Source: an uncultured virus (IMG/VR IMGVR_UViG_3300037466_002145) (lineage: Duplodnaviria > Heunggongvirae > Uroviricota > Caudoviricetes). Taken from it: a stretch of 64,000 bases of DNA. Position 1 is the first letter of the stretch. The number at the start of each line of letters is the position of its first letter. The notes under the pieces were generated by a model that did no database searches, was not told the origin of the DNA, and was given only the letters and a program-made list of their open reading frames with translations. The translations under genes and the position numbers were made by a program. Location: the IMG/VR virus record IMGVR_UViG_3300037466_002145, positions 19,148 through 83,147 of that record; one strand, written 5' to 3'. Positions 1 to 64,000 of the stretch are shown in pieces.

Positions 1-24
1 CAACGTTCTCATTTCTTCGATGAA

Positions 25-1728
25 TTGGATAAGAATCCAAAGCTTCGTGATGAAGTCATGCGTTCGATCCGTTCAGAGAATGGCAAGAGTTCCCAATCCA
101 TGTCAGAAGTCTTGGAGTCCATGGTGAACCGTGCTGATATGCATGGATACAAATCACTGGAACAACAACTTCACGATGGTTTTTATGGTCCTATTAATCG
201 TGGTGATCGCGCATTTACGCGCCCATTGTCAGAAAAAGAAAGAGCAATGGGTGAAGACGCCATTGCAAAAGTCAGAGGTGGTTCCAACGCTATTGATTTC
301 CGTACCGACCAAGGCATGTTAACTGACCCTGGTAGTCGAGAATATATGGCTGAACCCGACCATGGTGGGCATATCGTAGCCTCAGGTGAAAACTACTTCT
401 TCATGGGAAAGAAGGGGCGTGATTGGGCAGCGCGAATGCGTGCTGGTGACGCTGAATTCGAACGTACCCATCCTGTTCAAAAAGAGGGTGAATTCACTTC
501 ACTTCAAGCAATGAACAAGATCGAAGGCCCGAAAGGAAAGATCGCCAAAATTTTGGCAGGGTCAAAAAAGAGTGCGCAAGCTATTGCTGATGCAGAAACT
601 GCCAAACTTGTGCATGGTATTCCCAATCGAATTGTCGAAACTGCACGCCAGATCGCAACTGCCAAAGGTCCAGGCGCAGTTGAACAGTTTATGGCTCAAC
701 AAGGCTATCCAAAATCTGGGGCATGGTGTGGAAAATTTGCAGCCTCGGTTATTACAGCGGCTGGCGGTACTCCACCTAAGAACCCGCAACTTGCGTCCAA
801 TTGGAGAAACTACGGGGTACTTGATCCTAATGGTCCACACCCTGGAGATATTGCGGTGAGAAAACCGCAATTTCATTCGAGTTTGGGTGACGGGCGCACA
901 GGGAATGCAGGATCGCACGTCACTATCGTCAATACGTTTGATCCAAAAAACCCTAACAGATTTGGTTCGATTGGCGGCAATCAAGGCGCTTTAGTTACTT
1001 CTATGCCAACCAATCAATATGATTTCTATAGTCCGTCACTTCCACCTAAGGAAGTAACAACACCCAATGCCACAAAGGTAGAAGTTCCAACAACACCTGT
1101 TGCCGTCGAACATCCTACTTCAATGACTCATGAACAATTTAAGGATCGCGTTCATACTACCCGAACTGATCCCAATTCTTCATTATTCGGACTTGGCAAA
1201 GCAATTGCGGATACAGATTTCAAGTCGGCATTGAAACCCGTCACACCCGTTACGACCAATCGCGCGGGTAATGGTGCAATTCTTGATCGTATGACTCATG
1301 CTCAATTCAAGCAACGGGTAGCCATGGCTGGCGATCATGAACATCATGATCCCAATGCGCAAAAGGCGATGAATGGCGCTATTCTCAGTCGTGCGCTTCC
1401 TCATAAGGATATGAAGGAACGCGTGCATACGGCGCGTGAAGGAGTTGCCAACCGTCAGACAAATACCAATGGCGCAATTCTGGATAGGAAGAAGCCATCA
1501 GGACCGCAAGTCAAAGCCGCTGATCCTAATGCGCAAAAGAATACCAATGGCGCTATCCTGGATCGGAAGAAGCCTGAACCTCCACAAGGTAAAGCCGAGA
1601 CAAGCTCTAAGCCAAAAGACTATACCAATCAATTTAGTGCATCGCCATCATCGAGTAATGCGGGCGACTCGATTCCACCGTCTGAATCCGATGATGGTTC
1701 GGGTGATTACGGGAATTGCTTGATATGA
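25..1728 (+). CDS. Virion/tail-associated peptidoglycan hydrolase-like protein with CHAP/TIGR02594-type domain; probably 5'-truncated by the window edge
   Basis: AWCGKFAAS...SHVTIV...GGNQG motif (Cys/His CHAP-like); C-terminal NGAIL / MTHxQFK / DPNAQK repeats; the frame appears open to the window start. Confidence 0.6.
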   Translation: MDKNPKLRDEVMRSIRSENGKSSQSMSEVLESMVNRADMHGYKSLEQQLHDGFYGPINRGDRAFTRPLSEKERAMGEDAIAKVRGGSNAIDFRTDQGMLTDPGSREYMAEPDHGGHIVASGENYFFMGKKGRDWAARMRAGDAEFERTHPVQKEGEFTSLQAMNKIEGPKGKIAKILAGSKKSAQAIADAETAKLVHGIPNRIVETARQIATAKGPGAVEQFMAQQGYPKSGAWCGKFAASVITAAGGTPPKNPQLASNWRNYGVLDPNGPHPGDIAVRKPQFHSSLGDGRTGNAGSHVTIVNTFDPKNPNRFGSIGGNQGALVTSMPTNQYDFYSPSLPPKEVTTPNATKVEVPTTPVAVEHPTSMTHEQFKDRVHTTRTDPNSSLFGLGKAIADTDFKSALKPVTPVTTNRAGNGAILDRMTHAQFKQRVAMAGDHEHHDPNAQKAMNGAILSRALPHKDMKERVHTAREGVANRQTNTNGAILDRKKPSGPQVKAADPNAQKNTNGAILDRKKPEPPQGKAETSSKPKDYTNQFSASPSSSNAGDSIPPSESDDGSGDYGNCLI

Positions 1729-1805
1729 AACCAAATTTACCATAAGTAAATACTTGAAAAACTACTTGACTGACGTATATTAGACACAAAGGAGAACTTT
1801 GTGTT

Positions 1806-2228
1806 ATGAAAAAACTATTGGTATTTTTACTATGCTTATTTCTTGTTACGCCTGCCGTAGCTGAGAATTGGCAGCCTATTTCCCAAAATCCGAATGGCAA
1901 CCTTTTATTGGGCGACACTCAGTCGGTTAAGCTCATAAATGAAGCCTATGGCAACGATACGCTGATCTATGGGTTGTTCAAAGTTGTGGGGCATCGCAAG
2001 ACAGATGAAGCGATGTACCGCGCGCCGTTTGAGATTTATGCTTCGCTTCATCAATGCATGGGTCCACAAAAGGGTAAGTTAATCATTCGGGCAACAGACG
2101 CAAAAGCTTATGACGGCGGTAGATCGTTTGATTGGACGAACGATGGAAATTCGTCTGTTGATCGGGCGGCGCAAGCTCTGTGTGAAGCGGGAATTGGACT
2201 TGGAAAAATGACTGGAGGTTCACAGTGA
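1806..2228 (+). CDS. Hypothetical secreted/periplasmic protein
   Basis: Signal-peptide-like N-terminus MKKLLVFLLCLFLVTPAVA; AGGAG RBS upstream. Confidence 0.7.
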   Translation: MKKLLVFLLCLFLVTPAVAENWQPISQNPNGNLLLGDTQSVKLINEAYGNDTLIYGLFKVVGHRKTDEAMYRAPFEIYASLHQCMGPQKGKLIIRATDAKAYDGGRSFDWTNDGNSSVDRAAQALCEAGIGLGKMTGGSQ

Positions 2229-2887
2229 TAAAGTTTCTTGCGCTGATTGCACTGCTATTTGTAACACCCGCCTGGGCAACCGAATGTGAGACCGACGCGA
2301 CTGTCAATCAGGTGCGAGAAATCTTACTGTGCCAACAGTTTTTCAATTGTAAAGTCCTTGGTATTACATCAATCAAGGACTTACCTACCGCCGTGAATAG
2401 GTTGGCAGACTTTCCAACGGCGGCGGATAAAGCCGCTGGTAGGACTAAAAACGACACCACGACGCAATTAAACCGTCAGTTGGTTGATTCATTTCGAGAG
2501 GCAGTTGCAGTAGTCAACACCACCGTTACATTCAGTGTCGCCCATGCCGTCGATTACAATGATAACATTCAACGCTATGAATGTGAACTTACAGCCACGT
2601 TCGATCCGCAAGCGCTGAAAAAAATCATGCATTACGGAATATATGTCGGCATCGGTAACGCGGTGACTAATGGCGATATTTCTAACACGCTATATGCACT
2701 GGTTATCGAACTGGCCAACGAAGACAATGCGCCTAAAATGAATCAGACGCTGGCAATGCTCATGGCGTACATGGACAGCATTGTTGACAAACGTTTCGGA
2801 ACGCCGTTATCTTTGCACTACTCGGTTCAACAGACGGAACGCGGGGAACTCATACAGGTCCAGAATTTTGCCGCGGCCATGAGGTGA
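2225..2887 (+). CDS. Hypothetical secreted protein
   Basis: Signal peptide ending TPAWA; GTGA overlap with the previous gene; GGAGG RBS. Confidence 0.7.
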   Translation: MIKFLALIALLFVTPAWATECETDATVNQVREILLCQQFFNCKVLGITSIKDLPTAVNRLADFPTAADKAAGRTKNDTTTQLNRQLVDSFREAVAVVNTTVTFSVAHAVDYNDNIQRYECELTATFDPQALKKIMHYGIYVGIGNAVTNGDISNTLYALVIELANEDNAPKMNQTLAMLMAYMDSIVDKRFGTPLSLHYSVQQTERGELIQVQNFAAAMR

Positions 2888-3019
2888 AACTATGCTTGAC
2901 GTGCTTCTTCAAAATGCGGCGTTTGTCAACCCCTGGTGCTTCCTTGTTATTGCCATAGTTGTCGGGTTTGGGATCATGGAGGTTCTGTAATATCGAACAC
3001 CGATATATAGGGGGTCTCC

Positions 3020-3433
3020 ATGCGCGCCCACGTCTATGCCTTTATGACCGTGCTTTGCATCACACCCGTCGAAACGATGTTGACGCCTGCCGCCAACGCC
3101 GAATGGATCAGCCTCGCGTCCAACGTCCAGGGCGATTCCTCTACGCTTTCCCTGGTCAAGGCGGATCGGCCTAACGATTGGATGGTTAGTGCAAATATAC
3201 GGTTCGACGGCTTCTCCGAACATTATAACGCCTACGTTTATCTTAACGATTGCCTTACGCGTGGCGATGGTGTAGTTTCTTTCATCCAACACTTCGGACC
3301 AACAACGCATTTCTTTTGGACAGAGAACGGCAATCGCGCCTATGACGTGGTCGCCGTTTCTCTTTGTGAATGGGCACAGAGTCAGACACAGCATTGGGGC
3401 GTGCGCGAGGCGGGTTATACGCTTGCGCACTGA
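3020..3433 (+). CDS. Hypothetical protein, possibly secreted
   Basis: ORF in a + strand gene run; hydrophobic N-terminus ending AANA. Confidence 0.5.
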   Translation: MRAHVYAFMTVLCITPVETMLTPAANAEWISLASNVQGDSSTLSLVKADRPNDWMVSANIRFDGFSEHYNAYVYLNDCLTRGDGVVSFIQHFGPTTHFFWTENGNRAYDVVAVSLCEWAQSQTQHWGVREAGYTLAH

Positions 3434-3439
3434 GGGGGC

Positions 3440-3760
3440 ATGAGGGTAGCAAGACCTACGCGGAATGTGGAAATGAGCTTTGTTGAAGAATTGCGGCAAC
3501 GTGATGAAGCAACGGGTCTCGATTCGCGCTACGTGATCTGGGGGCCAAAAGCCGAAACACTCACCGAAAATGAAAAAGCACGAATCGTTCTCGCCTTGGA
3601 TTGGGAGAATGATCGCGGCTGGATTCCTTCCACCACTGGTAATCACTTCGCAAATGCTTGGGCAGTCTTCAAGGCGAAACTCTATCGCGCAATCGATTGG
3701 GTCTTCGGCATTGAGAATCCGTATAAGGAGCCGTTGCATGATCCCATTGGAAGACATTGA
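3440..3760 (+). CDS. Hypothetical protein
   Basis: ORF with GAGG RBS in the + strand operon. Confidence 0.5.
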   Translation: MRVARPTRNVEMSFVEELRQRDEATGLDSRYVIWGPKAETLTENEKARIVLALDWENDRGWIPSTTGNHFANAWAVFKAKLYRAIDWVFGIENPYKEPLHDPIGRH

Positions 3761-3840
3761 GTGGTTTGCCTTAATCTACGCCGCCGTTATTGGAGTTTCA
3801 ATCTTCGTCAACGCTTGGTTCCACATAGGAGAGTGACACA

Positions 3841-4293
3841 ATGGATGCACTAAGAAGTTGGATCGAACCACAGACAATACCCGTCAACTTCGTTTTGGTT
3901 CCCGACAGTGAACCTTCTCCAAACATCATCAAGGGTAAGTATCATTCCTTCCCTCAGATCGCCCCAGGTGACAATTTAGGCTTGGCCCGAGCCATTCGTG
4001 CCCTCTTTCAAAATCGCTTTCATTGGTGTGCCTTCGCGTTAGGGCGCGAGGTGGACGGAAGCACTCCTTATGTGGACCTCCATCACGGGTATGCGTTTTG
4101 TCTCAATGGAGCCGCATGGGTTCACGATAAAAACTGGTCGCGGGCACAAAAAATAAACTTCTTCCGCTTCCTGGGGTTTGAACCTCAAAAGACAGAATGG
4201 GGTTACGGGGAAGAATCCGCACACTTCAACAATCACCAAGGCTACGAAGCCGTCATTCGGCGGCTGGATCGTGTCATCGCAGCACACTCATAA
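3841..4293 (+). CDS. Hypothetical protein
   Basis: AGGAG RBS, 150-aa ORF. Confidence 0.6.
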   Translation: MDALRSWIEPQTIPVNFVLVPDSEPSPNIIKGKYHSFPQIAPGDNLGLARAIRALFQNRFHWCAFALGREVDGSTPYVDLHHGYAFCLNGAAWVHDKNWSRAQKINFFRFLGFEPQKTEWGYGEESAHFNNHQGYEAVIRRLDRVIAAHS

Positions 4294-4299
4294 AGGAGA

Positions 4300-4752
4300 G
4301 TGACTATGCATATCGAGCGAATGAAGAAATGGGCTTCGGCCGTCGCCAACTTCTCAGGCACCTTTTATCTGGGGTTCTGGGCTGATTATAATTCGGACGG
4401 AAGCATGAAGTGCGGTTGTGCGGGCGCTATCGCAACCCTTGTCTTTGACGAGTTGGAAATGGTGGGGATGCGCGGCCTCACAGCCCGCAATGGACACGTC
4501 GTTTATTACGACGGGCATTATGATTATACGGCCATCGCTAAATTCTTTGGTATCCAAGTATCCGATGCCGTATCAATCACATCACCGTCCGAATATCATC
4601 GCGGGAGTGCCACGCCAAAGGATGAAGTTGTGGCGCGGATATACCAATTTATCGAACATGAGGAACAATCCAGGCATGAGGCTATCGTTACAGCCTTCCA
4701 TCTGGATAATCTCTTGGGCGCGCCTCCCGTTCGGGAACTTGAGGCGGCATGA
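4300..4752 (+). CDS. Hypothetical phage protein (Cys-Gly-Cys motif; resembles 43998-44447)
   Basis: AAGGAG RBS; CGCAG motif and AKFF.I...EV..RI pattern shared with 43998-44447; ends in AA. Confidence 0.6.
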   Translation: MTMHIERMKKWASAVANFSGTFYLGFWADYNSDGSMKCGCAGAIATLVFDELEMVGMRGLTARNGHVVYYDGHYDYTAIAKFFGIQVSDAVSITSPSEYHRGSATPKDEVVARIYQFIEHEEQSRHEAIVTAFHLDNLLGAPPVRELEAA

Positions 4753-5055
4753 CACCCGAGACGGCGGTAGCGTTATCTGAGGCGGGTTGGATTGTCGGTA
4801 GCAATACCGAACACCAGTCATGGATGCGCTGGCCGCTTGGGGCCTTGCCCGCGACAGTGCTAGGGGTGCCTGTGTTCGACTATCAATGGAGTGACGGCGA
4901 TATCGTCAAAGAACAGGCGTTAGAAGACTCAGGCTATACACTGATCTTCAAATCCCTATGGCGACGACAGATTCAGCCCTAAGTTGTTTTGGTCACTCTC
5001 ACAACTTGAAGGCTGATAGGTAGGGGGCGTATCGGAAATCCGTCCCCTACCGTTC

Positions 5056-5319
5056 TTATTGCGTGTTTGCGCTTGGTGTCGGTGTTGGTGCCACCGTGGC
5101 TGGTACATTGACATTGACAACCACAGGCGCGACGGCGGGAGGGGTTGCTTGGGCCTGTTGGGGGGCCACGGGCTCGGCTTCCCCTCCCATAGCTGCATCA
5201 ATGAGATTGGCTCCTAGCTCGCTGGCAGCGCCAGCAATGAGCCCTCCGACGAAGGTGCCACCAAACGATGGTCTTCGTCGCCAGTCAGGTCGTGAACGAC
5301 CCCAACGATTACGAAACAT
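5056..5319 (-). CDS. Small Arg-rich / Gly-Ala-Pro-rich protein
   Basis: GAGG RBS upstream of the ATG; low-complexity composition. Confidence 0.5.
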   Translation of the reverse strand: MFRNRWGRSRPDWRRRPSFGGTFVGGLIAGAASELGANLIDAAMGGEAEPVAPQQAQATPPAVAPVVVNVNVPATVAPTPTPSANTQ

Positions 5320-5625
5320 GGGTTTCCTCTTAGGTTAATTGAACAGAGGTATTTATCCAATGGCTGACGTTTCGAGACGGGAAGTGGCGGCAGAGTTAGA
5401 ACGCGTCATTCGACAGGTTCGGCGGCATCCGCGTTATTATAACGTTCTGATGCATATCCTTCATGAGGATGATCGCCAACTTGTCGAGCGCATCGGTTGG
5501 GAAGGGGCTGACTTCCTGATTGACGAAGGGCGGTGGTGTTTTCCCTTGACTTTCTTTTTTCAACGCCTTCGCATTGCCATGGAGATTACCCGCAGTCGGG
5601 TTGACGGAAAGCTTCCTGATATAAC

Positions 5626-6735
5626 CTACTTGACAAGGTAGTCTTTCGAGACGAAGCCAACCGAGGCGTCGCCGCGCATATGTTCTTTGACACGTACACG
5701 CCATTGCCCACAGGACGGGCACACCCAACGCCCGTCCTGGTCAGGGTAGAGCGGCCATTGGTGCTCGCAACCTTCGTGCTTGTTGAAGTTGCGGAAGTAC
5801 GCCTGCACCTCATGGCGGCGATGCTTGGAATGCTCGCGGAAGACGTTCAGAGCCCGCCGACGCGTCACTTCCTTTTTGATATCGACAAGGTGATACGCCG
5901 AATACGGACGGAACTTGCCCTTGTAATAGCCGCGCGCCGCGGGCACTGTCTCGATATCAATCAATCGCGGTTGGTTCAGCCAAAGCAAGCACATGAGGAT
6001 GTTGCGAACTTCACCAATCGAACCGTCCATCATTGCTTGTATGCTGTCTTCCACTCCATGTCGCATTTCGAAAACTTCTATTGCGGGAGCTTCGACGCAA
6101 ATTTGATTTAACATCAGAAAGTTGGCTTGTTCTTGAGTGAATTCAAATTTTGGATTGGTCATTGTTGACCCAAGCATTTGAGCAAGAGTCCGCCATTCGT
6201 CGGCATCTTGTCGAGGTGTTCCATCACCTTCTATAAATTTTTGAACTGGCGGTCCTTCATGGTTAGTGATGATGATTGGGCGAAGACCTTTAAGCGATAC
6301 GGATTCGTCGGTGCCTTCGAAATACATCTTGTAGACCATAGGTGACAGACTGATCTTACCATCCTCGGTCTCTACAAGAACGTGAATTGTGCGACCGACA
6401 ATAAGATAACCAGCTTGATTGTCGCGACTAAGGCCAGAGTAATACTTCTCTACCAGCAAAGAATTAGATCGCTGCCCAATTCGATTGAGAAAGGTGCCAA
6501 TGGGAAACTCAATATAAGTCACGTGATAGGGCGGCAAAGCGAATTGCAGATTATCAATAAAAATATTCGGATGGTCAACCATAAGGCCAGCCATCATGTC
6601 TGCAACTTGATCGGTAAAAACAAATTTGCGCGCGTCATACTTCTTTTCGACAAACGCCTTGTAAGCGGTCGGCATTAAGTCCTTATCGACGATGGACGGA
6701 CCCCACTTGTCCAAGAGGGTGCGCGGCGCGGTCAT
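5626..6735 (-). CDS. Conserved phage hypothetical protein with C-terminal H-x-V...CxxC...H-x-RG motif
   Basis: 369-aa ORF; RRHEVQAYFR...CPSCG...EHMRGD pattern. Confidence 0.7.
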   Translation of the reverse strand: MTAPRTLLDKWGPSIVDKDLMPTAYKAFVEKKYDARKFVFTDQVADMMAGLMVDHPNIFIDNLQFALPPYHVTYIEFPIGTFLNRIGQRSNSLLVEKYYSGLSRDNQAGYLIVGRTIHVLVETEDGKISLSPMVYKMYFEGTDESVSLKGLRPIIITNHEGPPVQKFIEGDGTPRQDADEWRTLAQMLGSTMTNPKFEFTQEQANFLMLNQICVEAPAIEVFEMRHGVEDSIQAMMDGSIGEVRNILMCLLWLNQPRLIDIETVPAARGYYKGKFRPYSAYHLVDIKKEVTRRRALNVFREHSKHRRHEVQAYFRNFNKHEGCEHQWPLYPDQDGRWVCPSCGQWRVRVKEHMRGDASVGFVSKDYLVK

Positions 6736-7422
6736 GACTTGATCACATCATTAGCGAGCAACAGATACACCTTCGCGACGGCCATGCCCGCGAAGAAGCC
6801 GCCGATAGAATTCCAAGGCGTCTGCAAGTGCAGCGTCGCGATGATTGCCGTGAAGATCACAAAGTACACTACCAGAACGATGAACGCCTGAATTGTCTGT
6901 CCACGTGTCATTGTATCCTCGCTGCGGTTGCTCCTGGACCTTGCCGTTGACTTGGTTTGTTGACGATCCAATTTCCAGGGGGATCGCCTTCACCATCCCA
7001 ATTGGCGACTGCGACAAGTGCGTCATTGAGACTAGAATAACACCAGCGTTCGTTGTAGCCAACATCATCGAGACCCTTCACAAGACCCCAGGTGAAGACG
7101 AAGCGAAAGAGGGCGATCCATTCTCCATCAGCGACTTGTCGCGGGAATAGGTAGCCCATTTCTTCAAGCAATTCTTTCGTCATTGAGTACCTTCCTTTGG
7201 TGATATTGCCAGCGACGGCGGGCTAACTTCGCCCAAGATGGTTCGTCAATTTCGGTCGAAACCTTATGGAGCTTTTGCCCGACGCCATGGCCGCACGGCA
7301 ACCACAGTAACGGGGACGCAAGTGAGTAGGGAATATAGTCATAAAAATATTCCTTTCCACACTTGTTACACTTGATCCATTTCCGTTTGTAGCCAAAGGC
7401 AGGGGGCGCGAGCTTGATGGTT

Positions 7423-7743
7423 TTATTGGTCATGGACTCTCCCCAGGCTTTTGACTTCGTGATACATGCCGTGCTCGGCAACCTGCATGGCCAGCCAATC
7501 TTGAAAGGTGTCCTCAGTCAGGCCATCCGTGCTGACGTTGGCTAATTGGGGAAACTGCCGTAGTAGTTCGGGCGCGCAGATATCGGTCGCCCATGGGATT
7601 TCGTGCGTGAAGATGTTCGCGGACAACATGAAGTTCAGGATGTTGTACACACCCTGAATCCCATGTGGTGAACAGAGCTTGTGCGTCGTGATCGATAAAA
7701 TGTCGCCAAGATGAAAGGTCTTGGTTTCATACGTGGGTTCCAT
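7423..7743 (-). CDS. Conserved phage hypothetical protein
   Basis: FHLGDILSITT..L...GVY.ILNFM pattern; packed minus-strand operon. Confidence 0.6.
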   Translation of the reverse strand: MEPTYETKTFHLGDILSITTHKLCSPHGIQGVYNILNFMLSANIFTHEIPWATDICAPELLRQFPQLANVSTDGLTEDTFQDWLAMQVAEHGMYHEVKSLGRVHDQ

Positions 7744-7971
7744 TGATACTCTCAGTGGTTACGCCTTGTTCGCGTAGAGCAAGGCCATTAGGACAGATGC
7801 AAAGATTTTTCCGCCCGCACTGAACATTGGCAGACGTCGTCACGTCAGAGGTGTCAATGATACCCGTGTTGCCGCAAAGTGAACAGTGGTGATCCTGAAC
7901 ATAGAAGTTGGCCCAAAAATCTTCTAAGAATTTCAGGCCCCATTCACTGGCAAATCGCGATACACTTTTCT

Positions 7972-8421
7972 TCATGACTTCCTTTCCTCGGGATAGAACT
8001 CAAGATTAACCAATTGCTCATGGGCGTCGTAAAGAGCCCGAATGTCCAACCAGTCTTTCTTGCGCCCGTCTTCGGGTTGCAAGCCAATGATCACCCCGCC
8101 GTCGTGGGCAGGTTCGCTAAACAGTTTACCCGAGCCCAAAACAATCCTGGTGCCGATCTGAGGCGTGCGCGGAAAGACCCCTCGGAACACGTCACCGATA
8201 TGGGTGCTTTCTCGGGCGTCAACCACGGTTGCCACAAGTGTTCCTTGGCGACCGTCGTTGCTCACGGCGGCAAGTTCATTGACCAAACTCGGCGTCACCC
8301 CGAACGACATGGAATCGGCCCCATCTTGTATAAGATAGACTGCCCCGTATCGATCTGTACGGCGTTCGCGGGCGGGCCAAGTCAGAATGCCATGACCGAA
8401 ATTTACAACTTCCTTTGTCAT
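7972..8421 (-). CDS. Hypothetical protein
   Basis: 149-aa ORF with RBS in a packed operon. Confidence 0.6.
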   Translation of the reverse strand: MTKEVVNFGHGILTWPARERRTDRYGAVYLIQDGADSMSFGVTPSLVNELAAVSNDGRQGTLVATVVDARESTHIGDVFRGVFPRTPQIGTRIVLGSGKLFSEPAHDGGVIIGLQPEDGRKKDWLDIRALYDAHEQLVNLEFYPEERKS

Positions 8422-8674
8422 TCCGTTTCCTTTTCTTCCTCATGAAGTCACGGCAGGATGCTTCTGTCCCTGAAAATCAATGTTGAGGACATTGCATTCA
8501 TGCCGATTGCACCAAACCTGCAAGCCATAGGGTGTGAATCCTACGTCCAGGCGCGCGTAGGACGATGGTGACTCGTTTGGAGCCTTGCCTTCCTTCCATT
8601 CCTCAACACACTTGTGACAATGGCAGAATGCCGTGATTTGGTTGGCGCTAGTGATTCGGTCAGTCATCGTGTTC

Positions 8675-9055
8675 TCAATCTCCTGTTTCAGGTTCATATG
8701 CGACAGTGTAAGTCTTCGTAATTGGATTGTATTGATCGAAGCGTTCGGAACGCTTCTTTTTGGTAGTCTCGCCCAAGATGTGTTCTACGTCGATTACGGC
8801 ACCGTCTTTCAGGATATCGTAGTTCGATTCGATGTAGTCATGGGCAACCGTCCAAGTTCGGTTTCCCCAATCGTAGGGATCGCACTCAGCGCGACCATGC
8901 CCGCGAGGGTCCACCAACAGGATTGGCGTGATCGATGGATCATAGCCCGCCTTCCGTAAGAGCCATTGTTGGTTAAGGTTGTCAGCCTTGACTTTGATGG
9001 CGATCACGGGAATGAAGGTGGCCCTATCGCGAACTTCAAACACCTTAGTTTCCAT
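8675..9055 (-). CDS. Hypothetical protein
   Basis: 126-aa ORF; TAATG overlap with the upstream gene. Confidence 0.6.
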   Translation of the reverse strand: METKVFEVRDRATFIPVIAIKVKADNLNQQWLLRKAGYDPSITPILLVDPRGHGRAECDPYDWGNRTWTVAHDYIESNYDILKDGAVIDVEHILGETTKKKRSERFDQYNPITKTYTVAYEPETGD

Positions 9056-9387
9056 TATTGTGACTCCTTTTGATCCTCATACTCACGGGCCAGCTTTTCG
9101 CAGGCATACCAAACCACGAGATTCTTGAATTGGTCATCGGAGCCGACGTTATCGGCACCGTTCCAAGACGCGATGAACGACAGGATATTTTTCGAGCCGA
9201 ACGATTCGCGGTCTTCCTCGATCAAGTCCCAAAGTTCTTCCGTGAACTTGTTATAAAGTTTCACAGTGTCCGTGTAGTAGGTGATTCCAGGCCAACCACA
9301 GTTTGCGCCATGGTTGGCGATATCCGATGCTGATTCCTTCAAATTGGCATCAAACCACTTGCGGAACGTCTTGGCTCTAATGATCAT
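9055..9387 (-). CDS. Conserved phage hypothetical protein
   Basis: DIANHGANCG.PG..YY.DT..Y...KNLVVWYACE pattern. Confidence 0.6.
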   Translation of the reverse strand: MIIRAKTFRKWFDANLKESASDIANHGANCGWPGITYYTDTVKLYNKFTEELWDLIEEDRESFGSKNILSFIASWNGADNVGSDDQFKNLVVWYACEKLAREYEDQKESQ

Positions 9388-10082
9388 GCTCCCCCCACTT
9401 CCAAACCGTCGTTGATGATGCCGTTGACGATATCATCAACGTAGCGATGTTCGATTACCACGGCCTTGCCGAAGTATTGCCGATCCTCGGGTAGGTGTTC
9501 CTCTACCCATTCCTTAGCGGCGTCGCTGATAGGAAGTAACAGCGAAATCGTGCCCTGATAGTTCAGTGTAAAGTCAGGCATGTCTGTCTCCTCAGGCGTC
9601 TCGGAAGTCCACCACGACGACGGCGAACCGTTTCTTCAATTCTTCTACCCGTTTCTTGACCAAGGGGTGTTCCATGGCCTTGTCGCGGTCAGGTGTATAG
9701 GTAATTCCGAAGTCTTCCGCCACTTCCCAAATGGGATAGTTAGTAGACCTACGGGCCTTTACAATGGCGCGGGTGTGAATTTCCATGTTCTGTTTCCCTT
9801 AATATCTGACGCTTTTGCCAAGATGACCCGCAAGTTGCAACTCCCCTTGGCGATTGAGCAACCGATTGTACTTCTCATACTTCTCGGGAGACAGATCGTC
9901 CATTCCGAGGCGGCCGAAGTCGTTCAAGTCATCGATCTTGTCGTTCACTTCGGCGTACTCACGCGAACACGGGGTAAACCCTTCGCCGTTCGGCCATTCA
10001 ATGTGACTGTCATGCTTGATCTTTGACATGTTTCCTTGTCTCCCTTGGACAGGCGGTTCATTGCCGCCTGCCCATAATCAGA

Positions 10083-10110
10083 ATATAAGTTAGACCCATC
10101 TGACTGTCAA
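10083..10110 (-). promoter_or_regulatory. Putative sigma70-type early promoter for the small-gene operon starting at 10029
   Basis: Minus strand TTGACA...TATATT in an AT-rich intergenic gap. Confidence 0.45.
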
Positions 10111-10151
10111 TACTTTTATTATGAAAATATTAGAACCATGATTTTACACAC

Positions 10152-10185
10152 AAAAAACCCGACACCAACTAAGGCATCGGGTTTT
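10152..10185 (-). terminator. Rho-independent terminator after gp32
   Basis: Minus strand AAAACCCGATG...TGTCGGGTTTTTT hairpin plus U-tract. Confidence 0.7.
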
Positions 10186-10206
10186 AAGCTACCAAAAACT
10201 AAGAGT

Positions 10207-11118
10207 TTAGTCTTGGTCTACATCATTGAAGAAGTCTTCGTTGATTTCGTCGTCGCCTTCCCAGGCAGGCTTGGCTTCGGGACGGCTTGGAGCTTCGGCA
10301 GAGGCAAACTCAGGTGTCTCCACCTCGGTATCGCCTTCACCCAACACTTCGTCCAGCTTCTTTTTCAGGTAGTCGTAGGACTTGAACTGATCTTCGGCCA
10401 GGAAGGGAAGTAGGGAGTAAACCTGATTGTAAACTTCCTCAAGCTTTTCGTCTGAATCGAACAGGGGTGCCCGTTCCAAGAATTCCGACTTTTCGTAGTT
10501 GCGGTACTTCTTGTCTTTGAGATAAATCTTGAACTTGAAGTTCGCACCGCCGCCTTCACCCTTGGCATCGGGACCCCACATGTCGAACGCGTTGATGCGC
10601 GTTTCGCCTTGGAATGTCGGGAACATCTTTTCCATGATGATACCATGGAGTTGCGGCCCATAGCGCAGAAGGAAGACCTTGCCGTTGTTGTCGGGGTTGA
10701 TCGGGTCATCCACGACGTAGATGTTGGAAATGTATTCGGTCTTGCGCTTGCGTTCGCGAACGATTTCCTTGATCTTTTCGGGAACCTGTTCCCACTTCAA
10801 CTTGCCGACCATCTTGCGATTAAGATCGTTGACGGGATCGGGCTTGTCGAGAGTCGTGAGGCAGTTGTTGATGTAATACTTGCCTGTTGGCCCTTGGAAG
10901 GAACGTCGGAAGATTTTGACGATGGATTGTTCGCCATCGGGGGCGGGAAGGAAGCGGATAGTGGCAATACCATTGCCTTGCTTATCTACCGCGGGTCGCC
11001 AGAAGCGGTCATCTTCGTATCCTTCGGAATTGAACTGACCCTTGGCTTGTTTCTTGAAGTCTTCGGCAATTTTATCGAGATTGGCTTGACGATTTTGTTT
11101 TAGTTCGCGTAGTGACAA
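10207..11118 (-). CDS. 32: T4 gp32-like single-stranded DNA-binding protein (likely TTG start at 11118)
   Basis: DDRFWRP.VDK.GNG.A.IRFLPAP, YINNCLTTL, YISNIYVV.DP..P.NNGKVFL, GANFK.K, RNYEKSEF, acidic tail; AAGGA RBS before the TTG. Confidence 0.93.
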   Translation of the reverse strand: MSLRELKQNRQANLDKIAEDFKKQAKGQFNSEGYEDDRFWRPAVDKQGNGIATIRFLPAPDGEQSIVKIFRRSFQGPTGKYYINNCLTTLDKPDPVNDLNRKMVGKLKWEQVPEKIKEIVRERKRKTEYISNIYVVDDPINPDNNGKVFLLRYGPQLHGIIMEKMFPTFQGETRINAFDMWGPDAKGEGGGANFKFKIYLKDKKYRNYEKSEFLERAPLFDSDEKLEEVYNQVYSLLPFLAEDQFKSYDYLKKKLDEVLGEGDTEVETPEFASAEAPSRPEAKPAWEGDDEINEDFFNDVDQD

Positions 11119-11203
11119 ATTTTTTCCTTTTATCGAGTTTAGTAGTTTTATCGGTTTTGGATTCAGAAGATAATCATCTAAATCGTTGAGAAGTATAGCA
11201 AAT

Positions 11204-11779
11204 TTAGTATCCCTTGTCAAGTAAAATTTGCTTAAATTGAGCTTTACTTGGCACAAAAGGTAGATACTTCACGAGCTTATTCTTTCGTAATTTCCAGTAC
11301 GGATTTTCCTTCATATCTACATTCCAACTCTCAATGCAGTTGGTGTAGTTCATAACAATGGCCAGCGTATCCTTTTGGATTTCACCAGCGACATACCTAC
11401 GAAAGATATTAGGAACGGTATGTCTATCACCCGTGAGTTCATCGGCGGGCGGTCCAAGTTTCTTCATGTCATTTTGGAAATGATAACCTAGCGCGTTACG
11501 ATGCGCCGACCATTCGAGATAGGTCTTATCGTAAAGCGGGTCTACCGCCAGCGCATGAATATGAAGCTTGTTTTCAGAGAGGTTGGCCAACAGAAAGTTG
11601 GGCGTTGCCTTTCCATATTTAGCAGTGATTTTTTCGGCCCAACGGCGGTCGGGACTATCATTGTATTCTTCGGGTTTGATATGTTTCAATTTCCCGCGAA
11701 ATTTGAAGTAATCGTAATGTTCAGTATGGAAATGAAACTTCAGGGCTCGGTAGAGTTTGAAAGTCTCATAAGGATGCAT
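11204..11779 (-). CDS. 59: T4 gp59-like helicase loader
   Basis: FKLYRALKFHF....YDYFKFRGK N-terminus and KYLPF C-terminus; synteny 33-59-32. Confidence 0.88.
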   Translation of the reverse strand: MHPYETFKLYRALKFHFHTEHYDYFKFRGKLKHIKPEEYNDSPDRRWAEKITAKYGKATPNFLLANLSENKLHIHALAVDPLYDKTYLEWSAHRNALGYHFQNDMKKLGPPADELTGDRHTVPNIFRRYVAGEIQKDTLAIVMNYTNCIESWNVDMKENPYWKLRKNKLVKYLPFVPSKAQFKQILLDKGY

Positions 11780-11787
11780 GGAACTCC

Positions 11788-12006
11788 TTAGATAGGCAAT
11801 TGGGACTCGCGTCTTAGATAATGTAAGTCTTCGGCCTCTAATTGTATCTTGGAAACGAGATTAAGGTCTTTGGAAATGATCGCCCCAATCGTTTCGACTT
11901 CAAGGTCATTGACTGCGCAAAAATGAATGATTGCGTCGATATAATCGGTGCCAGAGGTGCGAACGATTTCTTCGATGCTATTATGGAGTGAGAGTGAGTC
12001 GAGCAT
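11788..12006 (-). CDS. 33: T4 gp33-like late transcription co-activator
   Basis: IEEIV....DYIDAI.HFC..NDLEVE....IS..L.SKI..EAE.L.YL; synteny. Confidence 0.85.
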   Translation of the reverse strand: MLDSLSLHNSIEEIVRTSGTDYIDAIIHFCAVNDLEVETIGAIISKDLNLVSKIQLEAEDLHYLRRESQLPI

Positions 12007-12169
12007 TACTTTACGGCGATTACCTTAAGTGTTTGTTTCGGCTCGAAACTCAAATAATTGGTGATGGTATAAGAGGTATTATAAGTCCCGTCTGCATTAT
12101 AGACTTCGACTACAAGTTCGCGCATCCCCTCGGGGATTTCGAACGTTTCTGATTTGAGAATGTTGGTCA

Positions 12170-12793
12170 TTATTGTTTTTCAATTTTTCCTTGTTTGAAA
12201 CCTTCCAATTGCTGCATGGCCGCGATCATGGCGTCCTGTTGGGCGTCAGTCAGCTTATACAATGGGGTTGTTCTATCGATGCCGATCTTCTTCGATACGA
12301 AGTTGGCATATTCTTTGGGATTGTTGCCGTCGTCGGCGGGCGCGTAACGCCGAATGGCATCCACGATAGAAAGCTTATAATACACTGAATCCGTGGCAAA
12401 TAGAAGTTTTTTCTGGGCTTTTTGGCCGTCTTCGTAAGTTGGGAAAACAGAGAAGTGCTTGTAGTCGCGGTTGACCGCGCCGTTCTCAGCCGCGAAGCTC
12501 CCATAGACGATGTTGCCAGGGTTGTTGTTGCGCCATGAAATGGTGCCGCCCGAGAACTTGAACTTATTACCCTTTGTATCGAACACAGACAGCCAACCAG
12601 GGCCTGAATCGATGACCTTGGCTATGACTATAGCGTCGCCTTCTTTCCAGGATGGTTCGGGTGCTGGTACAGGTTTCGCTGCAACGGGTTTGGGTTTGGT
12701 TGGTTCGGGTGAGGTTGAAATTTCAATCGCGGTATTGCCAGCTTGTAGTTCAATATCGAGACCGCGGGTTGAAGGGATAATATCTTTGGGCAT
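12170..12793 (-). CDS. Lysozyme-like (WRNNNPGN family) protein
   Basis: SWRNNNPGNI, F.VF.TYEDG, RRYAP..DGNNP..Y, EG motif. Confidence 0.75.
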   Translation of the reverse strand: MPKDIIPSTRGLDIELQAGNTAIEISTSPEPTKPKPVAAKPVPAPEPSWKEGDAIVIAKVIDSGPGWLSVFDTKGNKFKFSGGTISWRNNNPGNIVYGSFAAENGAVNRDYKHFSVFPTYEDGQKAQKKLLFATDSVYYKLSIVDAIRRYAPADDGNNPKEYANFVSKKIGIDRTTPLYKLTDAQQDAMIAAMQQLEGFKQGKIEKQ

Positions 12794-13623
12794 TACTTAC
12801 CTTTGCTTAGGTCGGTGACATTCGTGACATTACCAACAATCCAATGTTCGTAATCGCGAATGGCAGTCAAAACGTCGGCGCGGTCGTCTGCCGTCATGGT
12901 AGACAGAACCGTCTTAGCTTTGACTTTGGAGTGAGAGAGAATGTAGTTGAGATAGGTTCGCGGATTATAACCGTCCTTGGTCGGCGCGAACTTCTTGATG
13001 GCATTTTCAAGTGACAAATCTTTATAACCGAAGTCCGATTCAAAGAGGTAGGACTCCAGGGCTGCCATGCCGTCATCTTCGGATGCGAAGATAGCGAATG
13101 AACCATCGAAGCCGATGGCCTTATGCGTCTTGGCGAAGTTGTCGTAGAGAAGCTTGCCAGGGTTGTTATATCGCCATGATATTGAGCCACCAGTGCGGAC
13201 TTCAAAAGTGCCGTCTGGTTTCTTCATCGCGAAATAATACTTTTTGATCTTTTCGATGGTTGGGAAGACGGGAATCTTCGCTTCAAGGGTCGCGGCTTTG
13301 GCCTGTGCCGCTTGTGCGGTTTGCGTTGCCGTCTTGACCTGTTCGGTCAGAACCTGCGTCTGTGAAATACTCGATTGCAGTTGTGGGGCGATCTTCTTGG
13401 TCGTCGTGACCGTCGCGGCCTGATAGGCAAGGAACCCCGAGAACAATGCCGTAACGAAGATATGGCCGAGTGATTTCCACATCGGTTGAATTTCGACTGT
13501 CTTGGTTTCGACAGGGATCGGCGGCGGGTTTTCACTAATTTTCGGTGTTTCAACAGTTGCTGAAACAGGCGTATCTACTGAAACAGGTTGAACAGTAGTA
13601 TCAATAATTCTTTTTTCAGCCAT
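12793..13623 (-). CDS. Membrane-anchored lysozyme-like (WRYNNPG family) protein, paralog of 12170-12793
   Basis: TM segment (HIFVTALFSGFLAY), coiled coil, then SWRYNNPGKL...FAIF..EDDG...KKFAP..DG.NP..Y. Confidence 0.7.
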   Translation of the reverse strand: MAEKRIIDTTVQPVSVDTPVSATVETPKISENPPPIPVETKTVEIQPMWKSLGHIFVTALFSGFLAYQAATVTTTKKIAPQLQSSISQTQVLTEQVKTATQTAQAAQAKAATLEAKIPVFPTIEKIKKYYFAMKKPDGTFEVRTGGSISWRYNNPGKLLYDNFAKTHKAIGFDGSFAIFASEDDGMAALESYLFESDFGYKDLSLENAIKKFAPTKDGYNPRTYLNYILSHSKVKAKTVLSTMTADDRADVLTAIRDYEHWIVGNVTNVTDLSKGK

Positions 13624-13655
13624 TGCTTATACCCAATTTGTGAGGAAATACGTCC

Positions 13656-13662
13656 TATTTAG
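13656..13662 (-). promoter_or_regulatory. Putative T4-type late promoter CTAAATA
   Basis: CTAAATA about 35 nt upstream of the 13623 gene; the same motif recurs upstream of other genes (e.g. near 26757, 32190, 35434, 40363, 63264). Confidence 0.5.
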
Positions 13663-13667
13663 TAAAA

Positions 13668-14023
13668 TGCCTGCCTTCTGTTTCCAGGTGGCAGGCGACC
13701 CATGAAGCTTACGCCGCGAGGCGGATATCTTCGATAACGCTATTATCGTTTGCGTTTATACGTTTTCTTCGCGTTAACCCAGCTTAGATCGGGTACTGTC
13801 TTCTTCTCTTTTAACGTCATTCGATCCTATTTCGCGCCCATAAAGAAACACACTAACGAGTCCTACTTTGTCCAACCGCGAAGATGGTCATATCCTAACT
13901 CGCTTCTGGTATACCCTTCATCTAGTGTGAAGGCCCATGCGGTCCAATAGTAGTGTGTTTTTTGGTGGACGCGTCGGCTTTGCAGCCGAGTCATGTCCGT
14001 ATTATTACAAAAGCGTCATACAG
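13668..14023 (-). ncRNA. ssrA: Two-piece (circularly permuted) tmRNA, alphaproteobacterial type; tag ANDNSVIEDIRLAA*
   Basis: Acceptor piece ends ...CGCGTCCACCA (13963); coding piece starts GGGCGCGAAATAGGATCGA (13839) giving G3:U70; tag reading frame 13753-13709; 3' ACCTGGAAACAGAA hairpin. Confidence 0.92.
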
Positions 14024-14309
14024 TAATTACTTCTGCCTCTTTAGTTGAGACAATTCCTTACCCATTTCTTTGATCTTCTCATTCAGCATGGCGATTTTTT
14101 GATCCTTACGCGCGAGTTCGCCGTTAATGCCGCCCATGATGTGATACAAAGTGTATATCTTTGGCACCTTCAATTCACCTCCGATGATTTCACGTAGAAC
14201 GTGAGTCTCACCAGTTTTATGAAAGTCAGTTACCAATTCAGCCGCCAAGTCCATTAGGGCTTGAGGCTTGCCATACTTATACAATGGATCAATTTTTATC
14301 ATGGTGATT

Positions 14310-14384
14310 TGGAGTGAAGGGCGGGAATCGAACCCGTATGCTCAGTTTTGCAGACTGGCAAGGCACCCAGGCCAATCCCGACAC
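14310..14384 (-). tRNA. tRNA-Cys(GCA), degenerate acceptor stem
   Basis: CT-GCA-AA loop, GGTTCGATTCC T-arm, U73-CCA; two acceptor mismatches. Confidence 0.7.
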
Positions 14385-14627
14385 TTATTCCTTTTTGCTA
14401 TCAAACAATTTTTTCATTTCAGGTGGTGGTTCTAATGGAGCATCACCGATATATTCTTTAATCGATTGTTCAATAATGACTGGAAAGTTCTTTTCCAGTA
14501 TACCCATCATCACTTTGTCAAGACCGCGCGATTCCATCTTTGGTTCATACCACAAACATTCAGGATCGTGGTCATGAATACCATTGATATTTTCAGCACC
14601 GCAACATATGCAAAATGACATTCTATT

Positions 14628-15074
14628 TTATTCGTTATTTAGTGATTTGAGGATTGTATCCCCGACCGTCTGAGCACCTGTGCCGATCACAGCCCCTGTT
14701 GCTGCATCAATGGTACCCGAACCGACTGCCGCCGCGGCCTGTGTCTGGACGATAGCTACTGCCGCCTTGATCGCGCCAGCTTCGGCATTATGAATAGCCT
14801 TGATACCTTCTGCGGCCCCAACCGTCAAAAAAGTCGTTTCAGCTACCGCTACGCGTTGATCTGAAGGAGCGACCGCAGCGGCGGCCACAGAAGCAAGCGC
14901 TGCCTTTTTAAGAACTTCAAGGCCAGCCTGTACGTCTTCCTTACCCAACTCGTAGGCTACATCTTTCACTTGCGCCATAAGCGGCCCGAAAAATTCAATA
15001 ATGGCTTTATCTTCGGCCGAGAAAAATGCGAGTAGGCGATTTTCAATATTTGTAAACCAACTTCCGATAGACAA
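14628..15074 (-). CDS. Ala-rich hypothetical protein (likely TTG start at about 15074)
   Basis: AGGAG RBS before TTG TCT ATC GGA; amphipathic Ala-rich sequence. Confidence 0.5.
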   Translation of the reverse strand: MSIGSWFTNIENRLLAFFSAEDKAIIEFFGPLMAQVKDVAYELGKEDVQAGLEVLKKAALASVAAAAVAPSDQRVAVAETTFLTVGAAEGIKAIHNAEAGAIKAAVAIVQTQAAAAVGSGTIDAATGAVIGTGAQTVGDTILKSLNNE

Positions 15075-15842
15075 TGTATTTCTCCTAATGTTTGAATGCT
15101 GATTTGAGACCGCGCCGCTCGATTTCTGCCAAAACTTCTTCCTGAAGCATGGTTGAATACTCACGGAAGTAGAACATATCGGCATCCGACATTTCTTCAA
15201 TTCTACCTTCATAGATCATATTGATCAGTTCCTGAAAGTCTTCGTCCAGGTGTTCAATTAGATCGGGAATCGACATGACTGTTTCGGCATAGTGCATGAA
15301 TGCTTTGCGCATCTGTTCATCAATTTCCATTATTTAGGTCCCCATATTTAATCAGAATTTCTGTTTTCTTTGGTGATTTCATTTTGATCAAGTTCATGTC
15401 CGTGAGGTTTCTACCTCGAAACTTGAACCTGAACGCAAGCAACATTGCTTCATCACCGCCGTCGTAGGCGTTCGCAATTGAGTAGTCGAAATCTGGCCAC
15501 TTCTTTCGAAACTCAGGTGTGTTGAGGAAGACGATGATTGAAGTGCCGATGTTCATGTAGCCATCGTTTTCGGATGCGAGACGCTTCATGGCATCGGTGA
15601 CTTCAATTTGGAATTTTATTTGATCAGTCGGTCTTATTCGTTCTGCGGCTGATGCTTGCTGTGCAGTGATAGCGAACATCAAATATACCAACCAAATTCG
15701 CATATCTTATTCCCCCCAAGTTCGGAAAAACAGAACGGTCTATCCCGATGCATGTTTCTGGTATGTTTCTGGTCAAAGTAATGGATGCAATGCCAAAACC
15801 AGACAAACGACCAACCGTCTTCATAGAAGAACAGGTGGGGTA

Positions 15843-16676
15843 TTAAATTTGAAAACATTTAGCGGTGTATCCCGTCCAATTGTCTCTACGGCGGTCGTAG
15901 CCCCCAGGCGGATAACCACGGCAGTTCGAAATCATGCGCGTGTTGCCAATCATGTAATCGATGTTGTAGTGCGTGTGACCTGATATCCAGTGCGTGATGT
16001 GCTGATGTTGAAGAATCAAATCTTCCAAGTCAGACGCATACCCAAAATTCAAACTGTCACCCTTGAACGCGGGATCGATACCTTGAAACGACGGTAGGTG
16101 GTGTGTCATCACCACGAAGTTTTTGGACGTATCGAGTAGTTCTGTCTTCAACCACTTGACCGTTTCGTCGAAGATATCGGCGGCATCAGTTGTTGTGAAC
16201 GGAACTCCCTTGTAGTAGCAGACGCGGAAGTCGTTCAGCCCGTACTGGACATACTCAAGTGACAACGGATTGCGCTTGTTCATATCGGTCCAGAGTGTCG
16301 CCGCCAAAAGGTCCGTGTCGTCCGTGAGGGGGAAACGTTGACGTTCCACCATCTGAATGTTGGTGTATCCCTTACGGTCAATAAAGTCATTGACCATCTG
16401 TTTGTTGCTCGCAACGTCTCCCCCCATGTATGCCTCATGGTTGCCTGCGATGATGTAGACATGCTTGAACTTCGTTGCTTCATCAAGAAACTTTTGAAAG
16501 CGTCTTTGCATCTGCCGACCGAGACCGTCTGTGCGCTTTTCTTGAAGCGCGACGGCCAGGATCGTATCACCAGCTACCAGAAGTATTTCGTCGTTGTGTG
16601 GGTCAAGTTCGTGAGGTTCATTTGGAAAATCTGAAAACTCAAGATGAATGTCCGAAACGTATTTAATTGTCTGCAA
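15843..16676 (-). CDS. Calcineurin-like metallophosphoesterase
   Basis: SDIHLE, VAGD, AGNHE, THHLP, SGHTH motifs. Confidence 0.88.
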   Translation of the reverse strand: MQTIKYVSDIHLEFSDFPNEPHELDPHNDEILLVAGDTILAVALQEKRTDGLGRQMQRRFQKFLDEATKFKHVYIIAGNHEAYMGGDVASNKQMVNDFIDRKGYTNIQMVERQRFPLTDDTDLLAATLWTDMNKRNPLSLEYVQYGLNDFRVCYYKGVPFTTTDAADIFDETVKWLKTELLDTSKNFVVMTHHLPSFQGIDPAFKGDSLNFGYASDLEDLILQHQHITHWISGHTHYNIDYMIGNTRMISNCRGYPPGGYDRRRDNWTGYTAKCFQI

Positions 16677-17064
16677 TTAGTCCCTCAGGTTCAGATTCAA
16701 TAATATCCGCTATTTCTAAAAATGATTTTTTGTCGTCGTCGTTATCGTCAATTAAGCCCCATGTGTCTTTTTTTGGATTTGCGTAAAGGCCATTTGAAGC
16801 TGCCAACCCAAGCCAATCCATAACAACATTGGGAAGGGAGAAACCGCTGTAAGTCATGTACTGATGTTTATTCGGCATGAATTTGTTGTCGTGCCAAACC
16901 GCTTCGGGAAATTGCTTGGCATACAGATCGCAGGCGACGCCGAGACAACAGAAGCTATTTCCAAGTTTGAGCTTGCCGTGGGTTTGTTCGTACTCACCCG
17001 ACCGCAAGGCTTCGATCCAAAGCTTGCGATGTTCTTTCTGTTGGTCGGCTGTCCAGTCGGTCAT
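16663..17064 (-). CDS. Phage paralog family 'ALRSGxY...FCCLGVAC' protein
   Basis: Near-identical N- and C-termini to 63445-63861. Confidence 0.75.
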   Translation of the reverse strand: MTDWTADQQKEHRKLWIEALRSGEYEQTHGKLKLGNSFCCLGVACDLYAKQFPEAVWHDNKFMPNKHQYMTYSGFSLPNVVMDWLGLAASNGLYANPKKDTWGLIDDNDDDKKSFLEIADIIESEPEGLIADN

Positions 17065-17522
17065 ATCACACTCTTGGTAAACTTGTTGGCTTCGATAAGA
17101 TTGGCGAGTTCGTCAAATGACCTTCCATCGTCATTGACGGACCATAACGATAGTTCCAATTCTTTTTTGGCGGGCGGATAATAAATCATGATCGTGTCAG
17201 GACAACCGTTATCAGGTATCAACCCCATAGCTTTCGATACTTTAGCGGGCATAATGCCAGCATCGATTGTCTCTGTTGTGCGGAAGTCGCTGTCATAGCC
17301 TTTGTTATTATCACACATACGAATTCGACTTGGTTTTGAAAAGCTATCACCGAACACGAGACAGGCCGCGCCCCATATGCAATAGCACCGATCCCCATCT
17401 TGGGTTTCTTGACATAGACGATACTTACCTTGTTTCACTGTGCCAGATCGAAGTAGCTCAACCCAAGCCTTGCGGTTGGCTCTGATTTCTTCGGGCGTCC
17501 AGTCGTCTTTCATCGGGATCAT
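17061..17522 (-). CDS. Phage paralog family 'LRSG..KQ...YCIWG.AC' protein
   Basis: Shares W...LRSG..Q...C..G.AC and ND...SF.E.A..IE with 16663-17064. Confidence 0.7.
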   Translation of the reverse strand: MIPMKDDWTPEEIRANRKAWVELLRSGTVKQGKYRLCQETQDGDRCYCIWGAACLVFGDSFSKPSRIRMCDNNKGYDSDFRTTETIDAGIMPAKVSKAMGLIPDNGCPDTIMIYYPPAKKELELSLWSVNDDGRSFDELANLIEANKFTKSVI

Positions 17523-17897
17523 GGTCTACTCCACATACTTGTATTCAGGTTTCCAACCGTCTTGATTGCGCAAACGTTTGATCATGGCGATTGCGTCTTG
17601 CTCGGTCTCACATTGTTTTGGAAGCGCATACCAATATTGTGAATTTATTGATTTGGCAAAATGTTCGACGGTCCATTTACCGTTCGAGTCTTCATAGTAT
17701 CGGTAGTCCTGACTCATCATCTCCCCTCAAGATACCAATGAATTGAAAAGAATAACCAAAGTGACAGAGCCCCCGCGGCTGTACCATACACCAAAACTTC
17801 CAATCCAGTCGTGGCGACAACGAAATGATACCAACACGCAATAGTGCTGTAGGTGAGAACCGCGAAGTAAACTACCCCAAGCAAAAGTTCGAAAAAG

Positions 17898-18488
17898 CTA
17901 TCCATGATGCTTCATTCTCTTTTGAAGTTCATCCATATGAATTGGTGTGTAGTTGATCTTTTCGACACAGACATTGATGTAGTGCCAGTCGGGCATTCCA
18001 CCTTTGCCGATGTTGCCCCACTCGTAGTGATCGGAATTGGCCATCACTTGTCGTTCGTGAATGTGACCATGCACGCAATGAATTGCGCCGCCGCGCCCGT
18101 AGAGCGAATCCTTGTGAAGTGGGTAGTGGCAGCAAATGAACGGGATCGGCATGTCTTTGAACTGCCGCCAACTCATGAACTTTTCGAACCACGGTTTGTA
18201 GAGGTCGATATTTGTATGGTCGTGGTTGCCGAGAATTAGGCGCTTGCGGCCCGCGAGACGAGTAAAGAGCTTGGGCCAGTCTTGCTTCGGACCAAAGGCC
18301 ACGTCGCCTAAGTGATAGACTTTGTCCCCAGGTTTGACCGTCTTGTTCCAATTATCGATGATGATTTCATTCATCTGTTCGACGGAATCGAACTGCGGTC
18401 GTACTTTATTTCCGTGGGCGTCTGAGAAGGTCAGGATGTTGGAATGCGAGAAGTGGGTATCGGATATGAACCAAATATTATGTGACAT
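17898..18488 (-). CDS. Calcineurin-like phosphoesterase (phage type)
   Basis: FISDTHF.H.NI, WN.TV.P.D.VYHLGD, GNHD, HYP, HGHIH, NVCVE. Confidence 0.9.
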   Translation of the reverse strand: MSHNIWFISDTHFSHSNILTFSDAHGNKVRPQFDSVEQMNEIIIDNWNKTVKPGDKVYHLGDVAFGPKQDWPKLFTRLAGRKRLILGNHDHTNIDLYKPWFEKFMSWRQFKDMPIPFICCHYPLHKDSLYGRGGAIHCVHGHIHERQVMANSDHYEWGNIGKGGMPDWHYINVCVEKINYTPIHMDELQKRMKHHG

Positions 18489-18685
18489 GATTAAACGTTT
18501 GAATGCAGTATAAAAATGTAGCAGTCATCCAACCACAAAGGGAGGGCCAATTTGACTCAATAACTACGAATAAGATGTTTAGAAGAAAAATACCAAGAAC
18601 GATTAAATTCCAAATTTCCCATCATGAAAATTTTCCCCCAACTAATAATGAGCTATTATAAACTACTTTTTCGAAAAAGTAAAGA

Positions 18686-18763
18686 TGGTACTCCCTGTAG
18701 GAGTCGAACCTACCTGATGCCTCGGTGTAAACGAGGTGCCTTCACCGCGATTGCTAAGGGAGC
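18686..18763 (-). tRNA. tRNA-Val(TAC)
   Basis: Cloverleaf; CCTCG-TT-TAC-AC-CGAGG; encoded CCA. Confidence 0.9.
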
Positions 18764-18775
18764 TTTCAGTCGAAC

Positions 18776-19105
18776 CTATTTATTATGTAGGTTCCAAAAC
18801 CGATTACAGGACAGAAGACCCAATTCGAGATAGCGGCGACCCTCGGGGTTCATCGAATGAATTGCCCATTCGATACGCGGTCCTTCGCCGCGAGCCGCCC
18901 GAAGTTCGATCCAATCGACAACGGGTTCGGAAGTCATGGCCTTGCCCTGGTCGTCCAGCCCCAGGTCATGGTCGAAGGAAATTATGCGAATGTCATAGTC
19001 GGGAGACGATAGGATCGCTATCGCCTCCCCTGGTGTCTTGGCCCAAAGCCAACCCTCGGGGGCTGGCCTTAGGTCATCGATCCATAGTTGTTGGGCAGGA
19101 GTCAT
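18776..19105 (-). CDS. Cyclic-phosphate-processing receiver-domain protein
   Basis: LWIDDLRP.PEGW, ISFDHDLG, IHSMNP.G motifs. Confidence 0.8.
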   Translation of the reverse strand: MTPAQQLWIDDLRPAPEGWLWAKTPGEAIAILSSPDYDIRIISFDHDLGLDDQGKAMTSEPVVDWIELRAARGEGPRIEWAIHSMNPEGRRYLELGLLSCNRFWNLHNK

Positions 19106-19608
19106 GCAGCCTTTAGAATTTCCAACCGACGTTCGATCCATTTGGAGTTCGTCAGGTCGGCATGAAGGGCAAGGACAAGGGCGGTGAACTCACCCGTGTT
19201 CCAATCCACGTCACCGATACCCAACAACATATCGTGACGGGGTTCGTAAGTCTTATTCTGATTTTTCAGGTCGGCCAGCGAGGCGACCCGAAACGGGGTC
19301 ACCACCACGCATTTCACCAGCCCATGGTTGTGGTCAAGTGCATAGCGAAGATGTTTCATTCGTTTGTAGTTCTGCGGTGTCTTCTGCCACTGGCAATCCT
19401 CACTGCGTAAGAACTGCGGTTGGTCTTTTTCGAAGTTCGTATACATCAGATTTGCTCCATAGGCCATAAACTGATGCGCCCATAGGGAGAGGACTACCGA
19501 GCCATCTTCGGCTATGTTGGACCATCCTCGGGCCATCTTGCGATAGTCGGGGAAGATCGAGCCCATAGCCTTATGGGCCTCAAGTAGCGATGTGTAGATC
19601 ATCGTCAT
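19102..19608 (-). CDS. Hypothetical protein
   Basis: 168-aa ORF; GWS...DGSVVLSLW; ends in AA. Confidence 0.6.
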   Translation of the reverse strand: MTMIYTSLLEAHKAMGSIFPDYRKMARGWSNIAEDGSVVLSLWAHQFMAYGANLMYTNFEKDQPQFLRSEDCQWQKTPQNYKRMKHLRYALDHNHGLVKCVVVTPFRVASLADLKNQNKTYEPRHDMLLGIGDVDWNTGEFTALVLALHADLTNSKWIERRLEILKAA

Positions 19609-19946
19609 TCAACTCCAATGGTCGGGCGGATAATTCCGCAGGCGACACCTTGGAGTCTATCACAGGTACTCCGTCTTTCAAATGCACGATGGTTCCGCAG
19701 TTGAAACAACAGAGTAGTTCGCGTTTCGAACCAACGGCCAGTGTTGGGAACTCACAGTCACAACCTTCTTCGCGAAGTTGTCTGACTTGTTCGGTTTCCT
19801 CAACCGTTAGGGCTTTCCCCCAGGCGAGGGGGATCGGGCGGTTTGATTTCATGGAAAGGCTCGTTATCAAGAACTGATAACGTCAAGTTTATCAGCCTTT
19901 CCAGCGTAAAGGAAGATAGGGTGTCGTAATCCAACCGTGTTGCGAT

Positions 19947-20027
19947 TGGAACGCCCGACAGGATTCGAACCTGCATCTTATCCAGTTACCTTTGTCCTTG
20001 ATTCGTATTCAAGAGGGATACGGGCGC
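19947..20027 (-). tRNA. Non-canonical tRNA-Arg(ACG)-like gene with relocated D-loop
   Basis: GCGCCCG-TA-TCCCT-CTTGA(AT ACG AA)TCAAG-GACAAAGG-TAACTGGATA-AGAT-GCAGG TTCGAAT CCTGT-CGGGCGT-T-CCA. Confidence 0.7.
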
Positions 20028-20516
20028 TTAAGCGCTTGAGACGCATACGATTTCGTTGCGCTCGGATTTGATCAGCATAAAGAGAATAGGAATGATACCA
20101 CAGACGGCGATCACGTTCGGTAACACGCTGTAACACATTTTTACTAGCCGCCGCAAAGGCAGCCGCCGCGTCATGTTCAGTCATGTTGAAGTTCCCCGTT
20201 TAGGCAAGAATTATATCCCCATTCTCGCCAAATTTCAAGCTTAAAAGAAGGTAATGGGTCAAGTAATTCCCCGCTACTTGACCCTGAAATACCTAATTCA
20301 GAGAACGACGATCAAAAGACTCCGTGATGGCATACCCTACTTCGTCGTTACTCAAAACATTGCATTGAAAGCCTGCCTTGAGTTCTCGTGCTATGAGTTC
20401 CAGGGCTCGCGAGAGGGGACGGACAAATCTCGCAACATGTTCCGTTCCCTCTTTTCCCCATACATCCACTGCAATAAATGATTCCTCAATTACAGCCATG
20501 GACACCCCCCTTATGC

Positions 20517-20592
20517 TGGTGCCAATTGGAGGAGTCGAACCCCCGACCAATCGATTACTAATCGATTGCTCTACCGACTGAGCTAAATTGGC
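20517..20592 (-). tRNA. tRNA-Thr(AGT)
   Basis: Clean cloverleaf; ATCGA-TT-AGT-AA-TCGAT; CCA. Confidence 0.9.
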
Positions 20593-20891
20593 GATTTCCC
20601 CGATAGTCGTTCGTAAAGGTCCGTTAGCAAGTCGAACTGACCCTTGATGTACAACGGGTCTTTCTTATCCGAGAACGGAACCTTAGTTGTCCCGTAATAC
20701 TGAATTAGTAATTCAGAACAACGGTCTAACTGTGCCTTAATATAGGCTAATTCAGTATGACGGTCAAGTGACATAAATGCCTCGGGAAGCCATTACTCAA
20801 TTGTTCCGTCGCGTATTTAGAAAACAAAATAGGAGGGGGCATTTCTACCACACCTCCTATTCTGCGGGCGGCCCTCCCTCGGTAAACCGAG

Positions 20892-21347
20892 TTAGGCGAT
20901 AGCGGCTTCGTCAGTCGCCTTCTTTTCAGGTGCGGCTGACTTTTTAGAAACCGATTTGGTTTTCTTCGCGGCACTCTTGGCAGCAAGAGTTTTTTCTTGC
21001 TCCTTCTTCCGCCGATGAAATTCAGCCCAACGCTGTTTCTGAGAAGCTGAAATCTTGGCACGCGTCGCGGCCGAGAACTTCTTGCGCGGCTGCGGCTCGG
21101 CATAGGCGACAGTAGGTTTGCCGTTCGCACGCTTACCAAAGGCGATTTGAGTATCGAGACCCTTGCGCATGAACTTGTTATGAAGAATTGCAAGCGCCTC
21201 AGGACCATTTGGTGACATACCCGCAATTCGTTCCACACCCTGCGACAGAAGCGCGGCGAGCTTATTAGGATCGCTGTGCGGGTTTCGCGCGGCTTCTACC
21301 AGACGTGTAATGATAACCGATGTTTTCATAGTTACTCCCATTTTCAA
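20892..21347 (-). CDS. Basic Lys/Ala-rich (histone H1-like tail) protein
   Basis: FSAATRAKISASQKQRWA followed by a KSAAKKTKSVSKKSAA tail. Confidence 0.6.
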   Translation of the reverse strand: MKMGVTMKTSVIITRLVEAARNPHSDPNKLAALLSQGVERIAGMSPNGPEALAILHNKFMRKGLDTQIAFGKRANGKPTVAYAEPQPRKKFSAATRAKISASQKQRWAEFHRRKKEQEKTLAAKSAAKKTKSVSKKSAAPEKKATDEAAIA

Positions 21348-21444
21348 AGTTTTAGTGTGTCAAGATAAATTTCCTCTTGACTTTCGACTATTGGGTATAT
21401 GGTCCAAACCTTGAAAATTGCAAGCTATTTTTTTCAAAACAATA

Positions 21445-21897
21445 TCAACGAGTTGTAAAAACTCGGATAGTTCCAGCCGCGTAAGCCATTGTAATTTCGT
21501 GAGGTTTCGGTATCTGAACTAGCCCCTTCAAGATATTCTCGTAGAACTCAACTATTTGGTCCTCAGAGGTTTGGCTTCGTAGGAATTTTTCACACTCCAT
21601 AAACTTGGGCAGCAAGTCGTTTGGGATCGGTACCTCTTCGGTGAACTCCATGGCTCGGGCCACCGACATAGGCGGGACGGTGGCCGTCTTTGCCCTAATC
21701 ACCAACGCTGAAATCAAAGGAAAATCTGAAACTCGTTTCATAACGTCCAGTCCTGTTTTTACGAGGCGCGGACCATATGAGGTAATCGTAGAAAGGAAAA
21801 GGTGCTGATTTTGGTTAACAGAATTAAACAGTGTGCGCCGTAACCGTGTAGTAACAGAAAAGGGGGCCGATGGAGCCCCCTTTTTGATCGTTCTCAA
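21445..21897 (-). CDS. Hypothetical protein (start uncertain)
   Basis: 150-aa ORF; its 5' part overlaps a terminator-like hairpin. Confidence 0.4.
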   Translation of the reverse strand: MRTIKKGAPSAPFSVTTRLRRTLFNSVNQNQHLFLSTITSYGPRLVKTGLDVMKRVSDFPLISALVIRAKTATVPPMSVARAMEFTEEVPIPNDLLPKFMECEKFLRSQTSEDQIVEFYENILKGLVQIPKPHEITMAYAAGTIRVFTTR

Positions 21898-22508
21898 GCG
21901 ACTGAGAAGCTGAACATAGAATGTAGGTTTCCCCGTAGGTTCCGCATCCCTATTTTACCTCGCTTTATCGCCCGATCCCCTAGCTGAATAACTTTCGCCC
22001 CTGGTGACTTGCGGATCGCTTCCTTCAAGGCTGGCGGCGGTGGTGGTGGAGCATAGGCTTTAGCCGCCAGCGGCTGAGGGGTTTCGATAGGTGGTTGCGG
22101 TTCAGGTTGAACCTTAATGTCAGTGTCGTTGATACGGCCTAGCAGGGCACGCAACTCTTCATCGGCCTTGGCCTCAGCCGCCGCCGACAAGGCTTCGGCG
22201 CGATCCAGGCGGGCAATCTCATGCATGAGATATGTACACGCCATGACTAAATCTTGCCGATATGTTTCGCAAAGACGGAACTGGTGAAGCGCATATGGAT
22301 AGACGCGATGCGAAATAATTGTCTGCGGACCAAGAGGAATCGTAATTTCAGGTGCGCCAAGCGCATATGCACAAGCCGCTTTTGCAAGCTCACAATCAGT
22401 GTTCTTATCCGCCTGTTCATCCCTCAATCCTTTCCCCTTCATAATCAGGCATTGAGTCATAACGTCTATGCCGATTTTCTCCATTACACTGTCTATTACA
22501 CTATGCAT
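21894..22508 (-). CDS. Conserved phage hypothetical protein
   Basis: ELAKAACAYAL...RQDLV.A...L..EIARLDR pattern; Pro-rich tail. Confidence 0.6.
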   Translation of the reverse strand: MHSVIDSVMEKIGIDVMTQCLIMKGKGLRDEQADKNTDCELAKAACAYALGAPEITIPLGPQTIISHRVYPYALHQFRLCETYRQDLVMACTYLMHEIARLDRAEALSAAAEAKADEELRALLGRINDTDIKVQPEPQPPIETPQPLAAKAYAPPPPPPALKEAIRKSPGAKVIQLGDRAIKRGKIGMRNLRGNLHSMFSFSVA

Positions 22509-22577
22509 ATTTGCACTCCCGTCGTTTTTAAATGGACGCTGTGTAATGTGCGAAGAAAATGTGAGGGAATTAGGATT

Positions 22578-22661
22578 TGGAGCTACCTGAGGGATTCGAA
22601 CCCCCGCGTCTTTCGAGACTGATTACAAAACAGTTGCCGTCGTCCACTTGGCTAAGGTAGC
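22578..22661 (-). tRNA. tRNA-Thr(TGT) with long variable arm
   Basis: G1-C72/C2-G71; TT-TGT-AA loop; 12-nt variable region CTCGAAAGACGC; CCA. Confidence 0.8.
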
Positions 22662-23081
22662 GTCCTGGAAATCCTATTTAGACATTTGCTCCATCACCGA
22701 TAGCAGGGTTAGAAAAAACCAGACGAGTGCGACGTAGACCGCGATGGCAACCGCGACTCGAATGATCCATTTCATTTTAAACTGCTTAGGGGTTGGGCTG
22801 TCTTCACAGTAGCCCATTACCAGAAGGCGCGCATCAAAGGTCATAATCAGGGTAAAGAACCAAGATAGACCGAGCGCAAACCCAACCCCTAACCCATTGC
22901 CATATCCAAGACTTTGAAACAAAAAGCACCGAACCAAAGTCCAATGGCAATTGCGAAAACCAGAAGGGCGTAGTAACCTCGAAAAGAAGGGGGGTAACGC
23001 AAAACCTTTCACCCCCCTATCAAGTTAGATGCCCCCCATCTAGGAAAGAAGGCATCGCGGAGGAAACGCATAACAAGGAAA

Positions 23082-23211
23082 AGGAATGTAGGGAGAAGCG
23101 TGAATGAAGCAAGCGCGACCAAATAGAACAATGATCCAGGCTCCGAAGGTGTGCTGGTACATTTCCATAAAGCCGCGCTTGCTTTCCCCCTGCGTGCAAC
23201 TTTACATTCCT
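23082..23211 (-). ncRNA. Candidate rod-shaped ncRNA (6S-like fold)
   Basis: Nested inverted repeats aggaatgta/tacattcct and aagcaagcgcg/cgcgcttgctt separated by bubbles. Confidence 0.35.
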
Positions 23212-23236
23212 ACTGGTTTAGACCCGAGGTAAAACC

Positions 23237-23626
23237 ATGTTCAATACGACTACTCAGAAAAAGGTTCCAACACAAATCACAAATTATTACGACACAAACC
23301 TCCCCGATCCGATTCTGGTGCAAGAGTGTCGCGAACGAATCAGATATGGGCTCAAACGCGCCCAACAGATTTACGGCTGTGACTTCCAAGCTTGGCGTAA
23401 GATGGAGCGCGAGTGCATAGATAACAAATCGTTTTTACGACTTCTTATAAATGCGACTCACAAAGGCGAAAATACTCTTTGGCGGCGTTTCAAGACATGG
23501 CGAATGTTGGAATACACGCCGCAAGCCTGTGTGATCAAATATGGTGACAAATTATTCGACGCTGTGACCATCGCCTATGCTGAACATCAAATGCCCTTGT
23601 CGGTGATAAAAAAGATTCGGGGTTGA
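23237..23626 (+). CDS. Hypothetical protein
   Basis: GAGG RBS; isolated + strand ORF. Confidence 0.6.
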   Translation: MFNTTTQKKVPTQITNYYDTNLPDPILVQECRERIRYGLKRAQQIYGCDFQAWRKMERECIDNKSFLRLLINATHKGENTLWRRFKTWRMLEYTPQACVIKYGDKLFDAVTIAYAEHQMPLSVIKKIRG

Positions 23627-23654
23627 CAGTCAGTCGTTCTGTCTTCTATATCGA

Positions 23655-23825
23655 GCGGGTCGGTTGGGGTGACCCTTACTTCAATCGCCATCTGTACGCT
23701 TCCAAGGAAAGTCAGGAGGTTGTCCTGCTTACCTCCTGACTTTTCCATGGAGGGCTTCCTTGATATCTTGTGTTCAACGTCTCAAACTCATTCCCCCTGC
23801 GACTCATCGCGCAGGGGGTTTTTTT
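23655..23825 (+). ncRNA. Candidate small RNA
   Basis: TTGACA promoter at 23623; long hairpin ggaaagtcaggagg/cctcctgacttttcc; terminator cccctgcg/cgcagggg plus T7. Confidence 0.45.
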
Positions 23826-23859
23826 GTGTTGACGTGAAGACGATTATGTGATTAAAAAA

Positions 23860-24150
23860 GAATTCGTCAGGGGAATTCAGATACCCATCAGAGTTTTTGC
23901 CCGCCGCCTTTCCCTCACAGACCCCCCTCTGTGTGCGCGGGCATCAGGCCCATGGAAGTTCTCCCCCCAGACTTCCATGGGCCATTTCATTTCCGTAACA
24001 AAACGTGAATGGACAGAAGTGAGTAGAATCACTTACAAGAATTTCCGTTAGGTGACTGCCATCCTTCCCAACTCCAGTCAGTCTCCTATGGTTGCTAACC
24101 CAAGAAGAAACCCCCAAGGTGCTAATCCATAGTGCCACCTTGGGGGTTTT
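23860..24150 (+). ncRNA. Candidate small RNA with C-rich loop hairpins
   Basis: TTGACG at 23829; hairpin ggcccatggaagt/acttccatgggcc with a ctcccccc loop; terminator aaacccccaaggtg/caccttgggggttttt. Confidence 0.4.
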
Positions 24151-24160
24151 TATGTTAATG

Positions 24161-24194
24161 AAAAAGGGTAGATCGTGCAATCCCGATCTACCCC
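24161..24194 (-). terminator. Terminator of the DUF2828/TROVE-like gene
   Basis: GGGTAGATCG-loop-CGATCTACCC-TTTTT on the minus strand. Confidence 0.8.
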
Positions 24195-24228
24195 TTCGTT
24201 TACTACCTGACTATCAACAAGTTCCAGA

Positions 24229-25683
24229 TTAGGCAGTCACACCTTCAATGCTATAGCGCTTGTCATTGAGGGTTTCCAACATGACGTTGTATGGAGAGAA
24301 CGTCTCCAGCTTGTTGGATAAAATGGACTTGAAGATAGCAGGCGAGAAGCCCGATACCATCGCAGTGCCATTTTGGTCTTCCTTGACGGGACTGTTGTCA
24401 GCCCGTCCGTTCACATGCCAGAACACAACCTTTGGCAGATCGTATCCATGCGCCGCGAACTTGGATTTCGCGTTGTTATAGGCCAAGTCAGACAATCCAG
24501 CGCGTTGCGGATTGAATTCCATGTCCGACACAACAAGGATCATGTTTGGCAAGTCGGCTTGCGGAACATTGTAGCGAATCGCGTGGTTCAACACGAGGTC
24601 GAACGTCGCTTCGATATTCGTTCCGCCGTAGGCGTCGGCAAAGTCCAACTGTTGGTACATGTTGGATAGGGTCAACGGCCCATTGAGCTTGTTCATGCGC
24701 GGAACATTTGAGAACCCAACCCACATACCTGCGAAGTCGCCCGTTTGCTTACCAGCGGTATACAAACCGATTGACACAGAGATATCCATCGGCGTCACGT
24801 TGCCTGGAACCGCATTGCGTTGGCCGTAGTAGCTCCATGATCCCATCGAGCTTGACAAGTCAATGAACGGCAGAATCTTGTTGTCGCCAAGCAAGTTCGG
24901 CAGCGCTTCCCATTGCGCGTCGGCAACCTTTCGATCACCGTGGTTCAGGGACTTCAGCACGTCGTAAGGGAACACCGCGCCCGCATTGATCTTGCGCTCG
25001 GCCTTACCCGTTTCAGGATTGATCTTCACCAAGCCATCACGATAAGCCTTGTACCCTTCGGGGTCGTGCTTGAAGAATGCCTTTTGATAACGTGCTGCGG
25101 CGACCGATGGCACGTGATCGTAGGTGATGCCCTTCCATTCGCGGGCGCACATTGGCGTTTCGACAACCTTCGTTAAAGTAACGAGGGTCTTGCGATAACG
25201 CTTGGGCGACCAGCCCAGGTAATTGCGGAGTGCCACGGCGTCCTTGCCCTTGCGAGGCATCCACTTGGCGCATAGGCCATTCTTGGCGTTCAGCGCGGCG
25301 GCAATGACCTTAAATGCTTGGTTGCGGGCGAAGTCGGTTTCGAAAACCAACAGGTCATCCCAACGGCCATACTCGGCCCAATATGGAAGGATCGCGACAA
25401 GGTCATCCTGATAGTTCTTTTCCATATGGCGAAGAATCTTGCGCGCAACTTCACGTTCGCCAGCGCCACCGCGGATATCGCGGGTCCACAACAGGGTGCG
25501 GATGGCGAGTCTCTTGTCTTCGGCGGTTGCCAAATCAAACTCTTTCGAGAGGTCCGCACCGCGTTGGCCCACAGCCTTGAATAGGTTCAGAACTCGCGAA
25601 CCTGAATCAGCATAGGTCACGGCACCATTGAAGGTAAGGCCCATGCTTGGCTTATTGGAAACTGAATTGACAAACTTGTTCAT
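24229..25683 (-). CDS. DUF2828-like TROVE/Ro60-related helical protein with C-terminal vWA domain
   Basis: RDIRGGAGER, YGRWDDL, AKWMPR, YRKTL, VETPMC..EW..I.Y..VPS.A..RY.KAF..HD, INAGAVFPYDV; vWA MIDAS DLSSSM, GGTN, SDMEF, VFWHV, SGFSP; AAGGAG RBS before the ATG at 25683. Confidence 0.85.
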   Translation of the reverse strand: MNKFVNSVSNKPSMGLTFNGAVTYADSGSRVLNLFKAVGQRGADLSKEFDLATAEDKRLAIRTLLWTRDIRGGAGEREVARKILRHMEKNYQDDLVAILPYWAEYGRWDDLLVFETDFARNQAFKVIAAALNAKNGLCAKWMPRKGKDAVALRNYLGWSPKRYRKTLVTLTKVVETPMCAREWKGITYDHVPSVAAARYQKAFFKHDPEGYKAYRDGLVKINPETGKAERKINAGAVFPYDVLKSLNHGDRKVADAQWEALPNLLGDNKILPFIDLSSSMGSWSYYGQRNAVPGNVTPMDISVSIGLYTAGKQTGDFAGMWVGFSNVPRMNKLNGPLTLSNMYQQLDFADAYGGTNIEATFDLVLNHAIRYNVPQADLPNMILVVSDMEFNPQRAGLSDLAYNNAKSKFAAHGYDLPKVVFWHVNGRADNSPVKEDQNGTAMVSGFSPAIFKSILSNKLETFSPYNVMLETLNDKRYSIEGVTA

Positions 25684-25704
25684 TGTTATCACTCCTTTTT
25701 GTTA

Positions 25705-25766
25705 CAGAATTATTGCAGGCCAGTCGTGCCTGCGTGTCAGTGACGATTTTAAGCTGAAATAATTCT
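25705..25766 (-). ncRNA. CAGC-stem unit 1 (in the 5' leader of the DUF2828 gene)
   Basis: AGAATTA-TTTCAGC...TAATTCT-G; internal GCAGGC/GCCTGC hairpin. Confidence 0.7.
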
Positions 25767-25770
25767 CTTA

Positions 25771-25863
25771 CTGACTAATAATATGCCCCCAACGGGCCAT
25801 TCCCTATAAAGGCGGGGAATGTTGGATTCGAACCAACTGTTTTTTGTGTGCTGAAATTAGTCG
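25771..25863 (-). ncRNA. CAGC-stem unit 2, YrlA-like topology (T arm, loop-closed acceptor stem, D arm)
   Basis: CGACTAA-TTTCAGCA..GTTGG TTCGAAT CCAAC, ATTCCC/GGGAAT, GCCC-GTTGG-GGGC, TTAGTCA-G. Confidence 0.75.
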
Positions 25864-25870
25864 AAATTGA

Positions 25871-25987
25871 CAGATTTGCTTTTTTAAGGGTTGGAATCGA
25901 ACCAACTACACTTCGCTTTGAATGCGAATGCTCAACCAAATGAGCTTCCCGTCCAGATGGACGATATTTGTTTGCTGAAACAAATCT
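25871..25987 (-). ncRNA. CAGC-stem unit 3 enclosing tRNA D, anticodon (TCA) and T arms with no acceptor end
   Basis: AGATTTG-TTTCAGCAA..GCTC/GAGC, TTCGC-AT TCA AA-GCGAA, GTTGG TTCGATT CCAAC..CAAATCT-G. Confidence 0.75.
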
Positions 25988-26004
25988 TAATCTGAAAAAT
26001 TTAG

Positions 26005-26109
26005 CAGGCTTACTTTGATCCAGGCTCGCGCCTGTTTCGGGATCGAACCGAATAACCAACTGAGTTGCCTCAGTAAGTATCTACCAGATTGTTTTGCTGC
26101 AATAAGCCT
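26005..26109 (-). ncRNA. CAGC-stem unit 4 with T-arm-containing module
   Basis: AGGCTTA-TTGCAGCAA..ACTGAG GCAA CTCAGT, TTCGG TTCGATC CCGAA, CAGGC GCGA GCCTG..TAAGCCT-G. Confidence 0.75.
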
Positions 26110-26120
26110 ATAATTAGTGG

Positions 26121-26268
26121 CGGAATAGCAGTGCTGGCACTTGAGTTTTTTTGAGTACGCCCAGGGTCAATGCTGAAACACCCTTCGTCGTAAGAACTTA
26201 CCCGAAGGTTTTGTCTTACATCGTTTTACAAATGCCCTTGCGGGCGGTTTGGCTGCGGTATCTATTCC
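26121..26268 (-). ncRNA. CAGC-stem unit 5, with nested mini-unit at 26162-26184
   Basis: GGAATAG-ATACCGCAGC...CTATTCC-G; nested AGGGT-GTTTCAGCATTG-ACCCT-G. Confidence 0.6.
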
Positions 26269-26283
26269 AGTATTCGTGTATGT

Positions 26284-26374
26284 CAGAATGATTATCTACT
26301 TCGGGATTAATGTGGCGAAATCGAAGCCCACTTCTCTATACCAGAAAGTTTTATTTGGTTGCTGAAATCATTCT
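26284..26374 (-). ncRNA. CAGC-stem unit 6
   Basis: AGAATGA-TTTCAGCAA...TCATTCT-G; internal GGCTTCGATTTCGCC T-loop-like element. Confidence 0.75.
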
Positions 26375-26383
26375 TGTATTCAG

Positions 26384-26722
26384 TTAGTGATGTTCGTCGC
26401 GATGTTCATCGGCCCATTCCTTGGCCGCAGCGTTACGAACAGATTTAGGAAACATCTTAGACCAGTGCTGATCCTTTGATCCAAACTCCTTGTGGTAAGC
26501 TTGGGCTGCACGGTCGGCATGATATCCCCAAAGCTTGATGGCTTTTTCGTGATTGTACACGCCTTTGGCATGTTTCTTCAAAAGGTTCTTTTCAATCGGA
26601 ACTTTCGAAGAATGATACAAGTGAGAATCGTTATCAGCAAAGATGCGGAGTTCTCTTACATCGGTGTGATTTACATCACCATCCTCTTTTTCAAGAAGGA
26701 TTTTTCTTAGGGATTTGGACAT
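26384..26722 (-). CDS. Hypothetical basic/His-rich protein
   Basis: 112-aa ORF; CTAAATA late-promoter-like motif upstream. Confidence 0.65.
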   Translation of the reverse strand: MSKSLRKILLEKEDGDVNHTDVRELRIFADNDSHLYHSSKVPIEKNLLKKHAKGVYNHEKAIKLWGYHADRAAQAYHKEFGSKDQHWSKMFPKSVRNAAAKEWADEHRDEHH

Positions 26723-27201
26723 TACGCTTCCTATTAGAGTGAGGGTTAGTAATGTCTATTTAGTCATTCCAAGTTGCAACGATGGCATTCACATGAGCAA
26801 AATATCTCGGACCATCTGGACCTTGAAAAGTGAAGTATTTGGCGACTAATAAATTGGCTCCAGGTTGGAAATCCCTATCTCTAATCGCAGAGACTGCATC
26901 AACCAGCTTGCACGAATATAACAAATTCTCGGGCAAGTTTTTCTTCGACGGTTTGGACAACGGAAAGATGCCCGACACTTCAACGTAATCTTTAGTAACT
27001 GACATCTTAACTCCTATAGGGGAACTTGGTGTTGACGATGCCCATAAGGTATCCAACTGATGCCAAAAGGACCAAAGTCAAAGTGTAGGCAAAGACATTA
27101 GGGAAACTCATTATCGCAACAAGACCGATCAATAGGGCCAATCCGAGGATGATAACCGTTTCGATCATAAATCTTCCATAGTCAGGATTTTGCATTTCAA
27201 A

Positions 27202-27708
27202 TTACTCAGTCAAATAGCTGCGCTTGTCTTGCTTTTCCCAGGACGGTGAATCGCCGTCCTTGATGTATTCTTCCTGAATGATCCAATCGCGAATAATCGG
27301 TGCGATGGTCTCGGACGTGATCACCCATTCGGTTGCAATCGTGGCAACCACCACAGGAAGAATGACGTACCATTGAGTCATCCACGGACCGAGGAAGTAG
27401 ACGAAGATTCCCAAACTGAGGAACATCGCCACGTTGAGAACTACCCAGGCGACACAGGCTCGGCCCATAAATCCTGGACGGCGTACTTTCTTTGCGTCAC
27501 GGTCATACATATTATAAGGTTCCTTAAAAGTCGGACGACGAGAAGTCAGGGGTTGAAAAATCCGATGTAGAATTCCCAGAATCGTCGCTACTAAAATCAG
27601 AGGTGCCCATTCCAGCCAATCCCGCGTCTTCGGTCCCACTATCCATCCCAGGAACGGGAGACAAATCAGGAATATCGCAAGATACATCAGAAGGTCGAGT
27701 ATCGTCAT
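27202..27708 (-). CDS. Predicted membrane protein (4 TM)
   Basis: Several hydrophobic segments. Confidence 0.6.
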   Translation of the reverse strand: MTILDLLMYLAIFLICLPFLGWIVGPKTRDWLEWAPLILVATILGILHRIFQPLTSRRPTFKEPYNMYDRDAKKVRRPGFMGRACVAWVVLNVAMFLSLGIFVYFLGPWMTQWYVILPVVVATIATEWVITSETIAPIIRDWIIQEEYIKDGDSPSWEKQDKRSYLTE

Positions 27709-27924
27709 TATATACGTCCTGATTGGGGATCAATTCCGACATTACGATATTGAGTAAGATTGCATCCATAATCAGATCGCCGTCGTCCTCAGTTACGTTG
27801 GACCGTTGTAAGGAACGCCGTGCTTCAAACATCGATAGTGGCAGAAGGCCAGCGTTCCGACGTTTGGTATTAATTTCAGTAAGCTTCTTTTCAGAAAGCA
27901 TTAGGTTCCCCCTCATGGTATTTA

Positions 27925-28210
27925 CAGGATCATCTTTATAAGTGTGCTACCCTTACACCAAGAGCCCATCAGAGATACATAAAAGCTGGCACCTGTATCA
28001 GAACCAATTAAGGCACACTTCTTAGCACACGAAGTCTAAGCACATGCCACTACCCAACTACGAGTAGCTATCTGACCACCGAAAACCTTGCCAGTCGGCG
28101 TAGGTAGTTATCCTACTTGGCTTTCGCAGTTATGTATCTTTGGTGGACTCCCCCCGAATCGAACGTGGACCACTGCTTTGATAGAGCAAATTAGTTGCTG
28201 AACTGATCCT
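27925..28210 (-). ncRNA. CAGC-stem unit 7: permuted tRNA-like shell with CCA, G3:U70 and a 173-nt insert
   Basis: AGGATCA-GTTCAGCAA..T arm CCACG TTCGATT CGGGG, GGAGTCC-A-CCA, insert 28140-27968, GGGCTCT-TG, D arm GTGT AAGGGTA GCAC..TGATCCT-G. Confidence 0.75.
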
Positions 28211-28246
28211 TGATCGTTTTCATTCAAGGATATTTGGAGTATTTAC

Positions 28247-28317
28247 CTGAATAGCTTTTACAGATCGATTAAAGGTCGATTGCTGGAATACCAGCGTTTA
28301 TTTGCTGAAACTATTCA
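28247..28317 (-). ncRNA. CAGC-stem unit 8
   Basis: TGAATAG-TTTCAGCAA..GCTGG/CCAGC..CTATTCA-G. Confidence 0.75.
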
Positions 28318-28401
28318 AACTAGGTTCAATACCACGCCTGCAATCTTACGAGTAGCAGCATCCCTCCGCGAAGGGACGTTCTCCGTATGGTATTGAAATA
28401 G

Positions 28402-28471
28402 TGGAGCCAAGTGAGGGATTTTCACCCCCGTCATCACTCATGGTGATGTTTTAGGTCAAAACTAACTCGGC
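28402..28471 (-). ncRNA. Atypical tRNA-like element with CCA
   Basis: GCCGAGT/ACTTGGC-T-CCA acceptor; T-loop TGAAAAT; no canonical anticodon loop. Confidence 0.5.
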
Positions 28472-28477
28472 AAGAGG

Positions 28478-28574
28478 TGGAGTCGGGGGAAGGATTTGCG
28501 CCTTCAACTCTTGATGTTTGGGAGGCGGCGAGGCGTCCAAAAAATCAATACTCTAATATTTGAGTTACCCCGAC
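28478..28574 (-). ncRNA. Atypical tRNA-like element with elongated anticodon arm and CCA
   Basis: GTCGGGG/CCCCGAC-T-CCA; ACTC/GAGT D stem; TTGAT/ATCAA stem enclosing 28 nt; T-loop CGCAAAT. Confidence 0.55.
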
Positions 28575-28588
28575 ATAAAGGGAGTTAT

Positions 28589-28648
28589 CAGATTGGCTTT
28601 TGCTTTTTTTCTCCAAAAGAAAAGGCAATTGTTTGCTGCAACCAATCT
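28589..28648 (-). ncRNA. CAGC-stem unit 9
   Basis: AGATTGG-TTGCAGCAA...CCAATCT-G. Confidence 0.7.
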
Positions 28649-28660
28649 TTCAATTTTTGT

Positions 28661-38292: not shown

Positions 38293-38594
38293 TTTCGAAA
38301 GAACTTCTTTAGGGGACGGATTACAAATTCATCCGCGGCAATCCAGGCGACACACCCCACGAATAGGATCAGTAGTATGCTCAGAGGGAAGACGAGTTCC
38401 CACATCATCTTGCCGATGAAATAGTCTTGCCACGTCATTTCCCTACCTCGATGACTGCGTTCTTACTAAAGCATTGGTGAATTTGCCAATTGTAGACGCC
38501 ATTCTTGTCTTTGCATTCTTGCGCGTTTTCATCATAGCAACCGCAAAGTAGTAGGCATATTACAATTACAAATCTCATGTGTATCTTTCGTATA

Positions 38595-38680
38595 TGGCGG
38601 AAAATGCTGTACTTGAAACAGACTCCTTGCGGAGCGCATCCTTTAGCAGGGGAGCCCGCCACCTTGGCGATTCACTTTCC
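38595..38680 (-). tRNA. tRNA-Ser(GCT)
   Basis: CT-GCT-AA loop; long variable arm; G73-CCA; T-loop TTCAAGT. Confidence 0.75.
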
Positions 38681-39722
38681 TAATTTGTCGATTAATTTCG
38701 TGCAGAATTCGGTTTGTTGCGAATTGAGGGAACACGTAAGAACGGCATCTTGATAAGGTTTTTTCATATACTGTTCGGCTGCGCTTCCCAAGAATAAGAA
38801 AATAACGAATGCCAATATAAATCCACCGATTAATAAAATGTCGGTATGATCTTCATTCCACATCATGCACCTATACAGGTTTATATATCTTGTCGTTCAG
38901 TGTTGTTCTCACATCGCCACTTATTCAAAATGAAGTTGGGATGTTGATCCTTCCATTTATTGATAACGATTTGGCCGTTCATCACGCATTGGGCGGGAGT
39001 GACTCCTTCAATCGGTTTGTCAATCGTAATCGGTTGATCCACCGAACCATAAGGCGTGTATTCTGGTTGAAAAATTTCTTTGAACTCTCGGCATGTCCCG
39101 TTCTGTAGGGCGGGCGACGAATTGTCGATAGGTCCCGAAAAAAGAATGGAGCACGCTGTTATAACCACAGCGATAGCTGGCATTTGTTTATCCTGAAATT
39201 GATGTTAAACTCCGACGATTGGCAAGTTCTTTTGCTTTCAATTGCTTTTCGTCCATACAGGCACCGACATGCTGGACATACCAAAGACCTTCTTCGCCTT
39301 TGAGTTCAACACGCGCGCCCTGTTTGGCACCTTTTTCTTCAATCCAAGCCACTAAGACAGCCGTGCCTTTGGGGTTCTCGGATTCCTGAAGCATTCTGCA
39401 CTGGTAGTATTTCATTGGACTATTTATACCATAAAATGGACGGAAAAAGTAGTGTAAGAAAGACACTACCTATCGATCTTGCGCATTACAAAATTGTCTG
39501 ACTTGGGAAAGTATTTGATCAAGTAAGTTAGGGCTACACCACCAGCTTCATTGAAGACTGAAATGGTTTCCCACTTGGCTACTTCTTCCTTGGACAGAGC
39601 CCCCGCCCGATAGATGGCCTTGGCTTCGCCAAGTAGGACGCCGATGGTTTCGCGTAGAGGACTTTCATGACTCATTAAGTCATGAAGGTAGTCCTTATAG
39701 CCTTCAATATCGATTGTTTTAG

Positions 39723-40322
39723 TCATGCACCATTGATCTTTCGGAGAACACTTTGTCGTATTTTTTCTTTTTCAGCTTCGGTGCGAGGTTTACCTTTGTT
39801 CCAAGGAGTTTTGCCGCTATTAGCGGTGCCTATACGTTTTTTTGATTCTTCTGAATGAGTTTTATTTTTGAACGTTCCATTGGGGAATTTTTTTCGCAAA
39901 CTTGCTGTTCGCTTGGCACTTTGCTTCTTGTAAAATTCTTTTCCATCACTGGAATTTTTCCATTTTTGGAAACCAGCTTTACGGGCGTCAATACCACGTT
40001 CATACATATACTTGGCTTTTTCTGGCGACATACCTAAACCAAGACGATTGATATATCCAAAGCCACCCTTGCCACCTGGACATAGGTTGTAGGTATCTTC
40101 TGATATGACGACTAATTCTTTTTCTTTAGCATTCATTTCGTCTTCATTATCGAAGATGTGTAGAATCTCTTTGTGAAAATTTTCTATACCGTATTTTTCA
40201 ATTGCTCGTGTGATAAGAATACCTGAACCCATGTAGCCATCATTCAGGTCTTCTGTTTGATGTTTACCGATATAGTATTTGAAATTGATTTTATTGGTAA
40301 TACGATAGATAGTGTAGTACAA
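39723..40322 (-). CDS. GIY-YIG (Seg-like) homing endonuclease with NUMOD3-type repeats
   Basis: IYRITNKIN.KYYIGKH...YMGSG...KYG.ENF.KEIL...YNL..GG; HSEESKKRI. Confidence 0.9.
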   Translation of the reverse strand: MYYTIYRITNKINFKYYIGKHQTEDLNDGYMGSGILITRAIEKYGIENFHKEILHIFDNEDEMNAKEKELVVISEDTYNLCPGGKGGFGYINRLGLGMSPEKAKYMYERGIDARKAGFQKWKNSSDGKEFYKKQSAKRTASLRKKFPNGTFKNKTHSEESKKRIGTANSGKTPWNKGKPRTEAEKEKIRQSVLRKINGA

Positions 40323-40387
40323 TGATACTCTACAGTTGTTCTAATAGGTCTTACGATATGCCTATTTAGACAACTGTAGAGCTTATG

Positions 40388-40469
40388 CGGAGCCCAAAGG
40401 AATCGAACCCTCAACCTTTCGGTTGGCAATCGCTTTCAAGGCGATCTGTCCCCATGGACGCTGGACTCC
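40388..40469 (-). tRNA. tRNA-Ser(TGA), CCA not encoded
   Basis: ATCGC-CT-TGA-AA-GCGAT; variable arm AACC GAAA GGTT; G73. Confidence 0.8.
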
Positions 40470-40674
40470 AGCTTTGTTTATTTAGATATGCCTAATGCAG
40501 CGTCTATCATTTCTTGCCAGATGGATTCAAAAGTTGTGCCGCGTTCTGTAGCAGCTTCGATCATATCAGGCGTTGGATCACGCATCGCTTCAAGAACTTT
40601 GCGGGCAATCCATATAGGTTCACCCACAAATCTTGTGTCATGAATGACTTGTTGAAGACGCGCTTTCATTGGTG

Positions 40675-40905
40675 TCATTTGTATGTTCCGTATCGACCGA
40701 TGTATCCAGGGTGTTCTTTACAGTACGTGATGGATTCTTTAATCTGTGCGTCAGATATGTGCGGAAAACATTCCCTGACTTCTTCGATACCGTGGCGTTC
40801 ATAGAGCTTGGCCACGTCGTAGGGTTCGACGCGCGTCCCTTTGATGGTCGGTCTACCACCACACAACCCTGGAATTTCAACGATCATTGATTTCATCCTG
40901 GCCAC
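40675..40905 (-). CDS. DUF433-like protein
   Basis: PGLCGGRPTIKGTRV....V.........EEV...FP.IS..QI. Confidence 0.8.
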   Translation of the reverse strand: MARMKSMIVEIPGLCGGRPTIKGTRVEPYDVAKLYERHGIEEVRECFPHISDAQIKESITYCKEHPGYIGRYGTYK

Positions 40906-41827
40906 GGCACAGAGAAGGTGATGTTCCCTACGTCTCCACTGCGATGCATGATACCCAAGTATTCCGTGTGTCCCGAATCTTGGCTTGGTTGGATCGAGAG
41001 TGTAAATTGGCCAGCGTTAGTGATCCAGACGCGATGCTTTTTGCAGAGTTCGTTTAGGTCATTCATGAAAGCCAATGCTTGTTCGTCGGTCATTTCGCGA
41101 CCGCTATTTTCATAGCTTCGGTTTCGAAGTGTTCATAGTATTGGATAGCCGCCTCTAAGCGAGTCGTATTGACTCCCCCAGCCACCCCAGGTCCCCCAAG
41201 ACCAGTGTTGTGAACCTTCATAAGGTCAAGCACGGCCCGTGCAGTCTCGATTAGTAGTCGTGATTCAGGTCCGTTCATTTATTCACCTCTACAAGAAACC
41301 CATTACTGACTTTAAGATATCCAGTTTCGATAAGGTCTTCGATAATGGAGTGTTCGCGCACGGTCCATTCGCCATAATAATTGAGACCATCGAACAAATT
41401 GGCATATTGGACTAGTGACTGAACGGCATCCCCAGATACACTCATGCGAATGCTACTCCCCAACCCATTTTTCCAGGTAGTTTCACGCCTGCGAGGAACG
41501 CAATGCGGGCAATGTCCTTATAGAGAACCTTCGCGGCCTCGGGAGCCTCTACGGCTTCCCACCAAGCTTCGAAATGTTCTTCGGCGGTTCGATTGTCTCT
41601 GACCCATTCAGGCATGACTCAAAATCTTTCTCCACAATGCGGGCACACTGTTGCCAGCGGCGGTTTCTCGATGCCGTAGTCTTCAGGATCAACGTTGTAT
41701 TTGGATTTGATGTAATTGTAGGGATGGTCGGGATCGTCGCCGTCAAGGGCGTAACGATTGACCATCATTTGGCCACGCTTGACCCAAACGGACATTTCAA
41801 GGTCTTTGGTCATTCAATATTTTCCCG

Positions 41828-41902
41828 TGGTAGCTCCAGTGGGTTTCGATCCCACTTCGCCCGCTTGAAAGGCGGAAATTCTAGCCACTAAACTATGGAG
41901 CC
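41828..41902 (-). tRNA. tRNA-Glu(TTC)
   Basis: TCCGC-CT-TTC-AA-GCGGG; CCA. Confidence 0.85.
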
Positions 41903-42494
41903 ACTATTCCGAAATACGCGGCAGATATTATAGTATAGTTAAGCGATTTTTTCAAGCTCTAAATTTTCAGCTTGACACGACTCAAAGACTATGATGTTCT
42001 GAAAGGTTATATACCAACCAAGTTTGAAGACCCATGTGCGACGGGCGAACATGGCGAGGGCCAAATCCCCCTGTGCCCTCTGAAACGCATCGTGAATGCG
42101 CGATTCGAGAGTTGACGAATAAACAAGACTGTAGCGATCCAATTAACAAGGCACCCTCGATAGTAGTTGACACTGGAGCTATTTAGTAGGTTTCGTAATT
42201 AGGTTCGCCAGTCGTCCCCCAATCTTGCGATTCTTGGCAATGTCTTTGATGTGATCATACTTGCCGTCATTCAGGTCGGTCTCGATTTGAGCCAAGTTGA
42301 CGACACCCAATTCTTCCAAAAACTGAAAAGCATTTTGCATTCCGTACAGGATGCCCTCGATCTTGCCTGCCGAGTAACCCGACTTGCGGCCCTGGTCGTA
42401 TTGCATCTTCCCGTACTTGGCGAATAAATAGCCAATGGCGGCGAAAATTGCCGCGAACCAATAATAATTCATTAAACCCCCAAAGGATACTCAG

Positions 42495-42950
42495 TTGACA
42501 TTGCCCTGGATTACCGAAGCTCAAAAACACTTAGGTATAAAAAAAGATGGATTGGATGATATGACTATCGTGACGGACGCGAGTTATGACCCCGCGACGC
42601 AACCTTGGTCAGGATTGTTCATGGCCTTTGTCTTCGCACAGATCGGCACAGAGCCGCCGCCGAACTTCTTGGACCCCAAGGCATGGGTAGACTTCGGAAC
42701 CGCCCTAGATGAACCTGCTATGGGCTCTATCATTGTCCTCGGCCCTGGGACACGGGACACCCCCCATGTTGGCATCTATCTCGGGGAAGATGCCAACTAC
42801 TACTTTCTACTTGGTGGAAATCAGAATGACACAGTTTGTGTCACGCAAGCGCCAAAGGGGAAGGATGATGTATTCCGCTGGCCGCCCGACTTCGTGAATG
42901 CGCTGGTGAAAGGCAGAGTGAATACTACCATAGAAAAAGCAAAACTTTAA
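42495..42950 (+). CDS. TIGR02594-like CHAP-domain protein with catalytic Cys replaced by Ser
   Basis: PWI.EA.K.LG, PWSGLF, A..W..FG, HVG.Y, LLGGNQ.D.V, FRWP. Confidence 0.7.
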   Translation: MTLPWITEAQKHLGIKKDGLDDMTIVTDASYDPATQPWSGLFMAFVFAQIGTEPPPNFLDPKAWVDFGTALDEPAMGSIIVLGPGTRDTPHVGIYLGEDANYYFLLGGNQNDTVCVTQAPKGKDDVFRWPPDFVNALVKGRVNTTIEKAKL

Positions 42951-43071
42951 GCAAGCGGTATTAACGGTCCCGAATCGAACGGGAGTTTGACAATCGAGTT
43001 GCCTGTCTTTCCATTAGACGAATCGTTTCACTTATGATTCGGGTAGCTTTCCCGTAAGTGACACCGCTTGC
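42951..43071 (-). ncRNA. tRNA-mimic element inside a closing stem
   Basis: GCAAGCGGT/ACCGCTTGC stem enclosing a D arm (GTCT AATGGAA AGAC) and a T arm (TCCCG TTCGATT CGGGA); no CCA. Confidence 0.55.
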
Positions 43072-43158
43072 CGTTCCCTAACGATCATGCATAACCGTTT
43101 CGGTACTTTAAAATACTACCATAGACAAGGCTAAAGTGCAAGCCTAAAAAGGAAGGGC

Positions 43159-43248
43159 AAGGGACGGCGGGATTCGAACCCGCGCGCAAGAACGTCACCT
43201 CAGTTTTTTCGAGCTTCCATACTCTACTTCAACCTTAGATCAGTCCCT
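43159..43248 (-). ncRNA. Degenerate tRNA-like element
   Basis: AGGGAC/GTCCCT acceptor-like stem and perfect T arm GCGGG TTCGAAT CCCGC; interior non-canonical. Confidence 0.4.
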
Positions 43249-43997
43249 GGTGGAAGATACCCAGCAATGCCCGCTGGCGTCCCCATAGCGACTAACTTAG
43301 TAATAGGTAGGCTAAGTGTCAAGATCAAATGGTTTCCAATCTTTGAAGTAGGTCGTGCCGACGAAGTTGAATAGCTTCTGCACCCGCTTATCGTCCTCGG
43401 GGAACAGTTCCCAGAGCTTGGCCATTTTATACATGCTATAGTTAACCAACTGATAGTCAAACTCAGCCGCACTTGTCCGCCCCTCGGAAAAAATAACATC
43501 CTCGAAATCGAAGATGAATTTCTTCAAGGGACTCAAATCTTGAGTGACCCATGCCCGACATACAGTCTCGCGTAGAGCATCAATATCACTTGGAACTAAT
43601 CTAACACCAGCTTTGATCATCACCACCGCCCCCGTTGCCCTACATGTTTCCCGTGGTCGTCATAGACATGATAGAACAACATTTGTTCCCCCGCGGTTTT
43701 CTCGGTCGCAACCTGCATAGCTTCTTCAAGGGTATCGTAATCGCCTTGAAGCCAATCGTCGCCGTCGAAGGTATCAACACCCACAAGCCTGAACTTGCCC
43801 GCGGGTGCCTTGCGTGAAAAGTCTACGTCAATGGCCATGCTTCACCTTCCTGTTTGTTACACGCCTAAGACTATACGCCTTAGGCGTTCCTTTTCGATAG
43901 ACGGGTAGCACTGCCCGCCAAGTCAGCTTGCCGCTTCCCCAATCGCGTTTCTCATAGGCCCGATAGATTTTCATTGGCCGTCTTCGTAGACATTTCA

Positions 43998-44447
43998 TTA
44001 ATCCTCCACGTGGAAAGATACATGGCCAGGGTGGTTGCCGTGCTCAATGACATAGTCAAGTCTGTCCAGGACTTCTGCCTTGGATATCTTACGATCATTC
44101 CAGGTATTATGGTAATAATTTGGGTTAGTGAGCCAATGAGTTGTCACCATTGGTAATTCAAAGAATTTTGCGAAGGCATTAAAGCCATTATAGCGGGTCG
44201 CCTCATTTTTACCATAATAGATATCTCCAAGATACCTATTTCCTGCATCCTGACGAAAATAGAATCCTTGTTCCACGAATGGCTTATAGACTCCTGCCCA
44301 ACCTGCAAGACATCCTGCTGTCAAACAACTATATTCTTCGTTCTTGCCTTCAGGATTCAAATTTCTACCCCAGGAATACATATTGATCTTTTCTTCTGGG
44401 GCGTTTGCGAAGAAGTTCCGTAATTCTATCAGGCGTGCTTTATTCAT
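43998..44447 (-). CDS. Hypothetical phage protein (C...GC.AGWA motif)
   Basis: GGAGG RBS; similar to 4300-4752. Confidence 0.6.
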   Translation of the reverse strand: MNKARLIELRNFFANAPEEKINMYSWGRNLNPEGKNEEYSCLTAGCLAGWAGVYKPFVEQGFYFRQDAGNRYLGDIYYGKNEATRYNGFNAFAKFFELPMVTTHWLTNPNYYHNTWNDRKISKAEVLDRLDYVIEHGNHPGHVSFHVED

Positions 44448-45431
44448 CAGTTCCCTCCTGCTACGATTCCTAAGAGATATAAAAGAGAAGAATTAAGGCA
44501 GGCATACGTGATCGTCTTCGCCATGTGTCACCTATAGAATTTGCAGTTCGGAAACTCCTCGCGCAAAATGCGCTTGGCGTCATCCCGCGACTTGGCGTCA
44601 AAAAAGCGACGGATAGTCTCCTGTTCATTGGTCGCCCAATAGAGAGACCAGCCACGGCTTCGCAAGCCCCAATAGGCCCGCCGCTATCATAGCCGCCCGA
44701 ATCCAGTTTCACCTTTTGCAGGTAGAACTTATGGGGATGTTCAGGAATTGCCTGAAAATCTTCATAGGCATAAGGCAGGTCGGCACGCCCAAGCGGCGCA
44801 CCATACTTACCACTGAGTTTTTCCAGTTTAGGCATGTCAACCATCCGTTGTTTGATCGCGCCAGCACCACACAAATAGGTGCGCGAATGCTAGTATCCAA
44901 GGGCAATGAAGAAGTATCTCCATGTCAACCATCCTTCAACCAGAAGATATTGACGCCTAACCACAGATACCGAATCGGAACATACAGTTCTATCCAATGC
45001 TCAATGGCGGGGAAGGAGGGGATGATGGTCAATAAGACCATCACCACCAAAAGCTCCAATTTTACGTTGTGGCTCATGCAACATCCCCATTCACAAAGGC
45101 ATTGTAAAGGGTGATGACGAGAAACGCGCCAGCGGCAATTGCGTGACCACCGTGACCTTCAAACGCCGTGAAGAACAAATAAAGTGTCTCACCAACGATA
45201 TGACCGTAGTTGCCAATCACGTGAGAAAGTTTGGTCTTAAGTGTCTGAGTTTCGATTTCGTCCGTTTTGAAGAAGTCGAACATGTTGGGCTCCTGTTCGT
45301 GTTCGGGTGTTTGATTTCTTACTCAGTACGTCGTCGGTGAGAAATATCTAAACTTTCATTATCAAAAAATCAAGCACCAATTCTTTAATTTTCAAAAAAA
45401 ATTTTTTACCTGAAAAATTAGGAACTTAGGT

Positions 45432-45465
45432 AAAAAAAACCCCTGACCGCGAGGGTCAGGGGTTT
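45432..45465 (-). terminator. Rho-independent terminator
   Basis: CCCCTGACC-loop-GGTCAGGGG plus T8 on the minus strand. Confidence 0.85.
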
Positions 45466-45488
45466 GTTAGTTTGAGTTATAACGTAGC

Positions 45489-46436
45489 TTAGGCAGCCTG
45501 TTTGGCGTACTTCACCGCGAGGTCCAAAGCTTCGATCTTCTTATCCCGTCCCGCGCCATAGAACGCGGTTTCCATACGGGTATTGTCGTTGTAACCGAAC
45601 ACATGGTCTACGCCATAGGTTACGGCATTGAAGTTAGCCCACCACGTACCAGCCCCAAGATCGGCTCCAGGCTGTTCGTCAAGAATGCGGGTCAGCAACA
45701 CCTCAGCATTGCGCGACCGTTCCTTCTGGCGAGCATTCTTACCGACAAACGGATACAGCTTTTCGAAGTATTCTGCCGTATCGTCATTGTCGGCTCTTAC
45801 CTTACTGAGAAATTCGGCCTTCTCCTTGTACTCCTTCAACAGGCGACGGTTCTCAGCAATCAGCTTGTGGACTTCTTCAGGGTCAAACTCGGTGTCGTGC
45901 CGATAACGGAACATTGCCTTCTTCAATGCCTGGACCAGTGCGTTCATGCACACAGGACGAATCTGTGTCGGCGTAATCGCGATGCTCCAGCCGTATCGGT
46001 GCGGGTTCGAAAACAGGAAGTACGAATCGATATCGTCCAGTTTCTTACCGTGTTTGAGACGGAAGCCTTCGTTCAGTTTCGCCAGCACGAAGACATTGCG
46101 GCCTTCGTCCAACACACCGATGTTCTCAATCGACATTGAGCCTTCACGGATGTAACGCTGGAAGAATTTCAGGGCGTCTTCGTTCTGGTGTTCATTCCAA
46201 TCGTTCGGAACCGATGACAGAATGGCGTCAGTATCAGATCGGATAAGGGAACTTCGTCCCGTATAGATATGCCGATCCTTATAGATCACCAGTTCTGGCA
46301 CCTTATCCACCTTCCAATCAGCGCCTGCCTTCTTCAGCATTTGCTTCAAGGTGTCAGTGTCATCCACCGTTACCGAGAGATTTTCCCACGGCGCGGAGTT
46401 GTCACTGTAGTCGATTTCTTCACGTTCTTTGAACAT
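45489..46436 (-). CDS. DUF932/DUF945-family protein
   Basis: AG.DW.V.K, R.DT...L..V...W...QN.DA..FF, G.L..GR.VF.LA, T.IR.VC.NAL, GTWW..FNAVT...DH. Confidence 0.85.
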   Translation of the reverse strand: MFKEREEIDYSDNSAPWENLSVTVDDTDTLKQMLKKAGADWKVDKVPELVIYKDRHIYTGRSSLIRSDTDAILSSVPNDWNEHQNEDALKFFQRYIREGSMSIENIGVLDEGRNVFVLAKLNEGFRLKHGKKLDDIDSYFLFSNPHRYGWSIAITPTQIRPVCMNALVQALKKAMFRYRHDTEFDPEEVHKLIAENRRLLKEYKEKAEFLSKVRADNDDTAEYFEKLYPFVGKNARQKERSRNAEVLLTRILDEQPGADLGAGTWWANFNAVTYGVDHVFGYNDNTRMETAFYGAGRDKKIEALDLAVKYAKQAA

Positions 46437-46821
46437 GGATTTGTACCTTTGGTGTTACCTTGATGCTGTTGCGATCACCGTCACGTTTGTAGGCTTCAAG
46501 ATCACCCAACTTGTCTTCCAAGAGTTTCAAGTCGAGTGCCTTGAATTGTGTGACTTCACGCAAGGCTTCAAAGCTGTTACCTTCTGCCTTGAACAACCCA
46601 AGTTTGATCATGTTATTTTTGATCTTCTCTTTGAGTTGTGCTTCCTTCTTGATGGTCTCGGCAAAGGGACTCAGGATCGCCTGAACCACGCCATACTCGT
46701 CAATCTGTTTGACAAGCGCGTCAAGGACAACATTGCCAGTCGATTCTTGCAACACCTCGGCAAGTTTGTTGACGACCCTGGTAGCCTCTTTTGCTGAGGT
46801 CTTTCGTTTGAGTTTGGTCAT
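46420..46821 (-). CDS. Hypothetical protein
   Basis: AGGAG RBS; helical 133-aa ORF. Confidence 0.6.
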   Translation of the reverse strand: MTKLKRKTSAKEATRVVNKLAEVLQESTGNVVLDALVKQIDEYGVVQAILSPFAETIKKEAQLKEKIKNNMIKLGLFKAEGNSFEALREVTQFKALDLKLLEDKLGDLEAYKRDGDRNSIKVTPKVQIHVQRT

Positions 46822-46907
46822 GGAGTCTCCTTCTTCATAAGGGCTTCTTCGCCCGTTCGAAGGTGAACTTAATTTAGATTATGAAAGAATTCAAGGGGTA
46901 ATTTTGA

Positions 46908-47363
46908 TTATGAGGAAATTTTGCCGTCTTTGACGTGAATGGCGTTGATGCCATTTCTCTTATACATTTCAATGACTTCCATGCGATCATCGTAGGCTTG
47001 ATCGAAAAAGATGCCACCTTGTCGCTTTAGGAAGTGAATAATTTCTTCCTTGATGATGAAGTCAGGGCGCTTGTCACCCGCCGCCCGCATGTAGAGCCCG
47101 TGGTGTAGGTGCCCGAGGTCGTGCTTGCGCAACCAGTTCTCGGTATAGAGGCGGCAGTTGTCGGCCCGTGCGGTGATGATGTAGATATGGTCGCCCGCGA
47201 TATAATGGATTCGGTACATGGCCTCCAGGCCCCGCCAAATCTCGTGTTCAAAGGTCTTACGGTTCCATTCATCCCATAGCTTCGGAGCTTGGTCCAATAG
47301 ATAATCAAAAGGACGGGCATCCGTTAGGGTCCCGTCCAAGTCGAAGATGATATTTTTACTCAT
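46908..47363 (-). CDS. HAD-family phosphatase (PNK 3'-phosphatase-like domain)
   Basis: IFDLDGTL, ITAR, T..WL, LYMR..GD.RPD..IKEE, YDDR..V..M. Confidence 0.85.
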   Translation of the reverse strand: MSKNIIFDLDGTLTDARPFDYLLDQAPKLWDEWNRKTFEHEIWRGLEAMYRIHYIAGDHIYIITARADNCRLYTENWLRKHDLGHLHHGLYMRAAGDKRPDFIIKEEIIHFLKRQGGIFFDQAYDDRMEVIEMYKRNGINAIHVKDGKISS

Positions 47364-47965
47364 AGTTTGATGATGTTATTCGGTATGCGGAGAATTATTG
47401 TTCGTCGGGTTGCGTAGGGTTTATGGGGGTTATCGACAATAGCGGCATCAATCAGTTCGTCCCGCCAACTATCCTTGACTTTTTTGAACCCTACAATCGT
47501 GGTTTCGTGAACATAGATGCTAGAGCCTCGCCGCGTAACATATGCCACTTTATCGCCAACTTGTAATTCTATATCTCGGAAGTCTTTCATGCTGCGAACT
47601 TTCTCAGAAGGATTACGTCCATCGAAGGATCGAGACATTGACGTTGCGAGTCCATGACGACGTAAAACTTGGCGCGTTTTTTGATGATAGGATTGTGGCA
47701 GGTGAGGTGATTGCGAACGAAGGCCCAACAGTCTACTTGATAGGCACTGCGGAATAGGGTAAGTTCTGTCTCAGTGCAGGGGTCTTCAAATTCAAAATAT
47801 TTGACTTCATACATGGTTCCCCCTGATTACATACTGATATCGACCAAGCTCCCCGAAGCTGTGATCGCCCGCACTTTCTTCTTATACAATGCCGCCGCGT
47901 TCTTCAGCGCCATTGTAATCATCTGTTGTTGGTTCGGCACGGTCTGGATTGTGAACCACGTGCCG

Positions 47966-48448
47966 CTAATGTTCTGAATTTGAATTTCGATATTCGTATA
48001 ATTGTCGGTCATAATCGATAAATACTACTTCGGGATGTTCTCGGCAGTATTTAGCGATTTCAGCGAACGACATTTGCTTGAGGTCATTGAGTTCGGTTAG
48101 AGACCCATATTTCTTGTCGTCAAACTGAATATAGCCACCAAACATGCCGTTGGGTTGACGAAGATTCAATGCTTTCTGGACAACAAACGGAAGCACGCTG
48201 ACCAATACGTCGTCATAAACATCGACACGCGAACCGAACCCGACTATTGTGCTATTATCAGTGCTCTGAGTGTCAACCCGAGTGAGATTGAGTGGCTTCT
48301 CAAGAACCACACAGGCCCGTCCGAGACAGCAAAAGCTTTCAACACCATTCTTGCGATAGAGAACGCCAATCGCTTGCTTGGCATCCGTCGTTTCCAAGTC
48401 GCGAAGCCAAGCTTCCTGATGTTCGTTGAATTTGTACTTGAACCCCAT
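47966..48448 (-). CDS. Phage paralog family 'FCCLG.AC' protein
   Basis: Q..G.L....SFCCLGRAC...LP..V...L.L...LND...SFAEIA. Confidence 0.7.
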   Translation of the reverse strand: MGFKYKFNEHQEAWLRDLETTDAKQAIGVLYRKNGVESFCCLGRACVVLEKPLNLTRVDTQSTDNSTIVGFGSRVDVYDDVLVSVLPFVVQKALNLRQPNGMFGGYIQFDDKKYGSLTELNDLKQMSFAEIAKYCREHPEVVFIDYDRQLYEYRNSNSEH

Positions 48449-48927
48449 GTTACCTCCAGGCTTTCATTTTCTTCATAGTGTGGTATTCGATTCGGTCGCG
48501 AATACGTTGGCCAGCCGTCGCGTCACTGTCCCGATACAATCGATAGGCGCGATGATAATGCCGCTTCGACCGCTGCCCCTTCATCTGATGAACCCCGCAT
48601 AAAACGCGAGTGCTATAGATGCATGGTTCAAATAGGACGCGCCGTACACTGGTACTCAAAAGACCAGGGATGCGGCAGTGGACGGAAATCATCATTTACG
48701 GGCAACCATCACGACATAGGCTTCGGTGCAAGCCTTCACGGCGTCGTCCGAATAGCCCCGCGACATGGCTTCCTTGGTCACGGCCCAGACGTTCTGAAGC
48801 TCGGGTAGAGGTACAGAATGTCCCTTCAGAGCCGCCTTGGCGATCTGATCAATCTTGTCAGTGTTGGGAGTCATGTGAGTAAGTTCCCTCGGTTGAAGTC
48901 ACATGATAACAAACTTTGAGTTACTTT

Positions 48928-49305
48928 TCAAGTAAATTGTAACTCGTACTCTTTGGCTACCCTATCGAAGCCAACATGCCACTGAGACACCCCGCAGTTA
49001 TCGTGAATGTCTTGTAGCCGTCGCAAAAGATCATAAATTCTAGGACGTTTCATATAGAGGTCCTGCCCTAGAGTATTCAGAATAACGTCTTTCACTAACA
49101 TCCTGTGTTCAAATGCTGGTTTATATTTTTCGTCGGGAATAACTTGCCCTATCGCGCATTTGAGGACCGTGCCATCGTTTTTGAAACGTCGATACAAACA
49201 AAGCCCGAAAGAATCCGCCGATCTTTCGTTCTGTTTCAACAATTCTTTGGTGATGAAGTCAAAGATAACTTGGGCAGTAGCTTCGTTGAGGTTAGGTGCT
49301 TTCAT
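48928..49305 (-). CDS. Phage hypothetical protein (C.YR...L.CA.G..IPD..Y...LQ.IHD family)
   Basis: Tandem paralog of 49309-49749. Confidence 0.7.
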   Translation of the reverse strand: MKAPNLNEATAQVIFDFITKELLKQNERSADSFGLCLYRRFKNDGTVLKCAIGQVIPDEKYKPAFEHRMLVKDVILNTLGQDLYMKRPRIYDLLRRLQDIHDNCGVSQWHVGFDRVAKEYELQFT

Positions 49306-49308
49306 TTC

Positions 49309-49749
49309 TCATGGTCCTTTGTATTCAAGTTCGAACTTACTCGCGACGCGTCGCCAGTGTTCTTCCCAACAGTCTATGGCGACGGCATCGTGAACTTCCT
49401 GCATTTTTTTTAGTAGTCGCAGTTTGGCGTAGTGTTTTCGGTATATTTCAAAATCGTTCCCCAAGAAGCGCGGCGCAACGTTCGCCGCCAATACGCTTAT
49501 TTTTTCTATGGATGGATTATAGTTTGCATCGGGAAGGCAGCACCCCGCGGCGCATCGGAGAATTTCGCCAGTCGGTTTTTCATACCGATAGCGACACTCA
49601 AAGAAGGGTTCCATTTTTCCGTCTATGTTGACCTTCTCTATCATGACGCCCGATCTTTCTCCTTGCGTTCGAAGAAAGCCGCAGATGTAATCGAAGATCG
49701 TTTGTAGATCGGCTTCGACTAGGTTTGGGGGATTATATTCTTGTCGCAT
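49309..49749 (-). CDS. Phage hypothetical protein, paralog of 48928-49305
   Basis: Q.IFD.I...L..Q.ERS, CRYR, LRCAAG..LPD..Y, MQ.VHD. Confidence 0.7.
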   Translation of the reverse strand: MRQEYNPPNLVEADLQTIFDYICGFLRTQGERSGVMIEKVNIDGKMEPFFECRYRYEKPTGEILRCAAGCCLPDANYNPSIEKISVLAANVAPRFLGNDFEIYRKHYAKLRLLKKMQEVHDAVAIDCWEEHWRRVASKFELEYKGP

Positions 49750-50375
49750 TTGAGTCCATCCATTGACATTTGAGTGAAACGGTCGGCGGATATGGGGTCG
49801 TGTTGGATGTAATAGACAGCATGATCGAGCCGCTTGATTTCCGCCAGCATCAGGCGAATGTCGTCCGACGTGAACATGCTGATGCAGTCCTCATTCCTTG
49901 CGAGGGCTTCCCAGAGTTGCAACCGCGCGGCTGAGATTTGGCCAGCGGTCGATTGGGCCTTTGCGTTGCATCCATCGGCTTGTGCAGTCATCACACATAA
50001 TCTTTCCTTCAACGCGGTTTTCATTGCCGCGAACACCCCTACGGGCACAGGCGGGCATTTGGCACTTGTCGGGCAGCTTGTGCCAGAGCCATTCGAACAG
50101 GGTCATGGAATCACCAAAAAGCCCCACCACACGACGACAGCGAGTAGCAGGATATCTAAGAAGGCTAGGTATTGGAGAACGGCGTGAGTCATCGGCGTTC
50201 CCTTTCCAACAAGAAGAAGATCGCAACGATAGGCCAGAATAATAGAGAGAAGATCGCCGTGTCGGGTTTATGGGGAGGGTCTAAAACGACAGCCAACACA
50301 AAGACGCCAATCGCCAGATAGACGACATAGAAGGCCATCAGCATCAGGATCGCAGATATCATCGCGGGAACCTCA

Positions 50376-50457
50376 TGGAGCCCTGGACAGGAATCGAACC
50401 TGCATACTCCGATTACGTCGTTGACGACCGCTTAGAAGGCGGGGACGATACCAGGGC
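50376..50457 (-). tRNA. Non-canonical tRNA-Arg(TCT)-like gene with relocated D-loop
   Basis: GCCCTGG-TA-TCGTCC-CCGC(CT TCT AA)GCGG-TCGTCAACGACG-TAATCGGA-GTAT-GCAGG TTCGATT CCTGT-CCAGGGC-T-CCA. Confidence 0.7.
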
Positions 50458-50712
50458 GTAGTCGTATTTATTTCGGCACTAAGCCTACTTCACCTGTAAG
50501 TTTGTCGAACGTCACACGGTAGGTTTGCACATTATGCTGAACCCAACCTTGTTTTACCAACTTGGCTTCACGCAACCTTCGAAATTCATCCAATGAGACT
50601 TTCAACGGCGGCAGCACGTCGTCGGTGCGTTCGGTTGGAAACAGTTTGGCGACTGGTACAGTCGCAAGTCCAACCCCGAGCCCGAACAGAGCCCGTCGCG
50701 TTACTTGTTCCA

Positions 50713-51369
50713 TCACTTTTGATCCCACTCTATGGCTTTTTCCCAATTGGGTTTGCCCACGTCCCCCGAGGGCAGCGATTCGGCCTTTACAGGTTCGACG
50801 ATGACTTCACAAATCATGTCCTTAGTCAAACGCTGATTTGCTCCACACTTCGGTAATTGTTGGCATGTGTTATTTTTGTCAAGGTATGTTCCGTCCCCGC
50901 AACGCACGGTCGGCGCGCTATTGGCAGGCGTTGAATTGTGGCTGAACATGTACGACCAGAACCAGATATCCCACCAAGACGTTGAAGGGGCTTGGTAAAC
51001 TGGCGCGTGATAGTAATAGTCGTTATATTGATAACCAGGGGTTGTAGTATACAGCGGACGCACGCGATAAAGTGGAGCCGTCTGAACGCGGGGGGCAGGC
51101 TGAACCGCTGGCGAGGGTTGGACCCTTGGGGTAGGCTGGATTCGCGGCCTTGGAGCAATTGTGGGGCTTGGGGATGCCTTGGGCATCGGACGGACCCGTA
51201 GCGAACTTCCGAACGACGACGATGGACGGGAAAAGGATGTTGACGGTCGAGAAAAAGAACGGGAACTGAATGAGCCGAAAGACCTTGCCGCCGCGTGGGC
51301 GTCGGAATACCAGAGCCCGAGGCAGCAAACCGACACAAAGACGGCCAGTGAAAAATTCAGAAGTTTCAT
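50713..51369 (-). CDS. Secreted Ser/Arg/Pro-rich low-complexity protein with Cys-rich C-terminus
   Basis: Signal peptide; SFSRPS and PRVQPSP repeats. Confidence 0.6.
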   Translation of the reverse strand: MKLLNFSLAVFVSVCCLGLWYSDAHAAARSFGSFSSRSFSRPSTSFSRPSSSFGSSLRVRPMPKASPSPTIAPRPRIQPTPRVQPSPAVQPAPRVQTAPLYRVRPLYTTTPGYQYNDYYYHAPVYQAPSTSWWDIWFWSYMFSHNSTPANSAPTVRCGDGTYLDKNNTCQQLPKCGANQRLTKDMICEVIVEPVKAESLPSGDVGKPNWEKAIEWDQK

Positions 51370-51401
51370 GGTGTATGTCCCCCATTACATGCTGTAGAAG
51401 G

Positions 51402-51476
51402 TGGCCCTCTGTACGAGACTCGAACTCGTTTCGCGGCATGGACAGTGCCATATAATAACCCATATAAGAACAGAGG
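51402..51476 (-). tRNA. tRNA-Asp(GTC)
   Basis: TGGCA-CT-GTC-CA-TGCCG; G73-CCA. Confidence 0.82.
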
Positions 51477-51479
51477 ATT

Positions 51480-51701
51480 TTAGCGGTGTGTATCGCGATC
51501 CGTTGCAAGGTAGCGCTTCAGTGACTTGTCGTAGGTCATCGCGCTCGGAAACTTCTCCTGATAGAGACGCAAATCAGCCGACGCTTGCGGTCTACTGATG
51601 CTGAACTTCTTCATCAAGTGTTCCCTATTTATGAACCCGAAAATGGATAGAGTTTCGGTAATCCAGTCCATGCGCGCCTTCTGGAACCAAGTGTCTTTCA
51701 T
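51480..51701 (-). CDS. Stand-alone CapW-like winged-HTH domain protein
   Basis: R..WI...L...G.INR..LM..F.IS..QAS.DL..Y....P..M.YD.S.KRY. Confidence 0.7.
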   Translation of the reverse strand: MKDTWFQKARMDWITETLSIFGFINREHLMKKFSISRPQASADLRLYQEKFPSAMTYDKSLKRYLATDRDTHR

Positions 51702-52188
51702 TGATCAATCTCAACCATGAAGTCTTCTTTGAAGACGGAAGCCCCGTATACTTTGGCAATGAAGCGATAGGCTTCGAAGGCGAAGTCACGCATCACACTT
51801 GGCAGGTGAATAAATGACATTGCTCCAATGAAGTTTCTGGCCGTTTCACGTAATAGGCAATCACCAATCTTGCCGTCGCGTTCAAGTTGTTCCCAATCGA
51901 GAATCAGTTGCCGAATGTCACCCAGCGGCATCACTTGAACCATGTCACGAATGTTACTCATGGGCATCCCTCATTGTCGCTAGTGCGCGCATAAAGTGAT
52001 TGAAGGCTTCCACATCCACCTTTTCGTGCGGTAGCGGATAGTAGTTGGCGAAGATGGAAATGACTTTCTCGATTTCCTCTTTTTCCATCAACCCAAGCGT
52101 CGCTAGGACCGAGCCGAGAGATTCAGCAAGGTACACGCATCGCCGTTCGCTTGTAGTCAGACGGCTGTTCAAGTCGTTCATGGTGTAA

Positions 52189-52264
52189 TGGTATCGATAG
52201 TTGGGATCGAACCAACCTTTGAGGGCTTATGAGACCCTTGCGACTACCCTGCCGCCCTACCGAC
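52189..52264 (-). tRNA. tRNA-Met(CAT) (Met, fMet or Ile2 not resolved)
   Basis: AGGGT-CT-CAT-AA-GCCCT; CCA. Confidence 0.8.
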
Positions 52265-52525
52265 ACATATCTCCTTTAATCGTCATCCCGAAGAAGATGA
52301 CCGCGGCCTGCATCAATCATATCTTGCCGATAGTCGATTTTTTCGTCACGGTGTTTTTCGTACAACCAGTCCGAATAATGACCATCGGTTTCGTCATCAA
52401 GTGCCGCGGTCCTTGTTGGGAACGGCCCATGCGTGACGCCTTCCTTGTCTTCATAGAACCAACCCGAGGCGGGTTCGGCGCATGTCATCTCGGGCGGCTT
52501 GACATAATATGGCATGGGTCTATCC

Positions 52526-53116
52526 TTAGAACAAATGATCCACTCGATTGAACCAGGAACGGCCCGCCCAGAACGTATAGTCTTCGTAGACGACGTTCGG
52601 GTCGAATAGCACCTGTTCGCCAAACTGGAACGGCTTCGACGGCTTGCCTTTCAGAAGCGAATGAAATTCGCCAGCCCTATTTGGGTGCCACTCGCCAACA
52701 TCAACGGACTTGTCTTTCCCAGGGAAGGGGGAGTCGTTGGTGCCGTGCAGTTGCGCCGTCTTCTGTTCGTGTGACTTGTGCAGGATGGAGTCCTGCCCAT
52801 ACTTCTTACCGAGATTCTTCAGGGTGCCCAGAAGATGGCCGTTGTCGTGGCCTTCCTTACCGATCACCAGCAAGGATTTTTCCTTAACGTGGCGTTCGTT
52901 TGGTTCACCCTTGTTTTCGGTATAGGCCCCGCTAACACGGACATAGCCCAGGTTGGACTTCCGAAGATCGTCCTTCAATTGGGCATGACGGTGATTGTTT
53001 TCGGCAGGGCTCAGGTCGCCCCGCGCCGCCGAAATGAGGCCGATGTTGCGATTTTGGGTGTGGTTGAGCAATCGCGAGAACGACTGTTCAAGGAGGTATT
53101 TTGAGAACTCTGCCAT
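52526..53116 (-). CDS. Conserved T4-like phage hypothetical protein
   Basis: S.SRL..H......ISA.RG...EN..R...L..DL...GY..V.G.Y.E...E.S...GKKYGQDSIL. Confidence 0.7.
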   Translation of the reverse strand: MAEFSKYLLEQSFSRLLNHTQNRNIGLISAARGDLSPAENNHRHAQLKDDLRKSNLGYVRVSGAYTENKGEPNERHVKEKSLLVIGKEGHDNGHLLGTLKNLGKKYGQDSILHKSHEQKTAQLHGTNDSPFPGKDKSVDVGEWHPNRAGEFHSLLKGKPSKPFQFGEQVLFDPNVVYEDYTFWAGRSWFNRVDHLF

Positions 53117-54641
53117 TTTACTTCTTTTTAAGTGCGTTGTCAACAGTGTTGATCAACATGGGTCCATAGACTGTGAGGATCGGGTTATTTTCAAACGAGA
53201 ATTGAGACATGCCTTTGCCGACAGCATCGGCATAGACAAGTCTCAATTGTTTCAGCTTGGCGGAAGTCCAGTGAATTACGGCCATTTGTCTCCCTTAGAC
53301 GGTTTGGTGATAAAGCGATAAGCGAAGCGAAGGAATTTCAACCATGCCCAGATGATGAAGGCCAGAATGCCAAGCATCAGAGGGATTGAAATCCAAATCC
53401 ACATCATCAATGTGTCTTCGCTAATCATCTATTTATCTCCACTGTCCGTCACGCCAAGTGTAGCCCCACTCGGCCATTGTTAGATCGGATGGATCATTGC
53501 ACTTGCACGTGCCGTCGTCCCGATAGTGATCAGCATCATAGACATGGTGCGGGCAAGCCTGGATATCGGATTGCTTGATCGAACGGATAGGCACCACTTT
53601 CATGTTGCCGTGTTCGTCGAATTCAATTTTCGAAAACTGCACCATGTTACACCTCTATGAAATCGAAGTAGTAGCGCGGGGAATGTTGAAACAAGAGAGA
53701 GCCCTTCTTGCCATCGGACTTGCGCACGACGGATACGAAGGGAGCCGCGAACCCGATAACTTCAAAGTGTTCCCCAAGCTCAGTCGTATCGAACACATTG
53801 CCTTTACCGTGGTTCGTTTCAAGTTCCGCCCGCGTCTGCGGCACGGAATTGACTCCCATTGCCAGTAACTTTCTTAACTCAGGATTGTCTGCCATCACAT
53901 GATCCTTTCAGCCTCGGGCGGCGGGTCTTCTAACAGTAACTCAACGTGCTCGGACCATAGTCCTAACAGTTCCTTGATGACTTCTAATTTGTCAGGCGGA
54001 ATACCTTCTTTGATGACGATAGCCATCATCGATGAACCGTCGTCATCAAAAAGTTCATGGGTTTTGTACCCATTTATATCCTGACCAAAAACTTGGGTAT
54101 AGTCGCGTGACATTCCATCCTCCTTAAAAAACGTCGGTCAATATAGAGTGGTCTATCGTCTAACGTGCCGACCGTCACTCCCACCACCAGACTAGCCTTA
54201 TCCCGAGCGAAGCGGACGATGTTTTACCCCAACACGGTCGGGCATCGCGCCTTATTTCTTTCACGCTATTTTTGGGGCAGCCTGCTATATTGATTAGCCT
54301 TGTTCCTTCTCCACCACAGCAACACTGTCAGCAAGACCGTTGGCGATTGCAAACCGTCCTTTCTCAGTTTGCCAAATAGGGTCAGTCAACGTGAAACCAG
54401 TTTTCGTAGATTCACGCACCAACAGTTCGACCGCCAGCGCCATTTTCAACAGTAACTCACGTTCAGCGTTTGTCATTTACAATGCCTGTTCACCATTTAT
54501 GCCATCTTCCGTCAGGAAGCTTAATCGCGAAGGATGCTTCTCCTTTGTGAGATAAGATATATTTCAGTGCTTCTTCGAGCGTTTCCGTCTCATGAATTTT
54601 TATTCCTCCTTGCCCTTGGGTCGCCCAAATTTCGTACATGG

Positions 54642-55112
54642 TTACAATGCCTGTTCATGCGGTTTGCCATCGCCATAAGCATATGTCTTCGGGAACGAAA
54701 ACATCAACCTAATGGCCGCTTCAAATTCTAAGTCTAACACCACGGCGGAAGCCTTGGTGTGGTTGCGAATATGGGCTTCGCCCCGATGATTGCCATCCAA
54801 AATATACCCGTCGCGACTGACCAGTATGGGCTTGGCCAGTTGTTCAGCGGACATGTGGATGACCTTATTCCAAGAGACCCGCTGGTGAAAGTGGAGGTTC
54901 TTGGGGTCTAGGCTCGTCAGTTGGTATGACCATCCCTGTGCCGTCACGAAGTCGAAAAACTCAGGATAATCCGCTTCGTCAATCTGCGGCATGGCAGGAC
55001 GGGGGACATAGAAGGGTAGGAACTCACCGCCCTTGTAATGTTTGCCGTCGAGCCCGATTTCCCCGCCCGTGTGCGCGCGGGGGTCAAGGGGATGGTCATA
55101 CCAATCGTACAT
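54642..55112 (-). CDS. ParB-like nuclease-domain protein
   Basis: MPQI, L...Q, PILVSRDGYILDGNHR. Confidence 0.7.
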   Translation of the reverse strand: MYDWYDHPLDPRAHTGGEIGLDGKHYKGGEFLPFYVPRPAMPQIDEADYPEFFDFVTAQGWSYQLTSLDPKNLHFHQRVSWNKVIHMSAEQLAKPILVSRDGYILDGNHRGEAHIRNHTKASAVVLDLEFEAAIRLMFSFPKTYAYGDGKPHEQAL

Positions 55113-55255
55113 GTTCAGTTGCCTTCCTTCTTCACGCTAGGAATGGGGGTTCCAAGCCCCCATGCCGAGGTAATTGCCTGCCCAGCGAGTGCATAGGGCG
55201 CGAACAGAGTCAGCCAAAAGCTGAACATGATAGTCTCCTTTCTTTACCCGTCTAG

Positions 55256-55642
55256 TTAGGCGGCCTTCGCCGCGTTGCGTTGATTCCAGAGTTTAGCTAA
55301 GAGGTCGTCACGAGATTCGCAAGGCTCGCACACAAGCTGGACGAGAATTTCCTTGAAGTTCGGTCCCCAAATCTTTCTGGCCACGTCATGGTCAAAGATC
55401 AGAGTGTCGGCAGACGGAATCTCCTCAACCACTTCGAAGCTATAGGCGCGACCATCGGTATCGACGCGCTTTTCCTCAGCCACGTAGGTCAAGTGGTGAG
55501 CCACGATCACGTCGGTGACGCCGTAGGCTTCGCGGATGATCGCCTTGAACACTTCACGGCTTTGGGCGTTGCGGTCGTTCTCATACGAACCTTCAAGTTT
55601 CAGGCCATTCGGAGAAAAGTCTTTGTCCTGGATATGTGTCAT
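55256..55642 (-). CDS. Hypothetical protein
   Basis: 128-aa ORF after a TTGACA promoter near 55710; ends in AA. Confidence 0.65.
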   Translation of the reverse strand: MTHIQDKDFSPNGLKLEGSYENDRNAQSREVFKAIIREAYGVTDVIVAHHLTYVAEEKRVDTDGRAYSFEVVEEIPSADTLIFDHDVARKIWGPNFKEILVQLVCEPCESRDDLLAKLWNQRNAAKAA

Positions 55643-55743
55643 TGGGTGAGTTCCCTTAGATGTGTCTAATTTCGATACCCATTAACTTAGTATACCCAAA
55701 ACTTTTGTCAAGGAAAAATTGGCAAAAATAAAAGCCTCTGAAA

Positions 55744-56196
55744 TCAGAGGCTTATGGACTTTCTCCAGCGCATGTAACGGACGTATAGACCAACTTCGCG
55801 ACCAAAGGCGTCTATCTCCCATGGGTAATCAAAGTAGTCCATCTTATCCAGAACCACTTCTTCACGTTTCCAGCGGGGCAGGGAGCGCAAAGTTTCGTCG
55901 GTCAAGTCCCCCACAATGAACTGTTTCATATGGGTCATTTCATGGGCCAGCGACTTCAAGGTCTCGCGCGTCTTGAACTTGTTGGATAGGGTGATCAGAA
56001 ACTCTTTCGGTTTAACTGGACGATCCAACCATTCAATATACCCTTTGTCGTAACCCGTGTCGGCTAACTTGATCTTGAGTGTAACATGCTTTGATTGGCG
56101 TTCAGTAAGTAATAGCTTAGTATAAAATTTGGCAGCGTCTCGTAGTTCTTGTGTTGGAACTTTAGGTTGCCCTGGATTCCTTATTATTATCTTCAT
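55744..56196 (-). CDS. HExxH zincin-like protein (T4-like phage conserved)
   Basis: LAHEMTHMKQF..GDL...W.......Y.DYPWEIDA. Confidence 0.8.
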   Translation of the reverse strand: MKIIIRNPGQPKVPTQELRDAAKFYTKLLLTERQSKHVTLKIKLADTGYDKGYIEWLDRPVKPKEFLITLSNKFKTRETLKSLAHEMTHMKQFIVGDLTDETLRSLPRWKREEVVLDKMDYFDYPWEIDAFGREVGLYVRYMRWRKSISL

Positions 56197-56849
56197 CTAT
56201 TCTCTATAAAAACCCTTCTTACTTGGTCGATATACTCTGAAATGTCCTTTTCATAGTAATAACAAGTCATATCCTCAGTCGAGAATACTATGACAATCTT
56301 GCTAATGTTCAGATGATAAGTGTCATTCGTCATCCAGCCGTAGGTCGCGGCTTGGATGAAATAGTGAAGTATCCAATCTTCACGTTTCCATTTTTTGGTC
56401 GTCTTGAGGTCCAGAATGGTCGGCACGCCGTTCCAGCATACGATCCCGTCTGCCCGCCCCGCCGTTCGGAGCTTTCCGCTGTAGAGCGGAAATTCAGCCC
56501 CATACACTTTTTGGATGCATGGTTCGATTTTCCGCTTGACAGATTCAAAACGCATTTTTTCGATAGGGTGTGCCTGACTGTAGTCTTCGTTGAGAAGATA
56601 CCTTTCAAGCACGTCATGGAGTTTGGAGCCGAAGCGGGAAGCCCGTTCGGTTTCTAAATCAGCCTTGATATGGCCGATACGGTCGCGCCATTCTTCCAAG
56701 TGAGACTTGTCCACAGCTTGACCAATGACAGTCGTGACGCTTGGAAAGTCTCCCTCAGGTGTCTTATAAACTCGGCCAATGTCATCATAGTAAGAGTCGA
56801 GTTCACAGCGCGATAATAGGTCCAGTGATAGCATTATACCAAAACTCAA
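56193..56849 (-). CDS. PD-(D/E)xK exonuclease (T4-like phage)
   Basis: RVY.TP.G.FPSVTTV, G...H..LE.YL, E..LYS..L..AGR.D, ILD.KT, YF.Q...Y. Confidence 0.85.
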   Translation of the reverse strand: MSFGIMLSLDLLSRCELDSYYDDIGRVYKTPEGDFPSVTTVIGQAVDKSHLEEWRDRIGHIKADLETERASRFGSKLHDVLERYLLNEDYSQAHPIEKMRFESVKRKIEPCIQKVYGAEFPLYSGKLRTAGRADGIVCWNGVPTILDLKTTKKWKREDWILHYFIQAATYGWMTNDTYHLNISKIVIVFSTEDMTCYYYEKDISEYIDQVRRVFIENR

Positions 56850-56885
56850 AGAAAATTTGAATCATAATAGGCGTTAGAAAGTAGA

Positions 56886-57635
56886 TCACGCGATAACCCC
56901 CTCTATGATTCCATCTTCTTCTAATTTGTTTTTGGTAATGATGTAGGATTTCACGAAGGCGCTTCGAACAATGTCTTCCTCTTGGAATTCGATAAATTCG
57001 AAGCAATTCATTCGACGGATAATCTTCATGAAGTCGGCAAGGCCCGAAACTTCCTTGCGACGATTGAGGTCCGTCTGTTTAACGTCACCAGCAAAGACGA
57101 TTTTGCAGTTGGTGCCAATTCGGGTGATAATAGAGTGCAACTCATGAGCCGTCATGTTCTGACATTCATCCACCAAGACGATGGCGTTGTTGATGGTGAT
57201 GCCGCGGATGAAGGTCGTGGTCATGAATTCGACGATACCCTTCTGTTTCAGAAGTGTGTACGCGTCGCCCCGCCCTAACAGTTCGGCCATGATCGGCATG
57301 TAGGGGATTTCGTAGTATTGGTTCTTGCCCTTGAGGTCTCCAGGCATGTGCCCGACTTCGCGGGTCTGCACATTGGAGCGGACAATGACTAATTTTTTGA
57401 AAGGGGAATTATACGAGAAAATCTCACGTAAGGCAAGATAGGAAGCGATAAAGCTTTTGCCTGTGCCAGCGAGACCATGAAGAAACAGGTGTTTCTTATT
57501 GAAGGTATTGAAAGCAATCTCTTGATTGCTTGTTAATGGCGAAATATGTTGAAGGTCAAAATTAAGTTTGTTGTCAAGAGCATATTGTTTCTTTTGTTCA
57601 CGAAGTTGTTTTCTTTGTTTTGCTCTACTTACCAT
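56886..57635 (-). CDS. phoH: PhoH-like ATPase
   Basis: GLAGTGKS Walker A, G..PG...K, FIRG.T, VDECQN, GD..QTDL, DIVRS. Confidence 0.93.
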   Translation of the reverse strand: MVSRAKQRKQLREQKKQYALDNKLNFDLQHISPLTSNQEIAFNTFNKKHLFLHGLAGTGKSFIASYLALREIFSYNSPFKKLVIVRSNVQTREVGHMPGDLKGKNQYYEIPYMPIMAELLGRGDAYTLLKQKGIVEFMTTTFIRGITINNAIVLVDECQNMTAHELHSIITRIGTNCKIVFAGDVKQTDLNRRKEVSGLADFMKIIRRMNCFEFIEFQEEDIVRSAFVKSYIITKNKLEEDGIIEGVIA

Positions 57636-57671
57636 AATTGGCTTCCTTGATATTAGGACTTCATAGCAAAC

Positions 57672-57905
57672 TTAGTTGATATCTATTTTCGCTCCTCTGT
57701 TTCGCTTTTTGACTTGTTTCAAAAGGTCTTTGAACCCGTCGTCCGTCTTGAACGATGACCCATGCATTGAGACGATGTTGAGCGCATGAACGCCCTGTTC
57801 GTGCTCAGGATGCTCTTTGAGATATTCTTGTAGACTGGTGTAGGACGTGAAAAATTCTTCCCACTCCTCACCAGTCGCTTTGTCGATTAGAACGTAGGTC
57901 GGCAT
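57672..57905 (-). CDS. FmdB-like small protein (T4-like phage conserved)
   Basis: MPTY...D..TGE..E.F......YL..HP...K.DDGFKDLL; synteny with phoH. Confidence 0.75.
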   Translation of the reverse strand: MPTYVLIDKATGEEWEEFFTSYTSLQEYLKEHPEHEQGVHALNIVSMHGSSFKTDDGFKDLLKQVKKRNRGAKIDIN

Positions 57906-58196
57906 TTAGGCTTTTCTAATTGTCAGATAATATTCGGCACCAGGATCGAACTTGTTGTAGCAGTCGGGATTGGTGATGCTCATTTGCAGTTGGCCGCTTG
58001 GCGTCCACTTCGACCACGACTTATTTTCTTCACACTCGGCGGTCACAGCTTCGAACGCGACACGGATGTAAGGCGCATCCTCGGGAGTTGGCCGTTTGTC
58101 ATACTGTGTGCTGACAGTTTGATTATAATCCTTATCAAAAATATGGATATAATCGCATCGGAATTTGGCGGTTACGGTATCAGTCATAATATTCAT
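57906..58196 (-). CDS. Conserved phage hypothetical protein
   Basis: AKF.C...EENK.WSKWTPSG.L.M.ITNP....F..G.EYY. Confidence 0.7.
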   Translation of the reverse strand: MNIMTDTVTAKFRCDYIHIFDKDYNQTVSTQYDKRPTPEDAPYIRVAFEAVTAECEENKSWSKWTPSGQLQMSITNPDCYNKFDPGAEYYLTIRKA

Positions 58197-58349
58197 CCTC
58201 GTGATCTACGTCTTCGACTTGGACGTATCGGTTATCGCGTGACGCACTTTTCGCTTTCTTGCGGTTACGTCGTTCGCGTTCTCTTTGTTCGCGTTCCCAA
58301 TCCATATCGTCGGGTTCATCCCAACGGTACTTTTGTTTTCCTGAACGGC

Positions 58350-58955
58350 TCATAGCGTTTCTTCTTTAGGTGCCTTCTTTTTACGTGATCGCTTGGGTTT
58401 CTCTTGCTTGGGCGGCAAGGAGTTCAAGACACTTTCAATGGTCTTATCGGTGACCCTGAATTCGTCAGGGTTCACCGTTTCCCCTACTTTCCCAATAGTC
58501 GTTTCTTCCACTTTTTGAATTTGTGGGAGAAACGTAACGTCGGGAAGTAAATCGGGGAACGCCTCCTTTATCACATCGTATTCGAGGTTTGGATAAGGGA
58601 GGGATTTCTTGATTGCGGCTTCGATGACGCGCACGTCCCCAGGACACAGCATTTCCAGAAGCTGAATGAACAGGTGCTCGCGCTTGGGGGGCGTCAGATT
58701 GGGGTTGCCGCCTTCGATAAACAAATACAGGCGACGCGCTTCGGCCAACAGAATGGTTTCTTGTTGCCCAACCTTATCGGGATGAAATGGGGGTAGGTCT
58801 GGACCTACAAGCCATTTGATTCCAGGATGAAGTGCATATTGTAACACAATTCGCAGGGCGTGGGTATCCTCTTGACGAAGAAATTTGACCCTTTCGTCCC
58901 TATTTTTTATTCCAGAGGCTTTCTCCAGAATTTCACTTATTCCAAGTTGATACAT
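58350..58955 (-). CDS. Conserved T4-like phage hypothetical protein
   Basis: ISEIL........ERVK.L....L..EARRLY.F..GGN.......RE.LFIQLLE...V.EAFP. Confidence 0.75.
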   Translation of the reverse strand: MYQLGISEILEKASGIKNRDERVKFLRQEDTHALRIVLQYALHPGIKWLVGPDLPPFHPDKVGQQETILLAEARRLYLFIEGGNPNLTPPKREHLFIQLLEMLCPGDVRVIEAAIKKSLPYPNLEYDVIKEAFPDLLPDVTFLPQIQKVEETTIGKVGETVNPDEFRVTDKTIESVLNSLPPKQEKPKRSRKKKAPKEETL

Positions 58956-59453
58956 TAATTCTCTCTATATCGTATCTTAATTCCCAAAATAGTCGCAAGA
59001 TTTTTTGAATCTCCCACCATCCACCGTCTTTGCAATTGTGATATACACAACGGCACCCACCATTGGTGTGCATTCCTTGAGCCTTACCTTTGAGATAACA
59101 GAAGCCATCTGAGCATCCTTTTATCTCATTCATCGCAGTATCGAATTGTTCAAGTCGTTCTTGTATGATTGTATTCATTTGTTCTTATTCCAATCAATAG
59201 CTAACTGTAAATTGTAACAATATCGTTTACCTTCGAATTCTACAACGAATTTAGGCATAAACGTTTTCATATCAACAGTCTGTGCCACGATAACAGATTT
59301 AGTATGAGGTTTGAACATGCGCGGAAGAACAGGGTGATTGATATCAGTAATCAGTTCAACGTCACCAAGGTCTTCTAAATCGGTTGGGTCAACGGCCGTT
59401 ATTGATGTTCCGTCTTCATTAAATGCTATAACTGGTTTGGGTATTTTCATTCT

Positions 59454-60293
59454 TTAGAAATCCTGAACAGTATCGATAAATTCTCTCAAATTCTTATCGA
59501 AAAAATAATTGAATAACTTTGCCTTTGTCTTCTTGGGGCGGTCCTCAAATGTTTGAATAATGGGTAATTCAATCTTTTGCGGAATGCACTGTAGATCGAT
59601 CAGTGTTCGGTTTCGTTCAAAGTTGCGTTTAAGCACTGAGGGATACTGACTTGGGCAAGTGTCGGTAAGGTATTTAATACGCGCCGTACCGAGTGTTCCT
59701 TGCCGCTTCCCCAACACAAGGCAATCATCTGGAGACGCAATATTAGGTATTCCATCAGACTTGTCCCCTTCGATGATGTGTTGTTTGAGGTAGGTGGTAG
59801 GGTCTGGATTGGAGACAAATTTCTTACCAACAGGGGAGAATTGCTTGATCCTCTTTTGCTTGTCGTGCAGTTGCACGAAATCGGTGTCGCCCGACAGGAT
59901 CAGAATTTTTTGATCAGAATTGAGTTTGATCAAGGTAGCAATCACGTCGTCGGCTTCGGCGTTCTCAACATCGATGACCGTGTAGGGAAAGAACTCTTTC
60001 AGTTCGCCCTTGACAGTTTCAAAGGATGCAAAGGCTTGATCCCAATCGATCTTGGAGTTGGCCCGTTCCTTCTTGCGGTTCGCTTTGTAGTAGGGGAACA
60101 CTTCCTTACGCCAGTTCTTTCGACTATCGCAGCATATAACCACTTCCCCCCAATCCCGAAATAACTTGCGGCTATAACCGCGTAGACTTCTCAGGATGCT
60201 ATATCGAATGGTTTCATCGTTTATCGGCACCTTCGTCTTTTCCATTCGGAACAAGTTAGAGAAAGTGATTTGGTTCAAGTCAACAAGTATCAC
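59454..60293 (-). CDS. rnh: T4-type RNase H (5'-3' exonuclease)
   Basis: MILVDLNQ, WRK.VFPYYKANRKK, AEADDVIA, ILSGD.DF.QL, GD.SDGIPNI, RN..LIDL. Confidence 0.93.
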   Translation of the reverse strand: MILVDLNQITFSNLFRMEKTKVPINDETIRYSILRSLRGYSRKLFRDWGEVVICCDSRKNWRKEVFPYYKANRKKERANSKIDWDQAFASFETVKGELKEFFPYTVIDVENAEADDVIATLIKLNSDQKILILSGDTDFVQLHDKQKRIKQFSPVGKKFVSNPDPTTYLKQHIIEGDKSDGIPNIASPDDCLVLGKRQGTLGTARIKYLTDTCPSQYPSVLKRNFERNRTLIDLQCIPQKIELPIIQTFEDRPKKTKAKLFNYFFDKNLREFIDTVQDF

Positions 60294-60294
60294 A

Positions 60295-60657
60295 TTATGC
60301 TTTCGTTTGAGTGCTCGTAAAATTGAAATGTACCTTGGTATTCACATATACCCCGTCCGCTGATTCAGAAAAAATGTAGTTGGTAAGATCGTGCAAGAAA
60401 TGTGCTTGTTCGTAATGACGACTGACCAGCGCCTTGGTGGCCTCAATCAGAAGTCCTATGTCTTTTTTATTGGGTGTCATATCAACACCGCTTCGCTGCA
60501 AATCCTCAATAATAAATTCAATGATATCGGTGCTAACATTATCTATAAGGTCCTGAGTAAGTGAATCAGCTATGGCTTGCTTTTGAACCTTGGTCCGTTT
60601 CGGCCCTTTCTTTCGCTTGAGCTTGGGAAAGAGGATAACGTTATCTTTATCGGTCAT
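60295..60657 (-). CDS. Hypothetical protein
   Basis: NVILFP N-terminus; packed operon. Confidence 0.65.
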   Translation of the reverse strand: MTDKDNVILFPKLKRKKGPKRTKVQKQAIADSLTQDLIDNVSTDIIEFIIEDLQRSGVDMTPNKKDIGLLIEATKALVSRHYEQAHFLHDLTNYIFSESADGVYVNTKVHFNFTSTQTKA

Positions 60658-61697
60658 TTATTTGCCCTAAGTATCAGCACGTCGGCAGATATGCGCCCGT
60701 TCGCTGGAGTTGCCTTAGTCTTGAGGGCCTGAATGTCTTTCAACACCCTTACCTTCGTTGTATTTAGCAAATCGGCAAGCGTTTCAGGCTTGCGGATGAC
60801 CTTGGTGAAGGATTTAGCGGGATCGAAGCCTATGACCGTGGTACCTTTGACAGACAGCTTTTCGGCCGTCTCCAGGTAGGTGATGCGCCGCGTCTTGACA
60901 TTGAACAACCAGACGGACTGTGCCCCGATGATTTGCGACGGTGCGACCGAGGTCAACCGAAGCTCGGGATCGGACTCCTTGAAGCGCACCTTGGCCGTTA
61001 GTTGCTCGGCACTCTTGAGCTTCTTCTTGCGTGGCTTGCGGAGTTTGGTTTCCTTGCGGCTATTCTTGATGTAGGTTTCACAGTCGCGGATGATTGCCCC
61101 GACAAACTCGGTGTAAGCCTTGATTTGTTTTTTGGAGAGGTTGTCATAGGTGCCGATTTCACGTTGAAGATCGGCATAGTAATCGACGGCGGATCGAACT
61201 TGGGATCGATTGGCCTGAGTCTCGGTCAGATACTTGTAGAAATCATGAGGGGGTAGCTTGTAGTTGGACCGATAGAAATCGTCCAGGAAGCCTTCCAAAT
61301 CCGCCAGCACCACATTCTCGGGCGGCGACTTGACCGTATCCTTGGTGGTTTCGGCCCAAACTTGACCCCCAATCAGTTCCTCAAGACGGGCATCTAAGTA
61401 CCACACCACATCGGGCGGCAAGACAACACCGCCCATGTACATGCGGGCAATGGCACACATGGTCATGCTGATCTGATTGTCTTTGAGGGATTTGATGGTG
61501 CTTACGGCTTGAGGATATTTCTTCTCAGCGTAGGCTTCGATGGCATCGCGAAGTTTCGGGACTTCGCCGTTCTCATGATACCAGTATAGGGCATGAGCTA
61601 AATTAGCCCTATCGGTGATAAAACTTGAGCCCTGCGATGCGGGCTCGTCATTCTTGAACTTAAATTGATGGATTGCTTTTCGTGTCAGTCTTTGCAT
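60654..61697 (-). CDS. Conserved T4-like phage hypothetical protein
   Basis: RKPRKKK......V......L.SV.P..IIGA..VWLFN.K.R....SVKGTT..GFD...S..K..RKP...NGRI. Confidence 0.75.
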   Translation of the reverse strand: MQRLTRKAIHQFKFKNDEPASQGSSFITDRANLAHALYWYHENGEVPKLRDAIEAYAEKKYPQAVSTIKSLKDNQISMTMCAIARMYMGGVVLPPDVVWYLDARLEELIGGQVWAETTKDTVKSPPENVVLADLEGFLDDFYRSNYKLPPHDFYKYLTETQANRSQVRSAVDYYADLQREIGTYDNLSKKQIKAYTEFVGAIIRDCETYIKNSRKETKLRKPRKKKLKSAEQLTAKVRFKESDPELRLTSVAPSQIIGAQSVWLFNVKTRRITYLETAEKLSVKGTTVIGFDPAKSFTKVIRKPETLADLLNTTKVRVLKDIQALKTKATPANGRISADVLILRANK

Positions 61698-61910
61698 TCT
61701 TTATTCGGCCGATGGTGATGTTCTGTTCAATTCTGATATCCTTATTATGAAACCACCAGAATTCGCGTGTCTCACGCACAAAACATCCCCAGAGCGTATC
61801 GGAGTCAAATGAGTAGTCAGCCATGAAATACGCTTCGGCTTTACCTTTGGGAGTGTCTAATGTAATGGGAGGTTCTAAACGTAGTATCGTGGGAGTAGTT
61901 CTTAAAAGTT

Positions 61911-61986
61911 TGGTGGAATGCGACGGGAGTCGAACCCGCAATGTCGGTTTGCAAAACCGAAGTGTTCCCAATTACACCACGCCCCC
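61911..61986 (-). tRNA. tRNA-Ala(TGC)
   Basis: TCGGT-TT-TGC-AA-ACCGA; G3:U70; bulged A in the acceptor stem; CCA. Confidence 0.85.
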
Positions 61987-62018
61987 ATTTTACAAATGTT
62001 TGCGAATAGATTGTTAAG

Positions 62019-62103
62019 CTCGAAGGGTAGGGCTCGAACCTACGACGGGATTTCTCCTACGGATTAACAATCCGTTGCCTGCTACCAACTCGGCTACCTC
62101 CGA
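62019..62103 (-). tRNA. tRNA-Asn(GTT) with long variable arm, no CCA, extended acceptor stem
   Basis: U1-A72, G73; ACGGA-TT-GTT-AA-TCCGT; variable arm GGA GAAA TCC; flanks 62008-62019 pair with 62104-62115. Confidence 0.82.
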
Positions 62104-62157
62104 GCTTAACAATCTGATTTGCGAAAGTATTTAGTATACCATATTACAGTACAATAA

Positions 62158-62595
62158 TCAAGGTAGTTGTTTCCATGCGGAACCACAACGAATATCAAGA
62201 ACAGTACCTTTCGTAACCTTATATTTTTCGGATAATTCTGCGGCAGACAAAGAACTATATTTTATGGCATATGCGTCGTCATAAGAGAGTATCCTTTTTT
62301 TAAATCGACCTTTGGATACACAATCCTTCACATTATCTAAATGTGTTCCGAGGAATAAATGCTTGGGGTTTACACATAGAGGATTATCACATTCATGGCA
62401 TACCAACAACTTTCCAGGTTCAATCCCATAATGTAGAACGTATGAAAATCTATGCACTCGGTAGTGTTTATTCTGAACGGTCCAAATTTCCCCGTAATCC
62501 CGCCCGTTCGTTCCACCTAACCAATTCCAACACTCATTCTCACCACGTTTATCAACTCGTGACCAAAATCGTGTGATATATTTTTCTTCAATCAT
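62158..62595 (-). CDS. HNH homing endonuclease
   Basis: RFWS.VDK....ECW.W.G, HR.SY..H.G, VCH.CDNP.CVNP.HL.LGT..DN..D. Confidence 0.9.
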   Translation of the reverse strand: MIEEKYITRFWSRVDKRGENECWNWLGGTNGRDYGEIWTVQNKHYRVHRFSYVLHYGIEPGKLLVCHECDNPLCVNPKHLFLGTHLDNVKDCVSKGRFKKRILSYDDAYAIKYSSLSAAELSEKYKVTKGTVLDIRCGSAWKQLP

Positions 62596-62609
62596 GAAAT
62601 AAAAAATCC

Positions 62610-63236
62610 TTAAATAATACTCAAATTATCGACCCATTCTTGTTTCAGGTCTTTTCCCCCAAATGCGTTCAAATCAATTGCATTACCTGTAATACCCTTG
62701 ACGCCATGAGGCGCAGGGCCGACACCGTCGCCCGTGTATTGCCAGAGCCAATAGGTATGCCAGCCCACGGGAAGGGTCGCCTTAGGCCCATATTGGGGCA
62801 TCCACAGCCTATGTGAGGCCAGGAATGGATCGGCGGTTTTGCCAAGTTTTTCTTTCAACAGACTGCCGCCATAGAGCTTCGGCTTCTGGCCTGTCTTGTC
62901 GCGCACCAATTGCAGGAATTGCTTGGCTTGCGCGAGACTCATGGTGCCCTTGGTGTTTTCTTCGAAGTCCAGGGCTAAGAGTGTCGTGCCATCGGGATCG
63001 GCATAGTCGAGAAAATAATTGACTTGCGCTTCGACAGGTCCCGAATGACAAAAATGATAAGCACCCCACAATAGACCGTTATCCAAGGCCCATTGACGGC
63101 GTGCTTTGTAAGTCGCGTCTTTGTAGTAGGTGCCTTCAGTAGCCTTGTGAATGATGCCTCGAATGCCAGCATCATAAACGGCCTTCATGTCGGTGACTTG
63201 ATTGTGGTGAGATAGATCGGTAACGAGAGGTATCAT
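62610..63236 (-). CDS. GH25 muramidase (endolysin candidate)
   Basis: DLSHHN, IHKATEG, GAYHF, LDFE, LWQYT, IDLN; CTAAATA upstream. Confidence 0.9.
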   Translation of the reverse strand: MIPLVTDLSHHNQVTDMKAVYDAGIRGIIHKATEGTYYKDATYKARRQWALDNGLLWGAYHFCHSGPVEAQVNYFLDYADPDGTTLLALDFEENTKGTMSLAQAKQFLQLVRDKTGQKPKLYGGSLLKEKLGKTADPFLASHRLWMPQYGPKATLPVGWHTYWLWQYTGDGVGPAPHGVKGITGNAIDLNAFGGKDLKQEWVDNLSII

Positions 63237-63266
63237 AGGCGGTTCCTTAGTAGGTTTACCGCCTAT

Positions 63267-63452
63267 TTAGTCAATATTTTCAAATTCCACTATGCCATTG
63301 CTTTTTACTTGCAACAAACATCGGCGAACCGCTGCCCTAATAACACCAGTTCTGGTACTATTGAGAGACTTTGCAACTTTGTCTATTTCCGCGATCATTT
63401 CATTAGATAACCAAAGAGGAATTTGAGACATTCCTTCGCGCTTTTTAGGCAT
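63267..63452 (-). CDS. Ribbon-helix-helix (CopG-like) DNA-binding protein
   Basis: IPLWLS.EM..EID.VA......RT.VIR.AV. Confidence 0.65.
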   Translation of the reverse strand: MPKKREGMSQIPLWLSNEMIAEIDKVAKSLNSTRTGVIRAAVRRCLLQVKSNGIVEFENID

Positions 63453-63861
63453 CGTTGATCAGCCCCTCAGGTTCGGTTTCGATGATATCAGCTATTTCGT
63501 TGAAGTCCGTGCCGCTATCGTTGACCGAGGTCAGAGCAACCGTTGGATAGGGACCATAGTATCCGCAGTTGGTTCGGAGCCCGAGCCAATCCCTGACTTC
63601 ATCGGGAAGGATATTGCTAATCTGGTTACGCGTGCTATCGGGGTCTTCGCCGTCTTCAAGTTCGCGATACACAAAATATTCGCCTTCCCATTGGACGAAC
63701 TTCGGCGCATCACCTGATTTCATCCAAAGGTCACAGGCGACTCCGAGACAACAGAATCCATCTTCATAACGAAGTTGACTCGTTGCCTGTTTGTAGTCCC
63801 CCGACCGCAAGGCATCGATCCAGAGCTTGCGGTGTTCCTTCTGTTGTTCCTTAGTCCACAT
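63445..63861 (-). CDS. Phage paralog family 'ALRSGxY...FCCLGVAC' protein
   Basis: WT.EQQKEHRKLWI.ALRSG.Y.Q...FCCLGVACDL...EIADIIE.EPEGLI. Confidence 0.75.
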   Translation of the reverse strand: MWTKEQQKEHRKLWIDALRSGDYKQATSQLRYEDGFCCLGVACDLWMKSGDAPKFVQWEGEYFVYRELEDGEDPDSTRNQISNILPDEVRDWLGLRTNCGYYGPYPTVALTSVNDSGTDFNEIADIIETEPEGLINDA

Positions 63862-64000
63862 TGCGAATCAACTTTTTCGGTTCATCTTCAATAATATCGG
63901 CGATCTGTTTGAAGGTTTTGCCGCTGTCATTCAGGCCAGAAAGGGAATCGGAAGTATAAAACTTACCGTCAATCTTCTCACAGTTCCAATGGCTTTCTTC

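What the first reader, a model, noticed from the sequence alone, without database searches (positions are those of the whole stretch)
19947..20027. Topologically rewired tRNA-Arg(ACG): D-loop placed after the anticodon arm
Seen: after the acceptor strand and T8A9 there are only 5 nt (TCCCT) before the anticodon stem. A D-loop-like TAACTGGATA appears in the variable region, preceded by AGG, which can pair with the 5' CCT. The T arm, acceptor stem and CCA are intact. Established: A20, next to G18G19, is the main ArgRS determinant, and the relocated loop keeps GGA. Inference: a functional L-shaped tRNA with strand-swapped connectivity that standard cloverleaf scanners may score poorly.
Basis: partly seen in the sequence, partly recalled or inferred. 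Interest (0 to 1): 0.78.

Follow-up and report, generated by a model that had tools for sequence, protein, structure and literature searches.

The report
Phage arginine tRNA with relocated D-arm
This is a gene for an arginine transfer RNA in a soil phage in which the pieces of the D-arm sit in a swapped order around the anticodon arm; it belongs to a large, mostly unannotated class of phage tRNAs that the usual gene finders miss.

Summary
Window 20027..19947 (- strand) has a 7-bp acceptor stem, U8A9, only 5 nt, an anticodon arm (ACG), a 22-nt connector holding a D-loop-like TAACTGGA, a canonical T arm, a discriminator and CCA. ARAGORN misses it and Rfam tRNA scores 28.1 bits (cut-off 29). A second copy with the same layout (anticodon TCT) lies at 50457..50376. 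It is not a one-off: I collected 191 distinct sequences of this layout from phage contigs and named phages (Felix O1, phi92-like, 121Q, Streptomyces and Rhizobium phages). All carry Arg (ACG, UCU, UCG, CCU) or Ile (UAU, GAU) anticodons. The nucleotides before the anticodon stem pair with nucleotides just before the D-loop-like strand, with compensatory changes: 114 of 114 cells paired in 38 UCU-type sequences, with 4 and 3 pair types at the two varying positions. A Levitt-like 15:48 pair covaries (A:U 46, G:C 28 of 79 Ile members). Arg members always have GGA and Ile members GGU. They sit in tRNA clusters and rarely duplicate a canonical tRNA of the same anticodon. Function (charging, decoding, 3D fold) is inferred, not shown. 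Ten literature searches found no description of this architecture.

The parts
19947..20027 (-). Element A: whole gene of the rewired tRNA-Arg(ACG), with encoded CCA
20021..20027 (-). A: acceptor stem 5' strand (pairs with 19951-19957, 7 pairs including G1:U72)
   Evidence: In the subgroup alignment the acceptor helix is 100% paired, with changes on both sides at 7 of 7 pairs.
20019..20020 (-). A: U8 A9, invariant in all members
   Evidence: invariant columns T8 A9. My parsers required TA here.
20014..20018 (-). A: 5' strand of the swapped D stem (TCCCT); topologically the equivalent of positions 22-26
   Evidence: C11 and C12 pair with the GG at 19989-19990.
19997..20013 (-). A: anticodon arm (5 bp, loop ATACGAA, anticodon ACG at 20004-20006)
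19992..19996 (-). A: linker GACAA between the anticodon stem and the 3' strand of the swapped D stem
   Evidence: The linker plus 3' strand is 8 nt here and 7 nt in 49 of the 51 ACG-type sequences (the other 8-nt one is Mildred21, in another register).
19989..19991 (-). A: 3' strand of the swapped D stem (AGG); equivalent of positions 10-12
19975..19988 (-). A: D-loop-like strand TAACTGGATAAGAT (read as U13 A14 A15 C16 U17 G18 G19 A20 ... U48), running straight into the T stem
19958..19974 (-). A: T arm (5 bp, loop TTCGAAT)
19947..19957 (-). A: acceptor 3' strand, discriminator U, CCA
50376..50457 (-). Element B: second rewired tRNA, tRNA-Arg(UCU). 5' strand TCGTC 50444-50448, linker CGTCAAC 50420-50426, 3' strand GACG 50416-50419, D-loop-like TAATCGGAGTAT 50404-50415, anticodon TCT 50434-50436, CCA 50376-50378.

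Best explanation
Element A is a real gene for a non-canonical tRNA-Arg(ACG). It belongs to a widespread phage-borne class of tRNAs (Arg ACG/UCU/UCG/CCU and Ile UAU/GAU) in which the block equivalent to positions 10-21 has been moved to the 3' side of the anticodon arm.

The proposed fold is as follows. After U8 A9 come 5 nt that play the part of 22-26. Their middle nucleotides pair with 2-3 nt placed 3-7 nt after the anticodon stem, which play the part of 10-12, so the short D stem encloses the anticodon arm and can stack on it. The chain then continues as U-A14-R15-Y-Y-G18-G19-N20 ... Y48 directly into the T stem.

Shown here: the genes exist in many phages; the swapped stem and a 15:48 pair covary; acceptor, anticodon and T arms are canonical.

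Inferred: the RNA folds into an L shape with the usual G18G19/T-loop elbow; host ArgRS charges it through A20, C35 and G36 (established E. coli Arg identity set, recalled); it decodes CGN in phage mRNAs. Why phages use this layout is open. Escape from host nucleases that read the D arm is my favoured guess and is unproven.
For: 1. Anatomy of A and B.

2. Cross-detection. The model built without A scores A at 49.2 bits (E 4.8e-13). The model built without B scores B at 53.1 bits (E 4.5e-12).

3. Family size. The pattern was AT-rich and gave mostly chance hits. blastn found 225 named phage records. My parser found 191 distinct sequences, 112 Arg and 79 Ile.

4. Swapped stem in 38 UCU/UCG-type sequences: pair 11-42 C:G 38/38; pair 12-41 U:A 26, G:C 8, A:U 3, C:G 1; pair 13-40 C:G 31, U:A 5, G:C 2. 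That is 114 of 114 cells paired.

5. Swapped stem in 79 Ile sequences: 237 of 237 cells paired, including C:G to A:U (3) and C:G to U:A (2).

6. Swapped stem in 53 ACG/UCG-type sequences: 11-39 paired 52/53, 12-38 53/53. A further pair, 14-33, is C:G 33, G:C 6, U:A 1, U:G 1 and unpaired 12.

7. Among 108 members chosen with no requirement on this stem, 50 have 3/3 and 58 have 2/3 pairs.

8. Tertiary pair. In the Ile set, where neither position was fixed by the search pattern, 15:48 is A:U 46, G:C 28, G:U 1, other 4. At least 5 non-overlapping close sequence pairs differ at both positions.

9. Identity. The base after GG is A in 112/112 Arg members and U in 79/79 Ile members. The discriminator is A in 79/79 Ile members.

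10. Context. 136 of 145 loci holding a member also hold ARAGORN tRNAs (median 11). A canonical tRNA with the same anticodon co-occurs in only 2 of 60 (TCT) and 3 of 84 (ACG) loci. One locus has four rewired Arg tRNAs (TCG, ACG, TCT, CCT).

11. CCA is encoded in 86 of 112 Arg members. In the window 17 of 20 canonical tRNAs also encode it.

12. No canonical tRNA-Arg is called in the 83-kb record.

13. [quoted passage not shown]
Against: - RNAalifold run freely on both alignments predicts only the acceptor, anticodon and T helices, not the swapped stem.
- The single-sequence MFE fold of A uses a different pairing (UAUCC of 8-12 with GGAUA). Its energy is not unusual (z -1.16; B z -1.87).
- In A's own ACG subgroup the two core pairs hardly vary, so covariation there is thin. 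A has an unusual 8-nt linker plus strand, and its third pair is ambiguous.
- Search patterns were taken from A, B and relatives. Some invariant motifs are therefore partly imposed: GGA, and TCCCC...AAAGGGTA.
- The parser required at least 2 of 3 stem pairs.
- The virus record is only 38% complete by CheckV, so a canonical tRNA-Arg elsewhere in the phage is not excluded.
- Some E. coli phage copies have no CCA and an acceptor stem that runs on for about 11 more pairs, which is odd for a tRNA precursor.
- No transcript, charging or structure data exist for any member that I could find.
Confidence: 0.72

Rival explanations
1. A functional tRNA that simply lacks a D arm, like mitochondrial tRNA-Ser(AGY). 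On this view the anticodon stem is extended by a few pairs, and the GG-containing strand is a flexible connector that does not dock on the T loop.
For: The secondary structure is formally that of a D-armless tRNA with a long connector. RNAalifold sees only three helices. E. coli translation tolerates a D-armless tRNA (PMC11551756, abstract).
Against: The connector keeps the D-loop consensus U-A-R-Y-Y-G-G-N, with invariant A14-like and GG positions. Its third base covaries with the last base before the T stem as a 15:48 pair would, in 75 of 79 sequences. The T loop stays canonical (TTCRANY). The base after GG tracks the amino-acid class.
Confidence: 0.13
2. A tRNA-like RNA that is not used for decoding. 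It could be a decoy or inhibitor for a host tRNA-targeting nuclease or another tRNA-binding defence protein, or a processing or regulatory element.
For: Phage tRNAs are known to counter tRNA-cleaving defences, and D-loop differences were proposed as the escape route in T5 (bioRxiv 10.1101/2025.03.26.645336, passages read). Copies in some E. coli phages lack CCA and sit in an 18-bp duplex.
Against: Anticodon loops are canonical 7-nt loops with U33 and a purine at 37. Anticodons are restricted to Arg and Ile sets that complement the canonical tRNAs of the same cluster. CCA is encoded exactly after the discriminator in 86 of 112 Arg members. Ile members all have discriminator A.
Confidence: 0.1
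3. A decayed or rearranged tRNA pseudogene with no function.
For: Low scores with standard tRNA models (28.1 bits). No canonical D arm.
Against: The same layout appears in 191 distinct sequences from phages of unrelated hosts, with compensatory changes in four helices. There are two copies with different anticodons in this window alone.
Confidence: 0.03
4. Part of a protein-coding gene, or a chance resemblance.
For: A mechanical ORF (19978..20184, - strand, 68 aa) overlaps the 5' 50 nt. In the Felix O1 record a CDS annotation overlaps the homologous element.
Against: The element is conserved with different flanks in many phages. It varies by paired substitutions, not by codon position. E-values are 1e-12 to 1e-13 with models that did not include it.
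Confidence: 0.01

Closest known systems
Canonical class I bacterial/phage tRNA-Arg (e.g. E. coli tRNA-Arg ICG; Rfam RF00005)
   Same: 7-bp acceptor stem, discriminator and CCA. 5-bp anticodon stem with a 7-nt loop (U33, ACG, A37). 5-bp T stem with a TTCGAAT loop. U8, an A14-like base, G18G19 and A20-like bases. Located in a tRNA gene cluster.
   Different: There is no hairpin D arm between positions 9 and 26. The 10-21 equivalent lies after the anticodon arm, so the D stem is a long-range helix that encloses the anticodon arm. There is no separate 4-5-nt variable loop. Rfam score is 28.1 bits, against 39-71 for the window's canonical tRNAs.
D-arm-lacking mitochondrial tRNAs (metazoan tRNA-Ser(AGY), nematode tRNAs; review PMC7609411, passages read)
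   Same: A short connector replaces the D arm between the acceptor and anticodon stems.
   Different: Those tRNAs have lost the D loop and often have degenerate T loops and flexible shapes. Here the D-loop sequence is kept but relocated, the T loop is canonical, and a 15:48-like pair covaries. The carriers are phages of bacteria, not organelles.
Circularly permuted tRNA genes of the red alga Cyanidioschyzon merolae (recalled, not read here)
   Same: The order of tRNA segments in the gene differs from the cloverleaf order.
   Different: There the whole gene is circularly permuted and processing restores a normal tRNA. Here the 5' and 3' ends are in the normal place, and only an internal block is transposed. 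No simple cut-and-join would restore the canonical order, so the mature RNA itself should be non-canonical.
Engineered D-arm-less 'mini HisT' used by evolved E. coli (PMC11551756, abstract read)
   Same: Shows that bacterial synthetase, EF-Tu and ribosome can use a tRNA without a canonical D arm.
   Different: It is artificial, has no relocated D loop, and needed a PNPase mutation in vivo. [quoted passage not shown]
tRNASec, allo-tRNAs and other 8/4 or 9/3 tRNAs (review PMC7609411)
   Same: Natural tRNAs, some phage-borne, that depart from the 7/5 cloverleaf and are missed or mis-typed by scanners.
   Different: Those change helix lengths but keep the order of arms. Here the helix lengths are standard and the order of strands is changed.
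T5 phage tRNAs with D-loop changes proposed to evade retron type I-A HNH nucleases (bioRxiv 10.1101/2025.03.26.645336, passages read)
   Same: Phage tRNAs that differ from host tRNAs around the D loop, with a proposed defence-evasion role.
   Different: T5 tRNAs are ordinary cloverleaves with substitutions. No link between the rewired class and any defence system has been tested.

Membership tests
tRNA (Rfam RF00005, canonical cloverleaf) | 7-bp acceptor stem with discriminator (and CCA where encoded) | tested here: met
   The acceptor helix is 100% paired across 53 relatives.
tRNA (Rfam RF00005, canonical cloverleaf) | 5-bp anticodon stem, 7-nt loop with U33 and purine 37 | tested here: met
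   Loop ATACGAA
tRNA (Rfam RF00005, canonical cloverleaf) | 5-bp T stem with T-loop consensus | tested here: met
   GCAGG / TTCGAAT / CCTGT
tRNA (Rfam RF00005, canonical cloverleaf) | Hairpin D arm between positions 10 and 25 | tested here: not met
   Only 5 nt lie between U8A9 and the anticodon stem. cmscan deletes 15 model positions there. ARAGORN makes no call.
tRNA (Rfam RF00005, canonical cloverleaf) | Score at or above the curated gathering threshold (29 bits) | tested here: not met
   A scores 28.1 bits and B 29.7 bits. Of 8 relatives in named phages, 6 scored 29.7-36.4, one scored 25.2 and one had no match at E <= 1.
tRNA-Arg by identity elements (E. coli ArgRS set: A20, C35, G36/U36; recalled) | C35 and G36 or U36 in the anticodon | tested here: met
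   ACG in A, TCT in B. All 112 Arg-class members have NCG or NCT. My filter kept only the Arg and Ile anticodons seen; 2 of 193 parses with other anticodons were mis-parses.
tRNA-Arg by identity elements (E. coli ArgRS set: A20, C35, G36/U36; recalled) | A at position 20, next to G18G19 | tested here: met
   GGA in A and B. 112 of 112 Arg members have it, including 39 of 39 not retrieved through GGA. Whether it sits where ArgRS expects A20 is not known.
tRNA-Arg by identity elements (E. coli ArgRS set: A20, C35, G36/U36; recalled) | Arginylation by ArgRS | not testable with these tools
   Needs an aminoacylation assay.
D-arm-lacking mitochondrial-type tRNA | Loss of the D loop and of the D-loop/T-loop elbow contacts | tested here: not met
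   A D-loop-like U-A-R-Y-Y-G-G-N strand is kept, and the 15:48-like pair covaries.
Class II tRNA (long variable arm) | Base-paired hairpin in the variable region | tested here: not met
   The hairpin alternative is paired in only 8/38 and 13/38 sequences at two of its four pairs.
Circularly permuted tRNA gene | 3' half of the tRNA encoded upstream of the 5' half | tested here: not met
   Acceptor 5' and 3' strands are in normal order, with CCA at the 3' end.

The most novel reading that the evidence does not exclude
Phages of many bacterial phyla, including textbook coliphages and Salmonella phages, use a previously undescribed structural class of tRNA. An internal block (positions 10-21) is transposed behind the anticodon arm, yet the canonical L-shaped core (U8:A14, R15:Y48, G18G19/T loop, A20 for ArgRS) is rebuilt through strand-swapped connectivity. 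These tRNAs would be charged by host ArgRS or IleRS and decode in translation. The altered backbone path might make them invisible to host nucleases or quality control that read the D arm.
Probability: 0.55. Interest if true: 0.92.

Novelty: new variant of a known kind. Interest (0 to 1): 0.85.

Why it matters
The order of strands in the cloverleaf is treated as universal outside organelles. [quoted passage not shown]

If these RNAs are charged and used, several things follow:
- The tRNA core can be assembled from a different chain topology.
- ArgRS and IleRS, EF-Tu, RNase P and the ribosome tolerate that topology.
- Phage tRNA inventories, and the codon-usage arguments built on them, are systematically incomplete for Arg and Ile, because ARAGORN misses these genes. 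In the named phage records shown, most copies are unannotated, and none of the 60 listed rows calls the gene tRNA-Arg.

The class also offers natural scaffolds for orthogonal tRNA engineering. It gives a testable lead on how phages might evade tRNA-directed defences.

Tried and rejected
1. Variable-arm hairpin reading of the 11 nt after the anticodon stem: rejected, poorly paired.

2. MFE pairing of UAUCC (8-12) with GGAUA in A: not conserved. Members whose 5' strand is not CC (CGG, CAG, CTC, GC and others) pair with the strand before TAR, not with the invariant GG.

3. Free RNAalifold runs did not recover the swapped stem. I therefore tested it with named-structure counts.

4. The scan pattern was AT-rich. 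Of 118 distinct full-context matches only about 40 were true members.

5. The genome-contig scan gave 120 rows, nearly all chance matches. By eye 5 are true members (L375, L427/L471 in a Bradyrhizobium sp. contig, L439, L457).

6. Expression. Ten RNA-library runs hold small shares of the 2.5-kb stretch. The four I laid gave one short contig each (168-220 nt), and none lay over element A. This says nothing either way.

7. No ArgRS (PF00750) or CCA-adding enzyme (PF01743) gene in the 83-kb record. The record is a 38%-complete fragment, so this is uninformative.

8. The search of earlier findings by place, words and sequence returned nothing.

9. Ten literature searches found no description of a relocated D arm in phage tRNAs. 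One paper on candidate structured RNAs in viruses lists a motif (DNAVirus_2961) overlapping tRNA-Arg predictions (PMC10690425, passages). Its figures and supplements were not visible, so identity with this class is unknown. Papers outside the held library were not searched.

10. Processing that would restore canonical order was considered and rejected. The change is an internal block swap, not a circular permutation of the molecule.

11. Kuravirus papers report a single tRNA-Arg(TCT) (PMC9965538, passages). I did not check whether that is this gene, although the Kuravirus TH42 carries one.

Full report
**What is there.** Read on the minus strand, window 20027..19947 is an 81-nt tRNA-like gene. 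In order it has:
- a 7-pair acceptor stem;
- U8 A9;
- five nucleotides (TCCCT);
- a 5-bp anticodon stem with loop ATACGAA (anticodon ACG);
- a 22-nt connector (GACAA, AGG, TAACTGGATAAGAT);
- a canonical T arm (loop TTCGAAT);
- the acceptor 3' strand, discriminator U and CCA.

**Scanners and chance.** ARAGORN finds 20 tRNAs and a tmRNA in the window, all on the minus strand. It finds neither element and no tRNA-Arg. The same holds for the whole 83-kb virus record. CheckV rates that record 38% complete, so it is a fragment.

Rfam at gathering thresholds also misses both elements. With relaxed filters the tRNA model gives A 28.1 bits against a cut-off of 29, deleting the 15 D-arm positions and inserting 19 nt in the variable region. 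B gets 29.7 bits.

Two covariance models built here cross-validate the elements. The model made from UCU-type relatives without A scores A at 49.2 bits (E 4.8e-13). The model made from ACG-type relatives without B scores B at 53.1 bits (E 4.5e-12). The next best hit in the record is a canonical tRNA-Pro at 31-34 bits.

**Relatives.**
- blastn of the region around B hit 15 phage records, 8 from Streptomyces and 7 from Escherichia phages, at 80-90% identity.
- The copy from coliphage TH42 hit 225 records, including Felix O1 and other Felixounavirus, phi92-like phages, 121Q-like jumbo phages and Streptomyces phages.
- In the 60 rows listed, 7 carry some tRNA label (tRNA-OTHER 2, tRNA-Undet 1, tRNA 1, tRNA-Leu 2, tRNA-Val 1). 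None is labelled tRNA-Arg. The rest are unannotated, lie in unannotated records, or are overlapped by CDS calls.
- A itself has weaker matches in Streptomyces phages, Xanthomonas phage XacN1 and Rhizobium phage RHph_I1_18.
- Exact-pattern scans of IMG/VR returned 38, 77, >=120, >=118 and >=117 loci. One pattern was AT-rich and mostly gave chance hits.
- ARAGORN called none of the elements in 16 loci tested, out of the 46 loci I then held.
- Rfam tRNA scores for 8 copies in named phages were 25.2-36.4 bits for seven and no match for one. Neighbouring canonical tRNAs scored 55-64 bits.
- A parser requiring acceptor, anticodon and T helices, TA at 8-9, a TAR..GG strand and at least 2 of 3 swapped-stem pairs found 193 distinct sequences. 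Of these, 191 had Arg (ACG 56, TCT 50, TCG 4, CCT 2) or Ile (TAT 68, GAT 11) anticodons. The other two were mis-parses. Own-genome duplicates and the bacterial-genome scan loci were left out of this count.

**The swapped D stem.** In the 38 UCU/UCG-type sequences (all those with an 11-nt linker plus strand among 108 members chosen without any requirement on this stem), the three nucleotides after U8-A9-U pair with the three nucleotides just before the TAA of the D-loop-like strand:

| Pair | Composition |
|---|---|
| 11-42 | C:G 38/38 |
| 12-41 | U:A 26, G:C 8, A:U 3, C:G 1 |
| 13-40 | C:G 31, U:A 5, G:C 2 |

That is 114 of 114 cells paired. A fourth pair forms in only 8 of 38.

The rival local hairpin in the connector is paired in only 8/38 and 13/38 sequences at two of its four pairs.

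In 53 ACG/UCG-type sequences (51 ACG plus 2 of the 19 remaining members), the two core pairs are C:G 50 (plus G:C 1, U:A 1, unpaired 1) and C:G 53/53. A further pair next to the anticodon stem is C:G 33, G:C 6, U:A 1, U:G 1 and unpaired 12.

The 17 members not placed in these alignments show other complementary combinations, such as CGG/CCG, CAG/CTG, CCG/CGG, CTC/GAG and CGA/TCG.

In 79 Ile-type sequences the stem is paired in 237 of 237 cells, with C:G to A:U in 3 and C:G to U:A in 2.

Over 23 distinct strand combinations, 59 of 69 cells pair, against a shuffled mean of 34.2 (0 of 5000 shuffles as high). This set had been filtered for at least 2 of 3 pairs.

Against this, RNAalifold run freely predicts only the three classical helices. 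Single-sequence folding of A prefers another pairing and is not unusually stable.

**Tertiary and identity signals.** The strand after the stem reads U-A-R-Y-(Y)-G-G-N, the consensus of D-loop positions 13-20. It ends one base before the T stem.

In the Ile set the search pattern fixed neither position. There the third base of this strand and the last base before the T stem are A:U in 46, G:C in 28, G:U in 1 and other in 4 of 79. At least five non-overlapping pairs of otherwise close sequences differ at both positions. This is the behaviour expected of the R15:Y48 Levitt pair.

The base after GG is A in 112 of 112 Arg members and U in 79 of 79 Ile members. It is A in 39 of 39 Arg sequences whose retrieval did not impose GGA. 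The discriminator is A in 79 of 79 Ile members and mixed in Arg members.

Role of A20, C35 and G/U36 in ArgRS recognition, and of A73 for IleRS, is recalled textbook knowledge and was not tested here.

**Genomic behaviour.** Of 145 loci holding one of the 108 members, 136 also hold ARAGORN tRNAs (median 11). A canonical tRNA with the same anticodon is present in 2 of 60 loci for TCT and 3 of 84 for ACG, and in none for TCG, CCT, TAT or GAT. One locus carries four rewired Arg tRNAs covering TCG, ACG, TCT and CCT.

CCA is encoded in 86 of 112 Arg and 7 of 79 Ile members. In the window 17 of 20 canonical tRNAs encode CCA, as do A and B.

**How it most likely works.** The layout equals a canonical tRNA in which block 10-21 has been moved behind the anticodon arm. 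The five nucleotides after U8A9 stand for 22-26 and run straight into the anticodon stem. The strand after the linker stands for 10-12 and continues as 13-21. Position 48 then joins the T stem.

The short helix can stack on the anticodon stem as the D stem does. The GG strand leaves it at the end that faces the elbow.

I infer an L-shaped RNA with the usual core contacts, charged by the host ArgRS and used to read CGN (element A) and AGA/AGG (element B). Shown: sequence conservation, helices, covariation, context. Inferred: fold, processing, charging, decoding.

Published work shows that E. coli HisRS, EF-Tu and ribosomes accept a tRNA without a D arm (PMC11551756, abstract), which makes function plausible.

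Why phages keep this layout is unknown. Evasion of nucleases that read the D arm is a guess, prompted by T5 and retron work (bioRxiv 10.1101/2025.03.26.645336, passages).

**Comparison with what is known.** It is a tRNA by acceptor, anticodon and T arms, but it fails the defining hairpin D arm and, for A, the Rfam threshold.
- Mitochondrial D-armless tRNAs have lost the D loop. Here it is kept but relocated.
- Circularly permuted algal tRNA genes restore a normal tRNA on processing (recalled). Here that is not possible.
- tRNASec and allo-tRNAs change helix lengths, not strand order.

A 2020 review of non-canonical tRNAs does not mention phages (0 occurrences) or this layout in the passages I saw (PMC7609411). 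Ten searches of the held library found no description. Supplements and figures were not available, and subscription literature was not covered.

**Verdict.** It opens onto a large class of overlooked phage tRNAs. The main uncertainties are the thin covariation within A's own subgroup, sampling through patterns derived from the family, and the absence of any experimental evidence for expression or charging.

The phage probably infects a soil alphaproteobacterium. It carries an alpha-type two-piece tmRNA. Rhizosphere and soil runs hold the stretch. Close copies occur in a Rhizobium phage and a Bradyrhizobium contig.

Noticed in passing
window 22578-22661, 34495-34580, 62018-62103 (- strand): tRNA-Thr(UGU), tRNA-Lys(UUU) and tRNA-Asn(GUU) are 84-86 nt long. 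Each carries an extra arm in the variable region, a stem of about 3 bp capped by a GAAA tetraloop. These isotypes normally have a short variable loop.
   Followed up: partly
window 25888-25949 (- strand): Rfam tRNA match of 38 bits covering only model positions 6-65, not called by ARAGORN. D, anticodon and T arms are present, and the anticodon loop reads TCA (which would pair with UGA). I saw no acceptor-stem complement in the flanks. It may be a truncated or unusual tRNA.
   Followed up: partly
window 13618-14054 (- strand): Two-piece (permuted) alphaproteobacterial-type tmRNA, tag peptide ANDNSVIEDIRLAA (ARAGORN; RF04321 93.1 bits). This points to an alphaproteobacterial host.
   Followed up: no
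L003 (coliphage Bas93) 280-385, L004 (TH42) 280-390, L012, L017: In some E. coli phage copies of the rewired tRNA-Arg(UCU), leader and trailer are complementary. The acceptor stem therefore continues to about 18 bp, and no CCA is encoded. This suggests a different processing route, or a stand-alone transcript with a terminator-like stem.
   Followed up: no
L260, L304, L007, L041, L063, L241, L296 (IMG/VR loci): Several phage tRNA clusters hold two to four rewired tRNAs. L260 has Arg TCG, ACG, TCT and CCT, and L007 has Arg TCG plus Ile TAT. Whole isoacceptor sets can therefore be of the rewired type.
   Followed up: partly
alignment A5 (79 Ile-type members), columns 15 and 31: The first pair of the anticodon stem (27:43) is never a standard pair in the Ile-type rewired tRNAs (79 of 79; mostly U opposite U). 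In the UCU type it is unpaired in 11 of 38.
   Followed up: no
L046 (Felix O1, NC_005282.1 around 25951-26029) and window 19978-20184: CDS annotations or mechanical ORFs overlap the rewired tRNA genes: an HNH endonuclease CDS in Felix O1 and a 68-aa ORF in the window. Start sites of neighbouring genes in such records may need revision.
   Followed up: no
L427/L471 (Bradyrhizobium sp. contig), L375, L439, L457 (genome contigs): A few bacterial assemblies hold ACG-type rewired tRNAs, presumably in prophages or in phage contigs binned with MAGs. One (L457) has about 12 extra nucleotides in the D-loop-like strand.
   Followed up: no

What the first reader, a model, noticed from the sequence alone, without database searches (positions are those of the whole stretch)
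25771..25863. Unit 2 has the YrlA-type tRNA-mimic topology
Seen: T arm (GTTGG TTCGAAT CCAAC), then an acceptor-like stem closed by a loop (ATTCCC/GGGAAT), then a D arm with GG (GCCC GTTGG GGGC). The CAGC stem takes the place of the anticodon arm. Established: this is the arrangement described for YrlA Y RNAs. It is independent support that the array is Y-RNA-like even though its putative protein-binding motif differs.
Basis: partly seen in the sequence, partly recalled or inferred. Interest (0 to 1): 0.7.

Follow-up and report, generated by a model that had tools for sequence, protein, structure and literature searches.

The report
Phage tRNA-mimic Y-like RNA unit
This stretch of a phage genome encodes a small RNA shaped like a tRNA turned inside out, one of a row of such RNAs beside a gene for a Ro60-like ring protein, a pairing that recurs in many phages but seems undescribed for this protein family.

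Summary
Observation confirmed, interpretation supported.

A covariance model built from 19 units of 15 other loci, without this window, finds the unit as the window's top hit (51.6 bits, E 2e-8). Across 160 DUF2828 loci it gives 153 hits in 82 loci. All lie on the gene's strand, next to the gene. Covariation is strong: 94.2% of cells paired versus 64.0% when shuffled.

Rfam's YrlA model does not detect this unit, and YrlA's GNCGAA motif is replaced by UWCMGCAA. The tRNA-like module of longer relatives does match YrlA below threshold. My model in turn finds published YrlAs of phages G and CcrColossus.

Verdict: a short-form member of a phage branch of YrlA-type Y RNAs, probably the partner of a Ro60-like protein. 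Binding is inferred, not shown. New variant of a known kind.

The parts
25768..25866 (-). The flagged unit, a short-form Y-like RNA with a tRNA-elbow mimic (full extent of the model match)
   Evidence: R1 51.6 bits, E 2.2e-8, model positions 1-128. The MFE fold shows the same helices.
25856..25862 (-). 5' strand of the closing helix (GACUAAU)
   Evidence: Pairs with 25773-25779. The homologous helix covaries in 6 of 7 pairs across 39 units.
25848..25855 (-). Conserved 5' motif UUCAGCAC (family consensus UWCMGCAA), the candidate protein-binding motif
   Evidence: Motif logo from 316 distinct contexts. Plus-strand CAGCAA density is 1.3-2.2 per kb next to the gene against about 0.3 background.
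25821..25837 (-). T arm GUUGG-UUCGAAU-CCAAC
   Evidence: The T stem covaries in 4 of 5 pairs. 37 of 39 units have a UUCRANY loop.
25799..25820 (-). Acceptor-like stem closed by a loop (AUUCCC / GGGAAU). The loop starts GCCU where 14 of 39 relatives have NCCA.
   Evidence: The AS stem covaries in 7 of 7 pairs.
25785..25797 (-). D arm GCCC-GUUGG-GGGC
   Evidence: The D stem covaries in 4 of 4 pairs. 37 of 39 units have GG in the loop as aligned.
25773..25779 (-). 3' strand of the closing helix (AUUAGUC), followed by AGUAA (family consensus GAYA/GUWA)
24229..25683 (-). 484-aa gene for a DUF2828+DUF7788 protein with a Ro60-like predicted fold (HEAT-type ring plus vWA with MIDAS residues)
25706..25766 (-). 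Unit in the 5' UTR: 9-bp helix AGAAUUAUU/AAUAAUUCU, motif UCAGCUU; its 3' strand ends 8 nt before the ribosome-binding site (AAGGAG, 25697-25692)
   Evidence: The MFE keeps the helix, z -2.7. Also present in L002. Model R1 did not report it at E<=10.
25868..25990 (-). Neighbouring unit with the same scaffold around a cloverleaf: D, anticodon-like and T arms, with an acceptor stem capped by a loop
   Evidence: R1 38.3 bits, E 1.2e-5. Rfam tRNA 38 bits over model positions 6-65 only. MFE z -3.5.
26002..26112 (-). Unit with the same scaffold holding a T arm and two tetraloop hairpins
   Evidence: R1 32.7 bits, E 1.8e-4. MFE z -2.9.
26281..26377 (-). First unit of the array: same scaffold, degenerate T-arm-like hairpin
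   Evidence: R1 27.4 bits, E 0.0023. MFE z only -1.05.

Best explanation
The stretch is one gene of a tandem array of small non-coding RNAs. The array is transcribed on the minus strand, together with or just ahead of the DUF2828 gene.

Each RNA has two parts. The first is a constant scaffold: a closing helix with 5' consensus AGRWY, a 5' single-stranded UWCMGCAA motif and an A-rich 3' strand. The second is a variable module. In this unit the module is a tRNA elbow mimic with T arm, closed acceptor stem and D arm in YrlA order. The GG of the D loop is placed to dock on the T loop.

By analogy with Ro60 and its Y RNAs, I infer that the scaffold binds the Ro60-like ring protein encoded next door. 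The tRNA-like module would then be exposed as a tether or decoy for a factor that recognises the tRNA elbow. Candidates are RNase P, the CCA-adding enzyme, tRNA-modifying enzymes, an exoribonuclease, RNA-repair enzymes, or a host defence nuclease.

Shown here: the fold is conserved with covariation, the RNA family is linked by position and strand to DUF2828 genes, and the protein has a Ro60-like predicted fold.

Inferred: processing into single units, binding to the protein, and the role of the module.
For: Anatomy matches the claim base for base.

Family test:
- R1 was built from 19 units of 15 loci, excluding this window and its close relative L008.
- It scores this unit 51.6 bits, E 2.2e-8, and L008 52.7 bits.
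- In 160 DUF2828 loci it gives 153 hits at E<=0.01 in 82 loci: 153 of 153 on the gene's strand, 101 upstream (median 257 nt), 52 downstream, 0 inside the gene.
- 11 distinct loci outside the training set hold units of 45 bits or more.

Covariation:
- RNAalifold on the MAFFT alignment finds compensatory changes in 15 of 17 pairs.
- On 39 units, 94.2% of cells are paired against 64.0% shuffled and 38-48% when partners are slid. There are 256 double-change cells against 68.5.

Link to YrlA:
- Rfam YrlA hits the T-AS-D module of long-form units at 41.9 and 40.1 bits. Published CcrColossus YrlAs score 42.3, 30.5 and 29.9.
- R1 finds the phage G YrlA listed by Chen et al. (50.9 bits, full length) and a CcrColossus one (55.8 bits).

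Named phages:
- Mycobacteriophage Whirlwind has its only hit (71.5 bits) 100 nt downstream of its DUF2828 gene.
- Felixounavirus bumzen has a 62.3-bit hit 1 kb downstream.
- Campylobacter phage F356 has a hit 18 nt upstream.

Expression: contigs from metatranscriptome libraries at 100% identity cover 25730-26001 (X7) and 25868-26183 (X8).
Against: - Rfam's YrlA model gives no hit on this unit even at E<=10.
- YrlA's GNCGAAN0-1G motif is absent.
- The AS-D junction is 1 nt (UA in long forms) and the D loop is 5 nt, so tRNA-like tertiary contacts are less certain here than in long-form units.
- The energy z-score is only -2.1.
- No sequence-level homology to Ro60 was found: hmmsearch of PDB gave no Ro60 hit, hhalign to a TROVE protein gave probability 19%, and Pfam TROVE was not matched.
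- Adjacency is not strict. In whole jumbo-phage records further units lie 16-54 kb from the gene, and in one of five records the best unit is 54 kb away.
- 78 of 160 loci gave no hit; many of these have short flanks.
- In a preprint, the Ro60-like gp130 of Felixounavirus Bas63 countered the Ppl defence when expressed alone with T7. At least that activity may not need the RNA (10.1101/2024.10.10.617714; passages read).
- The training units were picked by a descriptor that demands the stems, so their pairing is partly by selection.
- Alignment A3 is fitted to the model.
- RNA-library contigs can contain DNA.
Confidence: 0.7

Rival explanations
1. The scaffold (helix plus UWCMGCAA plus A/U-rich spacers) is a general processing or stabilising cassette for phage small RNAs. 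A ribonuclease or another phage factor reads it, not the DUF2828 protein. The link to the gene exists only because that gene tends to sit in tRNA and small-RNA clusters.
For: - Units also occur 16-54 kb from the gene in whole jumbo-phage records.
- They occur inside tRNA clusters: bumzen 2588-2719, between tRNA-Asp and tRNA-Lys.
- A second array lies 2.2-3 kb upstream in this window.
- Ends of two RNA-library contigs fall at unit borders, 25868 and 26001. This is only a weak hint.
Against: - Hits peak within a few hundred nt on both sides of the gene, and 46 of 52 downstream hits lie within 600 nt.
- Whirlwind's single hit in 76 kb is 100 nt from the gene.
- T5, with many tRNAs and no DUF2828, has 0 hits. 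T4 has only a tRNA-dimer artefact.
- The same architecture accompanies TROVE Ro60 genes in phages G and CcrColossus.
- Real tRNAs of this window are not embedded in the scaffold.
Confidence: 0.14
2. The units are cis-acting leader elements of the DUF2828 mRNA rather than separate RNAs. They would serve autoregulation by the protein, or tRNA-related sensing.
For: - The last unit ends 8 nt before the ribosome-binding site (25706-25766).
- Many loci have a minimal hairpin unit just before the start codon, for example L027 1920-1962, L028 1917-1978, L011 1923-1982 and L165 1920-1975, with the gene at about 2001.
- No convincing terminator separates array and gene on the minus strand.
- An RNA-library contig bridges 25608-25758.
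Against: - 52 of 153 hits lie downstream of the gene, and others lie kilobases away.
- The flagged unit is closed by its own helix and is separated from the gene by another unit.
- Autoregulation through the 5' UTR unit is compatible with the main explanation and does not replace it.
Confidence: 0.1
3. It is a split or permuted tRNA-like gene. RNase P would cut in the acceptor loop, the 3' end would be trimmed to CCA, and a two-piece molecule would result that can be charged, as in two-piece tmRNA.
For: - 14 of 39 units have NCCA right after a 7-nt 3' acceptor strand.
- M. smegmatis YrlA is cut by RNase P and receives CCA (PMC4201824, passages).
- This phage also carries a permuted tmRNA.
Against: - This unit has GCCU, not GCCA, and a 6-bp stem.
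- 7 of 39 relatives have almost no acceptor stem, and others cap it with GNRA or UUCG tetraloops. The conserved core is therefore the T/D elbow, not a chargeable end.
- There is no anticodon arm.
Confidence: 0.04
4. It is a decayed remnant of tandem tRNA genes (T arm of one, D arm of the next) with no function.
For: Dimeric tRNAs can mimic the pattern. T4 tRNA-Leu/tRNA-Gly scores 39.2 bits with R1. The window is rich in tRNA genes.
Against: - The two acceptor strands pair with each other across a 10-nt loop.
- The unit is kept in relatives at 82%, 57% and 56% protein identity with compensatory changes.
- Covariation extends to the closing helix.
- All hits lie on the gene's strand.
Confidence: 0.02

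Closest known systems
YrlA, the tRNA-mimicking bacterial and phage Y RNA (Rfam RF02553; Chen et al. 2014, PMC4201824)
   Same: - Order T arm, closed acceptor-like stem, D arm, inside a stem formed by the two ends.
- Encoded on the same strand next to a Ro60-type gene, often several in tandem.
- An A-rich 3' strand precedes the closing helix.
- In some members an NCCA follows the acceptor strand, as in M. smegmatis YrlA.
- The tRNA-like module of long-form relatives matches the Rfam model at 40-42 bits, like published phage YrlAs.
   Different: - No match of this unit to RF02553.
- GNCGAAN0-1G is replaced by UWCMGCAA next to an AGRWY helix.
- The partner gene is Pfam DUF2828+DUF7788, not TROVE.
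- This unit is a reduced form: 1-nt junction, 5-nt D loop, and no anticodon-stem-like helix.
Y RNA-like Yrl1 and Yrl2 with Ro60 of Thermus phage phiLo (PMC12135203; PDB 9KOP, 9L5Y)
   Different: The phiLo RNAs were picked by a CGAA motif and a stem-bulge-stem fold. The term 'tRNA-like' does not occur in that paper's text (term search). Protein identity to the model is only 13-15%.
Bas63 gp130 (Felixounavirus), a Ro60-like counter of the Ppl defence (preprint 10.1101/2024.10.10.617714)
   Same: A Ro60-like phage protein directly upstream of a tRNA cluster. Felixounavirus bumzen has a DUF2828+DUF7788 gene in that position. The authors guess that some annotated tRNAs are Y RNAs.
   Different: - The preprint defines no RNA. 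Here a 62.3-bit unit is placed in an unannotated gap of the bumzen tRNA cluster.
- That gp130 is the DUF2828 orthologue is inferred from genus and gene order, not tested.
- The preprint's supplementary figure could not be seen.
Canonical tRNA and two-piece (permuted) tmRNA
   Same: A T arm with UUCGAAU loop and G-C closing pair, a D loop with GG, and an acceptor-type helix stacked on the T arm. Permuted tmRNA has the same circular permutation of the acceptor strands.
   Different: No anticodon arm, no free CCA end, and no coding part. ARAGORN finds nothing here.

Membership tests
YrlA (Rfam RF02553; Chen et al. 2014) | T arm, then a stem-loop in the place of the acceptor stem, then D arm, all enclosed by a stem formed by the RNA's 5' and 3' parts | tested here: met
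   Conserved with compensatory changes in 39 related units.
YrlA (Rfam RF02553; Chen et al. 2014) | tRNA-type conserved nucleotides in the T and D loops and at the junction | tested here: inconclusive
   The T loop UUCGAAU with a G-C closing pair and GG in the D loop are present. The junction is 1 nt instead of UA, and the D loop has only 5 nt.
YrlA (Rfam RF02553; Chen et al. 2014) | GNCGAAN0-1G motif near the 5' end (putative Rsr-binding site) | tested here: not met
   The 5' part reads GACUAAUUUCAGCACAC. Family consensus is UWCMGCAA.
YrlA (Rfam RF02553; Chen et al. 2014) | Score at or above the Rfam gathering threshold (69 bits) | tested here: not met
   No match at E<=10. The three published CcrColossus YrlAs also stay below it, at 42.3, 30.5 and 29.9 bits, so the threshold is strict for phage members.
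YrlA (Rfam RF02553; Chen et al. 2014) | Encoded within about 4 kb and on the same strand as a Ro60 (TROVE) orthologue | tested here: inconclusive
   The unit lies 90 nt upstream on the same strand. The gene is Pfam DUF2828+DUF7788 and does not match TROVE. Its predicted fold is Ro60-like.
YrlA (Rfam RF02553; Chen et al. 2014) | Bound by Ro60/Rsr in vivo; carries pseudouridine and dihydrouridine | not testable with these tools
   Needs immunoprecipitation and modification mapping.
DUF2828-linked Y-like RNA (model R1, defined here) | AGRWY-type closing helix, UWCMGCAA motif 1-3 nt after its 5' strand, A-rich 3' linker, tail GAYA/GUWA, on the strand of a DUF2828 gene | tested here: met
   R1 51.6 bits, full length, with a model that excludes this window. 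The helix here is GACUAAU/AUUAGUC, a compensated variant of the consensus.
tRNA | Cloverleaf with anticodon arm and open acceptor end | tested here: not met
   ARAGORN and the Rfam tRNA model give no hit at 25771-25863.
Ro60 / TROVE protein family (for the neighbouring gene) | Sequence match to Pfam TROVE (PF05731) or to solved Ro60 chains | tested here: not met
   Pfam gives only DUF7788 and DUF2828 at E<=0.01. A profile search of PDB sequences gives no Ro60 hit at E<=10. hhalign to the CcrColossus TROVE protein gives probability 19%.
Ro60 / TROVE protein family (for the neighbouring gene) | Helical-repeat ring followed by a vWA domain with MIDAS residues | tested here: met

The most novel reading that the evidence does not exclude
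DUF2828 proteins are a second, mainly phage-borne branch of Ro60. They have their own Y-RNA recognition code: an AGRWY helix plus UWCMGCAA instead of GNCGAA. Their genes travel with arrays of cassette RNAs, in which one constant protein-binding scaffold displays exchangeable tRNA-derived modules. Those modules include elbow mimics with or without an acceptor stem, NCCA-bearing permuted halves, and capped cloverleaves. Many phage 'orphan' YrlA-like tRNA mimics reported without a Ro60 gene would then have this overlooked partner. The RNP would act on tRNA-directed or other host defences, as the Ppl phenotype of Bas63 gp130 hints.
Probability: 0.4. Interest if true: 0.75.

Novelty: new variant of a known kind. 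Interest (0 to 1): 0.62.

Why it matters
Ro60 and its Y RNAs are a well-studied RNA-surveillance system. Y RNAs have been looked for only next to genes annotated as TROVE: Chen et al. 2014 list 22 phages, all carrying TROVE-annotated genes.

The DUF2828 protein occurs in 709 phage records, including Felixounavirus, KVP40-like, Listeria, Staphylococcus, Campylobacter and mycobacteriophages. Most are annotated only as 'hypothetical' or 'RNA-binding protein'.

A conserved, covarying RNA partner family would have four consequences:
- It gives a named function to a large domain of unknown function.
- It gives a defined RNA to test with the Ro60-like anti-defence protein of Bas63.
- It supplies a natural series of tRNA-elbow mimics that shows which tRNA parts matter.
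- It corrects annotation of phage tRNA clusters, where such units are missed or called odd tRNAs.

Tried and rejected
- blastn of the array against 50,697 phage records found no match.
- Rfam at gathering threshold and at E<=10 gave no family for the unit. RF02553 on the whole virus record hit only the T arms of real tRNAs.
- Ochrobactrum phage OC (41.5% identity) has only an 80-nt gap upstream of its gene and gave no R1 hit at E<=1.
- A profile search of PDB sequences gave no Ro60 hit. hhalign to one TROVE protein was weak, 19%.
- A loose helix-plus-motif scan of the window was uninformative: 111 candidates on the minus strand and 102 on the plus strand. I used it only to read off helix coordinates of units already found.
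- My first helix finder picked chance helices for 4 of 23 units (L017, L088, L131, L011). I redid it with a shorter search range.
- L011 597-704 and L131 1341-1436 were left out of the training alignment because their closing helices were doubtful. The window and L008 were left out on purpose.
- The consensus promoter scan found no more sites than in shuffled sequence, 6 against 6.5.
- R1 did not find the Bxz1 YrlA.
- RNA-library contigs leave 26184-26488 uncovered in all four runs laid. This says nothing either way.
- Literature: 'DUF2828' occurs in 5 papers, none on phages or RNA. Searches for YrlA + bacteriophage + tRNA-like, Ro60/phage/Y RNA/TROVE and Ro-like/phage/tRNA-like/vWA found no description of this RNA family.
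- Earlier scan notes: nothing recorded for this genome or this protein.

Full report
OBSERVATION

All tRNA genes in this window (20 tRNAs by ARAGORN) and a permuted tmRNA lie on the minus strand. The window is part of an 83-kb virus record, so the finding must be read on the minus strand.

There, 25862-25773 reads as follows:
- closing-helix strand GACUAAU
- UUCAGCAC and an A-rich linker
- T arm GUUGG-UUCGAAU-CCAAC
- directly abutting, the hairpin AUUCCC-(CGCCUUUAUA)-GGGAAU
- one G
- D arm GCCC-GUUGG-GGGC
- AUAUU
- closing-helix strand AUUAGUC

RNAfold returns exactly these four helices: -25.3 kcal/mol, z -2.1, and 5 of 200 shuffles fold as well. Energy alone is only modest evidence.

CONTEXT

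The unit is the second-last of a row of units in the 700-nt gap 25684-26383. The gap lies upstream of an ORF whose likely start is the ATG at 25683, preceded by a ribosome-binding site AAGGAG. The 484-aa product matches Pfam DUF7788 (1.1e-33) and DUF2828 (3.9e-22) and nothing else at E<=0.01. It also matches PHROG 850, 'RNA-binding protein'.

tblastn finds relatives in 709 phage records. Their annotations vary: hypothetical, RNA-binding, vWFA, 'Ro-like RNA binding protein', 'putative Ro sixty-related'.

An AlphaFold model built from 31 sequences has pLDDT 76.9 and pTM 0.72.
- Its 13 best Foldseek matches in the PDB are all Ro60 structures: phage phiLo 9kop at E 8.8e-8, then Xenopus, human and Deinococcus.
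- MIDAS-type residues D275, S277, S279, T355 and D387 are invariant.

Sequence methods do not link the protein to Ro60. The kinship rests on a predicted fold.

COMPARATIVE EVIDENCE

A relative at 82% protein identity (L002, same contig as L008) keeps only this unit and the 5' UTR unit upstream of the gene. In it, one T-stem pair has changed U-A to U-G and the acceptor-like stem is one pair longer.

I fetched 160 loci of DUF2828 homologues. A descriptor for 'T arm, closed stem, D arm' found many plus-strand hits upstream of the gene with short closing loops.

Reading these and the closest relatives showed a common scaffold:
- uaaAGRWYnnn, the 5' strand of a closing helix
- UWCMGCAA
- a linker
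- the module
- an A-rich linker
- the 3' strand nnnRWYCU
- GAYA

CAGCAA on the gene's strand is 4-7 times denser in the 600 nt before the gene and the roughly 400 nt after it than elsewhere. It is rare on the other strand.

RNAalifold on a MAFFT alignment of 19 units from 15 loci, with the window and L008 left out, predicts the closing helix, the T stem and the acceptor-like stem. Compensatory changes occur in 15 of 17 pairs. It did not predict the D stem.

Covariance model R1, built from that alignment, gives these results on the window:
- the flagged unit is the top hit: 25768-25866, 51.6 bits, E 2.2e-8, full length
- 25868-25990 scores 38.3 bits
- 26002-26112 scores 32.7 bits
- 26281-26377 scores 27.4 bits
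- two more hits lie near 28.1-28.3 kb

On the 160 loci it gives 153 hits at E<=0.01 in 82 loci. All 153 are on the gene's strand: 101 upstream (median distance 257 nt), 52 downstream, none inside the gene. Three of the 153 are partial matches that look like real tRNAs.

On 39 units of 47 bits or more, aligned to the model, 94.2% of cells pair. The figure is 64.0% after shuffling (0 of 500 shuffles reach the observed value) and 38-48% with slid partners. 21 of 23 pairs show a change on both sides, in all four helices.

RELATION TO YrlA

Chen et al. 2014 describe YrlA as a Y RNA whose T-like and D-like stem-loops flank a stem-loop that stands for the acceptor stem. It carries a GNCGAAN0-1G motif near the 5' end. 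It is encoded within 4 kb and on the strand of a TROVE gene, and was found in 254 bacteria and 22 phages (passages; Table S2).

The Rfam model RF02553 does not see this unit. It does match the T-AS-D module of long-form units next to DUF2828 genes:
- L037: 41.9 bits, model positions 24-84
- L067: 40.1 bits

This is as well as it matches the published CcrColossus YrlAs, which score 42.3, 30.5 and 29.9 bits. All are below the 69-bit threshold.

CcrColossus gp139 is a true Pfam TROVE protein, while Felixounavirus bumzen gp1 is DUF2828+DUF7788.

In the other direction, R1 finds the phage G YrlA at the published coordinates (50.9 bits, full length) and a CcrColossus YrlA (55.8 bits, module only). 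It does not find the Bxz1 one.

The tRNA-like module, with its flanks CAACCAGUGGGUC and AACCGGCA(A/U)UAAAAA, is nearly the same in CcrColossus and L037. The stem-side motif differs: CGA(A/C)-type with TROVE genes, C(A/C)GCAA with DUF2828 genes.

I therefore place the DUF2828-linked RNAs as a divergent phage branch of the YrlA kind. This unit belongs to a reduced 'short form' shared with L008, L088, L067b and L085b. That form is about 90-100 nt, has a 0-1 nt junction and a short D loop, and lacks the anticodon-stem-like helix.

VARIATION OF THE MODULE

Among the 39 units:
- 14 have NCCA right after a 7-nt acceptor strand
- others cap the stem with GNRA or UUCG loops
- 7 have almost no acceptor stem
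- 37 keep a UUCRANY T loop
- 37 keep GG in the D loop as aligned

The constant core is the T/D elbow. This argues for elbow display rather than aminoacylation.

WHOLE GENOMES AND CONTROLS

In five large virus records the best hit lies beside the DUF2828 gene in four. Further units lie 16-54 kb away, always on the same strand as the gene.

In named phages with a confirmed PF11443 match (5 of 5), the hits are as follows:
- Whirlwind has one hit, 71.5 bits, 100 nt after the gene.
- bumzen has a 62.3-bit hit in an unannotated gap of its tRNA cluster.
- KVP40 has hits of 49.2 bits and lower, 6-12 kb away.
- Listeria LP-066 has a 34.3-bit hit 4 kb away.
- Campylobacter F356 has a 27.4-bit hit 18 nt before the start codon.

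Phages without PF11443 (0 of 5) behave differently. T5 has no hit. T4 has one 39.2-bit hit, which is the tRNA-Leu/tRNA-Gly junction. That is the dimeric-tRNA artefact Chen et al. warn of. Scores near 40 bits need inspection; the flagged unit scores 51.6 bits with no tRNA present.

EXPRESSION

Six DNA runs hold the stretch, and 17 runs filed as metatranscriptomes hold parts of it. Of the four RNA runs laid, contigs at 100% identity cover:
- 25730-26001 (X7; includes the whole flagged unit)
- 25868-26183 (X8)
- 25608-25758 (X9; bridges the 5' UTR unit and the gene start)

This shows presence in RNA libraries. It is not proof of transcription, and contigs cannot show RNA ends.

MECHANISM

Most likely (0.7), the unit is a Y-type RNA whose constant stem binds the Ro60-like DUF2828 ring and whose tRNA elbow mimic recruits or decoys an elbow-reading factor. 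The unit in the 5' UTR may add autoregulation.

Support from function is indirect. A preprint reports that the Ro60-like gp130 of Felixounavirus Bas63 counters the Ppl defence, and that the protein alone also helps T7 (passages). That gp130 is the DUF2828 orthologue is inferred from genus and gene order.

In Listeria phage LP-066 an RtcB-type RNA ligase lies 1.3 kb downstream of the gene. This recalls the Salmonella rsr-yrlBA-rtcBA operon, a name taken from an earlier scan note; I read no paper on that operon.

The rival explanations (general processing cassette, pure cis leader, split chargeable tRNA-like, dead tRNA remnant) are set out in their own section.

NOVELTY

No paper found by my searches describes RNAs associated with DUF2828. 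The jumbo-phage survey mentions only ROT/TROVE proteins with a tRNA-like partner in a subset of phages (passage). The phiLo study concerns a TROVE-type Ro60 (passages).

Earlier notes of this scan report several phage YrlA-like mimics 'without a Ro60 gene'. A DUF2828 partner is a lead for those that I did not test.

CAVEATS

- Training units were chosen by a descriptor and a helix finder that demand pairing.
- Alignment A3 is fitted to the model.
- R1's E-values come from a short calibration.
- The Ro60 link is fold-based and rests on a predicted model.

Noticed in passing
window 27925-28660 (-): A second array with the same scaffold lies 2.2-3 kb upstream of the DUF2828 gene.
- Unit 28654-28588: AGAUUGG/CCAAUCU, motif UGCAGCAAAC.
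- Unit 28320-28245: R1 24.9 bits.
- A roughly 290-nt unit 28213-27925: helix AGGAUCA/UGAUCCU, with a T-arm-like hairpin near the 5' end and a D-arm-like hairpin just before the 3' strand.
   Followed up: partly
window 25868-25990 (-); L088 1785-1891: The neighbouring unit holds a full D arm, an anticodon-like arm (loop AUUCAAA) and a T arm. Its 7-bp acceptor stem is capped by a loop, and the chain enters and leaves within its 3' strand (GGACGGG pairs with CC plus the upstream CGUCC). L088 has the same type, with the same AUUCAAA loop and a compensated stem (UUUGC/GCAAA against UUCGC/GCGAA).
   Followed up: partly
alignment A3 (39 units from 26 sources): 14 of 39 units have NCCA directly after a 7-nt acceptor strand, followed by a 2-16 nt linker. 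7 of 39 join the T arm to the D arm by only 3-6 nt. The window's unit has GCCU. This suggests descent from tandem or permuted tRNAs, and possible RNase P and CCA processing in a subset.
   Followed up: partly
window 13618-14054 (-): The phage carries a two-piece (permuted) tmRNA: Rfam tmRNA_permuted 93.1 bits; ARAGORN tag ANDNSVIEDIRLAA. It also carries 20 tRNA genes, all on the minus strand.
   Followed up: no
L171 (Listeria phage LP-066) 5357-6518: An RtcB-type RNA ligase gene lies 1.3 kb downstream of the DUF2828 gene. A 'tRNA-OTHER' is annotated 1.6 kb upstream, and a 400-nt unannotated gap precedes the gene.
   Followed up: no
L168 (Escherichia phage bumzen) 2588-2719: A 62.3-bit unit lies in the unannotated gap between tRNA-Asp and tRNA-Lys of a Felixounavirus tRNA cluster, 1 kb downstream of the DUF2828 gene. 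It is a concrete candidate for the 'Y RNA' that the Bas63 preprint guessed at.
   Followed up: partly
L088 1563-1690: The 5' part of the unit (scaffold strand, motif and T arm) is duplicated as a long, nearly perfect inverted repeat with the T arm at its tip. It draws spurious sub-threshold matches to plant microRNA precursor models in Rfam.
   Followed up: no
window 25868 and 26001: Two contigs from different RNA libraries end at unit borders: X8 at 25868, the 3' end of unit 25868-25990, and X7 at 26001, one base from the 3' end of unit 26002-26112. Contig ends cannot show RNA ends, so this is only a hint of processing between units.
   Followed up: no
L178 (phage T4) record 72321-72437: Model R1 scores the junction of tRNA-Leu and tRNA-Gly at 39.2 bits. 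This is a dimeric-tRNA false positive that sets a practical noise level for such models. The T4 stable RNAs rnaC and rnaD were not hit.
   Followed up: yes

What the first reader, a model, noticed from the sequence alone, without database searches (positions are those of the whole stretch)
27925..28210. Y-like RNA containing a circularly permuted, potentially alanylatable tRNA shell around a 173-nt structured cargo
Seen: inside the CAGC closing stem the order is T arm, GGAGTCC-A-CCA, a 173-nt insert closed by AGATACATAA/TTATGTATCT, then GGGCTCT-TG and a D arm. The acceptor stem has G1-C72, G2-C71, G3:U70 and A73. Established: G3:U70 with A73 is the AlaRS identity set, and two-piece tmRNA uses the same permuted layout, processed by RNase P and 3' trimming. 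Inference: processing would give a two-piece Y-like RNA with a chargeable CCA end tethered to the TROVE-like protein, and would release a separate structured RNA. In described YrlA RNAs the acceptor stem is closed by a loop and is not chargeable.
Basis: partly seen in the sequence, partly recalled or inferred. Interest (0 to 1): 0.88.

Follow-up and report, generated by a model that had tools for sequence, protein, structure and literature searches.

The report
Phage Y-like RNA with tmRNA-style opening
This is a small phage RNA that copies the shape of a transfer RNA, sits near a Ro60-like RNA-binding protein gene, and has its acceptor arm interrupted in the way split tmRNA genes are, so it is probably cut into two pieces with a free CCA end.

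Summary
The anatomy is real at 27926-28210 (minus strand): T arm, GGAGUCC-A-CCA, a 173-nt insert, GGGCUCU, D arm. The one error is the "CAGC closing stem". The closing helix is AGGAUCA/UGAUCCU, and CAGCA is a conserved motif beside it.

The element is one of eight clamp+CAGCA RNAs around a gene whose predicted fold best matches Ro60. In 62 of 65 related viral loci, such RNAs flank the homologous gene.

Among 34 tRNA-like members, 14 carry NCCA directly after a 7-bp acceptor stem. The sequences bordering the insert (UCC-ACCA-A-AGAUACAU ... UGUAUCU-CUGAU-GGG) match those bordering the intervening sequence of many phage permuted tmRNA genes, which is removed during maturation.

Processing into a two-piece RNA with a CCA end is therefore likely but not shown. 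RNA contigs only show molecules that read through the CCA. There is precedent: M. smegmatis YrlA is cut by RNase P and receives CCA.

G3:U70 occurs in this element alone among 21 comparable RNAs, and the orthologue in the closest relative has a closed acceptor loop. Alanine charging is plausible chemistry but is not a family trait.

Verdict: a new variant of a known kind, and interesting.

The parts
28204..28210 (-). Clamp helix, 5' arm AGGAUCA
   Evidence: Pairs with 27926-27932. The same helix position covaries across 21 homologues: 7 pairs, 100% paired, 6 with changes on both sides. The rows were selected for a clamp.
28196..28203 (-). GUU + CAGCA, the conserved motif just inside the clamp and the likely protein-binding signature.
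   Evidence: CAGCA is invariant in 21 of 21 aligned homologues. It is present in all eight modules of the window as CAGC[A/U]. No complementary partner exists.
28169..28195 (-). Variable-arm-like linker containing GCUCUAUCAAAGCAGUG
   Evidence: Conserved with L002 and L008/L027.
28152..28168 (-). T arm CCACG-UUCGAUU-CGGGG
   Evidence: model R1 match, 43.5 bits. T-stem covariation.
28145..28151 (-). Acceptor stem, 3' strand GGAGUCC (positions 66-72)
   Evidence: Seven pairs with 27961-27967.
28141..28144 (-). A73 + CCA, encoded in the DNA
   Evidence: NCCA at this place in 14 of 34 clamp-type tRNA-like modules.
27968..28140 (-). 173-nt insert. It has a closing stem of 10 bp (28139-28130 with 27982-27973), an inner multi-hairpin fold, and a 5-nt leader CUGAU (27972-27968) before G1.
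   Evidence: Fold z -2.89. The sequences bordering it are shared with phage permuted tmRNA intervening sequences and with five other Y-like RNAs. No Rfam match. No homologue of the interior was found.
27961..27967 (-). Acceptor stem, 5' strand GGGCUCU (positions 1-7)
27944..27960 (-). U8 G9 + D arm GUGU-AAGGGUA-GCAC
27926..27943 (-). A-rich 3' linker ACUUAUAAAGA and clamp 3' arm UGAUCCU, followed by GU
28248..28317 (-). Neighbouring 70-nt clamp+CAGCA module (UGAAUAG/CUAUUCA)
   Evidence: An RNA contig (X7, 28096-28378) covers this module and the 5' half of the finding as one stretch.
28590..28648 (-). 59-nt clamp+CAGCA module just downstream of a sigma-70-like promoter match
   Evidence: Homologous module in L002.
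28661..28689 (-). Promoter-like site TTGACT-17-TAGAAT (10 of 12)
   Evidence: The same two hexamers and spacing are in L002. This is a consensus match only.
25706..26374 (-). Five further clamp+CAGC modules upstream of the Ro-like gene: 26374-26285, 26110-26005, 25987-25872, 25862-25773, 25766-25706
   Evidence: Module 25987-25872 contains the partial tRNA match of Rfam.
24229..25692 (-). Ro60-like protein gene (DUF2828 + DUF7788; phrog_850 'RNA-binding protein')
   Evidence: Pfam. PHROGs E 5.1e-128. The AlphaFold2 model (pLDDT 78.8) best matches Ro60/TROVE+vWA structures, E 2e-8 to 5e-5.

Best explanation
The element is a Y-RNA-like non-coding RNA of a phage Ro60-like ribonucleoprotein system.

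A 7-bp terminal clamp helix with the adjacent CAGCA motif is the common handle of a large RNA family. It is probably the binding site of the Ro-like protein (inferred). The body is a circularly permuted tRNA mimic of the YrlA type: T arm, acceptor stem, D arm, with the clamp in place of the anticodon stem.

In this copy the acceptor arm is not closed by a loop. It carries an encoded A73-CCA, then a 173-nt structured intervening sequence, then a CUGAU leader and G1. The sequences bordering the insert are those of the intervening sequence of phage permuted tmRNA genes.

I therefore propose (inferred, not shown) that the precursor is matured like a two-piece tmRNA, or like M. smegmatis YrlA. RNase P cuts 5' of G27967. 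The 3' side is cut inside the insert and trimmed back to CCA at 28141. The result would be a two-piece RNA of about 70 nt plus about 42 nt, held together by the clamp and acceptor helices, with a tRNA-like free acceptor end. The insert would be discarded or released.

Because this copy has G1-C72, G2-C71, G3:U70 and A73, the processed form should be a substrate for AlaRS on established identity rules. That is a property of this copy, not of the family.
For: Shown:
1. The anatomy is present.
2. The neighbouring gene's predicted fold best matches Ro60 structures, including phage phiLo Ro60 and D. radiodurans Rsr.
3. Clamp+CAGCA modules lie on the gene strand next to the homologous gene in 62 of 65 viral loci. 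Density is 1.26 per kb near the gene on its strand, against 0.18 per kb on the opposite strand and 0.36 per kb elsewhere.
4. The clamp, T and acceptor helices covary, with the caveat that the rows were selected for pairing.
5. A less circular contrast comes from the top 150 matches of model R1. Clamp-flanked matches outside tRNA genes have at least 6 of 7 acceptor pairs in 34 of 35 cases. Matches without a clamp at tRNA-tRNA junctions do so in 14 of 101.
6. NCCA follows the 7-nt acceptor 3' strand in 14 of those 34, where about 0.5 is expected by chance. The loops or inserts that follow are 7 to 177 nt long.
7. Of 113 fetched stretches matching the 5' border pattern, 45 have the 3' border pattern 70-139 nt downstream. 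All 12 such loci tested are Rfam permuted tmRNA genes.
8. The same border sequences open the acceptor arm of five other Y-like RNAs: L298, L046, L251, L260 and L271.
9. Metatranscriptome contigs at 100% identity cover 28096-28378, so the region may be transcribed. The tool warns that DNA can be present in RNA libraries.

From the literature:
- M. smegmatis YrlA, with a 7-bp acceptor stem, is cut by RNase P in vitro and in vivo and gains CCA (PMC4201824, section 8; bioRxiv 10.1101/312249, passages).
Against: - No RNA end was mapped.
- The two RNA contigs that reach the CCA (X7 28096-28378, X10 28097-28245) run 44-45 nt past it. Unprocessed or differently processed molecules therefore exist, and these libraries may contain DNA.
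- The orthologous RNA in the closest relative (L002, Ro-like protein 82% identical) has a closed 7-bp acceptor stem with a 3-nt loop and no CCA. An open acceptor end is therefore not essential to this RNA's role.
- 20 of 34 family members have no CCA.
- G3:U70 is found only here: 1 of 14 NCCA-type modules, plus 0 of 7 further ones.
- No protein-RNA binding was tested.
- In the complete 283-kb phage that holds L298, the RNA with the same border sequences lies about 49 kb from the Ro-like gene.
- The Ro60-binding motif of YrlA (GNCGAAN0-1G) is absent.
Confidence: 0.6

Rival explanations
1. The RNA is never opened. The acceptor arm is simply extended by a long helix. The ACCA-A / CUGAU internal loop is then a structural or protein-binding feature, for example a mimic of a tRNA or tmRNA precursor that binds or titrates RNase P, a 3' exonuclease or another tRNA-end-binding factor. 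The RNA works as one 285-nt piece on the Ro-like protein.
For: - RNA contigs read through the CCA by 44-45 nt in two studies.
- Every long insert starts its own 8-11-bp helix 0-2 nt after NCCA and ends it 2-6 nt before position 1, which keeps the arm continuous.
- Most YrlA RNAs are thought to stay closed (bioRxiv 10.1101/312249, passages).
- The L052-type inserts are conserved structured RNAs, with 7 of 42 pairs showing compensatory change in 3 sequences. This suggests the insert is kept for a purpose.
Against: - The same border sequences in tmRNA genes flank a segment that is removed.
- Exactly 7 bp + N73 + CCA is the RNase P / tRNA-end signature, and it recurs 14 times.
- M. smegmatis YrlA shows that such an arm is cut in vivo.
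- Read-through contigs are also expected from precursors.
Confidence: 0.25
2. It is a tag-less, tmRNA-derived RNA: a tRNA-like domain of tmRNA without a coding part. It would act on trans-translation (decoy or competitor for SmpB, EF-Tu or AlaRS) independently of the Ro-like protein. The clamp would be incidental.
For: - The acceptor end and insert borders are tmRNA-like: UCC-ACCA-A-AGAUACAU ... UGUAUCU-CUGAU-GGG with G3:U70.
- The tmRNA database paper lists permuted and standard forms without a coding sequence. It cites a CDS-less form from phage DS6A that inhibits the host tmRNA in E. coli (PMC11915505, passages).
- The phage also carries a normal permuted tmRNA gene.
Against: - Rfam's permuted-tmRNA model does not match it at E up to 10, while it scores 93 bits on the window's true tmRNA.
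- It has a full D arm and a tRNA-type T loop.
- Its clamp, CAGCA motif and linker are orthologous to the closed YrlA-like RNA of L002.
- The other five Y-like RNAs with the same border sequences have G3-C70.
- No SmpB gene was found in the 83-kb contig, but the contig is only 38% complete.
Confidence: 0.08
3. It is debris of two adjacent tRNA genes: the T arm and 3' end of one, a spacer, and the 5' end and D arm of the next. It would have no function of its own.
For: - tRNA-tRNA junctions give the same order of parts and score with model R1. Of the top 150 matches, 107 overlap tRNA genes called by ARAGORN (101 of them with no clamp), and 8 more have no clamp and no tRNA.
- Chen et al. warn of the same artefact (PMC4201824, methods passage).
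- The window is full of tRNA genes.
Against: - The two acceptor strands are complementary over 7 of 7 positions.
- ARAGORN and Rfam call no tRNA here.
- The whole unit is enclosed by the family's clamp+CAGCA handle and is orthologous to the L002 RNA.
- The same design recurs in many phages.
Confidence: 0.03

Closest known systems
Mycobacterium smegmatis YrlA (Chen et al. 2014, PMC4201824)
   Same: A Y RNA with a permuted tRNA-like module and a 7-bp acceptor stem, encoded upstream of a Ro60-type gene together with a second Y RNA on one precursor. It is cut by RNase P and ends in CCA, so a two-piece Y RNA already exists in print. The authors say it could potentially be aminoacylated.
   Different: In M. 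smegmatis the acceptor loop is short and CA is added after cleavage. Here ACCA is encoded and followed by a 173-nt structured insert bordered by tmRNA-type sequences. The terminal-stem motif is CAGCA, not GNCGAAN0-1G. The protein is a DUF2828/DUF7788 Ro-like protein, not a Pfam TROVE Ro60.
Salmonella Typhimurium YrlA (structure: bioRxiv 10.1101/312249)
   Same: Order of parts: terminal stem, variable-arm-like linker, T arm, acceptor stem, D arm. The T loop and D loop are of tRNA type.
   Different: Salmonella YrlA has a 6-bp acceptor stem closed by a loop, with no CCA. It is not cut by RNase P.
Two-piece (permuted) tmRNA, especially the phage genes found
   Same: Permuted gene order. Acceptor end G1G2G3 / U70C71C72-A73-CCA. 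The sequences bordering the intervening sequence are identical: ACCA-W-AGAUACAU ... UGUAUCU-YUGAU-GGG. Maturation by tRNA-processing enzymes is known for tmRNA.
   Different: There is no tag reading frame, no pseudoknots and no tmRNA-type reduced D region. The Rfam tmRNA models do not match. The ends of the RNA are tied by the Y-like clamp.
Yrl1 / Yrl2 of Thermus phage phiLo with phiRo60 (PMC12135203)
   Same: Phage-encoded Ro60-type protein with several Y-like RNAs encoded upstream. The predicted fold of the window's protein matches phiRo60 (9kop, 9l5y) best.
   Different: The phiLo RNAs were picked by a CGAA motif in a stem-bulge-stem. In the passages read, no tRNA-like module with CCA is described.
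Circularly permuted tRNA genes of algae and archaea (reviewed in PMC3978253; search listing only)
   Same: T arm - 3' acceptor - CCA region - intervening sequence - 5' acceptor - D arm in one transcript.
   Different: Those genes mature through a circular intermediate into a normal tRNA with an anticodon loop. Here there is no anticodon arm.

Membership tests
YrlA-type Y RNA | Encoded within about 4 kb of a Ro60 orthologue, on the same strand | tested here: met
   The element lies 2.2 kb upstream of ORF 24229-25692 on the same strand. That protein's model best matches Ro60 structures. It is not a Pfam TROVE hit, even at E up to 10.
YrlA-type Y RNA | tRNA-like module in the order T arm, acceptor stem(-loop), D arm, with the 5'/3' terminal stem in place of the anticodon stem | tested here: met
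YrlA-type Y RNA | Conserved GNCGAAN0-1G motif on the 5' strand of the terminal stem (Ro60-binding module) | tested here: not met
   No such motif lies between the clamp and the T arm. The conserved motif is CAGCA, invariant in 21 of 21 homologues. The motif definition comes from PMC4201824.
YrlA-type Y RNA | Bound by the Ro60 protein | not testable with these tools
   Needs co-immunoprecipitation or EMSA.
Two-piece (permuted) tmRNA | Permuted gene with acceptor 3' strand-CCA, intervening sequence, acceptor 5' strand; G3:U70 | tested here: met
   The sequences bordering the insert are shared with Rfam-confirmed phage permuted tmRNA genes.
Two-piece (permuted) tmRNA | Tag reading frame and tmRNA body recognised by tmRNA models | tested here: not met
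   No Rfam tmRNA match at E up to 10. ARAGORN calls only the tmRNA at 13618-14054. The RNA ends 18 nt after the D arm at the clamp.
AlaRS substrates (tRNA-Ala, tmRNA, G3:U70 minihelices) | G3:U70 in a 7-bp acceptor helix, with A73 and G1-C72 / G2-C71 | tested here: met
   Read from the sequence. The identity rule itself is recalled textbook knowledge, not taken from a call.
AlaRS substrates (tRNA-Ala, tmRNA, G3:U70 minihelices) | Free 3' CCA end and actual charging with alanine | not testable with these tools
   No end mapping was possible: contigs only. G3:U70 is not conserved in relatives.
Canonical or circularly permuted tRNA gene | Anticodon stem-loop | tested here: not met
   The position is occupied by the linkers and the clamp. 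ARAGORN and Rfam make no tRNA call here.

The most novel reading that the evidence does not exclude
After RNase P cleavage and 3' trimming, the two-piece RNA is charged with alanine by the host AlaRS, as tmRNA is. It then acts as an aminoacylated adaptor that links the phage Ro60-like ring, and whatever nuclease it recruits, to EF-Tu or to ribosomes. Alternatively it competes with host tmRNA. The excised 173-nt intervening RNA persists as a separate stable RNA. This would be the first Y RNA shown to be aminoacylated, and a direct link between Ro60-type RNA surveillance and translation.
Probability: 0.12. Interest if true: 0.9.

Novelty: new variant of a known kind. Interest (0 to 1): 0.68.

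Why it matters
What the tRNA-like half of bacterial Y RNAs does is still an open question. This locus offers natural variants in which the acceptor end is built to be opened. It has an encoded CCA, a 7-bp stem, and the same sequences bordering the insert that phage split-tmRNA genes use. One copy also carries the alanine identity pair.

That makes a concrete hypothesis testable: that some Y RNAs present a free, perhaps charged, tRNA end.

The work also uncovers what looks like a large family of Y-like RNAs that I did not find described. They share a clamp plus CAGCA and surround a widespread phage Ro60-like protein now filed only as DUF2828/DUF7788: 7367 relatives at E <= 1e-10 among the 8000 candidates scored. 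In the clamp modules I examined the body varies widely, from short hairpins and tRNA mimics to about 250-nt RNAs.

A third point is that an intervening-sequence junction is shared between tmRNA and Y-like RNA genes. The reason its stem sequence is conserved is unexplained.

Tried and rejected
- **Rfam.** No family matched 27925-28210 at gathering score or at E up to 10. The eight weak matches in 27000-29500 are noise.
- **Sequence searches for the element.** BLASTN of 27500-28700 against 50,697 phage records found nothing. An exact 24-mer of the T arm/acceptor end had 0 hits in IMG/VR. The metagenome scan for the linker+T-loop pattern returned 3 stretches, all copies of L002 or L008. BLASTN of the element against all fetched loci found no homologue of the insert's interior. 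The 173-nt interior therefore stands alone in what I could search.
- **Sequence-level link of the protein to Ro60.** The PDB sequence search gave nothing (best E 0.3), and Pfam gave no TROVE hit at E up to 10. Only the fold comparison links it to Ro60.
- **Other genes in the contig.** CCA-adding enzyme, RtcB and SmpB families gave no match in the 83-kb contig. The contig is 38% complete, so nothing follows.
- **Uncovered stretches in the RNA runs.** None of the four RNA runs covered 27783-28095 or 28379-28600. This is not evidence of absence or of cleavage.
- **Contig stops at 28096/28097.** The X7 and X10 contigs, from two studies, both stop here, 3-4 nt after a hairpin of the insert. I note this only as a weak hint of an RNA end. 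No DNA run was laid beside them. DNA runs X1-X4 hold all sampled words of 27880-28330.
- **First module definitions.** They were too loose: 467 on the gene strand, 334 on the opposite strand, 190 in shuffles. I replaced them with the position-based contrast. The loosened T-loop search gave many false rows, so I used only rows with a tRNA-type T loop.
- **Limits of model R1.** It also scores tRNA-tRNA junctions: 365 matches at E up to 0.1, of which only the best 150 were classified. Of the 34 clamp-type matches, 19 came from the 21 seed rows of the model.
- **Covariation counts.** The rows had been chosen for pairing, so those counts overstate independent support.
- **Alignment of four long-insert RNAs.** It showed no convincing similarity beyond the border sequences.
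- **tRNA-Ala.** The phage's tRNA-Ala shares only G1-G3, UG and a GUGU D stem with the element. I rejected it as the source.
- **Literature.** A search for DUF2828 returned 5 papers, none on RNA (listing only). The first DUF2828/TROVE search was swamped by the word 'trove'. I found no paper describing clamp+CAGCA RNAs or a Y RNA with an encoded CCA and a tmRNA-type insert in searches. Subscription journals are mostly not held.
Full report
**Setting.** The window is part of an 83,147-base IMG/VR virus record, estimated 38% complete. In the window, 20 tRNA genes and a permuted tmRNA gene (13618-14054) all lie on the minus strand. The tmRNA scores 93.1 bits with Rfam tmRNA_permuted, and its tag is ANDNSVIEDIRLAA. 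Sixteen of the 20 tRNA genes encode their CCA, and tRNA-Ala is followed by ACCA. The finding also lies on the minus strand.

**The observation.** On the minus strand the order of parts is:
- clamp arm AGGAUCA (28210-28204)
- GUU-CAGCA (28203-28196)
- a 27-nt linker
- T arm CCACG-UUCGAUU-CGGGG (28168-28152)
- GGAGUCC (28151-28145), then A-CCA (28144-28141)
- a 173-nt insert (28140-27968), whose first and last parts form a 10-bp helix followed by CUGAU
- GGGCUCU (27967-27961), then UG
- D arm GUGU-AAGGGUA-GCAC (27958-27944)
- an A-rich linker and clamp arm UGAUCCU (27932-27926)

The "CAGC closing stem" is the one part that does not hold. CAGC has no partner, and the closing helix is the AGGAUCA/UGAUCCU clamp.

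Thermodynamics alone does not single out the whole element (z -1.41). The insert by itself folds better than all 200 shuffles (z -2.89). No Rfam family matches.

**It is one of a family.** The same handle occurs eight times between 28648 and 25706 on this strand: a 6-10-bp helix whose sequence differs from copy to copy, followed on the 5' side by 0-3 nt and CAGC(A). Five copies lie directly upstream of ORF 24229-25692.

That ORF is DUF2828 + DUF7788 in Pfam and phrog_850 "RNA-binding protein" (E 5.1e-128). Sequence searches do not link it to Ro60. Its AlphaFold2 model (27-sequence alignment, pLDDT 78.8, pTM 0.72) has Ro60 structures as its 13 best PDB matches (E 2.1e-8 to 4.8e-5, TM about 0.4-0.55). 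These include the TROVE domain and Ro60 of Thermus phage phiLo, D. radiodurans Rsr, and Xenopus and human Ro60. vWA domains follow in the ranking.

The protein family is large: 7367 relatives at E <= 1e-10 among 8000 scored candidates.

**The handle follows the protein.** I fetched 80 viral loci with homologues. In the 65 loci where the gene sits at a fixed place, 62 have at least one clamp+CAGCA module on the gene strand within about 0.8 kb upstream or 0.9 kb downstream. Density there is 1.26 per kb, against 0.18 per kb on the opposite strand and 0.36-0.38 per kb elsewhere.

The consensus is (U)AGGNUNN - 1-3 nt - CAGCA ... NNANCCU-G-U. What the clamp encloses varies:
- hairpins of 54-62 nt
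- tRNA-like modules of about 100-135 nt
- a recurrent RNA of about 240-255 nt of unknown kind
- tRNA-like modules with long inserts

In a complete 70-kb phage (L027) five modules stand in tandem before the gene. Two of them are tRNA-like with GCAA-closed acceptor stems.

This is the architecture of Y RNAs next to Ro60: several RNAs, a terminal stem with a conserved motif, and a variable effector module. The tRNA-like members have the YrlA layout (PMC4201824, sections 5 and 8; bioRxiv 10.1101/312249, passages). The YrlA motif GNCGAAN0-1G is absent, however. Protein binding is inferred, not tested.

**The orthologue.** L002, whose Ro-like protein is 82% identical, has the same clamp (AGGAUCA/UGAUCCU), a CAGCA motif, a nearly identical linker and the same 3' linker. 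Its acceptor arm, however, is a closed 7-bp stem with a 3-nt loop. It has no CCA, no insert and no G3:U70. It also shows that in the window's lineage the whole acceptor arm was exchanged, not merely interrupted.

**An encoded CCA is nevertheless a family trait.** A covariance model of the core (T arm, acceptor, D arm; 21 seeds) gave 365 matches at E up to 0.1 in 766 kb. I classified the best 150.
- 107 overlap tRNA genes called by ARAGORN, 101 of them without a clamp. These are junctions of neighbouring tRNA genes, the artefact Chen et al. warn of. Only 14 of those 101 have 6 or more acceptor pairs.
- 35 matches are flanked by a clamp, lie outside tRNA genes, and 34 of them have 6 or more of 7 acceptor pairs.
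- Of these 34, 14 have NCCA (9 ACCA, 5 GCCA) directly after the seventh acceptor nucleotide. About 0.5 would be expected by chance.
- What follows the acceptor strand, NCCA included, is 7-15 nt in ten of them and 58, 76, 136 and 177 nt in four.

Caveats: 19 of the 34 come from the 21 seed rows of the model, two are duplicates, and my seeds were chosen for pairing. The helices do covary: acceptor 96.6% paired with all 7 pairs changed on both sides, and clamp 100% paired, against 33-49% when the partners are slid.

**The link to tmRNA.** The window shares with L046 not only ACCA but the sequences on both sides of the insert: ACCA-W-AGAUACAU at its start and UGUAUCU-YUGAU-GGG at its end. Single hits include chance matches in ORFs. 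In 45 of the 113, however, the second pattern follows the first at 70-139 nt.

There the context is a permuted tmRNA gene: T arm, CGCCUCC-ACCA, the bordered intervening sequence, then GGGGGCGAAAUAGGAUCGAC and a tag frame. After removing duplicates, 89 contexts carry a tmRNA-type 5' end by a simple pattern. All 12 loci that I gave to Rfam have tmRNA_permuted matches above the gathering score over that place.

Five other Y-like RNAs (clamp, CAGCA, T arm) have the same border sequences at the acceptor opening: L298, L046/L197, L251, L260 and L271. L298 is the best structural homologue of the finding. It has the same clamp, a similar linker, a 7-bp acceptor, ACCA, a bordered insert of about 70 nt, UUGAU, and a D arm.

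A second type of border (ACCA-UCAUYCAUUACCUC ... UGAU-G) occurs in four distinct Y-like RNAs and in no tmRNA among the 17 stretches found. Its inserts of about 130 nt are homologous and keep a three-hairpin fold, with 7 of 42 pairs compensatory in 3 sequences.

The window's own tmRNA does not have the AGAUACAU border sequences.

[quoted passage not shown] M. smegmatis YrlA, which has a 7-bp acceptor stem, is cut by RNase P in vitro and in vivo. Its 5' half ends in CCA.

The finding combines both signatures. The most economical reading is maturation to a two-piece RNA with a 3' end at 28141 and a 5' end at 27967. U at -1 before G1 fits bacterial RNase P preference; that point is recalled, not taken from a call.

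Why the stem sequence at the insert borders is conserved, and not only its pairing, while the interior varies freely, is unexplained.

**RNA data.** Seventeen public runs hold part of the stretch, seven of them metatranscriptomes from rhizosphere samples. I laid four RNA runs. All are kept as contigs, so ends and strand cannot be read. The contigs match at 100%:
- X7, 28096-28378
- X10, 28097-28245
- X12, 28188-28331
- X13, 28197-28368

The region may therefore be transcribed, but the tool warns that DNA can be present in such libraries. The 70-nt neighbouring module and the 5' half of the finding lie on one contig, which fits with a common precursor. Two contigs cross the CCA by 44-45 nt. That shows unprocessed or partly processed molecules and neither proves nor excludes maturation. 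A sigma-70-like promoter match (10 of 12) lies at 28689-28661 and is conserved in L002.

**Alanine identity.** G3:U70 with A73, G1-C72 and G2-C71 is what AlaRS reads in tRNA-Ala, tmRNA and minihelices (recalled textbook knowledge). If the end is freed, charging is chemically plausible.

Among 14 NCCA-type modules, plus L298, the four L046-type RNAs and two L052-type RNAs, only the window has G3:U70. Most others have G3-C70, one transition away. The pair may therefore be neutral drift. Alternatively it may have arrived with the tmRNA-like end, since tmRNA genes with the same border sequences read U70-C71-C72-ACCA just as the window does. I cannot tell which.

**Verdict.**
- The Y-like and permuted-tRNA reading is supported.
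- The two-piece reading is likely (about 0.6), has precedent, and is untested.
- Alanylation is a property of this copy alone.
- The "cargo" has no recognisable relatives. By analogy it is more likely an excised or structural intervening sequence than a delivered RNA, although the conserved inserts of the L052 type keep the cargo idea alive.

The element is a new variant of a known kind (YrlA-type Y RNA crossed with a tmRNA-style split). It sits in a family of Ro-like-protein-associated RNAs that I did not find in Rfam 15 or in the papers I could search.

Noticed in passing
window 13618-14054 (-): The phage encodes a permuted (two-piece) tmRNA gene: Rfam tmRNA_permuted 93.1 bits, alpha_tmRNA 74.9 bits, tag ANDNSVIEDIRLAA. 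Its intervening sequence lacks the AGAUACAU/UGUAUCU border sequences found in many other phage tmRNA genes. No SmpB gene is in the 83-kb contig, which is 38% complete.
   Followed up: partly
IMG/VR loci L108-L318 (for example L111, L113, L125, L138): In many phage permuted tmRNA genes the intervening sequence is bordered by the near-invariant ACCA-W-AGAUACAU ... UGUAUCU-YUGAU-GGG, while its interior (about 55-125 nt) varies freely. Why the stem sequence itself is conserved is unexplained. Possibilities include a processing signal, a protein site or recombination hot spots.
   Followed up: partly
L033 3697-3945, L036 3693-3940, L039 3689-3942, L041 3687-3940, L048 3665-3924, L063 5577-5819 and others: A recurrent RNA of about 240-255 nt is enclosed by the same clamp+CAGCA handle next to the Ro-like gene. 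It has conserved blocks such as GGCUUGCGGAACUGAACCGAUAUACUGGGGA and CAGAAAAUAAAAUAC. It is not tRNA-like and was not tested against Rfam here.
   Followed up: no
window 25872-25987 (-): This clamp+CAGCA module has a body in normal tRNA order (D arm, anticodon-like arm, T arm) with only a 2-bp acceptor stem. Rfam's tRNA model matches positions 6-65 at 38 bits (25888-25949). It is a second kind of tRNA mimic in the same locus.
   Followed up: partly
L027 (complete 70,155-base phage record), Ro-like gene at record 7267-8646 (-): The homologous Ro-like gene (41% identity) is read through 6 in-frame TGA codons. This suggests that the phage uses a genetic code with TGA as a sense codon. The L298 record's homologue has 1 TGA.
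   Followed up: no
window 14324, 18384, 19961, 43170, 50390 (-): T-loop-like GGTTCGANTCC motifs lie outside the tRNA genes called by ARAGORN: 25 matches in the window against 4.9 expected. They may be further tRNA-like RNAs or degenerate tRNAs.
   Followed up: no
window 28320-28590 (-): The stretch between two clamp modules has no ORF of 60 aa or more. It contains G+C-rich hairpins and is partly covered by an RNA contig (X7, up to 28378). It may hold another structured RNA.
   Followed up: no
L052 3550-3681, L331 1016-1148 (-), L332 3443-3580: The inserts of about 130 nt in the acceptor arm of a second group of Y-like RNAs are homologous across phages. They keep a three-hairpin fold with compensatory changes. 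L057 carries a 54-nt short form.
   Followed up: partly
window 27524-27916 (-): The ORF right after the element (130 aa, with a likely start at the ATG near 27901 behind a GAGGGGG ribosome-binding site) has no Pfam or PHROGs match. Its counterpart follows the orthologous RNA in L002.
   Followed up: no
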